Positions 1-64,000 of a stretch of DNA of 64,000 nt are shown one piece after another. Source of the DNA: Octopus vulgaris (Eukaryota); assembly GCA_951406725.2 (NCBI GenBank), contig OX597821.1, positions 6,820,001 to 6,884,000 of the forward strand. Direction: 5' to 3'. Under the pieces are notes generated by a model. That model was not told the origin of the DNA. It saw only the letters and a program-made list of their open reading frames with translations, and searched no databases. A program made the position numbers and the translations under genes. Numbering within the stretch: position 1 is the first letter of the stretch; each line of letters begins with the position of its first letter.

Positions 1-159
1 ATCCCGGAGGAATTACAAGAGATAAGAAGCCCATTGAAGCCCATTGTGCTACTTTGCTTAACATAAACACAATTAATCCATTACTCACGCTTCATTTGTT
101 TTAACATTAACGAAACAACTTTAGTTCCCTTGTCTATTGCGGAGGCGTGTAGAAGACAA

Positions 160-441
160 CATGTGACGAAACGGTGGTGCGGTGGTGGTGGTGGTGGCGA
201 TGGTAGTGGTGGTGGAGTCGATGACGGTGATGGCAGTAGTGTTTGTGGTTGCCGTCGTGATGATGGTGATGGTGGTGATGTTTTGGTGATGGTGATTACG
301 GTAAAGTGGTGGTGGTGGTGGAGGTGGTGAGATTGATGGTGGTGATGGTGGTTTTGGTTTTAGTAATGGAAGTATTTGATTATGGTGGTTGTGGTGGTCG
401 TCGGAGCAGTGGTAGTGGTGGTGGTGGTGGTGGTGGTGGTA
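160..441. repeat. degenerate (GGT)n low-complexity tract
   Basis: Runs of ggt/gat triplets; explains the His/Pro/Thr-rich ORFs 121-450. Confidence 0.9.
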
Positions 442-464
442 CGGGGCCATTCGATCATATTAAG

Positions 465-825
465 TTTGACTGGTATTGATCTTATCGACACAGAAAGGAT
501 GAAAGGTAAAGTCGACCTCGTCAGAAATTGAAGTTAGGAAGTATAGATCGATGGACTGCCGCGAAGCATTTTGTCCGGCGCGGTGACGATTCTGCCAGCT
601 CACCACCCTAAGAAACTAAATAAGGACTTCAAATTTTATCACAAGGCCAGCAATTTGTGGGGAGTGGGTAAGTCGATTACATTAACTCCAGTACTCAACT
701 GGTACTTATTTTATCGACTCCGAAGGATGAAAGGCAAAGTCGACCTCGGCAGAATTTGAACTCAGAATGTAAAAACAGACAAAATATCGGTAAACGTGCT
801 AACGATTCTGCCAGTTGGCCACCTT
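465..825 (-). mobile_element. two adjacent copies of SINE family B (core gtcgactttgcctttcatcc)
   Basis: Reverse complement of the motif gagttcaaattccgccgaggtcgactttgcctttcatcc...gtcgataaa..agtaccag, seen at 8895-8950 and 28310-28380; B-box-like gagttcaaattc. Confidence 0.8.
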
Positions 826-915
826 TAAGAAACTAAATGATCCTTACATTATTTACATTTGACGGATATTTGTCCTCATCTTGTTTGTTGTTAACACACC
901 GTTTCGGCTGATATT

Positions 916-1467
916 GTGGTGTTGATGGTGCTGGTGGTGGTGGTGGTGGTGGTGGTACCTGGCTTCGATCATATTAAGTATTTTTCGACTGTTGTTATTA
1001 TTGATCTAATATCGACACAGAATAGGATGAAAGGTAATAATCGACCTCGTCAATAATAATGAAGTAATAGATAAGTAATAGATCGATGGACTGCCGCGAA
1101 GCATTTTGTCCGGCGCGGTGACGATTCTGCCAGCTTCACCACCCTACAGAAATAAGATAAGGACTTCAAATTTTATCAGACAAGGCCAGCAATTTGTGGG
1201 ACTGGGTCCCAAGTCGATTACATTAAACGTATCTCAGTACTCAACTGGTACTTATTTATCGACTCCGAAGATGAAAGGTCAAAGTCGACCTCGGCAGAAT
1301 TTGAACTCAGAATGTAAAAACAGACAAAATATCGCTCAAACGTGCTAACGATTCTGCCAGTTGGCCACCTTTAAGAAACTAAATAATTTACATTATTTAT
1401 ATTCAACGGATATTTGTCCTCATCTTGTTTGTTGTTAACACACCGTTTCGGCTGATATACTCTCCAG
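916..1467. repeat. imperfect tandem duplicate of about 400-915
   Basis: Same order of GGT tract, SINE B, SINE B and HHR-element tail, with many small indels. Confidence 0.85.
1387..1467 (-). mobile_element. 3' half of the HHR-bearing element family seen at 46522-46715
   Basis: Reverse complement matches 46588-46670 (ctggag.gtatatcagccgaaacg.tgtgttaacaacaaacaagatgaggacaaatatccg); a second copy lies at 844-914. Confidence 0.85.
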
Positions 1468-1479
1468 ATTGTTATACTT

Positions 1480-1500
1480 ATAATAATAATAATAATAATA

Positions 1501-1585
<85 letters not shown>

Positions 1586-1599
1586 TATTATTATTATTA

Positions 1600-1663
<64 letters not shown>
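1480..1663. repeat. (TAA)n switching to (TTA)n microsatellite
   Basis: Direct reading; orientation flips near 1584. Confidence 0.95.
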
Positions 1664-1665
<2 letters not shown>

Positions 1666-1666
<1 letters not shown>

Positions 1667-1723
1667 GGAATCGAACTCGGAATCTTGGAGTTAGTATCCC
1701 GCGCTCTTAACCACAACGCCATA
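1666..1723 (-). mobile_element. tRNA-derived SINE head (Pol III A/B boxes)
   Basis: Minus strand reads tggcgttgtggttaagagcgcggg...gagttcgattcca; A-box-like TGGCGTTGTGG and B-box-like GAGTTCGATTCC; no acceptor-stem closure. Confidence 0.7.
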
Positions 1724-2103
1724 AGCCTTTTCTACTAAAGGCATAAACCCTGAAGTTTGTGGGGAGGGGGCTAGTCGGTTACATTACCCTATATCCCATT
1801 TTCTTTAACTTATAGTCAGAAGAAAAGTGTCCCTGGCTCTTTACAGTCTCCATAACTGTCGGGAATAGAAAGAGAATGTATCCTTATACTGAAGAACAGG
1901 CCTGAATGATCGAAAGACAGTGGGGTCCTCTAAAGGCATTCCATGTGCCAAGTTAGTGGTATTGAATCAGACAATGGACTAAATCTATCGCCTAAGCAGT
2001 CCATTGCAAGATTTCAACTCAGAAATGCAAAGAACCGGGGAAAATACCGGAAGGAATCCGATCCGACGTTCTTACAATTCCGTCAGTCCACCACCCTATA
2101 TAT

Positions 2104-2235
2104 GAACCCTGAAAAGATGAAAGGCAAAGTTGATCCCAGTGGATTTTGAACTCGGGGCACAGAGATACTGAAAAAGTACCGTGAAGCATTCTTTCCGACG
2201 CTCCAATTCGGACAATTTGCTGCCAATTGCCTCTT
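2104..2235 (-). mobile_element. decayed SINE family B fragment
   Basis: gatgaaaggcaaagttgatcc...tttgaactc matches family B. Confidence 0.65.
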
Positions 2236-2479
2236 GTCTGATAAAAGAAACTCAAATTAGTTAAGATGCATATCAGTCTTATAGAAAGAGAAGGCTCAGA
2301 AATAAAGGGTTTGTAGCCAAGACAGAAATGGTTTGTAGTTAAGATAACGGCTGAAATCCTTATGCCTTATTTGATGATGTAATTCCAAATAACTATCATT
2401 TATAGCTAGATCACACATCTCGTAAGAGGGTGCCTCATTGCAAAATCTATTGGTGGATCCCCCCCCTCTCTCTCTCTCT

Positions 2480-2634
2480 CAATAGCGTAGCTAGTGGTGG
2501 AACGAAGTGACCAGTCCACCATAGGCGTTACCTTTATGGGACTGTATAAACTTGTATAGGCTTGTGGGTCTTGAGAGTTTGGGGCAAAAACTCAGGGGCT
2601 AACTCAGGCGGCACACAATCTAGCTATGCAACTG
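2480..2634. mobile_element. short MITE with imperfect terminal inverted repeats
   Basis: caatagcgtagctag ... ctagctatgcaactg; related ends at 32430-32586. Confidence 0.5.
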
Positions 2635-2869
2635 CTCTCACACCCCTTCTCTCCCGGTGTGTTTATATGTGTGTGCATGCTTGTACGCGTGTGGTTCTTG
2701 TTCATTCAACTTGGGTGAGCTACAGGTTAGCTCTTCCACAACGAATATCAGACTGTCATACTGGAGACATGGAATTGGCAGAGCCGCAGTTGTGTCCCAG
2801 AAAATATGCACTATCTTGTCTTCCAATATCATCAGCTTACACACAAAAATCTGACTCTACAATAACCAA

Positions 2870-3255
2870 CTTCTACTAAAAGCTTTCTATGTTACTGAGA
2901 TATGGAAGAATGGACATAAAGTTAGATGTCTTCTATCAAAGGTGCTTCAGAAGGATTCCGAGAACGTACTGGCAAGACCACGTAACCAATGAAGAAGTTC
3001 TAAAGACAGCTGACACAAGAACACTTACCGAAATCATCACGGAACGAAGATTGAAACTAGCGGGTCATACACTTCGGGTGCCAAAACAACGCCCATTCTA
3101 AAACAGCTTTCAAATGGATACCATCAGAGGGGAAAAGAAAGAGGAGGCCGACAAGTACATGGTGCATTCATAAATGACGAGAAAGGCTAATAGTGTATGG
3201 GCGGATGTAGAGAAAACTGCAGCCAACAGAAACCAATGGTGTCAACTTGGGAGAT
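2870..3255 (+). mobile_element. RTE-clade LINE fragment (region C-terminal to the RT domain)
   Basis: ORF 2889-3101 LDVFYQRCFRRI..YWQDHVTNEEVLK...ERRLKLAGHTLR, then W.P.GKRKR.RP..TW in a shifted frame; typical RTE ORF C-terminus. Confidence 0.85.
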
Positions 3256-3419
3256 GGCTGAGGGTGTTTGTGGGGAGGACACACACAACGAACGACGGTG
3301 TAATTGGGGCAGAACTTTAGGGTATTCTGTATAATCTTGTAGTGCGGTTGGGTGACAAGTTCAAGGGCTGCCACAGGTGGCACACAGTTTAGCTATGCCA
3401 TTATTTAAAAGAGATGTGT

Positions 3420-3824
3420 TTTTTAATTTGTTACGTGTTTCAGTCATTGAGCTGCGGCCATACTGGGGCTACCACCTTAAAGGTTTTTAGTCGAAAAAAT
3501 CGACACCAGTTCTTACATCTAAAGCCTGGAACTTATTCTATCGTTCTCCTTTTTCGAACCGTTAAGCTACGGGTGGCATAAATAAACCAATTCCAGCTCT
3601 CAAGGAGTTGGAGAGGAACAACACACACATACACACATTCACACACATATACACACACACTGACACACACACGCACTTCCATACAACGTTTACCAAATCA
3701 TTCATAAGGCTTTGATCAGTTCGAGAAATTAGTGGAAGACATTTGTCCAAGGAACCGCCCGTGCAGTGAGACTGAAACCCGAAACCACCTGGTTGCAAAG
3801 CGACCTTCTTAACCACACAGCCAC
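3420..3824 (-). mobile_element. diverged SINE family A copy
   Basis: tttcagtcatt..ctgcggcca tail, internal (CA)n, head ..aaccacacagccac. Confidence 0.8.
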
Positions 3825-3834
3825 ATTTTCACCT

Positions 3835-4033
3835 ATATATTGTATGTATATATGTATGTATGTACATACGAATGTATGAACGTATGCACATACGTATGTA
3901 TGTACGTATCTACGTATATAAATATGTATCTACGTATCTACGTATATATGTACATATGTACGTACGTATGTATGTATGTATATATATGTATATATATGTA
4001 TGTATTTATATGTATGTATATATGTATGTATGT
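3835..4033. repeat. degenerate (TATG)n/(TA)n tract
   Basis: Direct reading. Confidence 0.9.
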
Positions 4034-4428
4034 TCTTTAAGAAAAAATTTAAAGGCTTAGTAACAGAAGGAAGTCCAGCGCCCAAGGCGAGTTTCATGTC
4101 ATCAGAGAATGATGGTAAGAAAACAGGAAGCCATCCTCAGACGAGAGATCAAACCAAATTCTTGCAACAGACTCAACGTCACGTCAGATCTACTTAAGAA
4201 TTACATGAAGTTTTGTTGTGTCTAGAGAGAGACATTACGCCAATAAACGAACTCGCTTGTTTTTTTCATTTGTATTCACGAATTCACATAGAGACTCTTT
4301 CAAATCAAATACAAAAACGAATTTACGTAAAGGATACACAAGTATGTTGTCCAGATGATCGAACAAGTGGACGAAAATAGATCGAAATTTACACGAAAGC
4401 CAGATCAATTGGTAGAGGTTTCGTCATT

Positions 4429-4463
<35 letters not shown>

Positions 4464-4702
4464 CCTCTCTCTCTCTCTTTTCCTCTCTCTCTCTCATGCA
4501 GAAATTACGATGGCGTGTGGCAGTAAGTTATCCTCAAAGCCTGGTCAAATTGTTGCAACGCTAAAGGAATCGAAGGTTTAAGGCAGTGGTGTTAGACTAG
4601 TAGATGGATGAACTCCACTACCCAATACCAGGAATGATCCCTTTGTTCTGCCGCGCTTTTATCGGGTTTCCGTCAACTAAATTTTGTTCATAAGGTTTAA
4701 AT

Positions 4703-5003
4703 CAGGGTTTCTTAACCGTTTTTTTTTTTATCTAAGGACCCCTTTGATTACTATTTTATTCTGGTGGAGACCATCACCATTTGATGTTTGAAAACTAATT
4801 CTATAGAAACTTCTTTCAAAATTCCTATATTGTTTATCACACATACGGAAAGAAACCAACACACATACATCTAAAGCAAATTGTTTTTCAGGGCCCTTAA
4901 AATACTATTGTGGATCCCTAATTTACTATTTTCTTGTGTGGACTCCCAAAACTCTTATATATGGACCTTCAAGGGTCATATGGACCCCGGTTGAGAACCA
5001 CTG
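4703..5003. mobile_element. hAT-type (Charlie-like) MITE with 8-bp target-site duplication
   Basis: Ends cagggtttcttaacc / ggttgagaaccactg; identical flanks GTTTAAAT at 4695-4702 and 5004-5011; inserted within a decayed family A SINE. Confidence 0.85.
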
Positions 5004-5280
5004 GTTTAAATTAACCGGGCTAAGATATATAACGCTTGACCAAGATGCTGTGCAGTAGGATCGAACTAAAGATCACGGATTTGAAAATTGGACTTATTTA
5101 TCATATACACCCATAAACCGAACGCATGTTCTAAAACGTGTGCGTGCGAGAGCGGGAGTGTACGAAAAACGAAAGCGTTAAATACAAGTTTGTAATGAGT
5201 GTATATATATGTATGTGGCTGCATGATGACTTATGTATAATAAATGTATGTGTATACGTATTGAGAAATATGTTTTAATG

Positions 5281-5640
<360 letters not shown>

Positions 5641-6428
5641 AAAACACCATAATATATATGAATTCATGTACAAATGCATTTATGTGCCCTTATATTTGGT
5701 ATTAAGAAAAACATGAATACAGGTTCGTATATATATCTATATATATACGTGTGTGTGTGTGTAATATATATATATATATATTGCGAGAGACAGAGACAGA
5801 TAGACAAACAGACAGACCGACAGACCTGGAACGAGAGGTAAAGGCTCACAAATATATCTACCTGTAATAATATCATAAAAGCAAACTTCACCTTTCTACT
5901 CGTTTACATATGTCCTCTGTCACCAACAGTTCACCAGTAACTCGGAGTAACAGCTCTGTACAACTCTCCTAACGGGAAATGAATGACAGCGACCTCTAGT
6001 CTGGTAACAGTGTACACACAAATACACACATACAGTCCAAGTGTCACTAACAGCCACTTACTTTTACTAAATAAACTCTATCGTTCGCTTCCTACTGAAC
6101 AAATAACACAGCAAGAGACAGAGAGTGATTGTAAACATAAACGATTTCATTGGTTGATTTTCCCATTCGTCGTTCTTGTCGTTCATTTTGTATTTATGTA
6201 TTTATTTTTATCTCAATTTGTTCTTATTTGTTTCTTTTCATGTATATATTTCCCTTTTATGTTTTTATGTTTTTCGTATTTTATTTTATTGAACCATCAG
6301 GGTGTCTGACATAAGGCAATTTTACTATATTTACTTGCGGTCCTTTACCTTCTGGGTTCAAATCTCACCAAAGTCGATTTAACATTTCGTTCCTTCGGGG
6401 TTATTTTAATAGACTGAAGCCTCGTTCA

Positions 6429-6487
<59 letters not shown>

Positions 6488-6489
<2 letters not shown>

Positions 6490-7042
6490 GCCCTAATGCA
6501 GTACCAGGCAGTGGGTCTCATGGGCTTCTGATCTTAACTGATTGGAAGTGTTATCATGTACATTGTTTTGTCTTGGTATAAAAGATGGGCTACAGCAAAT
6601 ATTCTGCTCAATACCACAGATTTGCTTGTCAGTTATTTGACCTTAACCAGTTGAGCATGTCCCTAAGTGGCTTACGATATGTGCCTCTCTGATCACGAGT
6701 AGAAGTAGTGGGGGAGCATCATAGCCGTGTGTTGAGAGGGATTCTTAGAGTTTTGGATAATTCACCTTTAGAAACAGGTGGTTCGTTCAACATCCTTAAA
6801 CAACCCTTCTTCAGGGACCTTTTGAGCGGGATGGGTTACTTGACCAGAAGAAAATTCTAACTAGGCCCCACCTCAAGGGCATGCGCTGTTTATCTTGATA
6901 TGAGATCACCATGTCGCGCACATATGGTTGTGATGCATGTGCCTGGTGTACCCTTATCAGACGGGTAGTCACGATGGGTATACTGGGATTCGTATATTTG
7001 TACCTCAGTGTTACTTTGATGGCATGCACTGTTCTCTCACTC
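6488..7042. mobile_element. non-coding element of about 555 bp embedded in a (TAA)n tract
   Basis: Higher-GC block with sharp ends, preceded by (TAA)n 6429-6487 and followed by aataataa; no long ORF. Confidence 0.55.
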
Positions 7043-7639
7043 AATAATAAAGTTTTGGTATCAAAACTTTCGTTGCACCAATTGCAACTTGTTCCCTGAC
7101 AAAGTTCAGCTGCATCTAGTTTGGGTGAAGTTGTTGTTAGTACATACACAGCTTTCAGAATTATAAAAAATATTTTTATCTATGTAGGTTAGTTGTTCTG
7201 ATTGTCCTTGTCTGGTGCTAGTTGTTGGTATGTTAGCGTGGTATTTCGTTGTAATTCACAAGCCTTCTCTTTACATTTCTATGTTAACATTTTATAGTTC
7301 GATTATAGTTCGTGCTTCTCTCTGATCCTCTAGGTATGTGTGTGGAAATGACATTACGATTTTCATGTTTTGTTAAAGACGCTAATGGCACACGTGAAGT
7401 GAATGGTGTGATTGGTTTTAACTGTGAATAGAATATGGCCAACAATCGATTACTCTGTTACGACTCTCGTCAATAACTATAACAGTATTAAAAGTAACAA
7501 CAATAACAATACTGGTTTCTAAATTTCGTAACAGATATTTTGTTCCAAATATGTTGTGGGTGAGTTTTGTTCATTGGATTCAGATCAGTTCATAATTAAT
7601 ACATGTAAACTTTGGAGGCCTCGGTGTCGACTTCGGTGG

Positions 7640-7860
7640 ATTATCTTCCTTAAGGCCTTTCGCTCTCTGTGGAGCATAGTCATCAACGATTTTTTCCTCC
7701 ACTGACCTCGACTATGGATTGTCTTTCTTGCTTCTTTCTAGTTGGACCCTTGTTTCTTGCAGCTTGCTTTCAGCTTTTGCAGCGCCATGTTATATGCTTT
7801 CTCTCTTCGTCGTTATTGGTTTTGAATTCTCATCGATACTTCCATAACATTGCTTTCTTT
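7640..7860 (-). mobile_element. decayed RTE-like LINE 3' end
   Basis: Minus strand ..cagtggagg...gttgatgactatgctccacagagagcgaaaggccttaag resembles RTE 3' termini. Confidence 0.45.
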
Positions 7861-8215
7861 TAAGGTCAGTCGCTGTGTATGCGAATAAAAACCCGAAATT
7901 AGGGGAATGGAGTAGATAAACCTATCTTTTGGCGATAGGTTTAGCTTCATGTATTTCCCATTCCCATGTCTTCCACACAACGTTCACAAAATTCAGAACA
8001 AACAGTAATATGTAAAGGTAAAACCCAAGGATCAAGCAACCCTCAGCTGCTCACTGTAAACTATAAAATAACTCTTATCAGCTTATCGAACTTCGATATG
8101 TGAAAATTTAAAACCTTCTAGGTCAACAAACCTGGAGGCTGCTTTTCATACCGTCTATAGACTGCTCGAAGATTACTAACTTCCTACACTTTGATCCTCG
8201 GATGGATCTAGCCTT

Positions 8216-8290
<75 letters not shown>

Positions 8291-8292
<2 letters not shown>

Positions 8293-8417
8293 GCACAGGC
8301 GTGGCTGTGTGGTAAGAACTTTGCTTCTCAGCTACATGGTTTCGGATTCAGTCCCATTGTGGGGCATGCTGGAAAAATGTCTTCTGCTATTTCCTCGGAC
8401 CAACCGAAAGCATTGTC

Positions 8418-8464
<47 letters not shown>

Positions 8465-8575
8465 TTCTCCACCACTGCTGGACAACCGGTGTTGGTTTAT
8501 GTACTTCTCCGTATCTTAACGGTTCGGCAAAAGAGACCGATATCAGTTCCAGACTTAAGAAAATAAGTACTGGGG
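8291..8575 (+). mobile_element. SINE family A, partial
   Basis: ggcacaggcgtggctgtgtggtaag head, internal (TG)n, cggttcggcaaaagagaccgat body. Confidence 0.85.
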
Positions 8576-8823
8576 CGGGGGGGTCAACGCGATGTCCCAG
8601 CATTGCCTATCTTTTATCCTTTACCTGTTTCGGTCATTATCCCGAGACCATGCTGGGGCACTACGGTCTCTCTCTATATATATATTTAACTACATTCTGC
8701 ATGATGCGTTTAACTCTGACGTAATACTCTCCATCTTCTGCTCTTCTGCGCTCCTCTCGTGCCTTCATTTTCCTTCCTACTGAAAGGATAAAGCAATTGT
8801 CTTTTCAGTCTTTTTCTTGCATT

Positions 8824-9197
8824 TGGCGGTGAACTGGCAGAAACGTTAGCACGCCGGGCGAACTGCGTAGCCGTATTTCGTCTGCCGTTACGTTCTGAGT
8901 TCAAATTCCGCCAAGGTCGACTTTGCCTTTCATCCTTTCGGAGTCGATAAATTACGTAATCGACTTAATCCGTTTGTCTGTCCTTGTTTGTCCCCTCTGT
9001 GTTTAGCCCCTGTGGATAGTAAAGAAATAGGTATTACGTTTGCCTTTATGTTCTGAGTTCAAATTCCACCGAGGTTGACTTTGTTTTTCATTCTTTCGGG
9101 GTCTATAAATTAAATACCATTTGCGTACTGGGTTCGATCTAATCGACTGGTCCCCTCCCGCCAAATGTCGGGCCTTGTGCTTAGAGTAGAAAAGATT
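8824..9197 (+). mobile_element. two tandem SINE family B copies
   Basis: ggcggtgaactggcagaaacgttagc head; gagttcaaattccgcc..gtcgactttgcctttcatcc core, repeated at 9050-9197. Confidence 0.85.
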
Positions 9198-9904
9198 CTT
9201 CTTGCATTGACTGATTTGAAAGGACAACTCACTGATTTGATTACGACAATATGTCGTAACTTAAAGTGATGCACATATAGACATTAACAGATTAAAACAA
9301 ACATATACACACACGCAAACACGCGCGCGCAAATATAAACAAACACATCACTGCATGCACCGATACATACAGCTGTATAAGTTCACGTATATAGTGAAAG
9401 CAAAAGACCACAAAACAGGTCTTCATATAAAACGTATTACTTATTGTGTGAGCATTGATATAGGTGAGAATGCGCGTGTGTGTGTGTCTGTTTGTATGCG
9501 TAAGTATATATAAATATAAAACAACATATATACTCTCACAGATATACACAAGCGCGTACACACATACACACACATATATATATATAAACGATACATTTGA
9601 CAAATCCGATAAAAAGTACATAAAATATAGTATAGGCCATAATTATAATTATGTGATTTTCCGTCGTGACCACTCGAAATATGAATCCAGTTTATATGGT
9701 GAGCTCTCGCATTGTAACCAGATGAGGGTTCCGTATTTCCTTTCTGAACAACATGTACAGATGATTTGTTTATTACGACCGAAATGTATGTGCTGTGCAT
9801 CATCTCACTCCCTCCAACAAATCGGCAATGCCTGTAGAGGGGCACGGTGTGTCACGGGTCATATGTCGAAGACATCGCAGAGCAACGTGGAAGGAAGTGT
9901 TTTT

Positions 9905-9997
9905 GCTTAAGAAAAAAAGACCTTACAACCGCAATGTCTGGGAATCGAAATCACGATCTAGCGGTCGTGAGTGCAAAGCTCTTACCACTAGGTCACA
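9905..9997 (-). mobile_element. decayed tRNA-derived SINE head
   Basis: tctgggaatcgaaatcacgatc...cttaccacta, similar to 39232-39290. Confidence 0.55.
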
Positions 9998-10156
9998 GTA
10001 TATATATATATATGTTCGAAGGTTATAATGGACACAGTTTGTGTGTCAAATAGCTATCTTAAGGCGATGGCCTCGTGGAGCTAATCAGCGACAGCTTTTA
10101 GTCTTATATCTATAAGACTGCCATATTAATATGGCGATAACAATTAATTTCCAGTA

Positions 10157-10188
<32 letters not shown>

Positions 10189-10589
10189 GGGGAAATATAT
10201 GTGTGTATATATATGCGTATATATGGGGGAAATATATGTGTGTAGGTGCGTATATATATGCATATATATATACTGTATGCATGTTTATGTGACGATATAT
10301 ACTTATGCACAAATGTATGTGTGTATATTTAGAAGTAGAAGCGTTCATCTTGTGTGTACCTGCATTAATTTTATCGATATTTCTGCTGCTCAATGTTTCT
10401 ACTAAACACCTTTGCAACAGTAAACGAACGTGCACGCACGCACATGGACGCACACACATACGCGCGCGCACGCAAACACATACACACACACACACAAACA
10501 TTCACATACATGGACGCCCAAATACGCCGTATATTCACATTTAAAAGCGCTGACTATCCGTCAGATTGCATCCATGTATGTTTGTGTAT

Positions 10590-10809
10590 ACATGCAATAC
10601 ATACATACACACACACACATATATATGCATGCATACCTAAATATATACACACACACATATATATATATATACATATGTCTATATATATATATATACGTAT
10701 ATATGTATATATGTGTATATATAGGTATATATATATGTATATATATGTATATATGTATCTATATGTATATATATATTTACATGTATATATATATAAACAT
10801 ATATATATA

Positions 10810-10854
<45 letters not shown>

Positions 10855-10982
10855 TATATATGTATATATATGCACATACATATACATATGTATATATATA
10901 TATACATACGTATATATATATATACATACGTATATATATATATACACATATATATGTATATTTACATACATATATGTGTATG

Positions 10983-11033
<51 letters not shown>

Positions 11034-11046
11034 ATATATATGTATG

Positions 11047-11080
<34 letters not shown>

Positions 11081-11097
11081 TGTATGTATGTATGTAT
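10590..11097. repeat. long degenerate (TA)n/(TATG)n tract
   Basis: Direct reading; source of the YIYI ORFs. Confidence 0.95.
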
Positions 11098-11556
11098 TGG
11101 TATTATTAAGTAGTTATAAAATGTATGTAGTGTATGTAGAAAGCAGATTGGGGAGAAACCCCTAAATAATCTAACCCCTCCCATCTCTAGCGCCATGTCA
11201 CTTCCCACCACCCCTTCCCTTGAGAAAACATACAGTCGTGTAAGACTAAAGCAGGATTTGTTTCTACATGTCTGGTTGGCAGAACTGTGAGGGTCACAAC
11301 ACTGGGGCTGATACCATTTTCTTAATTGCCAACTACTGTTTCTCTCTCACATACACACACACACACACCCGCGTATGGCATACCCAAACATACGCATACC
11401 CAAACATACATGCACACACATAAACACACTCACACACACGCACACGCACACAGACACATGCCCATTCACTTACAAGCGGTCATATACACGCATACACATG
11501 CATACTTATATAAGCAAGCATATATAAATGTTCGTGTCTGTATATATATATATATA

Positions 11557-12046
11557 CTAGCAGTATCGCCCGGCGTTGCTCGGGTTTGTAAGGGAAATAA
11601 CTATATAAGCATTTTTAGAGAGTTACTTCCCTTATAAATTCGGGCTTTCTTAGCCATTTTTGTTTTGGTGTCTTCAAGCCATGAAGTCGTTGTTCTAAAA
11701 GAACGCTGGTTTCCTTCACAACGCATTACGACGTTGATTTCTTTACACTCCCTTCCCCACAGCGTCACGAGGGAGGGAAGGGGGAGAAGCAAACAGGTGC
11801 AGCTGTGAGCGTGGACGCCAACTCCGCCGCCATCGACATACGATGCATTTTATGCATTAAAATGGAATAAAAAATGATGTTAAATTATTTTTAAAATCGT
11901 AGACTCCTCGTTGACGCGCGCTAATAGTCAGACGGGCTCGATATGAATCACGACTATAAGATACCCGAATTTGGTTAAACTGCACCGCAAAATGTGGGAG
12001 GAGTTAGGAATGTAAATCGAAGGGGACAGACACTCACACAACTAGA

Positions 12047-12058
<12 letters not shown>
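11557..12058 (-). mobile_element. non-autonomous Helitron
   Basis: Minus-strand 3' end cccgagcaacgccgggcgatactgCTAG|t (subterminal hairpin plus CTAG); both ends homologous to 23750-24146; 5' end merges into (TA)n. Confidence 0.75.
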
Positions 12059-12099
<41 letters not shown>

Positions 12100-12133
12100 C
12101 ATATATGTATGTATGTGTGTGTGTCTATGTATG

Positions 12134-12167
<34 letters not shown>

Positions 12168-12297
12168 TAAGCAAATATACATAATATGTGTATATATAAA
12201 GATGTCTAAATATATATATGTGGGTGTGTGTTATAGATATATATCTATATATCTATACGTATGTCTATCTATCTATCTATCTATCTATCAATCTATT

Positions 12298-12351
<54 letters not shown>

Positions 12352-12370
12352 CCAAAATGTACGTACACCG

Positions 12371-12419
<49 letters not shown>

Positions 12420-12426
<7 letters not shown>

Positions 12427-12592
12427 GAGTAAACACATAAATGTGAAACAAGGTGGAAAAAAGAGTACTCAAATACCAGAGGCTAGAGTAATATGCTTTA
12501 TTTAAAGCAGCAGAAACTGTCCGATGAACGGCAACGTGAAACTCAGAGTAACAGGTTTTACTGAATTTTCTGCTGCTTTAAATAAAGTATAT
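12420..12592. mobile_element. fold-back HHR element in (TA)n, same family as 22801-23036
   Basis: Inverted arms 12491-12516 / 12567-12592; 12421-12491 is the reverse complement of 22964-23034. Confidence 0.8.
12517..12554 (+). ncRNA. type I hammerhead ribozyme motif, U4C core variant
   Basis: ctgt CCGATGA acg-gcaa-cgt GAAA ctcagag TA acag: stem I ctgt/acag, stem II with GNRA loop, near-palindromic stem III, GUA site. Confidence 0.65.
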
Positions 12593-12598
12593 ATATAT

Positions 12599-12687
<89 letters not shown>

Positions 12688-12691
<4 letters not shown>

Positions 12692-13216
12692 ACTAAATGG
12701 GACAAGAACGCAAACGCAAAACATCCGGTCAGCGAGGTGATACAAAAAGGGACAACAAAACATCCCGATACACGATACAAAGAAAACAAGGACGGGTCAT
12801 TCGAAGTTTTCTTTCCTCAGTCAAGCATCAGATTATCCTCGCAATTTCGGCTGATTATTCTTGAGATTGCTCCAATCTGGCCATCCCCAAGGAAAAACTA
12901 AGCTAAGAGCATAAATTCCTTGGAAGACAACAGCGAATGTATCCCAAAACAAGGATGGAAAAAACGGACAATGTTACACATATAAATACAATAAAAAATA
13001 CGATAAAAATAATAAGAGGACATAACAACAGGTGTCTTTCGACTAAGGACGAATTGAATTACGCTGGCGCGTGTGGAAATGAAGCCTTACGGCAGAGATG
13101 CAAGAGTTTCACAAACACAGGGAAGAATATCGATGTTGCACGGACAATGGTCAGACCAAGAAAGAAAGAGCAGGTTTGGGGAGAGAAGAGAGAGAGAAGT
13201 AGAAGCAGAGAGACAG
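12688..13216 (-). mobile_element. structured non-coding repeat abutting (TA)n; family also at 42318-42655 and 51372-51560
   Basis: Shares gggacaagaacgcaaa...cattcgaag...gcaatttcggctgatt...cttgagattgctccaatctgg...ttccttggaaga with the 42.3-kb copy. Confidence 0.8.
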
Positions 13217-13769
13217 AAGAATTAAGGATATGAATCAAACTGTTACAGTGGACATCCAAGCATGACATTCTCTCGTTAATTTATCGGGTATTTTCTACAG
13301 GGAGCCATTATTGCTCGTTATAATATGGTATACGAAAAATATAGAACAAAATAGAAAAGAAGCGTTACACAATAAAATGCAAATCGGAAATCAATACAGA
13401 GATACAAGCCCTGAAACCTGCCAAAACTTATTGTTGTACATATTTTTTAATCCGTCGCTGATGATTTTATCGCTTATGGTAGTGTTCTTAGGATTCTTTG
13501 CTGCCTACTGTAAAGTTCGCCAATAACTTGCCATTATTGCCGTTGCTTCGTTCTGCCAATGAAGCTGAGAATGCATCGAAACGATAATGAATGAATTGAT
13601 TTGGGTATTTTGTTGTTCTGAATGAAACATAAAGGACGAATGGAGGAAATATGAAAAATTGTCAATAAAAAAAAGGCTCGGCTCGAACATAGTGGTAACA
13701 TTAATATAAGCCCGCGCGCCCCCACTCACACGTACACACACACAAACACATGTGCACTCACACACACGC

Positions 13770-13806
<37 letters not shown>

Positions 13807-13861
13807 GTTTTTGTATTTATTTTGCAAGTTTCTTGAGGTGAATGCACGTGTTGAAACATAT

Positions 13862-13990
13862 TCTGCTGTATCTTGGGAGGGTCGTTATACTAATAATAAC
13901 CTCATGCACTGGTTCTAGTTCACTTCCTTATATTTTTATGTCAATCGATTACCTATTTAACCATTTAACTAATCATTTGTCTGATTAGTC
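13862..13990 (+). repeat. unclassified dispersed repeat, inverted copy at about 25340-25490
   Basis: gggagggtcgttatactaataataa...gcactggttc.agttcacttccttat versus the reverse complement ataaggaagtgcaactgagccagtgc...ttattattggcgtaatgaccctccc. Confidence 0.55.
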
Positions 13991-14308
13991 TTTCGGTCAA
14001 TCAATCAATGATCTAAGTTTGTCAAAGTCCGTTCGTCGCCGTTCGCGACATCACCAACGACATGCTCTCTTTGCTCCGGATCTGCTTCCTATACACACAA
14101 TTAGTTCCATACAATGAATTGCTAAGAATGCACAATATGCTTCGCTCTTAGTTGTAAGAGCGAAACAAATTGCACCCTTATGCACTCGTAGCAATCGAGT
14201 GCGTTTTGTATTATTATACCCTGCAAACATTGCGTTTAGTTTTGTAATATGTGCAATTTGAGTTGATGTTATACGTGGGCCGGAATAACAAGCCAATTGT
14301 TACATGTA

Positions 14309-15593
14309 CGAGGGGCGTTCAATAAGTAATGCCCCTGACCCACTTCCCATAGCAGTAGAGCAACGACACTTGGCACAGTTATTAGTCTTTTTCTACATAG
14401 GAACCACCCAGAGTTACGCATTTCTCCCATCGTTTGATACAGCTCTGGAGACCGTTTTTGTAGAAGAACCCAGCTTGGTCCTCCAACCTCAACGTGACTT
14501 CAGAAATCAAGGCTGCATCATCTGGGAAACGCTTTCCTTTCAAAAACAACTTCATGATTGGGAAGAGGTGAAAATCAGAGGGTGCAAGGTCAGGAAAGTA
14601 GGGGGGATGGGGAGGAGTTCATAGCCATACGCCTGTACTTCTGATCTGGCGACAAGCGAGTTGTGGACCGGAGCGTTGTCCTGCAGGAGGATGCCTTTGC
14701 TGATCTTGCCCCGCCTCTTGATTTTGATAGCTTCTCTTAATTTCCTCAAAAGTGAAGCATAATAGGCTCCTGTAATTGTGGCACCCTTTGCCAGGAAATC
14801 TGTCTTCACTACTCCGTCCTGGTCCCAGAAGACTGTGAGCATGACCTTGCCAGCGGAGGGCTGCACCCTTGCCTTCTTTGGAGGGTGAGTCACGGTGCTT
14901 CCACTGCATTGACTGGGCTTTGGTCTCTGGATCATCGTGATGGACCCAGGTTTCATCCTGTGTAATCAGTCTTTTGAAAAATTTTGACTCATCTTCTTGG
15001 CACATCTCCAAATTCACCCTCGAGCACTCGACGCGTTCTTGCTTCTGGAAAGGTGTGAGCAACCTGGGAATCCATCTGGCAGACACCTTATGCATATGCA
15101 AATGGTCATGAATGATAGTTTCCACAGACCCGGTACTAATCTTGACCTCATGGGCTATTTGGCGAATAGTTATGCGTCGATCTTCCAAAATGGCAGCCTC
15201 AACTTGACGGACAGATGCCTCATCAATGGCAGAAGGGGCCTCCAGATCTGGGAGCTGTTTCCACAGAGTTCCGACCATGTTTGAATTCACGATGCCAGCG
15301 TTTTACAAGGTCATATGATGGGGCATCATCACCATATGTTACTTTCATTTCATCAAAAGTCTCCCGTGGTGTGCGTCCTTTCAAATACAACAACCGGATC
15401 ACTGCTCGACACTCAACAGGCTCCATTTCACACTTGACTCGGTTCAAACACCTGTAAATCAGAAACCACAATTAATTCAGAGCTGTAATTTGCCACTTAC
15501 TCTATAGAGATATAAATGATTGCACATGCAAAATTTCAGCTAGATCAAACAACTGCAAGTGGGTCAGAGGCATTACTTATTGAACGTCCCTCG
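14309..15593 (-). mobile_element. full-length mariner (Tc1/mariner, DD34D) transposon
   Basis: 37-bp TIRs at 14309-14345 and 15557-15593 with 2 mismatches; TA duplication on both sides; 1285 bp. Confidence 0.97.
14382..15426 (-). pseudogene. mariner transposase, three frameshifts as assembled
   Basis: MEPVECRAVIRLLYLKG..., WIPRLL, ITQDETWV, LQDNAPVH, HPPYFPDLAPSDFHLFP, RWEKCV..GGSYVEKD*, spread over ORFs 15223-15471, 14619-15290 and 14552-14956. Confidence 0.92.
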
Positions 15594-15618
15594 TATGTAT
15601 GTATGTATGTATGCATGC

Positions 15619-15690
<72 letters not shown>

Positions 15691-15755
15691 CCTTATTTAG
15701 AACTCTTTAAACATAAAGATAAAGATAACTCTGTTCAAGATAAACATAACGTCGT

Positions 15756-15794
15756 AAGAAATTTGAAAAGCTAAACGCGAAACCGGTCTTTCTT
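15756..15794 (+). ncRNA. hammerhead-like motif with C3U/G8A core, in a (TA)n-flanked element (about 15688-15950)
   Basis: aagaaa t TTGAAAA gc-taaac-gc GAAA ccgg TC tttctt: 6-bp stem I, 2-bp stem II, palindromic ACCGGT stem III, GUC site. Confidence 0.5.
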
Positions 15795-15949
15795 CTAAAT
15801 TATGTCATTGTAAGAAAAATTTTTTAATATTCTTCAGACATATTGACGCAAATATATATATTTTTTAACCTTTAAGCCTTCTGTAGTTCTTTCACTTTTT
15901 ACTATTTTCTATATATTCAACCACGTGCTTTCACAAACCAACTTTCTTA

Positions 15950-16015
<66 letters not shown>

Positions 16016-16636
16016 AATTTATATATGTATGTGTGTGTATTATATATAGAGAAAGAAACAGAAACAAAGAGGAGAGCGAGGTGGAGAGATAAGTGAGAGA
16101 GAGATGGACGAGCAAGTGTTATGAATCAAAAGTAGCACTCAATATTTAAAACAGAGTTCAATGATTTCTTTTGGCAAACACACGTGGACTTGCTTACAAA
16201 ATCAAAAATCAACACACCACCCATGACTTTCGGAAACATTTTTTTACGCTCATAATTGTTGAAGCATGGAATAAAACTACCTGTATCAGTCATCAGCTGT
16301 CGAAACACTACACCCTTCAAAATCCCCATGCTTCCTAAATTCTGCCATCAGGACCCCTGAAGTTGTAATGCACCTGAAAACTGTATACAACAATTTTTTT
16401 TCATATTTGATATATTATTCGGAGTTTCAGATAAACTCCGGCACAAATTGGCTCAAATCCATACTCTTACTCATCTTTTCAACTCTTCTACGTATGAAGG
16501 AAGTGGACTAATTAACATCAACCTCATTCTCTAATTAAGGATCCTAAATGCAACGTTTGCTCTCTCCTGTTTCCTCACAGTAAACCTATTTATTCGTCTT
16601 TTGAACTCTAATTTGATGGAATGCTATGTTCTAGAT

Positions 16637-16767
16637 CACTAGTGCTTGGAAGGGATGTGTGTAGCGTATGATCATCGCATTGACCATGACAAAGTCGAGC
16701 AGAGAATCTGCATCAATTTTTGCCAAAAGCTTGGCGATAACTGCTCAGGGGCCTACACAAAGTTTTC
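16637..16767 (+). mobile_element. mariner 5' fragment
   Basis: EQRICINFCQKLGDNCSGAYTKF, a mariner N-terminal HTH; inverted homolog of 17100-17200. Confidence 0.75.
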
Positions 16768-16789
16768 ATTGTTTTCAACACAAACAAGA

Positions 16790-17348
16790 TCTTATGCAAC
16801 TGAAACCCGAGTGTCGTTTTGGTCAGCCTAAGCAGTTTTGACACAATCTTGGCAGACACGCGTCTCATACCCAAATCTTCAGTGGTAATGGGCTGAACTG
16901 AACCGTAACTAATATGCATATCCTCTGATAACTCATGGATAGGGATTTGATGATTTCCCCTGACAGCGGCACGGATATCTGCGATGTTTTTGTCAATTCT
17001 GTTGGTTGCAGGCCTCCCAGAACGTTCATCAATATCGAAATTTTTTCGGCCATCTTGAAAACGTCTGAACTATTCATACACTCCTCTCCATACACTTTCT
17101 GAAACTTTGCGTAGGCCTCTGAGCAGGTATCACCATGACAGCTTTCTCTGTCATGGTCAATGCGACGATCACACGCTACACACCTTCCTTCCAAGCACTG
17201 CTGTTAACAGCGGAAGTGGGCTAGGACATTAAAACTTATTGCATATGCACAGCAGAGTTCAAGATCAATCTTTGCTACGCGGCTTTACTCTGCATGCTTT
17301 AGCTTCGTTACTATGGCAACAGTCCGAATACAAATTGATCACACTTCG
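16790..17348 (-). mobile_element. decayed mariner, 5' half with TIR
   Basis: TIR-like tacgaagtgtgatcaatttgtattcgg at 17350; AYAKFQKVYGEECM, DERSGRP, ISYGSVQ...EDLGMRRVSAK. Confidence 0.85.
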
Positions 17349-17394
17349 TATTTCCCAGGGGAAAGGTCATTCTCTTCTATGCCTTGTTAGTTTT

Positions 17395-17605
17395 GTACTG
17401 TCTTCAATGCTTTTGTAACTTTGCTTTTTTCTATAGGTGTTGTTCCTACACAAACCCATTTTACCTCTGAGAAGAAGTTGTCCATATTAATCTGGTATTT
17501 ATCCTTTGACCTGTTCAGCATGGTGATCTTTACTAAGAGCTTGCGCTCCAGTGGCTTAGCTCTGAGGGTCATCGAGGCACGCAAGCTACCACGGTGCAAC
17601 AAGAA
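17395..17605 (-). mobile_element. RTE-type LINE 5' UTR fragment
   Basis: Minus strand cttgttgcaccgtggtagcttgcgtgcctcgatgaccctcagagctaagccactggag...caccatgctgaacaggtcaaagg resembles the conserved RTE 5' region. Confidence 0.6.
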
Positions 17606-17654
17606 CTGGACAGCGTGGCAATAAAACAGAAATTTAGCCTTGTAATTGATTCTG

Positions 17655-18602
17655 GTAGCGGTTGTGGTGATATAGTGGTCGAATTATAGTTGTAGCTGAT
17701 GGAAATTGTAGTGGTAGTGTTGTAGGTGTTGTAGTAGTGGTTTATGCTGTTGTTGGTGGAGGTGGTGATTGTAGCAGTGGTATTATAGTTGTTGTTTGTT
17801 GTTGGTGGTGACAGAGGTGGTGTTATAGCGGTTATTGTTGGTGGAAGTTGCGATGGTAGTGTTGTACTTGTTGGTGACGGTGGTTGTGGCGATGGTGTTC
17901 AAGTTTTTGTTCTCTACTTTTGGTTACAGCGGTAGTGGTCGTGGTGGGAGTAATGGTGGTCATGGTGGGAGAGAGTGGGGGGGTAACAGTGGTGGTGGTG
18001 GACTGTGATGATAGCAGTGGTGCTGTTGGTGGTGATGGTTCTGAGGGTGGTAGTGGTGGTGGTGGTGTTGATGGTAATAGTTATGACGTTGGTGGCAATG
18101 GTTGTGAGAGGTGGGTGATGATGGCGGTGGTGCTCATGGTGGTGGTAGTCGTTGCGATGAAGGTGGTGGTCATAGTGGTGGTGGCGGCGGTGGTGATGGT
18201 GGTAATGTTGGCGGCGATAGTGATGATGACTGTGATGGTTGTGGTGGTGATGGTATTACGTGTTATATTTGTTGTTGCTGTTGTGACGGGTAGTGGTAGA
18301 GTCACAGTTCTTATTGTTGTTGTTGTTGTTGCAGTCAGTGGACCACCGTTGCTAGACCGCTCCTCCAGCACGGTGTACAAACAGTCAACCATATTGCCTT
18401 AAGTACACCATACAAATACATTTGTGTGTTTAGCAAGAAAGTGTAATTTACTACAACAGAAGATGCAATTAGACTTGGTAGAGGTGGTGGTGGTGGCGGT
18501 GGTGGTAGTGGCGGTGGTGTTGGCGGCGGCGGCGGCGGTGGTGGTGGTGGCGGTGGTGGAGGCGGCGGTGGCGGCAGTAGTGGCGGTGGTGGTGGTGGTG
18601 GT

Positions 18603-18635
<33 letters not shown>

Positions 18636-18665
18636 GGCGGCGGCGGCGGTGGTGGTGGTGGTGAT
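17655..18665. repeat. (GGT/GTT/GGC)n low-complexity tracts
   Basis: Direct reading; explains the Val/Ala/Thr/His-rich ORFs. Confidence 0.9.
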
Positions 18666-19020
18666 AAAAGTTATTTTGTTGCGGTGCAGCAGATAATTGA
18701 AGGTGGGTTTCAACAGGTGATTTCTCGGTTGGAAATCCTTTACGATAGATGAATATATGTAAGCTTATTATACACACACACACACATACACACACACACA
18801 CACGCGTACCCACGCACACACACACACACACACACATTTATATATATATATATATATACACACACACAAGCAATATCAATTTTCCCGTGAATTTTTGCTT
18901 CTAAAATCTTTTCAGGTTACTGATGTTTCTGATTAAATAAAATACAGGTATTTGTACACTGGTGTTAATCAGTGTTCGGAAAGTCGATGTCGTACCTACA
19001 GAAATATATATATATATAAT

Positions 19021-19064
<44 letters not shown>

Positions 19065-19076
19065 AATGCATGTACA

Positions 19077-19400
19077 GCGAAGGCTCGTGGCTCAGTGTTT
19101 AGGGTGTTCGGTTCACAATCTAAGGTCACGAGTTCGATTCCCGGCGGCGCACTGTCTCCTTGAGCAAGACACTTTATTCCACGTCGCTTCAATCCACTCA
19201 ACTGGCAAAAATGAATTGTACCTGTTATTCAATAGGCCAGTCTTGTCAAATTCTATGTGACGCTGAACCTCCCTCGATACTTCGTTACAAGTACACGTGT
19301 CTGTGGAGTACTCAGCCACTTGCACGTTAATTACACGAACAGGCTGTTCCGTTGATCCCCTCAACTGGAACCCTCGTCGTCGTAACCGACGGAGTGCCAG
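19077..19400 (+). mobile_element. tRNA-derived SINE family C
   Basis: gtggctcagtgtttagggtg..gagttcgattccc head and CORE-like ccttgagcaagacac; related inverted copy at 35420-35718. Confidence 0.75.
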
Positions 19401-19445
19401 CATTGCATGCACTGCCGAATGTACGTTGTAACGTATGTATGGATA

Positions 19446-19984
19446 CTCTTTTACTTGTTTCAGTCATTTGACTGCGGCCATGCTGGAGCAACGCCTAATC
19501 TCTTTTGCCGAACCGCTAAGTTACAGGGACGTAAACACACCAGCATCGGTTGCCAAGAGATTGGGGGGGGGGGGCAAACACAGGCACACAAACATATACA
19601 CACACATACATATATACATATATACGACAGGCTTCTTTCAGTTTCCGTCTACCAAATCCACTCACAAGGCTTTGGTTGGCTCGAGGCTATAGTAGAAGAC
19701 ACCTGCCCAAGGGTCCACGCAATGGGACTGAACCCGGAACCATGTGATTGGTAAGCAAGCTACTTACCATACAGTGTCTCCTGCGCCTATGTATGTATTC
19801 TTTTTATTCTTTTATTCTTTTACTTGTCTCAGTCATTTTGACTGCGGCCATGCTGGAGCACCGCCTTTAGTCGAGCAAATTGGCCCCAGGACTTATTCTT
19901 TGTAAGCCTAGTACTTATTTTATCGGTCTCTTTTGCCGAACCGCTAAGTAAACACGCCAGCATCGTTTGTCAAGCAATGTTGGA

Positions 19985-20018
<34 letters not shown>

Positions 20019-20195
20019 ACGCACACACACACACACACGCAAATATATATATATATATACGACGGGCTTCTTTCAGTTTCCGTCTACCAAAGCTATAATA
20101 GAAGACAGTTACTCAAGATGTCACACAGTGGGATTGAACCCGGAACCATGTGGTTGGTAAGCAAGCTACTTACCACACAGCCACTCCTACGCCTA
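19446..20195 (-). mobile_element. two tandem SINE family A copies with internal deletions
   Basis: Tails ctcttttacttgtttcagtcatt at 19446 and 19810; heads at about 19789 and 20195. Confidence 0.9.
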
Positions 20196-20400
20196 CGTAT
20201 GTATGTTTTCCAATTTCGTTTTCTTTTCTTTTGTGTACTGTAGTTTAATGCCATAATCCTGCCTGGTAAGGCATTGTGGGACGTTGAATAAACTGTCGAT
20301 TTTTTTATCAATATATTCGTCTTATCTCTGATTACAGGTATATTAGTTTTGTTTCCTTAGATATATTTTGATAGTATTGTAATTTCTATTAAATCATGTA

Positions 20401-20615
20401 CTCTTTACTCTTTTACTTGTTTCAGTCATTTGACTGCGGCCATGCTGGAGCACCGCCTTTAGTCGTGCAAATCGACCCCGGGACTTATTCTTTGTAAGCC
20501 CAGTACTTATTCTATCGGTCTCTTTTGCCGAACCGCTAAGTGACGGGGACGTAAACACACCAGCATCGATTGTCAAGCAATGCTAGGGGGACAAACACAG
20601 ACAAACAAACATACA

Positions 20616-20686
<71 letters not shown>

Positions 20687-20846
20687 ACGATGGGCTTCTT
20701 TCAGTTTCCGTCTACCAAATCCACTCACGAGGCATTGGTCGGCCCGGGGCTATAGCAGAAGACACTTGCCCAAGGTGCCACGCAGTGGGACTGAACCCGG
20801 AACCATGTGGTTGGTTAGCAAGCTACTTACCACACAGCCACTCCTG
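20401..20846 (-). mobile_element. near full-length SINE family A flanked by a 108-bp direct repeat
   Basis: Complete body and tail; flanks 20293-20400 and 20844-20951 are near-identical. Confidence 0.92.
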
Positions 20847-21401
20847 TCGATTTTTTTATCAATATATTCGTCTTATCTCTGATTACAGGTATATTAGTTT
20901 TGTTTTCTTAGATATATTTTGATAGTATCGTAATTTTTATTAAATCTTGTAGTGCTTTTGTTTCGTTTTATTACTTTGTCTTTGTGTGGCTGTCAACGAC
21001 AAAACCAAATTTATTAGATTCAGGAATATAACTTTTTAACCAATCAAAATTTAAATGAAATAAACTAATTATAGAGATAAACACACAAACAGGAACTCTG
21101 TATTTTCCCAACTTTGAAGGGTGATTTCCCTTTAGTACACACACACCTACTGCACATTAAAAGATTGCAAACACAATAACTGCTTCTGGCCCGTAATATT
21201 TCGAGTAAATAAGCCAACATGGAGAATCGCAATTTATCAACATTATCAGACAAAACAAACGTGGGAGATAAATAGTTTGACGACATTATCAAACAATTCC
21301 CACGAGTGAGATGCAGTGTCTCCATCTTAGACACAAAAGTCTATTTACAAACTTTCCCTAAAAATATAGATACATGTGTGTAATCATGTACCTATGTACG
21401 A

Positions 21402-21889
21402 ACATACATACATACATACATACATACATACATACATACACACATACATAACATACATACATAACATACATACATACATACATACGTACATGCATACATA
21501 CATACATACATACATAACATACATACATACATATATACGTACATGCATACATACATACATACATACATACATACGTACATACATACATACATACATACAT
21601 ACATACATACATACATACATACATACATACATACATACATACGTACGTACATACATACATACATACATACATACATACATACATACATACATAACATACA
21701 TACATACATACATACATACATACATACGTACATGCATACATACATACATACATACGTACATACATGCATACATACGTACATACATACATACATGCATACA
21801 TACATACATACATACATACATACATACGTACATACATACATACACACATACATACATACATACATACATACATACATACATACATACGC

Positions 21890-21922
<33 letters not shown>

Positions 21923-22288
21923 CATACATACATACGTACGTACATACATGCATGCATACATACATACATACATACATACATACATAACATACATACATAC
22001 ATACATACGTACGTACATACATACATACATACATACATGCATACATACATACATAACATACATACATACATACATACATAACATACATACATACATACAT
22101 ACATACATACATACATACATACATACATAACATACATACATACATACGTACGTACGTACATACATACATACATACATACATACATACATACATACATAAC
22201 ATACATACATACATACATACATACATACATACATACATACATACATACATACATACATACGCACATACATGCATGCATGCATACATAC
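21402..22288. repeat. (TACA)n tetranucleotide array, about 890 bp
   Basis: Direct reading; source of the 300-aa MYVC ORFs. Confidence 0.97.
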
Positions 22289-22335
22289 AGACGTACATGT
22301 GTAAATGAATATGTATATGTAGATGTATTCTTCTA

Positions 22336-22566
22336 TTATTCTTTTATTCTTTTATTTGTTTCAGTCATTTGACTGCGGCCAGGCTAGAGCACCGCCTTTA
22401 GTCGAACAAATCGACGCCAGGACTTATTCTTTGTAAGCCTAGTATTTATTCTATGGGCTCTTTTGCCGAACCGCTAAGTTACGGGGACGTACACACAACA
22501 TCTTCAGTTGTCAAGAGATGGTGGGTGACGAATACAGACACAAACACACATACACACCCATACACA

Positions 22567-22598
<32 letters not shown>

Positions 22599-22710
22599 CG
22601 ATGGGCTTCTTTTAGTTTCCGTCTACTAAATCCACTTTGGTAGGGCCGAAGCTATGGTAGAAGACACTTCCCAAAGGTGCCACGCAATGGTGCCATGCAA
22701 TGGGACTGAC
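22336..22710 (-). mobile_element. SINE family A, 5' truncated
   Basis: Tail and body motifs match the other copies. Confidence 0.85.
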
Positions 22711-22834
22711 TCATATATAAATACATACACATATAAGAGAGATATCTTTAATATATATATATATGTATGTAGATATATATGAATATTATATTTATATATA
22801 TATACTTTATTGAAAAGCACCAGAAATATCACAA

Positions 22835-22878
22835 AATCTGTTACTCAGAGTTTCACGTTACCGTTCATGGGACAGATT
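22835..22878 (-). ncRNA. hammerhead motif with damaged core (CCCATGA)
   Basis: Minus strand aatctgt CCCATGA acg-gtaa-cgt GAAA ctctgag TA acagatt; stem I differs from the + copy but still pairs. Confidence 0.55.
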
Positions 22879-22884
22879 CTAAAC

Positions 22885-22930
22885 AAAACTGTCCGACGAA
22901 CGGGATCGTGAAACTCTGAGTAACAGTTTT
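22885..22930 (+). ncRNA. type I hammerhead ribozyme motif, U4C core variant
   Basis: aaaactgt CCGACGA acg-ggat-cgt GAAA ctctgag TA acagtttt; 8-bp stem I. Confidence 0.7.
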
Positions 22931-23391
22931 TGTGATGTTTCTGCTGCTTTTTAATACAGCATATTACTCTACCTCTGGTATTCGAGTACCATTTTTTCCA
23001 CCTTGTTTCGCATTTATGTGCTTACTCCGGTATATAACAATATACGCACATACATATGTATTATTTTATTATTTTTATCATTTTATCATTTTTAATATTA
23101 TAAAAACCAAATATAAATAGGAAATAGTGACATAACAAGGTACCAATTTTTGCTGGAAATAGTAGTCGATAACCGTACGACGCTATGTAAAGCTTTACTG
23201 GATGTTTGAGGCAAAGATGTGTGCAGGCACCTTGTTGTACCGCTATTTCGTATTTATAATTCTACCTTTATGGTACTTTATTTTGCTGGAAAATAATACT
23301 ATTGCATTGTAATAATATTTATAATTTGGGTCGCTACACAGTGTTCGGAAAGTCGATGTCGTACCTACAGAAATATATATATATAATACGT

Positions 23392-23432
<41 letters not shown>

Positions 23433-23749
23433 TAAATGAACACACACACACACACATGCATGTATATGACTTTCGAATGACCCGTTACTGCAGTATTCAT
23501 CCCGAGGTAACATCTCTTTTGAACTTGTGAGTTAAAAACATAATAAACATGAGAAAGAGATGAAAATTCTCCCCAACTGTGGCCAGCGAGAGTGCCAAAT
23601 GCATTTCGACATTTCAGAGCCCTTTTAGGGATCGGGACTCATGGCCAGTCACAAACTCAGACGGGAATTCGTCGTCTCTGATATAGAATTATGCATTCGC
23701 TGAATATATGCGTATATACGCACCCAGAAGGAAACGCATTTATACATTA

Positions 23750-24146
23750 CTAGCAGTATCGCCCGGCATTGCTCGTGTTTGTAAGGGAAATAACTATATA
23801 AGCATTTTTAGAGAGTTTTAGCCAAAAAATAGCAAAAAAATGCATTAAAAATGGGAAAAAAAATGATGGTAATTTTTTTAAAATTGTTGACTCATCGCAG
23901 ACATTTTTAGAGAGTTACTTCTCTTATATAATAGCGAAAAAATGCATTAAAATGGAAAAAAAATGATGGTAAATTTTTTTTAAATCGTAGACTTATTGTA
24001 GACGCGCGCTAATACCCAGAAGAGCTCGATATGAATCACGACTATAAGATACCCGCTTTTGGTTAAACTGCACCGCAAAATGTGGGTGTAGTTAGGAATC
24101 TAAATCGTAGGAGACAGACACAGAACTTCACTTTTATATATAAAGA
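23750..24146 (-). mobile_element. non-autonomous Helitron, complete ends
   Basis: Minus strand a|TCtttatatataaaag ... gatactgCTAG|t: TC start, CTAG end, insertion between A and T, no TSD; internal tandem duplication of about 100 bp. Confidence 0.85.
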
Positions 24147-26019
24147 TATGCATAAAAATACACTCGCGAGCGCGCACGCATGTGTATGTGTGAGTGTGTG
24201 AGATAGTGTGTATCTGGTTTGGTATCAGAATATGCATAGGTGTTAGCAGTTATGAATTTTGGTGTTGACCCAGAACAGCGCTAAGTAAATCCTTCTCTTA
24301 GATGTATATTTCTGGTCGAATGGGCATTCTGCTGAGTGAATAGAGATACAGGTTTCAAAGGTTCGGAAGAAGAGAGATTTAGTTTAATAAGATTCTAGTT
24401 CGATAAATATTATGCAAGGTTAGGAGTTGTTGAATAAGAGAGTTTTGTAGTATTTCTATTAACAAATATTTGTTATTAATGACTCGGACCAAACTACTTT
24501 AGTAATAGGTTTATGAATTTAGTCAGTCGGAATTAAGGGACGATGGTCACCCCATGTCCAACGAGAGACGTAAACAAGAGACTATGGCACTACAACCAGC
24601 CAGGAACAGTCTTCGCTACATTTGCGGTACCTGCCAGAGAGAGTGTTTGTCCAGGATAGGACTACACAGCCACAGCAGGAAATGTATCAGGACATGAAAT
24701 GTAAAAGCCGGACTAGACTACAAAAAAAAAACAAAAAAAAAAAAAGATGCGCAACTCCATTGTCTCCCGAGACAGAAAGGATGCCAATACAATACAATGA
24801 ATTTAGCCACAGAGCAGAAGACTTCTTAACTGAACGGAAGTTTGATTCAATTAAAATGGTGTGGTGAGGTGGGGTGGTCTACTTTTTATCATATTTTCTC
24901 TCGATTCCTCCTTAATCGAATCCCAAACAAATTTCTTCATGCTTGAGCAAGTATTCTAAAACGTTTCCACAATTCAAAACTTTCATACTCCTTATAATTA
25001 ATATAAATCGTTGAGAGTAACTTCCCTTTTAATGCTCTTCAGACATTATACTTTCCACATTATCACTTCATAAAGGAAATTTATATATTTTTTCTTTATT
25101 TCAATTCTAAAGGTATTTTCTACTAAATTACCACTCTCTCTCAAATTAATATACTTTTAGCATACTTTCTCCCCCTCACTTTTCTCTTCTTATGTAGTTT
25201 ACTATTCACATCCATGCAACTATATAAATATTAAGTCTGAAACTAGAAAACAAACAGATCCGAAGCTGATCTGGATTAAAGAAGGGATGCCATTGAGAAG
25301 GTCACAGATGGGGATGAAAGAACTTTGACAAACTCAGCTGTTTGATTAACTGAATGGTTAAGCAAACAATCGATTAGTGAGTTGGCTAAACATCTGATGG
25401 ACTCGCGAATAGTAATAAGGAAGTGCAACTGAGCCAGTGCGAAAGTTTATTATTGGCGTAATGACCCTCCCGACGTATAGCAAAGTTCAATCCAAACATT
25501 CATTTCGTTCGTTCTAATCAGTCGAGTTACATTCCCTATTCCAAATTTGCCGATTCAAACTTCAACACTACTTTACCAACCAATATATATGTCTTCAAAT
25601 ATACCCCTTATCTTTCACTCCATTTACTTTCTCCTCCTATCTCCACTCAACAATCTATCTTCTTTTTCTTCGGCCTCCACTCCTTCACTTCGCTATATAT
25701 ACAACAAAACTCGAGGTTCTTTTGTTATAATTTGGTAGTTCAAAAGACGAAATTGATTTTAATCCTCGTTCTCTTGGGCTTTATTAAATTATTATAATTC
25801 CCCTTTTCTTATTGACTTCTTTTTACGAGTTCTTGTTTGTATTCACGCACAAATAGGATTATATATATGCGCGCGCGTGTGTATTCGTGCGTATGTTTGT
25901 GTGTATGCGTTTGATTAAATACATATGTGTATGTATATATCTAAGTATGCATCCATATATATATATATATAAATAAATTCTATATGTATATTTTATATAC
26001 ATATATATGTGTGTGTATA

Positions 26020-26640
26020 TAGATAGATAGATAGACGGAGAGGGAGAAAGAGAGAGAGAGAGAGAAAGAGAGAAAGAGAGAGACATACAGACAGACTGAC
26101 AGACACACAGAAAAACAGGCAGACAGACAGGCAGACACACAGACAGACTGATAGATAAATGGATAGATAGATAAATACATATATATATATATATATATAT
26201 GCACGCACGCAAACATGCATACATACATGCATACATACATGCACGCATAAATACATACATACATACATACATACATACATACATACATACATACATACAT
26301 GCATACATACATACATACATACATACATACATACATACATACATACATACATACATACATACATACATACATACATACATACATACATACATACAGGCAT
26401 ACATACATACATACATACATGCATACATACATACATACATACATACATACATACATACATACATACATACATACATGCATACATACATACATACATACAT
26501 ACATACATACATACATACATACATACATACATACATACATACATACATACATACATACATGCATACATACATACATACATACATACATACATACATACAT
26601 ACATGCATACATACATACATACATACATACATACATACAG
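26020..26640. repeat. compound (GATA)/(GA)/(GACA)/(TACA)n microsatellite
   Basis: Direct reading. Confidence 0.95.
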
Positions 26641-27332
26641 CTGCAAAAATTCATAAAGTCCAAACGTATATAGCAACATACGGAAATGATGTGAGGATGA
26701 GAGAGGAAAGGAGAAAGAGAGAGAGACATATAGGGACAGAGAATGAGAGACAGAGTAAGAGAGAGAGAAAGTGAGAGAGAGAACTGAAGGATAGCATTGA
26801 CAAGTTATTAAAACCGGATATTGTGCCATATCAATAACGTTTTCCATTCCTTTCTAGATGCAGGTCTCACCTGATGATACATCCTACTATGACGAGTTTA
26901 TTAATTTCCTTTCCCCGCAGGGAGAACGGAAAAACACAAAGCCAGTGTAATGAGTGAATTCGTAAATTTTTAACACAACCATTTTCATTTCACTTATTGT
27001 TTACTTTTGTTTTGTTACCGACATTTTTTTTTTTTCTGTTTTTGCTTTCCGCCATTTCTAAACAAAATGGCGACAACGCAGCTTTATTGAAAAGTGGTGT
27101 CTATTTTGTTATCATATCGTTGTCGTTGTCGTCGCTGTTGCTAAAATCCCAGTTTAGTTATGATAAAGCCGAGCTATCCTCAAAGGCACCCCAGCTCTTT
27201 AATTTTTTGTAGACACAAAAGTATCTAGGACTACATGTAACCAATGTATCTTTCGATACGTAGAGAGAGACAAAGAGACGTTCCTGCATTTGCTTATTGC
27301 TGTGTTGAAAACGAGTTTGTCATTCGATCTTG

Positions 27333-27803
27333 GTAGGAGTGGCTGTGTGGTAAGTAGCTTGCTTACGAACAACATGGTTCCGGGTTCAGTCCCACTGCGT
27401 GGCACCTTGGACAAATGTCTTCTATTATAGCCTCGGGCCGACCAAAGACTCGTGAGTGGATTTGGTAGACGGAAACTGAAAGAAGCCCGTAGTATATGTA
27501 TATATATATATATAATTTACAAAATAAGGGCAAAAGAAAAATACCAATGCCAAATATGCCGAAAAAAAGACAAAAATTGTCAATAACCATTATAATTTAT
27601 GCGTCTCGAGACGCATAAATTATAATGGTTATTGACAATTTTTGGGGTTTTTTTCGGCATATTTGGCATTAGTATTTTTCTTTTGCCCTTATTTTGAAAT
27701 AAATTATAAATTTAACCTTTAAAGGTATTTTTTGATATGCTGGCCATTGATAAAAAATTTTTCCCGGAAAAAAATTTATCCTACATTAGTTATATATATA
27801 TAC

Positions 27804-27841
<38 letters not shown>

Positions 27842-28087
27842 TTATGTATGTATGTATGTATGTATGTATGTATATATGTATGTATGTGTGTGTGTCCCCC
27901 CCAACATCGCTTGACAACCGATGCTGGTGTGTTTACGTCCCCGTAACTTAGCGGTTCGGCAAAAAAGACCGATAGAATAAGTACTAGGCTTACAAAGAAT
28001 AAATCCTGGGATCGATTTGCTCGACTAAAGGCGGTGCTCCAGCATGGTCACAGTCAAATGACTGAAACAAGTAAAAGAGTAAAGAGT
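27333..28087 (+). mobile_element. SINE family A interrupted in its internal (TA)n by a palindromic insert
   Basis: Head 27333-27495 and tail 27885-28087 are contiguous in intact copies such as 41837-42260. Confidence 0.9.
27511..27792. mobile_element. loopless fold-back element in (TA)n
   Basis: Arms of about 97 bp (27511-27607 / 27608-27708) centred on gcgtctc|gagacgc, plus an 85-bp right extension. Confidence 0.85.
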
Positions 28088-28237
28088 ATGTATAACAGAC
28101 CGATGACATTTTGTTTGCGTTTACCCACAGTTCTGCCATGAACTTCCAAAATTATATTCAAAAGTTTTCTATTCGTGACTACGTCATATTTATTTATGCT
28201 GTTTATCAAGGAAGACCACAATATTCATTCCCCTTTT

Positions 28238-29035
28238 ATGGTGTCGAACTGGCCGAATCGTTAGCGCGCCGGGCGAAATGCTTAGCAGTATTTCGTCTGT
28301 CTTTACGTTCTGAGTTCAAATTCCGCCGAGGTTGACTTTGTCTTTCATCCTTTCAGGGTCGATAATTTAAGTACCAGTTAATCGTCTGGCCCTCTACCCG
28401 CAAAATGTTGGGCCTTGTTCCTAGAGTAGAAAAGAATATCATTAAAGTTATTAAAGCCATTATATTTCCAGCCAGTTTATGTGAATTGCTGCTGTACTAC
28501 AAGGTGGGTGCGCCGAGGTCGACTTTGCCTTTCATCCTTTCGGGGTCGATAAAATTAACTACCAGCTGCATACTGAGGTCGATGGAATCGACTGCCCCCC
28601 TCCCCAAAAATTTCGCAGCTTGTGCCTAGAGTAGAAAAGAATATTCATTTCTGTTTTTATGGAGACAATATGTAACTTGAGGCAGATTTGGCAGTTATTT
28701 CTATCGGTCTGAGCAAGCGCGTAGAGGCTTCCTGGTTCTTGAACAGTGACTGGATGTGTTTCGCTATTTTGTGTTATTTACTTTTAGTTATTGGAGTGCA
28801 TTGGAAATATTGCTGTTATGGTTGATTGGATTAAATGTTTTACATTATCATTGGAACATAGTTACACTAGGTAGCGTTGTAATATTTAGCAAAGATTCTT
28901 TTCTACTCGAGACACAGGGCCCGAAATTTTAGGGGAGAGGGCCAGTCGATTAGATCGACCCCAGTGCGCGACTGCTACTTAATTTATCGACCCCGGGAGG
29001 ATGAAAGGCAAAGTCGACTTCGGCGAAATTTGAAT
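28238..29035. mobile_element. three SINE family B copies (28238-28438 +, 28510-28645 +, 28895-29035 -)
   Basis: gtcgactttgcctttcatcc core and cctagagtagaaaagaat tail. Confidence 0.85.
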
Positions 29036-29792
29036 AAGACGCTGCTTTAAAAAATTAAATAGATATTGGGACCTGTCTATTTGACTAAATCCCTTCAAGG
29101 GCCGTGCCCCACCACGGCTGCAATCGAATGACCGAACCGAATAAAAGAAACAATTAATAAAAATCTACTATAATAATACTTTAGTGTTTTTCTCCATCAC
29201 AGCATATGAATGAGAAAGGAAGGGGTGATGGATGAATAAGGAAGGAAGGGGTGATGGCAAACTGGTAATGAGAGCGTTTCGACTCTGTGTGAGTAAATGT
29301 GTGTGTATGTAAAAGGGAGGTATGTGAATGTTTGCGCGCGTCTGTGTGTGTACAATGGACGTGGGATGGTGAACGTTCAACACTGAAAAGGAAGATCAAA
29401 CAGCGTTTCAACTCTGTGTGAGTATATGTGTGTACATGTGTGCGTTTACGAGGGAAGCATGTGTATGTTTGTATGTGTGAACCAGCGTTCTTTCAGTAAC
29501 AAACGATGATCGATGTCACATCTCAAAAGACAACCACTAGATAACACTGACAAGTGTATTAATTTGATTTACCATCCATATTTTGTCCGTTGTGTTACAA
29601 ATAATTATTACAATCACACTCCTACACAAATGTATACACATACAAACTTATTAGAGAAAATAATTATTGTCTGGGGGTTTCAAAAATATAAAACGTCTGC
29701 AGTTGGAAGGGGTATTATAAATTTGGTAATAAAAGAATTCTTATATGTTTGCAAGGGATAGTTATACATCTCCAACTAGCAGGTCATGCTAC

Positions 29793-29835
29793 TCCAGACT
29801 GATGACGAGGGAAGACTCAGAAACTAGTCTCTGGA
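29793..29835 (+). ncRNA. type I hammerhead ribozyme, canonical core
   Basis: tccaga CTGATGA c-gag-ggaaga-ctc-a GAAA ctag TC tctgga: perfect 6-bp stem I, palindromic ACTAGT stem III, GUC site. Confidence 0.8.
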
Positions 29836-30129
29836 TGGAGGCTTAGCTGGGTGGGGTGCTTATCTCCCCCTTGCAAACATAAGGACACAGGAAATGTGTC
29901 AAGGCCGCCAGGAAGCGGTGCTGCTTACCAGGGTTAAATATCAGTAGTATTATTCCCTTTATGGGACTGTCACATTAAGTTGACAGTAGACAACTACTTT
30001 ATCGTACCACTACTGCATAAATCTCTCTGAGATATTTAAAAATGTATTATTTCTATAATAAAAGAATTATTAAACTAAAAACTTGGTTTTGTCCCTTATT
30101 TGTATATAAAATACCACAATTAGTCGTCA

Positions 30130-30985
30130 TTTTTGACAGTACGGAATCAGCTTGTAAATAAACATCCACTGAGTTTCCGGTAGTAACTTGAGTAACAATA
30201 TATGCAGTGCCACTACGGTACCAACAAGAATTCTTGTAAAAAGCTGTGTGTTTCTGTTGCACTCGTCAGTAAAGATCAGTGAAGTGACAGCGCGAAAACT
30301 AATCATCGTTGTGATACCATTGTGACCTTTAAAATTCGTCTCAGTGACACGGATGAAATGCTTTGTCAGCGTCAACTGTGGAACAAAAGTGAATATTCAG
30401 AGAAATCATAGTAGTAACAGCAGGAACTTTAGTGAAGATCTATGTCTTATCTTGTTACTTATATTAAACATGGGCTGTGGGAATTTTATTTACCATTACT
30501 CTGATACTGCAATGATCTTTAGAAAATCGTTTCTGTTGTATGACCGAGAAGCACAAACTTGTGCGATTCCGGGAACATCTGCAATACTGTAACCGTATGT
30601 ATCTTCGTGGATATATTATATTGTATGATCCAATGATAAGCTGCATTCTAGAACGGGTGGATAACGAACTCAATTTCGGCGGGACTCTGATCATTTTTGA
30701 TCCATCTAAAGTTTTCCACTGGTTCAACCATAGTTTCTTGGTGTTTGTCCAATCAGTTTTAATTTGATTCCGGAATATACAAAATGGTTACTTTTCAAAA
30801 TCTTTTCAAATCACACGATTGGTCCTATCCAGAAGGGGGAATCCTCTCCCATTTATTCTTTATGTTCTGACTCACGAAGCATTTCTACAGAAATGTTCAG
30901 TCGTTTTGTTGGTACACATAAGTGGCAGCATTCTTTAAGTGGGGAGTAACCAAATTTGATGGTGTTAGGTAAGTGAATGACGACT
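30130..30985 (-). pseudogene. possible decayed C-type-lectin/PAN-like coding remnant
   Basis: Minus-strand peptides SPFWIG, WLNQWKTLDGS, ESHKFV, then NFKGHN...SLIFTDECNRNTQ..FYKNSCW, broken by stops and frameshifts; motif-level resemblance only. Confidence 0.25.
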
Positions 30986-31461
30986 GAAATTACTGACTGG
31001 CGCCAACATCATACCCAACCATGAGTTTTACTCAAAAAAAGGAACTGATGTCGCTGGTTATACTAAACTTTTATCCTGTCGTGAAAGTGGCGAAATGTCC
31101 TGTCCAAATAAGTGGATCTAAAAATAACGAAAATATCTGGTGTCTCATTCACAACAGTAGTACCACGTGACCTGAACGGACCAATATAGGCCATCTTTAA
31201 CTCTTCTTCTAGCATCTGATGAGTTGGGCGTGTCCCACACGCACAATGCGTCTATATGCATATTATATGTTTATTATGTTTATATTATACACACACACAC
31301 ATTAGCGAATGTATATACTCGTGAACATCTAGTGCATGGCTGTGTAGGTTAGGATGATTTGGCATCGATTTTGGCGGATTGCCAATATTAAGTTTTCAGT
31401 GTTCGATGGACGAAAATCGATACTAACCATAAGTCATTTACAAACCATATAACCCCCACGA

Positions 31462-31527
<66 letters not shown>

Positions 31528-31778
31528 GTCAATTCATTGTCAGTGCGGTCGTAAAGGTGACTGACGAAACTATAAAATTGTAAAGTATTTATATGCATTT
31601 CTGCATATATGCATGTATGCGTTTAGATATAAATGAATGTGTATATAGGGAGGGAGAAGGGTGTATGGTTGAATGATTGCGTTTATATATACTTGTAAGC
31701 ATGCTGTATGAATGCGTGCATTTGTATATATACATACATACATATATTCATACACATACACTCGTATATGTATATATG

Positions 31779-31811
<33 letters not shown>

Positions 31812-31841
31812 GTATGTATACATACACACACACACACACAC

Positions 31842-31882
<41 letters not shown>

Positions 31883-31886
31883 CTCA

Positions 31887-32026
<140 letters not shown>

Positions 32027-32034
32027 TAATAATA

Positions 32035-32410
32035 TGAGGGAATATTATTCCAAACTAACAGGGAAAAATTCAATTTAGAAATACTAAATCAAATTTCACA
32101 AGATATAATATATATATATATAAATTAGAAAAAACCCATCTATTATCAATTCAATAATGAAAAATTAAATTACATCATCTAGAAAATTACATATAGAAAA
32201 ATTAAATATAAGATAAAAAGTATAACGATGATTAAGTAATGTGCAAAATAATAAATAAAACGTATATATTTGGTAAAATAACGACACGTGTTTCGTGGCT
32301 ATAATTAATAAATGATTATAGTAAAAATATTAGTAGTATTAGTAACATCACTTCAGTATAAATATAGCCATTTATCAGGTTAAAGATAACTACAATAATA
32401 GAATAATTAT
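32035..32410 (-). mobile_element. AT-rich HHR-bearing element, same family as 34034-34508
   Basis: 32035-32105 is the reverse complement of 34436-34506; 32122-32282 matches 34034-34195. Confidence 0.8.
32279..32382 (-). ncRNA. hammerhead motif with long loop II, G8A core change
   Basis: Minus strand taac CTGATAA a tggctata-(about 60 nt)-tatagcca c GAAA cacgtg TC gtta; palindromic ACACGTGT stem III. Confidence 0.65.
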
Positions 32411-32429
32411 TTTGTGTGTGTGTGTGTGT

Positions 32430-32586
32430 CACTAGCGTAGCTAGGGGGTGGTAGGGGCGTTGCCCCGGGTGGATCATTTAAAAGGGCTACACTGGGTCTG
32501 CTGTACGAAATACATGCTTTTTGCGGAGTCTGGGGAGCGGTAAACGGGCTTAGTGATATACTACATATCACTATAGTACGCTAGTG
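32430..32586. mobile_element. MITE with 10-bp perfect TIRs
   Basis: CACTAGCGTA ... TACGCTAGTG; TSD not evident. Confidence 0.6.
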
Positions 32587-32795
32587 ATACGCATACGTTT
32601 GTGTGTATGTAGATGCACAATCGTTTGAGCATGGAAAAATGAGCTTTGCAGTGTTTGTTCCGGTTCGTTATTTGTTGAGTTAAAATTCCGGCGAGCTTTA
32701 CTTGATCTTTCATTCTTCTGATGAGAGAGAATATCAGTCGAGTACTGGCGACGATATACTCGACTATTCCACCTTCACACAAGATTTATACCCTG

Positions 32796-32840
<45 letters not shown>

Positions 32841-33177
32841 GCATACACACACATACTCACACACACGCATATACATACATAAATACATACACACACACAC
32901 GCATCCCGACACACCTACTTACGTACATACATACATACATGCATACATACATACATACATACATACATACATACATACATACATACATGCATGCATGCAT
33001 GCATATATACGTACATACGTACTCACATATAAGGTTTGGTTTTTCACCAGCATGTTGCTGAAACGATGGTAAACTATGGAATAAGTGTGTAATACCAGAT
33101 ACTCCATCCTTCATATACCATATATATATACCATATATATATATACATATATATACATATATACATATATATATATG

Positions 33178-33264
<87 letters not shown>

Positions 33265-33303
33265 AATACATATACATATTCACACATATATATATATATA
33301 TAT

Positions 33304-33373
<70 letters not shown>

Positions 33374-33690
33374 GGATAGATAGATAGATAGATATACACA
33401 CTTACATATATATTTCATAACGTTTATGAGCATTTATAAACGTAGAACTCAACAGGTGAGTGAACAGATGTTTATATTCCAGAAAAGCGCCGATCGTTCA
33501 GGATTGATGTGAGACTAAACAACGACAACATCAATAATATCGCTTTCAAATGTTGGCACAAGGCCAGCAATTTCAAGTCGGTTACAATGACCCAAGTATT
33601 CAACTGGTACGCTTTTTTATTGACTCTGAAAGGATCAAAGGTTTCGGCAACATTGCAACTCTGAACGTAAAGACGGAAAAAATTTCGCTA

Positions 33691-34872
<1,182 letters not shown>

Positions 34873-35357
34873 AAATAAGCTGCCTCGTGGGCTGACGATT
34901 CTGGCAGCCATTCGCCTTGAAACAGCGTCGTTAATATCTCTAGTGTAAAATGGATGCTGGTTTCCATGGTACATCAATTAACGGAGTAAACCTATAGTCT
35001 TGTTGATACAAAATAGACAATCTACTACGAGACAGTATATATATATTAGGTTACACACAACCACACACACACACACACAAATACATACACATGCACACAT
35101 ATAGACACATATGTAAATACATGCATACATATATATATATGTGTGAGAGTATGTGTTTGTATGTATGTGTACACACACACACACATATAACCATTGTCGT
35201 ATGGTTTGGTATAACACTGGAACTGTCTTTGCCATCTCATAGCATCTCACCATCTTCATATTTTACGGTTATTTAGCATATGTGCATGTGTGTGTTTGTG
35301 TGTGTGTTATGTATGTATGTATGTGTGTATGTATGTATGTATGTATGTATGTATGTA

Positions 35358-35412
<55 letters not shown>

Positions 35413-35419
35413 AAGTGGA

Positions 35420-35718
35420 TATTCGCCGGTTCCGACGATGAGTATTGAGCTGTTAGATTAACTGGCCTAGCTGCTCAGTGCTCAGTTCACATAAGTCCGT
35501 ATGGAGCATAGGCACGGTTCTCTGGTGTATAAATATTCCTCTCTAGACTGGGCGCCGGTTCGTCGTAGAAATACTCATTTTTACCGACTAAGTGGACTGG
35601 AGGAACGTAAAATGAAGTATTTTGCTCAAGAACACAACGCATCACCCGGTCCAGGAATCGAAACCACAGTCTTTCGACCGTAAATCCAACACCCTAACCA
35701 CTAAGCCATGCGTCTCCA
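35420..35718 (-). mobile_element. tRNA-derived SINE related to family C
   Basis: Minus head tggagacgcatggcttagtggttagggtg...ggtttcgattcctgg...ttcttgagcaaaa; tail similar to 19365-19392. Confidence 0.7.
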
Positions 35719-37634
35719 CAACTGGACTACCTGCTAATTGATTTAGAGTGTGAAGTAGCATAATAGTCGACAGGCAACGTCATTCACCGGTTGAATTAGC
35801 GCGACAAAAGTTTGTCTACAAACTACATGTTCAACTCTTCCGATGGGCTTCCACTGAGTTACCGTCTATCCAATTTCATTCAAAATGTACAGGTCAACCA
35901 GTGTCATGCCAAAAGACACGCGCCCAATGTGCCACGTGGTGGGATCCACCCCGACCCTCCTTCATGATTGTCAACTGAACTGATCCATTTCGTTGAAATA
36001 CCTTACTGTAATCACCCTGTATAGTTTCAGCTCTGTATAACAGCTATTAACACTAAGTATCATAAAAAAATATGTGCAGAAATCAGTAGCACAGGCATAC
36101 AGAGGACGATATATGTCAGAATAGGAGAGCTGGGTTCAAGGAAGATAACTCAGACCGCTTAAATCGTCGTTGTCATTTTTTTCCGTCACACTCAAGCCGC
36201 AGTGAAGTAGAAATAACATTGAGAATTTTAATTTTACACAATGTAATATAATATAATATAATATAATATAATATAGTATAATATAATGTAATATAATATA
36301 ATTATGAGTTTATTCTATACAGTGCTCAGGTACATTTCAATTAATGGAAAAAGGTAAAAGAGGGGAGATAAATCAGCTTACTCGCATACTGTGTCGTACC
36401 TTGTTCCAGCTGGGGATTACGTGAAGGATACACTTTTCTGTATATTCTTCCTCAACTTACACATTAAGTGAAGGAATATTCATTGTTGAGTGGCTGTCCT
36501 GAGGTCCCCTTCATGTCTCTGAAAGATACTGCAGACGTGATCGGTATGACGGCACATAGACGTCAACTTGGCAGAATGATTAAGAAGTTGGTTTCGTAAC
36601 TGTTACATTTCGGATTGATCTTACGGTGCAATATCTTGTGAAAGCGTATTAGGCAAGAATCTGACATCGGCACAAGAATTATGAGTAAAACTGAATAGAT
36701 GGAAATTTCGAGATGGCCATTGGATTGTACCTTTAAATTGTAGAATTGTACCTTTAAATCAAATATCCAGTCAGTTATACACTAAGTGATGCTAATTTTA
36801 GCTGGGTACGACGTTTATCCAAGTAGAATCTGCTACTTACATATTAAACTCTGCTACTTACACGTTTTATCCAGCTACGGTATACTCAACTACTTATATG
36901 CTGAATGAACGAATATTCATCGTCGAAACCAATAGATAAACTATTAAGCATCAGTCGGTGGTCAGTAGCTTGATTAAAGAATAATGCTTTATTACATTGA
37001 CTGTCAGTGTTCAACCATTTTATATTCAAATGTTGTCAGTAAAGCTTTGGTCTGTCGCTCTCTTTAGATTCAATTTTGATAACAGAATTACTTGCAACGC
37101 CATGTTCATGTAACCGTATTATATTAGTATACACCCGAAACTAATATCTGTGAGGCTTTAGGATTCAGTCATAGGGGTCAGTTAGAGACGTATGGCCGCA
37201 CGGACCGGTTACCAGAAAACCGACAATACTACAGAGAACTCGTTTTTCCTACCTGTTCTCACCTGTCGTCATGAATGTTGATTGAGTGTGCGATCACGAA
37301 ATATGGTACCTCTGAAGCATCTCTAGCATAAAATTATTCCATGGGTGCGTGGCTCGAGGATCAAGGATTCTCTCCTAGCCGAGCCGCCGTTACTTTTCTA
37401 CGTTGAGAGACAACTCCGGATATGTTACGAGAATGCTTTAGGAAAGAATCACAGAATTTACCACCAGTTCTGTTGCACCGTGCCAAAATGGATGCGGGGC
37501 ACCACAGAAATGATAAATGGTTCATGGCATAGAAGGGATCACTTTAAACTTGCAAACATAATATTTAGGGTGCCTTATCTATACTATACATAGAAGCAGA
37601 TGGGTTTTGGGGATATGTACGTACGCACATATAT

Positions 37635-37885
37635 ACGTATGTATGTATGTATGTATGTATGTATGTATGTATGTATGTATGTATGTATGTATGTATGTAT
37701 GTATGTACGTATGTACGTATGTATGTACGTAAGTAGGTATGTATAAATGTATGTATGTACGTACATACGTACATAAGTATGTATGTATTTATGAATGCAT
37801 GTATGTTTGTATATTGTTATTACTATAAAGGTGTGCATGCATATATGTATATATATATGTATATGCACGAATATCTGTATATGTA
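37635..37885. repeat. (TATG)n tract
   Basis: Direct reading. Confidence 0.9.
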
Positions 37886-38518
37886 TATCTATCCATCCAA
37901 GACTTTGCAATTAGAAAAAAAAAGTAGGACAAAACTGTTCAAATTTCAATCAAGTGGAAGTATACAAACGATTACTTTCCCTCTTTTTGTTAGTTTTGTT
38001 TCATTTTGAAAAATAAAACAATATTTTATGGTTTATTATTGTTTATATATAAATTATAAATATGCACCAACATTTTCTGAATGCTTAGGGCGGATAGAAC
38101 CCAAGGGAGGTAAGTACCTGAGAACTCAAACTTTACAACTCTCCCAGAAATGGAGGGCGAAAATGATGGATGGAAATTTACTTTCATCAAATATCTGCAT
38201 GATCACTTAATTTACAGTTTTTCTGTGATAGCCATGATAATCGTCTGATCACAAGAGCATCCCATCCAGCTCGGAATTGACATGTGTGGAAATGTATGGC
38301 TATTGGACAGCACCGTGTACTTTATACAATATAAAGAGGCAACGATATGCGGAAGCATTCGCCTTGCAGTGAATGGGAAAGTAGAATTTGAAATGACATT
38401 CAGACAGAGTAGTCTCCCTTGACTGATGCTGTTTTGTCTTTTTTCGTGCAGAGTTATTTTTTCTTCCCTTATCCTCCGTTGCACAGAATTAATCTCCATA
38501 AATAAAAATAATACTTAC

Positions 38519-38779
38519 TTGTTGTTGTTGTTGTTGTTAGTGGTGGTGATGATGGAGGTGGTGGCGGCAGTGATAATGGTGGTGAGCGCGGTGGTAGTGA
38601 TCTGCGGGTGGGGGCGCAGAGGCGGCGATGGTAGCAGCAATGGTGGTGACGATCACGGTAATGGTGGTGGCAGCGGGGACGGCGGTAGTGGTGGTAGTAG
38701 TGGTAGCGGCGGCGGCGGTGGCGGCGGTGGCGCCGGTGGTGGTGGTGGTGGTGTTGATGATGATGGTGGTGGTGATGAT
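38519..38779. repeat. (GTT)/(GGT)/(GGC)n low-complexity tract
   Basis: Direct reading; explains the Gly-rich ORF 38426-38821. Confidence 0.9.
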
Positions 38780-39000
38780 ACTGACGAAAAGTTTAGACAG
38801 GTAGAAACGGTCGAAGTATGACCTCTAAGATAATAAAGAATATGAAATTCCACATTTGTATGAAGTATTGAGTACTAAGTTTAAAAAAAAAAACATCTAC
38901 TTCGTTTGAACCTATTAACGTCGAAAACTATGTGTATGTGTGTGTTTATATGTGTGTGTGTGTGCGTGTATGTATACATACATATATATATATATATATA

Positions 39001-39301
39001 TCACCGTGACCACCGTGACTGACCAGGCTATCAGATGTTGCTACACATCGCTGGTCACAATGCGCTTCGCATTGTTTTATCCTTCAAATGACGCCACCCC
39101 GCTGGCTAAGCGAGCAGGCCAACAGAAGAAAGAGTAAGAGAAAGTTGTGGCGAAAGAGTACAGCAGGGATCGTCACCACCCGCTGCCGGACCCTCGTGGC
39201 GTTTTCGCTCAATAAACACTCACAACGCCCGGTCTGGGAATCGAAACCGCGATCCTACGACCGCGAGTCCGCTGCCCTAACCACTGGGCCATTGTGCCTC
39301 C
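39001..39301 (-). mobile_element. tRNA-derived SINE with a distinct body
   Basis: Minus head ggaggcacaatggcccagtggttagggcagcggac...ggtttcgattcccag; short tandem (cacggt) tail. Confidence 0.75.
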
Positions 39302-39384
39302 TCATATACATACATGTGTGTGTGTGTGTGTGTGTGTTTGTGTGTGTTTATGTGTCTATGCGTTCGTATCTTTGTATCTTATAT

Positions 39385-39585
39385 CCTTTATTTTTTACTT
39401 GTTTCAGATTTTAGACTGCGGCCATGCTGGGGCGTCACCTTGCAGAATTGTTTTATTCAATTCAATCGACCCCAGGACTTTTTTTATCAAGCCTGGTACT
39501 TATCGGCTGTTTTTGCTGAACCGCTAGGTTACGAGCTCGTAAACGCAACAGCGCTGATTGCCCCGTGAAGGTAGGGGGCAAACAT

Positions 39586-39641
<56 letters not shown>

Positions 39642-39808
39642 ATACATATGTATATGTATATGACGGGCTTCTTTCCGTTTCCGTCTACGAAATCCACTTA
39701 TGAGGGTTTGGTCGGCCCGAGGCTGCAGTAGAAGACACCCGTTCCAAGTGTCACGCAGTGGGACTGAACCTCGAACCATGTGGTCGGGAAGCAAGCTTCT
39801 TATCGCAC
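39385..39808 (-). mobile_element. diverged SINE family A
   Basis: Tail, (CA)n interior and head motifs. Confidence 0.85.
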
Positions 39809-40113
39809 AAACATGCACATGTGCACGCGCACACACACGCACACACACGGACCACATACATACACATGTGTGTATGTCAGTGTGTTTTGTATGTATGAAT
39901 GCATGTGCGTATGTGTATATGTATGTATGTTTATTCCAGAGTTGAAGAAGATGTACGCGATGACGCAGAATAAATACCTCAAAGGCACGTCTGAGAGTGG
40001 ATTAACGCTTAATCTATAATCGGTCGTCCGACGAAATACATTTTTGCGCCTAACGTTTATGGATGAAATGTATAAACATACATACACTCATGCATATATA
40101 TATAGATATAGGC

Positions 40114-40164
<51 letters not shown>

Positions 40165-40338
40165 TGTGTGTATACACACACGCACAGACTTATAAATATG
40201 TGTGGTTGCGTGTGCATGCGCTCGCGCGTGAGTTTGTGCGTGTGTGCGTGCATGTGTGTGCATACATATATATACATATATATATAATACATACATATAT
40301 ATACATATATATTTTCATATATATATATATGAATATAC

Positions 40339-40376
<38 letters not shown>

Positions 40377-40450
40377 ATATATATATATATATATGTGTGT
40401 GTATGCATATATATATGTATGTATTATATATATATATACATATGTATGTA

Positions 40451-40495
<45 letters not shown>

Positions 40496-40498
<3 letters not shown>

Positions 40499-40891
40499 TA
40501 TAGGAGTGGCTGTGTGGCAAGCAGCTTGCTTACGAGCCGCATGGTTCCGGGTTCAGTCCCATTGCGTGGAACCTTGGGCAAGTGTCTTCTGCTATAGCCT
40601 TGGGCCGATCAAAGCCATGTGAGTGGATTTGGTAGACGGAAACTTGAAGAAGCCCCTCGTATATGTATATATATGTATATGTGTGTATGTAATTTTGTGT
40701 CTGTGTTTGTCTCCCCAACATCGCTTGACAACCGATGCTGGTTTGTTTACGTCCCAGAAACTTAGCGGTTCGGCAAAAGACACAGGTACAATAAGTACTA
40801 GGCTCACAAAGAATAAGCTCTGGGGTCGATTTGCTCGACTAAAGGCGATGCTCCAGCATGGCCGCAATCAGTTGACCGAAACAAGTAAAAG
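40496..40891 (+). mobile_element. SINE family A
   Basis: gcgtataggagtggctgtgtgg head through gaaacaagtaaaaga tail. Confidence 0.92.
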
Positions 40892-40894
40892 ATG

Positions 40895-41222
40895 TGGGGC
40901 ATGTTATTTTTTTCAGTTGTGTTTGTTTGTCCGTGGAAAAGATATCTCAAGAACCGGTGGATGGATTTGGATGAAACTTTCAGGGATGTTTGGCCTCATG
41001 ACTGGCACAAACTGATCTGGTACCGGACAAGGATTCTGGATTATTTTTCCTTCTTTTTTTGCTTAATTTTTGAGAGCGGTCAGGTTCATTTTTAGTATTC
41101 TCGTTTGTGAGAGCAGTCAAGTTTATTTCAGATATTCTCATTTTAAAACTCATCTCTGGCTAATCATTGAGAGGACGTTGGTGTAGCCTTGGCGGGGGTT
41201 TGTGTTCTCTGAGTGCTCTTGT
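40895..41222 (+). mobile_element. Helentron-associated (DINE-1/HINE-like) non-autonomous element, 5' truncated
   Basis: gtttgtttgtccgt microrepeat, gatatctcaagaacc.gtggatggatttggatgaaacttt core and 3' end ccttggcgggggtttgtgttctctgagtgctcttgtt; recognised by resemblance only. Confidence 0.5.
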
Positions 41223-41836
41223 TTATTTATGTATTTGTATATTTATTTATTGTTATCTTACGTTTTGATTGAAAAATCTTGACTGACAAGATGGCGATTC
41301 GTATTTCTGATTTTAAATACATTGATGTTGTTGTTTCTATTGTTATTGTTGTTCTTTTAGTCTTATCTTTTACTTGTTTTTGTCATTGAACTGCGGCCAT
41401 GCTAGGACATCGCCTTGGAGGGTTTGGTCGAACTAATCGACTCTAATACTTTTTCGTTGTTTTTTTTTTCTTTCTTAAAATCTGTTACTTATTGGTCATT
41501 TTTATATTTGCCGACTCGCTAATTGATGGGGACATAAACAAACCGATACCGGTCATCAAGCGGTGGTTAACAACAAATACCAACACAAAAACATACACAC
41601 ATATATTGGCCACAGTCAAAATGACTGAAACAAGTAAAAGAATAAAAGAACGTGTATATGTGTGTGTGTGCTTGTGTGTGCATATGTATATGTGTGTGTA
41701 TGTACCTATATATGTATGTATATTTATATATATGTGTATATGAAAGTATTGATCGATTAAATGGATCCTCTTGAAACGGCCACAATGCACTTATACATAG
41801 ACATCCTTTTTACCTATGTACATTGTATATATATAT

Positions 41837-42260
41837 AGGCGTAGGAGTGGCTGTGTGGTAAGTAGCTTGCTTACCAACCATATGGTTCCGGGTTCAGTCC
41901 CACTGCATGGCATCTTGGGTAAGTGTCTTCTACTATAGCTTCGGGCCGACCAAAGCCTTGTGAGTGGATTTGGTAGACGGAAACTGAAAGAAGCCCGTCG
42001 TATATATGTATGTAAATTTATATATGTATGTGTGTATATGTTTGTGTGTCTGTGTTTGTCCCCACCAACATCGCTTGACAACCGATGCTGGTGTGTTTAC
42101 GTCCCCGTAACTTAGCGGTTCGGCAAAAAAGATCGATAGAATAAGTACTAGGCTTACAAAGAATAAGTCCTGGGGTCGATTTGCTCGACTAAAAGGTGGT
42201 GCTCCAGCATGGTCACAGTCAAATGACTGAAACAAGTAAAAGAGTAAAAGAGTAAAGAGT
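41837..42260 (+). mobile_element. full-length SINE family A (reference copy): tRNA-like head, CORE-like cttgggtaagtg, internal microsatellite, (AAGAGTA)n tail
   Basis: A box gtggctgtgtgg, B-box-like ggttcagtccc; highly similar to 47314-47741 and 51578-51983. Confidence 0.95.
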
Positions 42261-42317
42261 ATATATAATTACGTATAAGAGAGAGGGTACGTAAGTCGCT
42301 GTATGTATATATGTATA

Positions 42318-42655
42318 AAAAATACAAACTGGGACAAGAACGCAAAACATTTCGATGACGACACAAAAACACGGACATTCGAAGCCTTCAATCTTCAGTC
42401 ACGAACCGGATCATCCTTGCAATTTCGGCTGATTCATCTTGAGATTGCTCCAATCTGGTCAGATCCAAGGAAAAAATAAGCTAAGCGCATTAGATTCCTT
42501 GGAAGAAAACTTCGAATGTATACAAAACAAGGACAGAAAAACGGACGATGTTACACGAATATGAATACAAAAATAATACGTAAAAACAATAATAATAATA
42601 TTAATAACAATAACAGGACATCACGAACAGGCGTCTTTCGACTAGGACGATTTAC
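42318..42655 (-). mobile_element. second copy of the 12688-13216 structured repeat
   Basis: Collinear similarity; 15-bp basal stem acattcgaagttttc/gaaggcttcgaatgt on the minus strand. Confidence 0.8.
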
Positions 42656-43090
42656 ATATATGTATGTAGTATAGTGGGGGGGGTGTATTTAACTATGTAT
42701 GTATGAAATATTTAAGAACTGTATATTGTTCCGCCAATGGTGCTCCGGGAACTAAAGAATAAGATTTAGAACTAATGTATAAAATGTAGCAAATAAGGAA
42801 GAAAGAAAGAAACAGGGAAAGAAAGGAAGGAAGAAGAGAAAGAAAGAAAAATGACAATTGCTCTCACTTACACTCACAATTTGGCCTCTTTGAATGTCCG
42901 GTCGATCTGTCATTTTAATGAATTTTAATTACCTTTTTCTGATGATATCTAAAAAGAAACAACAATTTTAGCAAAACATTAAGCAACACTAAAAATAAAT
43001 CAAAATACATAAAAATAAATAAGCTTTTCATGGTTTTATAGATATTTCAAAATTATGATGCTAGGTGTTTCCATTTTTTTGTCCAACCCT

Positions 43091-43172
<82 letters not shown>

Positions 43173-43676
43173 TACTTGTCTATCTATCTATTCTCTCTGT
43201 CTCTCTCCGTGTTGCTCTCTCTCTCTCTTTTGATAGGTATATATATATATATACACATATATATACCAAATATATATATATATATTTATTTATCATTTCA
43301 TCCTGACCACTAGTTAGCACACCTTGCCTTTCTTCATTTGTTTATTGGCTCTCTCCCCCTATTTTTTTTCTCTGACTTCCTGTTTTTGATTTGACCTCAC
43401 AAACACATTCCCAACTTTTAACTCACATCTAAAAAAAAAAAACCTTTCGATCGAATAACACCATTTACAAGACTCTATGCTTGGAATGACCAATTATAAA
43501 CACCACTGGAGCTCACATAGATGGTACAGAAAACTTATATATACACCATTCTACTTAAATAATGGAACTGCAGATACAGCATCCTTACGTATCGCACGTC
43601 TGTTTTCATTCCTCCACTTCACTCTCTATTTCATATCTTCTCTATAATAATTATTGCTTAACCATCCTCTCACACC

Positions 43677-43725
43677 GTCTCTGATGAAGGGATATTTAAA
43701 ATATACCCGGAAACAGCTGTAAGAC
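43677..43725 (+). ncRNA. type I hammerhead ribozyme, canonical core
   Basis: gtct CTGATGA a-gggatattt-a-aaatataccc-g GAAA cagctg TA agac; palindromic ACAGCTGT stem III; element ends in a microsatellite at about 43795. Confidence 0.8.
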
Positions 43726-43795
43726 CTTCTCTTTATAAATGTTCTGAAAACTATTCAACGCCTTGGATTTTTTATCTCATTCTGTTAAATTATAC

Positions 43796-43849
<54 letters not shown>

Positions 43850-43906
43850 GACGTGCTTGTGGTTGGGAAGTAAGCTTCTTACCACATAGCTACTCCTGCG
43901 CCTATG

Positions 43907-43971
<65 letters not shown>

Positions 43972-44028
43972 ATATATATATATATATACACATATATATA
44001 CATATACATACATACATACATACATACA

Positions 44029-44064
<36 letters not shown>

Positions 44065-44135
44065 TATGTATATATTATATATCGTATATTACATATATTA
44101 CTTATATTATATATATTATATATATGCATATATAT

Positions 44136-44197
<62 letters not shown>

Positions 44198-44200
<3 letters not shown>

Positions 44201-44458
44201 ATTAAAAAGTCAAAATGATGGTGAAAAAATTGGATTTTAATTTAATAACATCAATTTAAACACCAGTGGTCTAGCGCATAAAAACTGAGATTCAGTAAAT
44301 ATTATTAATACACAAATATGAGAGAGAATCCATTATGTGGACGTCCTTACGCTAGAGATAGATCCGCAAGGGTCTGAACCACTAAGAATTCTTAGTGGTT
44401 GAGACCCTTGCGGATCGATCTCTAGCATAAAAGCGTCCACATAGTGGATTTTCTCTCA

Positions 44459-44463
<5 letters not shown>
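44198..44463. mobile_element. loopless fold-back element in (TA)n
   Basis: 75-bp arms 44314-44388 / 44389-44463 centred on GAATTC, plus a left extension. Confidence 0.85.
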
Positions 44464-44505
<42 letters not shown>

Positions 44506-44694
44506 TATATTATGGCTTCAGAGCAAAATCCATACCTGGACTCATATTGCATTCACACATCCATCATAAATAGATGCAGCTTCTTTTCTTAATTTCATTT
44601 CATCTTTTCCTTCAACCCTTCATATGTCGAAATCGACAGAAGTGACGATCAGTATATATCATAAAAGTATATGTATACACACACATACACACAT

Positions 44695-44732
<38 letters not shown>

Positions 44733-44894
44733 CATGTGTGTTTGTGTGTGTGTGTCTGTGTCTATATATATACATACATGCACATATATATATATATGCA
44801 CGCATATAAAACACATAATAGATATATACATACATACCTAAATGTATGTATGTATATATGCACGTAAATGTGTGTGTATGTGTGTGTGTGAGTG

Positions 44895-44933
<39 letters not shown>

Positions 44934-45371
44934 ATTATTCTCAATTTCGATTTGTTTTCTCACACTTAATCTGGAACCAATCTAAGAGTTTCTTCCTCCC
45001 GACCAACCTCCAAAAGAGCAAATCAAACGACACCGACTTGGCAAATATAATGAGTAATTTTGGCATCAGCATCGACTAATTTATCTAATTAGGTCCGTAA
45101 ATATAAAAACTTAATCAGAAAATATCGCTTGCAGGCGATAAATAATCAAATAGATCACTGTAGAAATGTTTGAAATATTTATTTAATGCTCTTTTTTATA
45201 TTTTGTCAGTTTGGCACCGATGTCTGTGGTTTTGGTTAGTGACAAACCGGTGGAGGACACGACTGTGGTGCGATGCAACTGAGAAAGAGTTTTAAAGTTT
45301 ATTATCTCTTGAGAAAGTTCATGTATGTCTCCGAGCCAGCGACGGAGACTCTAAGAGGTTATGTTGACTTT

Positions 45372-45445
<74 letters not shown>

Positions 45446-46140
45446 AACGGTGAAATCTCGCTTATATCATATCGCACCAATTGTCTTTATGAAAAAGGGC
45501 ACAGCAGAGTTAGTCTTAATGAGGTTATATCTGAAAATAGTATGGGTGGTTATAACATGATTGATTTTCATCATAGGACTTTTCGTCGTGAACTTTTCAT
45601 CATAAGTCTTCCACATCATGGGCCTAAACAATAACAAAAACAAGTGATAGCAGCGGTAGCAGTAGCAGCAGCGGCAAGAACAGCAGCAGCCATGGTAGCA
45701 GTGCGCAGGTCTGCTGAGTGAAAGATCTCATTGAACTTCTATAGTGAGAACTCTACATGCTCCATCGCCGAGTCAATGCGTGTGTGTATGTGTGCGTGTG
45801 TCGTTACATATGTTATTCAATAACAGTTTCACACAGTTCCATACGACTCCTCGGACGAACCTATCTCATCAGATATCTAGTGAAGAGTAAAGGGAGTTGA
45901 AACAAATTCAAAATTGCTCCCAGACGTTGGGTATCTGTTGGTCAACTCAAGTTGCGTGATTTTATTAGTCTGAAAGCAACATAAAATTGTTTTTGTTTCT
46001 TAAAGATTATATGAATAAAAACTGATATGACTTTCGGACCAATAACACTTCAAGACCTGAGTTGATCAACAGAGGGTTCACCATTTTCAAACTGAGAACA
46101 AAACTGTTTTTCCAATTGTCTTTTGAGCAGGTGATTTTCC

Positions 46141-46212
<72 letters not shown>

Positions 46213-46292
46213 TTTTTTTTTTTTTTCTTCTTTCAAATTTGCTTCCATTTCTTGCCGAGTGTCTTCCCGACTCCTGGAGGAAATGGAAGCAA

Positions 46293-46346
<54 letters not shown>

Positions 46347-46521
46347 GCTGTTGTTCTCGTTGTTGTTATTGTTCAGGTCACTGCTTGAACAATAACAACA
46401 ACAACAACAATAATAATAATAACAATAATAATGATAATAATAATGATAATTATAATAATGATGATGATGATGATAATTATTATAATAATAATTATGATAA
46501 TAATAATAATAATAATAATAA

Positions 46522-46715
46522 TATCATCGAAAATACCTTAGGAATGGGAAACCAGGTTTGAAATTTCCCCAAGACACCTGATTAAGGCTGGAGGGTATAT
46601 CAGCCGAAACGTTGTGTTAACAACAAACAAGATGAGGACAAATATCCGTCGAATGTAAATAATGTAAATATTGTAAATGATGTACATAATTCCTCATCTC
46701 TTAAATATAGAACTG
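46522..46715 (+). mobile_element. HHR-bearing short element following an (AAT)n tract
   Basis: 3' part matches 844-914 and 1387-1467; (tgtaaata)-type tail. Confidence 0.8.
46573..46618 (+). ncRNA. minimal hammerhead motif, G8U in this copy
   Basis: gacac CTGATTA a ggctg-gagggtatat-cagcc GAAA c GTT gtgtt; palindromic AACGTT stem III. Confidence 0.55.
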
Positions 46716-47313
46716 TACTTTAATTTCTCCATGCTATTTATACGTAAATGAGTCTCAGCAACACTTCGACGGACGGGTGTCCCATTCAGGTTAAGTGTTG
46801 TCGTATCAATCTTTTATACATCATGAAAACAGAGTTAAACTCCAGCTGTATGGGTCCTAGGCCTCGTGAAAAAACACACCAAATATCTAAGATTCAAGAC
46901 GTGGTTATGTGACACTTAGTAGCTATGAGTACGAATCTTTTAACCGGATATAATATATGGAGTAAGTAGAGGCGATTATATTTAGCCGGAAGAGCTTCGC
47001 TGATAACCTTACTTTCCAATGTATTCAATGGACTTCATTAAAATATGTATTTATCAAGTGGACTAGCAAGCATTTGAACTATTATTTCAAGTGGTGTATT
47101 CCATTCACTCGGCTAATTTTGATATCCCTGCATCGTTCTTTAGTGTCATGTTCCAGGGAATACAAATTTCTATCGAATCCCGAAGCAGCATTTATAAGAA
47201 GCACCGGGAGATTATCTATGTTTAGGCTTCACTCTTCAAACAAATTTCAAAGTAGAGAATATAACGCCGTAACGCCACAGTATATCATACAACAACCGTA
47301 TATATACATATAT

Positions 47314-47741
47314 ACTCTTTACTCTTTTACTCTTTTACTTGTTTCAGTCATTTGACTGCGGCCATGCTGGAGCACCGCCTTTTTAGTCAAGCAAATCGAC
47401 CCCGGGACTTATTCTTTGTAAGCCCAGTACTTATTCTATCGGTATCTTTTGCCGAACCGCTAAGTGACGGGCACGTAAACACACCAGCATCGGTTGTCAA
47501 GCAATGCTAGGGGGACAAACACAGACATACAAACACACACACACATATATATATATACATACATATATACATATATAGGACAGGCTTCTTTCAGTTTCCG
47601 TCTACCAAATCCACTCACAAGGCATTGGTCGGCCCGGGGCTATAGCAGAAGACACTTGCCCAAGATGCCATGCAGTGGTACTGAACCCGCAACCATGTGG
47701 CTGGTTAGCAAGCTACTTACCACACAGCCACTCCTGCGCCT
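47314..47741 (-). mobile_element. full-length SINE family A
   Basis: Complete reverse-complement copy. Confidence 0.95.
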
Positions 47742-47997
47742 ATATATGTACGTAGGTAAAAAAATGCATATACATCTATTTGTTGCACACACGCATGTAC
47801 TTATGTGTATGATGAATTATAATGTGGTAACTCTAGTATAACTGTTATGATATTATGATATGTGAATATATTGACTATGATCTTAAAATTAATAAGATTA
47901 CATCTATCATAAATGTCTGTTTATTATATTACGGTATACTACATATTTGAATCTCCTATACTATGTATTGTGAAATGAAGACTACACAGAAGCTAAC

Positions 47998-48102
<105 letters not shown>

Positions 48103-48176
48103 TGATACTAATAATAATAATAATAATTAAATATTCTATGTGTACTCACGGACATTGATGCACATGTGTGCTCCAG

Positions 48177-48222
<46 letters not shown>

Positions 48223-48326
48223 AATGATTATCTATATGCTTGTACGTATATTTAATTATGTCTATTTTTATGTTTATGTACATGTATAGTTGTATATATT
48301 TGCTTATGTATGTGTATATATATATG

Positions 48327-48504
<178 letters not shown>

Positions 48505-48570
48505 TATATGTATATTGAATTGTACGTGTATCTTGTTTCATGTATATATTTATATTCTGAATGTACTTTA

Positions 48571-48700
48571 TAATCTCTGACGAGGCCTATGTATATATTT
48601 AAGTACCTCATTTTAAACTCCCTACAACCTCCATAAAATTTACATGTATGGGCACAACAAATTACTTTTTCCAAAGGCTGAAACAGCTGTAAGTGATTGT
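48571..48700 (+). ncRNA. hammerhead motif with about 85-nt loop II
   Basis: taatct CTGACGA ggcct...aggct GAAA cagctg TA agtgatt; element 48500-48880 lies between (TA)n tracts. Confidence 0.7.
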
Positions 48701-48879
48701 AATGATTTTAATAATTTATATTAAGGTTTTTTTAATTGTATTCTTATCTTATATGTATTGAATTTGATAATGTATATATGTATGTTCTTATGGTTGTCGT
48801 TTTGATTAATAAATAAGTCAGCATTCTATTATCCTAAAGCTGATAAACCAACTGAGTTGTTTCTCCATTTTCTTATTTG

Positions 48880-48989
<110 letters not shown>

Positions 48990-49131
48990 ACTGTTTAATA
49001 TATATGCCTGCATTGAGTGCGAGTGTGTCTGTTGTGGTTTCTTGATGTTGGTTGAGGAGCTGTGGAGTTCAATATGGAACATTATTGTTTTTGTTGATGT
49101 ATATTGATCTATATTGTTTATATTGTATTAT

Positions 49132-49173
<42 letters not shown>

Positions 49174-49250
49174 AGAATATGAGTACGTATGCACACATAT
49201 TTATATTTATATGTAAATTATTTAGGATTTGTACTCATACTTGCATTAAA

Positions 49251-49363
49251 ATCTCTGAAGAGGCCGTGAGATATTCTTGTTAATGTCTCATTTATACCTG
49301 CATTATATGGCTAATAGGTTAAATGAGACATACCTGTCTTCATGGCCGAAACAGCTGTCAGCT
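49251..49363 (+). ncRNA. hammerhead motif with long extended stem II
   Basis: atct CTGAAGA ggccgtga...atgtctcattta...taaatgagacat...tcatggcc GAAA cagctg TC agct; element 49170-49515 lies between (TA)n tracts. Confidence 0.75.
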
Positions 49364-49653
49364 ACAATGTAAATGTATTTCTATGTCTTGTTATATTTGT
49401 ACTATATTAATGTATAATATCATTGCTATTGTGTAGTGTTTTAATAAAGTATTGATTCGATATTATCTGATAGTTGATGATTGATTTAGATATATTTCTC
49501 CATTTTCTCATTTTGTATATATATATATGTATATTTGAGTTCTACGTCTATTTGTGGTGTCCTGTATTCACGTATATATATTTATATATGCATGTATATA
49601 TACATGTAGATGTAGGTACGTACATATATGTATGTATGTATGCATATATTTTA

Positions 49654-50341
49654 TTTATTACACTATTGTATGACTGAGCGTCCTCGCGTCGATTCGATTC
49701 GTTTTGTTTCGTTTCATCTCCTCCAAGTAAGTTTTTATATATAATTATGACGCGAAACTCTGTAACTCTTTGCTTGACCTTCCCTATCTCTCTCTCTCTC
49801 TCACTCCTCCTCATCTGTCTCACTCCTCCTCATCTGTCTCACTCCTCCTCATCACTCTCACTCCTCCTCATCTCTCTCACAGCCGCTTGTCTTCCTCTAT
49901 CTCTCTCTCACTCACTCCTCCTCATCTCTCTCACAGCCGGGTGACTACTTCCTTTCGCCTGCGGCCTCCTAACAGCGAACACATGTTCTTCCAGCGCTCT
50001 TAAGAATCTTTCCTCGTCTAGGCCAAAATAAGGCCCTCATTGTTTGTTTTCTTGTTTGTTTTTATTTCTTGTACTGTATTTTTTCGTAATTGTATTTTTA
50101 TTTTGTATTTTATTTTGTATTTTATTTTGTAATTTTATTTGTATCGTTTTTACGTCCTGTTTTTGTCACAGTTTTTTCTTTCCTTGTTTTTACCCCTCTG
50201 CGAAGTAATTTTATTTAATTATTTCGCAGGAAGGGCTAGTTCGACGAGTATATATTTTTTATTACACTATTGTATGACTGAGCGCCCTCGCGTCGATTCG
50301 ATTCGTTTCGTTTCGTTTCATCTCCTCCAAGTAAATTTTTA

Positions 50342-50344
<3 letters not shown>
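49654..50344. mobile_element. 690-bp element bounded by 87-bp direct repeats
   Basis: 49654-49740 and 50258-50344 differ at 3 positions; the interior has a 19-bp minisatellite and a 13-bp hairpin. Confidence 0.7.
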
Positions 50345-50382
<38 letters not shown>

Positions 50383-50410
50383 GCATACATACCATACATA
50401 CATACCATAC

Positions 50411-50497
<87 letters not shown>

Positions 50498-50654
50498 TGT
50501 GTGTGTGTGTGTATGTATATGTTAGAGTGTTTTCATCCCCGTAACCTAGCGATGTGGGAACAGACCCCATAGAATAAGTTCTAGGATTACAAAGAATAAG
50601 TCTTGGGCCGATTTCTTCGATTTGTCCATGGGTTTATTACTCTTGGGTCGATTT

Positions 50655-51038
50655 CTCCATGCTGGATCTCCGCCTTGAAGAGTCTTTTAGTCGAAGAAAT
50701 CGACCCAGAACGTATTATATGTAAGCCTAGTGCTTATTCTAGGGAGCTTTTTCCCGGAACTGTTAGGTTGCGGGGATGTAAACACACTAACATCGGTTGT
50801 CAAGCGACAGTGGGTGGGAGAAACATAAGCACAAAGACACACATACACATAAATACACACATATACATATATACGACAGGCTTCTTTCAGTTTCCGTCTA
50901 TCAAATCCACTCACAAGGCTTTGGTCGGCCCGAAGCTAAAGTAGAAGACACTTTTCCAAAGTGCCAGCTAGTGAAACCGAATCCGGTACCATGTGGTTGT
51001 GTAAGCAAACTTCTTACCATACAGCCACGCCTACGCCT
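50655..51038 (-). mobile_element. diverged SINE family A
   Basis: Body and head motifs on the minus strand. Confidence 0.85.
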
Positions 51039-51067
51039 ATATATATATATATATGCATACATATATG

Positions 51068-51173
<106 letters not shown>

Positions 51174-51174
51174 T

Positions 51175-51240
<66 letters not shown>

Positions 51241-51246
51241 CATATA

Positions 51247-51560
<314 letters not shown>

Positions 51561-51577
51561 TATATATATATATATAT

Positions 51578-51983
51578 ATGTGGTAAGTAGCTTGCTAACC
51601 AAACACATGGTTCCGAGTTCAGTCCCACTGCGTGGCATCTTGGGCAAGTGTCTTCTGCTATAGCCCCGGACCGACCAATGCCTTATGAGTGGATTTGGTA
51701 GACGGAAACTGAAAGAAGCCTGTCGTATATATGTATATATATATATATAAGTGTGTGTGTGTGTGTATATGTTTGTGTGTCTGTGTTTGTCCCCCTAGCA
51801 TTGCTTGACAACCGATGCTGGTGTGTTTACGTCCCCGTCACTTAGCGGTTCGGCAAAAGAGACCGATAGAATAAGTACTGGGCTTACAAAGAATAAGTCC
51901 CGGGGTCGAGTTGCTCGACTAAAGGCGGTGCTCCAGCATGGCCGCAGTCAAATGACTGAAACAAGTAAAAGAGTAAAAGAGTA
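51578..51983 (+). mobile_element. SINE family A, nearly full length
   Basis: High similarity to the reverse complement of 47314-47741. Confidence 0.95.
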
Positions 51984-51989
51984 ATATAT

Positions 51990-52039
<50 letters not shown>

Positions 52040-52452
52040 CGGCCCGTAGATGGACTTCTATGTATTTTTGTAAATTTGTATATTTATCTTCTATGTATTT
52101 TTCCCTGTAATTTTAATTCGTCTTTTATTATCTCATTGGATGTTTTATTACACCAAATTTTTAATTTAACAAATTTATACCAAATGTTTTTCTAGTTTAA
52201 GCGTAAATTCAAGGTGTTATATATGATTCTCTTATATATTTATATATGTTTATATGATGTTTATATAATTTACATATTACTATATATTTTTAAACGTCGG
52301 ACTTTATATCTGTTCTGTAGATATAAATGAATATATGAATATATGTATGTGTTTGATCTTTCTGTAGATTTGGTAGTGTTCTTGTAGTTGCTGCTCGCAT
52401 TGCCTTACCTCGGATTAAAAAAAGTATATATATATATATATATATATATGTG

Positions 52453-52484
<32 letters not shown>

Positions 52485-52566
52485 TGTATGTATGTATGTA
52501 TGTATGTATGTATGTATGTATGTATGTATGTATGCATGTATGTATGCATGTATGCGTGTATGTATG

Positions 52567-52602
<36 letters not shown>

Positions 52603-52606
52603 TGCA

Positions 52607-53147
52607 TGAGTGCTACTTGTAACATGTAACCCAGTACAACCTGTTGCATGGTCGGGTCGTCGGCGACTAAACCGGCAACCCCACCAAGCTTGCTTGGTGA
52701 GGAGGGTGTTTATTGGACACTCTACGAGATGAAAAACAAAACCCGTCAAAGGGCGGAGGAACTCTTGAGAGTCAACGGCCATCCAATAAATGTCTTAAGG
52801 TCGTATCATGCTCGGAGACATAGAAATAATCGGAATGAATACCCGATCGCGCGGTTAAACCATTGGGAGTGAAGGACTCCTAGCCTTTGTTAGGGCATCC
52901 TTCTAGGAGAAGGTAACTCAGGTAACTGGGCTAACTCCGACATAAAACCTGCGGCTCAGTGGTTACCGATGATGTTGACTTGTTCTTCTTTTCGGATTAT
53001 GGCTGCTGTTGCTTAGTGAGTGGGATTGACTCAGTGCACAGCCTTTCCTCACTTAAAAAAAATCTTCTTGCGCAGGCATTGCACGATAACAACATTGATT
53101 AAGCTTCGTGCAATGGCCATACTCGATAACGATGGGGCAGCCACCTT
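52607..53147 (+). mobile_element. non-coding RTE-related element in (TATG)n
   Basis: Flanked by tatg repeats on both sides; ggcatccttctaggagaaggtaactc resembles an RTE 5' UTR motif. Confidence 0.55.
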
Positions 53148-53161
53148 GTATGTATGTATAT

Positions 53162-53204
<43 letters not shown>

Positions 53205-53209
53205 TAGAC

Positions 53210-53266
<57 letters not shown>

Positions 53267-53327
53267 TAAAGTACAATATATATAAAAAACAAGATAATGC
53301 AAAATTAATTTAAAACAATATGAATAA

Positions 53328-53530
53328 AGTGGCTGTGTGGTAAGAAGCTTGCTTCCGAACCTCATCGTTTGGGGTTCAGTCCCACTGCGTGGGACCTTGG
53401 GCAAGTGTCTTCTTGAATAGCCTCAGGATGACCAAATTCCTTGTGTCGATTTGTTCGACTAAAACCATTCAAGGCGATGCTCCAGCATGGCTGCAATCAA
53501 ATGACTGCAACAAATAAAACAATAAAATAA
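53328..53530 (+). mobile_element. SINE family A with internal deletion
   Basis: Head joined directly to the gtcgatttgttcgactaaa tail. Confidence 0.8.
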
Positions 53531-53822
53531 GTATCACATTTGACAGAGTAATCTGAATGCCGAAGGTTTAAACCATATCGGTTTTGATGGGTTTTCGATC
53601 TGACACTCCGCGCCTAGAGGCAGGCTGCTTATTATGCGCAATTTACACTGAAACCATGTGATATGGCAGTTCCATCAGTTTATATTGAGGAAATTTCGTC
53701 AACCGATCTGAACTAGACTGCTTTGGCACCCGACACCTACAGAAAGTGATATCCCAGGACGATTACCGTAGCATTCTTAATAAAATGTCTAGATTGAGTT
53801 GGATGCACAAATTAATATGTGC

Positions 53823-53854
<32 letters not shown>

Positions 53855-53858
<4 letters not shown>

Positions 53859-54010
53859 AAATAAAAACATGATGCAAAGGATTTAGCGGTACATATGTAC
53901 CGCTAAATCCTTTGCATCGTGTTTTTATTTTGATTAATATACTCTATCACCTACACCACTAAATGGTATATACAGGTGCTTACAATTATCAAGTATTCAC
54001 TCTGAATTTT
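53855..54010. mobile_element. loopless fold-back element in (TA)n
   Basis: 40-bp arms 53855-53894 / 53895-53934 centred on CATATG, plus a right extension. Confidence 0.85.
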
Positions 54011-54018
54011 TATATATA

Positions 54019-54051
<33 letters not shown>

Positions 54052-54064
54052 ATATATATGTATG

Positions 54065-54168
<104 letters not shown>

Positions 54169-55088
54169 CACATATAAAACAGAGTTCATGTGTGTTTGAG
54201 TTATTATTAAGATATATATCTATATATCTATATATTTTAATAATACTAAAACTCTAGAAGATGTTGCTTGTTCCCGAAATATATTTTATTTTAATTTTTT
54301 TACATGCGTATTTTTATGCTTACTTTATGCAGAGCAGTATGCGGTTTGGGGATATTTGGACCTTTATTTATAAATGAAAGCGATTAAGCACAATTTTTGC
54401 TTATGATTTCTTGACGAAAAAGACTTGGCCTCTGTGACGTCAACACATACACACATACAGAACGCACACACACATATAATAAATGTTATGGCGTACGAAT
54501 CAACACAAACACACATACGCTATCTATGACATATACACGCACATAGTCTTCTCTCTCTCTCGCTCTCTCTCTCTCTCCCTCACTCTAAAAAAAGAGCGTC
54601 ACCTTTTTGCCGTACACAATATTTTAATCATTTAGAAATATTTTTAAGTGAATGTTGTTTCAAAAATGCAAGTTGTTTGTACAGTAAGTATCTGTATTTT
54701 AGCTTTCTTTAAACGAACAATATTTTAATGGGTTTTTTTTTTTCAATTATTTTCAGGTGTATATCATTACAAAAATTATTTTTGGCATATTTAAAAAATA
54801 CTTTAAAGTGCAAATGTCTTTTAAAATATGGTAAATATTTCGTAAAAGACTCATTCGTAACCTCGGTGAGAAATAATTTCTTTCCGTAGGTTTTTTTTTC
54901 GTATGCATTCAATGTATCTCAGTTCCAAAAATTTGGCTTCTATTTCTAGCATGCCCTGCTACCATGTGACAGCTATTTTCGATAAAGGACCCGAAATACC
55001 TGTTACATGCAGGGCGTGCAAGAAATAGCAGCCAAATCTTTCCTTTTTCGTGCGCGCGTTTGTGTATGCGTGTGTACATACACACACA

Positions 55089-55216
<128 letters not shown>

Positions 55217-55328
55217 TGCATGAAATTCTCATCCCTTAATCCAGAGTCATGACTTTCTGCCAATTAATTACTCATACAGACACAGACACACACACACACA
55301 CACACGTGTTTGTGTAAGTGTGTGTATG

Positions 55329-55363
<35 letters not shown>

Positions 55364-55424
55364 ATACATACACATACATACATATACATATACATGTGCA
55401 TGTGTGTGTGTGTGTCTTTGTGTC

Positions 55425-55853
55425 TGACTTTGTCCCTCATCACCGCTTGACAAATGGTGTTGGTATGTTTACATCCCCTTAACTTAGGAGTTCGCCAAAA
55501 TAGACCAATAGAATAAGTACTTGGCTTAAGAAACAGGCCTAAAACACTTCAAAACACTTCAAAACACTTCAAAACACTTCAAGGCGGTGTTCCAGTATGA
55601 CCGCAATGAAATGACTGAAACAAGTAAAAAATATGAGAGAGAGAGAGAGAGAGATTGGGGGAAAAACTGAGAGAGAAAAAGAAAGAGGGAGACCCATACT
55701 CTTTAAAATCGGGAGCAGGATCAAACTCCTCACTGCGTGGCACCTTGGGCAATTGTCTTCCACTATAGCCTCGGGCCGACCAAAGCCTTGTGAGTGGATT
55801 TGGGAGACGGAAACTGAAAGAAGCCCGTCGTATATATGTATGTATATATACAT

Positions 55854-55888
<35 letters not shown>

Positions 55889-55890
55889 TA

Positions 55891-55923
<33 letters not shown>

Positions 55924-56160
55924 CTATATATGTATGTATGTATGTGTGCGTATGTGTTCGTGTGTTTGTCCCGCCAACATCGCTTGACGACCGATGCCTG
56001 GTGTGTTTACATCCCCGTAACTTAGCGGCTCGGCAAAAGACCCCGATAGAATAAGCACTAGGCTTACAAAGGATAAGAGTTGGGGTCGATTTGCGCGAGT
56101 AAATGCGGTGCTCCAGCATGGCCGCAGTCAGATGCCCGAAACAAGCAAATGAATAAAAGA
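55425..56160 (+). mobile_element. two partial SINE family A copies
   Basis: Tail 55425-55630 with (AAAACACTTC)x4 at 55541-55580; 5'-truncated copy 55730-56160. Confidence 0.8.
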
Positions 56161-56535
56161 AAGAATGACGACACACCGAAAACAAAAACGAAAAAAACTA
56201 CAAACATAACAAAACAAAAATGAAGCAAGCCAATACGCAAGAAGGCAAATATGGCAAATGGCATTATCTGTGGCGTTTCTCAACTCTAAGATGAAGAAAT
56301 AGCATTAATGGATTGAATTGTGTTGCGAGATAAACCAGTCTGTTATCGAGAATCCCTTTGTCACTTGTTCAATACACCACGTGACTATATTTACTTATTC
56401 TACACGTCATGTGACTCTGTTGGGATGTCGCCTTCACGAGAAACAGACGACCGTTCTAACCTGATTATCTGCCGCGATTATTGGGTTAAACTAAGATGTC
56501 ATAGAATCGACCACTCGCACCTGCCCGTCGCCGTC

Positions 56536-58260
<1,725 letters not shown>

Positions 58261-58582
58261 TACCAATTTATCTGTTTGTCAGTCGGCCTCTCTATTTAAC
58301 CACGTATTTCTGATTTATGTCAATAAAGTACCAATCAAGCATTAATTGTAATTCATCTCTGTTCTCCATCTCCCTCACCCAATTTCTCTCTCTCTCTTTC
58401 CATCCTCTCTCTCTATCTCTCTCTGTCTCACAATCTATCTCTCTCGTTTATATTGCTTTTCTAATTTCCTGTTTCTGTACAACCAAGAAGAAAAAAGGAA
58501 GGGAAATAACTCTTTTGCAAACATCTTGTAATAGTGTGACCTGTAAACATGCCATTTTTTTATAGGTTTGTGTGTGTGAGTA

Positions 58583-58653
<71 letters not shown>

Positions 58654-58796
58654 ATGTGTGTATGGGTTTATAATGTGTGTGGGTGTGTGTTATATTTACC
58701 CCCCACCTAAAGTGGATGTTTTATTAGAACACATAACACTGCGATAGTTACCATGAAAGCCATCCGCCGTCGTAGATAGAGAGACAGACAGACAGA

Positions 58797-59480
58797 TATG
58801 TTTCTTTATTAGCCACACAGGGCTGCATGCACAGACGGGACAAATTACAAGGTAGAGCTTTTCTTTTTGGGGATAAAAAAAAGGAGTTTGGTTTTCGATC
58901 AAAAGGTATCGTAAAAGGAAAGAAAGAGGAAAGCAAAAAAAAAAAAGGTGGGGTAATAAAAGGAAAAAGAAAAATCGATCAATAGGGATCGTTATCACAG
59001 AAATGTCAATATAAAGTGTAAAGGGGAGGACCGGTGAGGTTTACCCGTGGAAAGAAAAGCCTACGGAAAAGACCACGGTAACCTCGGTCAATGAAGTCAC
59101 ATGTTATATTTTTTTACAAATAAGCAACTCTCTGTATTAATTTTTACGGTTCATAGGATCATGGTCAAGGTGGCTTCGTCATTCATACGTGCCATCCTTG
59201 CTACATTCACCCATCTTTTTTTTAAACATTCACTAGACAAAACTTGCCTCTCTACTCTCACTTTCCTCTTCAAGTGATACTTGAAGAAGTTGATGAGAGA
59301 TTGATTGACCAGAGAGGAAAATGTTTGTCTCTAATCCTCAAACAGGCGGGTCAGGTTCGCCCCAAGATCGTCGTCGTACCTCCCCTCCACTAATCCCCTA
59401 TAGAATGCTTGGGTTGTGTTGAAGTTACTCAAGGTCGACCCGGGACGGCATAGTTGCTTGAGAGCAAAGCGACACTCGAG
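58797..59480 (-). mobile_element. Tx1/L1-type LINE derivative between (GATA/GACA)n tracts
   Basis: Minus 59330-59152 encodes LINFFKYHLKRKVRVERQVLSSECL..RWVNVARM..., resembling a Tx1-type ORF2 C-terminus; 3' UTR ends with AATAAA next to the microsatellite. Confidence 0.6.
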
Positions 59481-59488
59481 AGACAGAC

Positions 59489-59568
<80 letters not shown>

Positions 59569-59578
59569 GGATAGATAG

Positions 59579-59865
59579 ATATGCTTCTTTATTAGCCACA
59601 CAGGGCTGAACTCAAAGGGGAGCTTTTCTCTTTGGGGAGAAAAAAATAAAATAAAATAAAAATAAAAATAAAAAATAAAAAGTTGGGTAGGTTTTCGATC
59701 AAAAGGGATCGTAAAAAGATAGAGAGAGAGAAAACGATCAATAGGGATCATGTATCACAGAAATGTCATGATGTAAAGTGTAAAGAGGGAAGCAGATAAG
59801 GTTTATTCGTGGAAAGAAAAGCCTACGGAAAAGACCACGGTAACCTCGGTCAATAATATCACGTT
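59579..59865 (-). mobile_element. second, 3' UTR-only copy of the same LINE, in (GATA)n
   Basis: Collinear with 58797-59110 (tctttattagccacacagggctg...ggaaagaaaagcctacggaaaagaccacggtaacctcggtcaat). Confidence 0.8.
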
Positions 59866-59880
59866 AACACATTTATTTGC

Positions 59881-59941
<61 letters not shown>

Positions 59942-59962
59942 CTGACAGACAGATAGGCTAAC

Positions 59963-59993
<31 letters not shown>

Positions 59994-59998
59994 GTGAG

Positions 59999-60031
<33 letters not shown>

Positions 60032-61169
60032 AATTGATTGATAGCTATGTATACCCAAAGAATATAAACACCCAGTTAAAAAAATACATCATCCTCAGAA
60101 CTTTCCTCCTGAAATAAATCCGTTGCCTGTTATATGTTTACTGTATCAATCCCAATACCAGCATTTGAGGCCTTTGCTTAGTTGCTCGACGTGATGAGGA
60201 CCACTGATGTTAAAATCCGAAAAATATTCAGTAACACTAGAAATTTATCCATTTGTAATCATATGCCATAGACTGCTTAAACCTACAATGAAGTCACGAA
60301 TGCAAAGATTTAACATTCTATTCAGCTTTTGAATGTCACAACTCACTTCGACATTTAGTAACCGTTAAGTATCGAGCTGCTTCCATGGATCAATTGTACA
60401 TACACGAGGCAGAGAACATCATGAAAAGTGGAAAGGAGCTCGTAAAAAGGCATTTCCAGACGATGTCCGAGATATATATGTATGTATACTGACACCCAAG
60501 TGAGTTAGAGATGATTAGCCGAAAAGCTGTATGCCTATGTAACAGTTGATAGCTGACTGTGTAGGAAGGTTTCAAAATTACAGGAACATGACTAACCAAA
60601 GTTGTTTACAATCGGCTAATGACCGGAATATTAGCTTTCCATTTAAAAGGTAAGCTCTTGTAATCCAGGAACCGGAAATTACAAGTAAATACCTGATGCG
60701 TGAACTAAATACGGATGTAATTAATATGTGCAGATATGACCCAAATCGTACGTAGCGGCTCGAGACTGTCATCTCTACATTATCTGCCGACAAAGTTTGA
60801 TGCCATGGTCGGAACATTATACATTACAACCTGTAGGAAAGGATAATCATGAACAAAAAAATATACATATAAGTTTCTGTGATATGGAGAATATTTATTC
60901 AAAAAATGAAAAAAATGCTGGTGGAATATTCCCGTAAAACCATCAGTAGCAGAATGAAGGCATAGCATATCAGAAATGGTAATACGGAACAGGAAACGAA
61001 ATTCTACTCAGTAACAGAAATAAGATGACTATCAGAGGAAAAAGAAAATATTTATGCTGAATTAAATAGAAATTTGCAGATATTACTCTTGGACGGTATC
61101 TTCAGATTTATATCTTCCCCAACTTTGAAAAATATGCTTTTGCAATTCAAGAACAGGAAATATCAGTAA

Positions 61170-62650
61170 AGTACCTGATGTACAAATGGTACTGGGACGC
61201 AGATAAACATCTATCTGTAAAAACCAATGCAGACTCTGTGGAATCAAGAGACAATGTGGCCCATATTTGCCCATATCATAAGAAGCAACTGTTCGAAAAT
61301 ATCAAGGATATTATGTACCTATGTTCGAGGGGGTACCCAAAAGTAACCAGAAACGTTCTCTGTGGGACAAGCCTAGTGTAGTTCAGGATTCCGCTGCTAG
61401 AATCCACTTGATGCAATCCTCAGGCATCAGTCTGCCGACCGGCGTTGTCGACTGAAGTCGTATTTCCACCTGATGCGTCTTTCTTTTGCAGTGCTTCTCC
61501 TCTGTTCGTCGATTTTTTGCGATGGCTAAAGCGAAGGAACAGCGTGCTTCTGTGAAATTCTGTTTTGTACTGGGGAAAACAGTGGTCGCAACAGTTGTCA
61601 TGCTTCAAGCAGCTTACAAGGAAGCTGACATCAGCAAAACACAAGCTTACGAGCCGTTTTCACGCTTTAAGAACAGACACTTGTCACTTGAAGACCAATC
61701 TCGTTCAGGGCGGCTGTTGACCTCTCGAAGGAATAAAAGCCTAAAAATTCATGAACTGATCTTGGAGGACAGCCGCCAAACAATTGACGAACTTGTTGAT
61801 ATGACTGGTGTTTCCTGGACCTCCTGCCAATGAATTTTGACCGAGGAATTGTGAATGAAAAAAGTTGCAGTAAAATTTATGCCTCGCTTGCTCACAGAAG
61901 ATCAAAAGCAGTTACAACTGAATGCCTGTCATGAACTGAAAGAACAGTTGGAAGTTGATTCGGAACTTTTTACGAAGGTCATCACTGGTGATGAAAGCTG
62001 GTGTTACGGAATTTTCAGCTGTTGAAGAGATGAAGAAAACAACGGAAGCGTTAAAAGGTATCACTTCGTAAGAGTTCCAGAACTGCTTCGAATAGTGGAA
62101 AACGCGTCTGGACAGATGCATTGCTTCAAATGGAGAATACTTTGAAGGCGATAAAAATGTAAACCTGTAAAACTAAGTGGATGAAATGATATTGCAAAAT
62201 GCACAAAGCAATTTGTAGTATGCATAGTCCCGAAGATGAAATACAGGGAGCGGCAGAAATACATCCCACATTTTAAACTTTCATCTATGTGTTGTTAATG
62301 AACTTATGCAAGTGCCAATGATGTTTTCATTTAGCTAATGAACAAAAACTGTAACCCTTTGTTTAAGCATCAGTAAAATTAATTTTTCATAAATGGAGTT
62401 TCTTTTCCTTTTGTCAATCTTTCAAATATGGTAGGTATTTCTGCCCCATCGTGTATAAGAAATTACAGAGACGTAAAAAGTATACAAATACGAAGCAATA
62501 CAATTTGGAATACTGCTTCCAAAATATTTGTTAGATGGAAATACAATAAACCAGATATCGTGATCTGGGATAGTGAAAACAAATTGCATGTAAGAAGGGA
62601 GATCTTTTGTCCAGTAAACATTAACATAATATCAAAGATCTTATAATAAT
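61170..62650 (+). mobile_element. decayed R4/Dong-type non-LTR retrotransposon C-terminus, interrupted by a mariner
   Basis: CRLCG...VAHI-CP zinc-knuckle remnant at 61228-61273; IWN......YNKPDIVIWDSENK.....EIFCPVNINI restriction-like endonuclease motif at 62500-62640. The element may extend upstream towards 60300. Confidence 0.65.
61326..62160 (+). mobile_element. internally deleted mariner pseudogene
   Basis: TIR-like cgagggggtacccaaaagtaacc; MAKAKEQRASVKFCF..., KFMPRLLTEDQK, VITGDESWCYG, then a jump to RLDRCIASNGEYFEGD; stop codons present. Confidence 0.88.
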
Positions 62651-62682
62651 TCTGCTTGTCATTGCGTTACTTAGCCCGTCGG

Positions 62683-63145
62683 TAACGCTTTCATGTGATT
62701 GGAGAAAAAGAGTGAGAAAGAAAAGTGGGAGAGAGAAAAAGAGAGTTAGAGAAGCGTTCATGACATGAGGTAAAGGGAATGTAATTATAACGCTTTCATG
62801 TGATTAGTTGAAGAGAAAGAGAGGAGGAAGAAAAAGGAAAGAGAAAAAGAGAATAAGGTGAAGAGCGAGACAGAAAGAGGGAGAAAGAAAAAGGGGGAGA
62901 AAGAAAAAGGGGAGAAAGAAAAAAGGGAGAGAGAAAAAGAGGGAGAGAGAAACGTCTATGATGTGAGGTAAGGGGAACGTAATATTTATTACGTAGTTAA
63001 TAAAAGTTAGTTGAAGGTAGAGGAGGAGAGTTAAAAATATAACTTTAGCAGAGGGGTAATGTTCTGATGTCCTGGTTAAATAAAGGCAGAGAAGGAGGGG
63101 CGAGAGAGAGAGAGGGGGAGAAAGGGAGAGAGAAAAGGGAGAGAT
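62683..63145. repeat. purine-rich tract with a duplicated unit
   Basis: taacgctttcatgtgatt...tgaggtaa.gggaa.gtaat occurs at 62683-62785 and 62788-62983. Confidence 0.6.
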
Positions 63146-63477
63146 GGTAGTGGTAATTGGATTGTGAAAAGTATATATTTTTTAATTGAACTAAGCTTTT
63201 TATATCACCTGTCACTTAACACAAGTACATAAGTGCAACTCCGTGAAATACGCACGCTTATTTACATGGCAGATATATGCAATTTAACTAAAGGTTGTAT
63301 CATATGTAAGGGATATTTTTTGTTTGTTTATAGGAAAAGTGGAAAAATAAGATTGAATATTTATTTTATTAATGCCGTGTATTGTCTTCCTTATCTACCT
63401 TCTAATAATGGAGCCTTGTAATTTTTGTTAGAAACTGGCTCATTCTATACAGGAATCTTCAAGAAATTTAACATAGA

Positions 63478-63600
63478 TGCAAGCATGGCTGTTTGGTAAG
63501 AAGCTTGTTTCCTAGCCACGTGGTTCGGGGTTCAGTCCCAATGCGTGGCACTTTGGGCAAGTGTCTTCTATGATAGCCTCAAGCCGATCAAAGTTTTGTG
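63478..63600 (+). mobile_element. SINE family A head
   Basis: tggctgtttggtaagaagcttg...ggttcagtccc...ttgggcaagtgtcttcta. Confidence 0.85.
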
Positions 63601-64000
63601 TGTGTGTGTGTGTGTGTGTAAGAAAGCTTTTGGCCAAGTCGCTGATCGTAAGCATTATGCTTTTGAGCAAACCATTACATCACCGAAAGTATCCTTGTTT
63701 CTTTTTTAAATATTAGCATCGTACGATTTCAGTAACATTTGACTGTTATTTCTTTTAGGTCGAACAACCACCTAGAAGTTCTATTATCGAATAAGACTCT
63801 CTCTTTCATCCTGGGAAGGGGAAGAATTATGCCTTCTTTTAATGGGAATCAACGCCCCCACCCAAAAAAAAAAACTCTTCGATATCCATACATCCATCAA
63901 CCTTTCTTCTCCGCCCATTATTCTTGGCAAAGCCGTGGGGTTAGAGGCTTCAGACACCTTCTCCATAGGGATAGGGTCTTATCAGAAGCAACCGTCAATA

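Follow-up and report, generated by a model that had tools for sequence, protein, structure and literature searches.

Non-LTR retrozymes were defined by Cervera and de la Pena (2020), whose account includes mussel units of 350-390 bp and the axolotl families Rtz_331 and Rtz_353 (PMC7229834). One of the axolotl hammerheads described there has a palindromic stem III of 1 bp and one has U.U at the base of helix II; both are reported to cleave better as dimers (PMC7229834). In earlier work, Cervera and de la Pena (2014) described canonical and minimal hammerhead layouts and proposed circular templates for the tandems of Penelope-like elements (PLEs; PMC4209133). PLE insertions, according to Craig et al., show 5' truncation, partial tandems, inverted 5' copies and a bias toward microsatellites (PMC8557442), and a 2020 review states that metazoan retrozymes show no motif pointing to a helper (PMC7761336). 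In a recent preprint, Li, Clavereau and Pollet link vertebrate retrozymes to the pseudo-LTRs (pLTRs) of PLEs and count solo monomers; eight of nine predicted Xenopus retrozyme dimers were uncleaved in vitro, and one was cleaved (bioRxiv 10.64898/2026.07.22.740005). The sampling given in the text of that preprint comprises vertebrates, three insects and one coral, and names no mollusc.

The window analyzed here is a stretch of 64,000 nucleotides from Octopus vulgaris (GCA_951406725.2, contig OX597821.1, positions 6,820,001 to 6,884,000), and all coordinates below are those of the window unless a unit position (u) is given. It contains a hammerhead that belongs to a solo copy, shortened at its 5' end and flanked by a target-site duplication (TSD), of a hammerhead repeat of ~352 bp that is scattered through the genome. 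On the reading that we favor and consider fairly probable, this repeat is a non-autonomous non-LTR retrozyme that probably depends for its mobilisation on the RT/GIY-YIG protein encoded by a PLE. Judged from its sequences, the family is best read as a new one among the non-LTR retrozymes.

The hammerhead and its rod

The window copy lies on the + strand, is bounded by homology at 29734 and 30057 (u28-u352), and is 93% identical to the consensus of its subfamily. A TSD scan, with inspection of the sequence, places it between the two halves of a 13-bp TSD, TAATAAAAGAATT, at 29727..29739 and 30056..30068 (both +); the last 6 nt of the left half double as the first bases at which the element matches, i.e., a 5' microhomology. 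Further along the same strand is a small hairpin, CTGTCA/CATTAAGT/TGACAG (29967..29986), in which one pair shows a compensatory change in the old subfamily, with the loop preserved. About 12 nt downstream of it is the first of two insertion 3'-end hot spots of the family (29993..30002, +; u288-296), which the window copy did not use; its own end is at the second (30050..30057, +; about u343-u9).

A type I hammerhead at 29793..29835 (+), recognized from the sequence, from a descriptor scan of the window and by comparison of copies, sits at the apex of a rod of ~140 nt. The rod hairpin (29744..29881, +) is intrinsic to the unit and covaries between subfamilies. The coordinates in the original prediction proved correct when checked against the sequence, as did its 14-bp closing helix (29744-29757/29868-29881) and its perfect stem I, which is 6 bp long (TCCAGA/TCTGGA). 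The predicted rod was also recovered by folding: the 145 nt of 29740-29884 form a single rod of -56.6 kcal/mol (z -4.49), and 0 of 200 shuffles were as stable. Within the hammerhead, all on the + strand, the core CTGATGA occupies 29799-29805, the stem II region 29806-29819 and GAAA 29820-29823; stem III, ACTAGT, is palindromic and only 1-2 bp long, and the cut is predicted after C29829 (GTC). With such a stem III, the hammerhead is likely dimer-dependent. A TAC bulge after stem I (29790..29792, +) is the predicted tertiary partner of loop 2; we take the two to make the usual type I tertiary contact, with a geometry assumed from the Schistosoma hammerhead.

The description of this motif as canonical with an intact core holds for the core nucleotides, all of which are present, but not for what surrounds them. 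Besides the short stem III, the order after CTGATGA is C-GAG-loop-CTC-A-GAAA, and the pair beside the core is thus C.A rather than G10.1-C11.1. Loop 2 is altered to GGAAGA, versus CAAAGA in 11 of 15 sampled copies of the subfamily, and Rfam gave no match for the window at the gathering score, with nothing relevant, and no hammerhead, at E<=5. For three family loci, Rfam returned microsatellite noise alone and no hammerhead family.

Whether the rod is a property of the family was judged from its copies. In 44 close copies, 92.8% of rod cells pair and two pairs covary, and the outer stem was therefore rejected as an inverted second copy. A MITE with 14-bp terminal inverted repeats was likewise rejected, because the element continues for 176 nt beyond the helix and shows a TSD, truncation and tandem pieces. 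Over 50 copies from three subfamilies, 72 cells were changed on both sides of a pair; shuffles gave 37 such cells, and slid controls 4-15. The doubly changed cells cluster in five pairs: the outer helix and stem II contribute two each, and the fifth adjoins the bulge. The number of doubly changed pairs, seven, does not beat the shuffles (458/500 were as high), and because the copies are related, the 72 cells correspond to about five events inherited by many copies. The TAC bulge is retained in 42 of the 50 copies, and loop 2 is mostly CAA(A/T/C)(G/T)A. The basal pair of stem II is C.A (9/15) or U-A (6/15) in the young subfamily, U.U (5/9) or A-U (3/9) in the middle one, and A-U (24/26) in the old one; G10.1-C11.1 beside the core is absent from all three subfamilies in these 50 copies, whereas a constant G-C lies one step outward in 47 of them. 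Because the rod and stem II were kept through compensatory changes in three subfamilies, the structure was likely under selection in the source lineage.

The window also holds a second, unrelated hammerhead (43677-43725, +) of the minimal pLTR type, with a long helix II, a palindromic ACAGCTGT and a GTA cut; it precedes a (TA)n tract by about 75 nt and is probably a solo Penelope pLTR. A decayed reading frame at 30540-30780 (+) presumably resembles a LINE reverse-transcriptase segment, and broken transposase fragments at 14289-15302, 16713-17203 and 61474-61833 are, we assume, mariner/Tc1-like.

A dispersed repeat of about 352 bp

The count of genomic copies that had been proposed as a check yielded 1666 search candidates in the 2.8-Gb genome, and the hairpin is thus not specific to this locus. 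Forty candidates were scored; all except the window are 89-93% identical over the query, and they are spread over many contigs. With the 3' half as query, 2413 candidates were found. The exact 31-nt core pattern occurs 77 times versus 0 for a control pattern. When the core was relaxed and stem III kept, the count was 863 versus 6 for the control; other families are included in that figure.

Other copies have 27 further bases upstream of the point at which the window copy begins and then run into their own 3' end; the unit defined in this way is head-to-tail and ~352 bp long. The unit is non-coding, with a longest stop-free frame of 52 aa, and contains neither an A nor a B box of a Pol III promoter. 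A T4 run at u293 of the computed consensus was discarded as an artefact, real copies having T3 or TCT. There are three subfamilies (young, middle and old), the older one being about 76% alike. As a circular monomer, the unit has a predicted fold of -135 kcal/mol in the young subfamily and -121 in the old. The expectation of a retrozyme- or viroid-like structured RNA was thus borne out in part: the hairpin belongs to a hammerhead repeat and its rod is conserved and covarying, but the rod makes up just ~40% of the unit, and instead of a viroid-like rod the predicted monomer has a branched fold. Family sequence is present in contigs of 4/4 runs that are presumed to be RNA; such contigs show neither strand, ends nor circles.

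Several further copies deserve mention in their own right. The same truncated insert with the same flanks was found five times (L036, L037, L043, L044 and L051; contig C29, 24.35-24.59 Mb), which suggests segmental duplication of one insertion. Truncated copies at L121, L122, L124, L128 and L133 lie in AATAAAGAA-like tails of other repeats, tails that resemble the target site in the window. Several other hammerhead families, at L134-L137 and in the relaxed-core list, have the GAAACTAGTC stem III in common with this one but lack the unit; at L134, two inverted copies are separated by 1.6 kb.

Insert ends, template and helper

Insert ends were read at 83 distinct loci, 90 having been screened and 7 duplicates dropped; the five loci with shared flanks entered separately, and L171 was dropped from the old-subfamily set before counting. 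TSDs of 8-13 bp are also present at L003, L006, L032, L036 and L046, with no LTR arrangement. The 3' ends fall largely into two zones, 32 at u288-296 and 40 at u343-u9, in a tally biased by the queries; these zones also hold the ends of 19 of 25 loci for which the core was the sole selection criterion, and of 27 of 29 old-subfamily loci, whose query forced ends beyond ~u275. Both sites are distant from the cut (about 170 and 230 nt downstream), and no sequence likeness was found between them. Most 3' ends run into (TA)n or (TC)n, and the remark that the motif is not inside (TA)n therefore applies to the window copy alone. Eleven of the 83 inserts have 5' ends near the unit junction (u342-u7).

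Inserts longer than one unit occur at 18 of the 83 loci and an adjacent inverted piece at 37, but only one locus (L070) carries two hammerheads, head-to-tail and 350 bp apart, and no long tandem array was seen among the 83. Non-consensus bases are shared within a locus at 0.016 (tandem) and 0.013 (inverted) per site, versus 0.0036 between loci, i.e., ~4x. The family thus displays 5' truncation, partial tandems, inverted 5' pieces and microsatellite bias, all features of Penelope-type insertion. Only L082 among the 83 stops at the hammerhead cut site, and in a targeted set of seven cores without the following T, six continue as point variants and L082 again is the one that stops; ends at the cut site were thus set aside as evidence of cleavage. 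At L082 itself (1416-1541; G000:C3:116938256), the cut site is where a 60-nt insert and its inverted counterpart both end, and 10 nt of flank are duplicated in inverted form; the insert is possibly a copy of cleaved RNA.

Candidate partners are abundant: elements with RT and GIY-YIG domains, assigned by Pfam, number 6136 candidates in the genome, and many combine the cysteine motif of the Neptune type with a minimal hammerhead that precedes a (TA)n end. The 3' regions of PLEs sampled at 30 + 44 loci have no sequence in common with the unit, the sole match, in the set of 44, being the family locus L019 itself, and tblastn detected no RT-EN ORF leading into the unit in 90, 20 and 29 family loci. 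PLE fragments beside L013, L014, L019, L063, L075 and L124 were rejected as partners because they inserted separately, are misplaced or wrongly oriented, or belong to much younger families. With neither a shared tail nor an ORF into the unit, we infer a Penelope helper from the insertion style and the shared targets.

Some of these elements are of interest by themselves. At L095-L120, 3' of GIY-YIG ORFs, Neptune-type minimal hammerheads carry a U3-A8 core swap (TTGATAA...GAAACATGT(A/T)); U3-A8 covariation was reported for Schistosoma PLEs (PMC4209133). Two very young PLE families, L178-L207 and L208-L222, comprise 9651 and 16588 candidates, with 98-100% protein identity over 150 scored copies each, open frames of >1200 aa, and many inverted pairs a few kb apart. 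A PDB sequence search with a Neptune-type ORF gave no match.

These observations can be assembled into a putative cycle. A source locus with more than one unit would be transcribed, and two hammerheads in the transcript would pair via the palindromic stem III and cut after GUC to give a monomer. A host ligase may then close the monomer into a highly paired circle, by analogy with the axolotl and mussel retrozymes (PMC7229834). A Penelope endonuclease would nick AT-rich or microsatellite DNA, and the nicked end could anneal to the AT-rich RNA at u288-296 or u343-u9; the end sites are observed, and priming there is the presumed step. From the primed site, the RT would copy backwards, passing the cut site (intact or re-ligated) and then the unit junction and in some cases exceeding one unit, as the shapes of the inserts show, before truncating or inverting, and the window copy would be one such product. 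Several observations count against this retrozyme explanation: two-hammerhead loci are only 1/83, whereas published retrozymes form dimers to long arrays; the family has no link to the sampled PLE tails, no G10.1-C11.1 and no Rfam match; the covariation comes down to about five events; one insert in 83 stops at the cut; and most of the predicted Xenopus dimers mentioned above were uncleaved.

A stronger version of the cycle can be put forward only tentatively: the Penelope enzyme would prime on the closed circle at two fixed, hairpin-flanked AT-rich sites and roll on past the ligated cut and over the unit junction, with the hammerhead working in the absence of G10.1-C11.1, and the family would be a genomic record of circle reinsertion. 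Because the same two end sites are kept in subfamilies 76% alike, they would constitute a cis signal of the kind said to be missing from metazoan retrozymes.

The inserts are accounted for no less well by a linear, uncleaved tandem transcript than by a circle. It could be that the same family and the same helper used a linear transcript longer than one unit, with the hammerhead trimming ends or being weakly active, and that no circles were involved. Nearly all inserts do read through the cut site without a pile-up of ends there (1/83, and 1/7 in the targeted set), the basal pair of stem II is not G-C, and the 5' ends near u342-u7 could mark a transcript start. However, the core, bulge, loop 2 and stems are kept between subfamilies about 76% alike, which implies selection for catalysis, and both the rarity of two-unit source loci and the lack of Pol III boxes in the unit speak against such a transcript; we regard a linear template as rather unlikely.

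It is doubtful, and somewhat more so, that the repeat is a solo pseudo-LTR, the broken-off 3' end of an autonomous PLE outside the sampled loci. Its insertion anatomy is identical to that of PLEs (PMC8557442), type I hammerheads occur in PLE pLTRs (PMC4209133), Xenopus retrozymes are often homologous to pLTRs in the account of Li et al. (bioRxiv 10.64898/2026.07.22.740005), and few PLE candidates were inspected (30 of 6136, 29 of 9651 and 15 of 16588). Yet copies that extend upstream continue into the 3' end of the unit itself, not into an RT-EN ORF in any of the three tblastn sets, and in the Neptune-type pLTRs that were sampled, the hammerheads differ in sequence and belong to the minimal U3-A8 type.

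Relative to the consensus of its subfamily, the window copy has 20 differences, among them changes in loop 2 (29810-29811), in the stem beside the bulge and at 29838, and it holds a single hammerhead. As one hammerhead with altered loop-2 bases would not release a monomer by itself, the copy is probably a dead, inert solo copy. The suggestion of a retained pLTR that processes a host transcript did not survive, this being one of many copies, with those 20 differences, and no autonomous PLE with the unit as its pLTR having been found. A TATA-like, AT-rich motif is indeed present at 29713..29722 (+), but it lies outside the element, upstream of the TSD, and TATWAAW occurs 134 times in the window versus 173 expected by chance; a TATA promoter was rejected, the motif being at chance level. 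Exaptation of this locus as a host-used ribozyme or structured RNA driven by that chance-level motif is very unlikely, since, for all that the core nucleotides and the 14-bp helix are intact, 20 substitutions are ordinary within the family, the rod is weaker than those of 32/43 other copies, and loop 2 is altered.

Relation to described elements

Taken by itself, the locus is unremarkable, being one decayed copy among the many of its repeat; what the family adds to the non-LTR retrozymes is probably a cephalopod case. No published description of it was found in the literature on octopus and cephalopod hammerheads, retrozymes and Penelope/Neptune elements, although Repbase, Dfam or supplements may hold one, and the main text of PMC7229834 mentions no cephalopod family. 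Its dispersed inserts retain readable ends, which are hidden in long tandem arrays. The two conserved 3'-end sites and the inserts longer than a unit make the published, unproven model, in which a Penelope RT copies a retrozyme circle, testable with defined constructs, and the changes at the basal pair of stem II amount to a small natural experiment on how much the hammerhead core tolerates.

The family shares with viroids and viroid-like rods its size, a hammerhead and a long stem, but unlike them it is genome-encoded with TSDs, has a type I hammerhead on one strand only (in the window scan), and has a branched predicted monomer. With PLEs of the Neptune and related clades, it shares 5' truncation, partial tandems, adjacent inverted copies, microsatellite targets and a type I hammerhead with a palindromic stem III; it differs in having no ORF in the unit and no homology to the sampled PLE tails. 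The minimal pLTR hammerhead has a helix II of 7-8 bp, with G10.1-C11.1 directly before GAAA, whereas the hammerhead here has canonical 6/4 stems and a conserved bulge and loop; stems of 6/4/1-2 with a palindromic loop correspond to the layout described as canonical metazoan type I in PMC4209133. As in the solo, or monomer, retrozymes of vertebrates described by Li et al., dispersed monomers are accompanied by at least one two-hammerhead tandem in the family and by PLEs in the same genome; pLTR homology, given there for 24/57 Xenopus families, was not found here.

Compared with the metazoan non-LTR retrozymes, the copies here are dispersed and reach at most ~1.7 units rather than forming arrays, the basal position of stem II alternates among A-U, U.U, U-A and C.A from one subfamily to another, and a 140-nt rod extends stem I in a family known from its DNA sequence. 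The mismatch at the base of helix II nevertheless resembles that of HHR_Amex2, and stem III resembles that of HHR_Amex1 (1 bp plus a palindromic tetraloop). In its non-coding unit of ~350 bp (within the 150-450 bp range), its type I hammerhead, its TSDs of more than 4 bp and its highly paired predicted monomer, the octopus repeat is like the metazoan non-LTR retrozymes.
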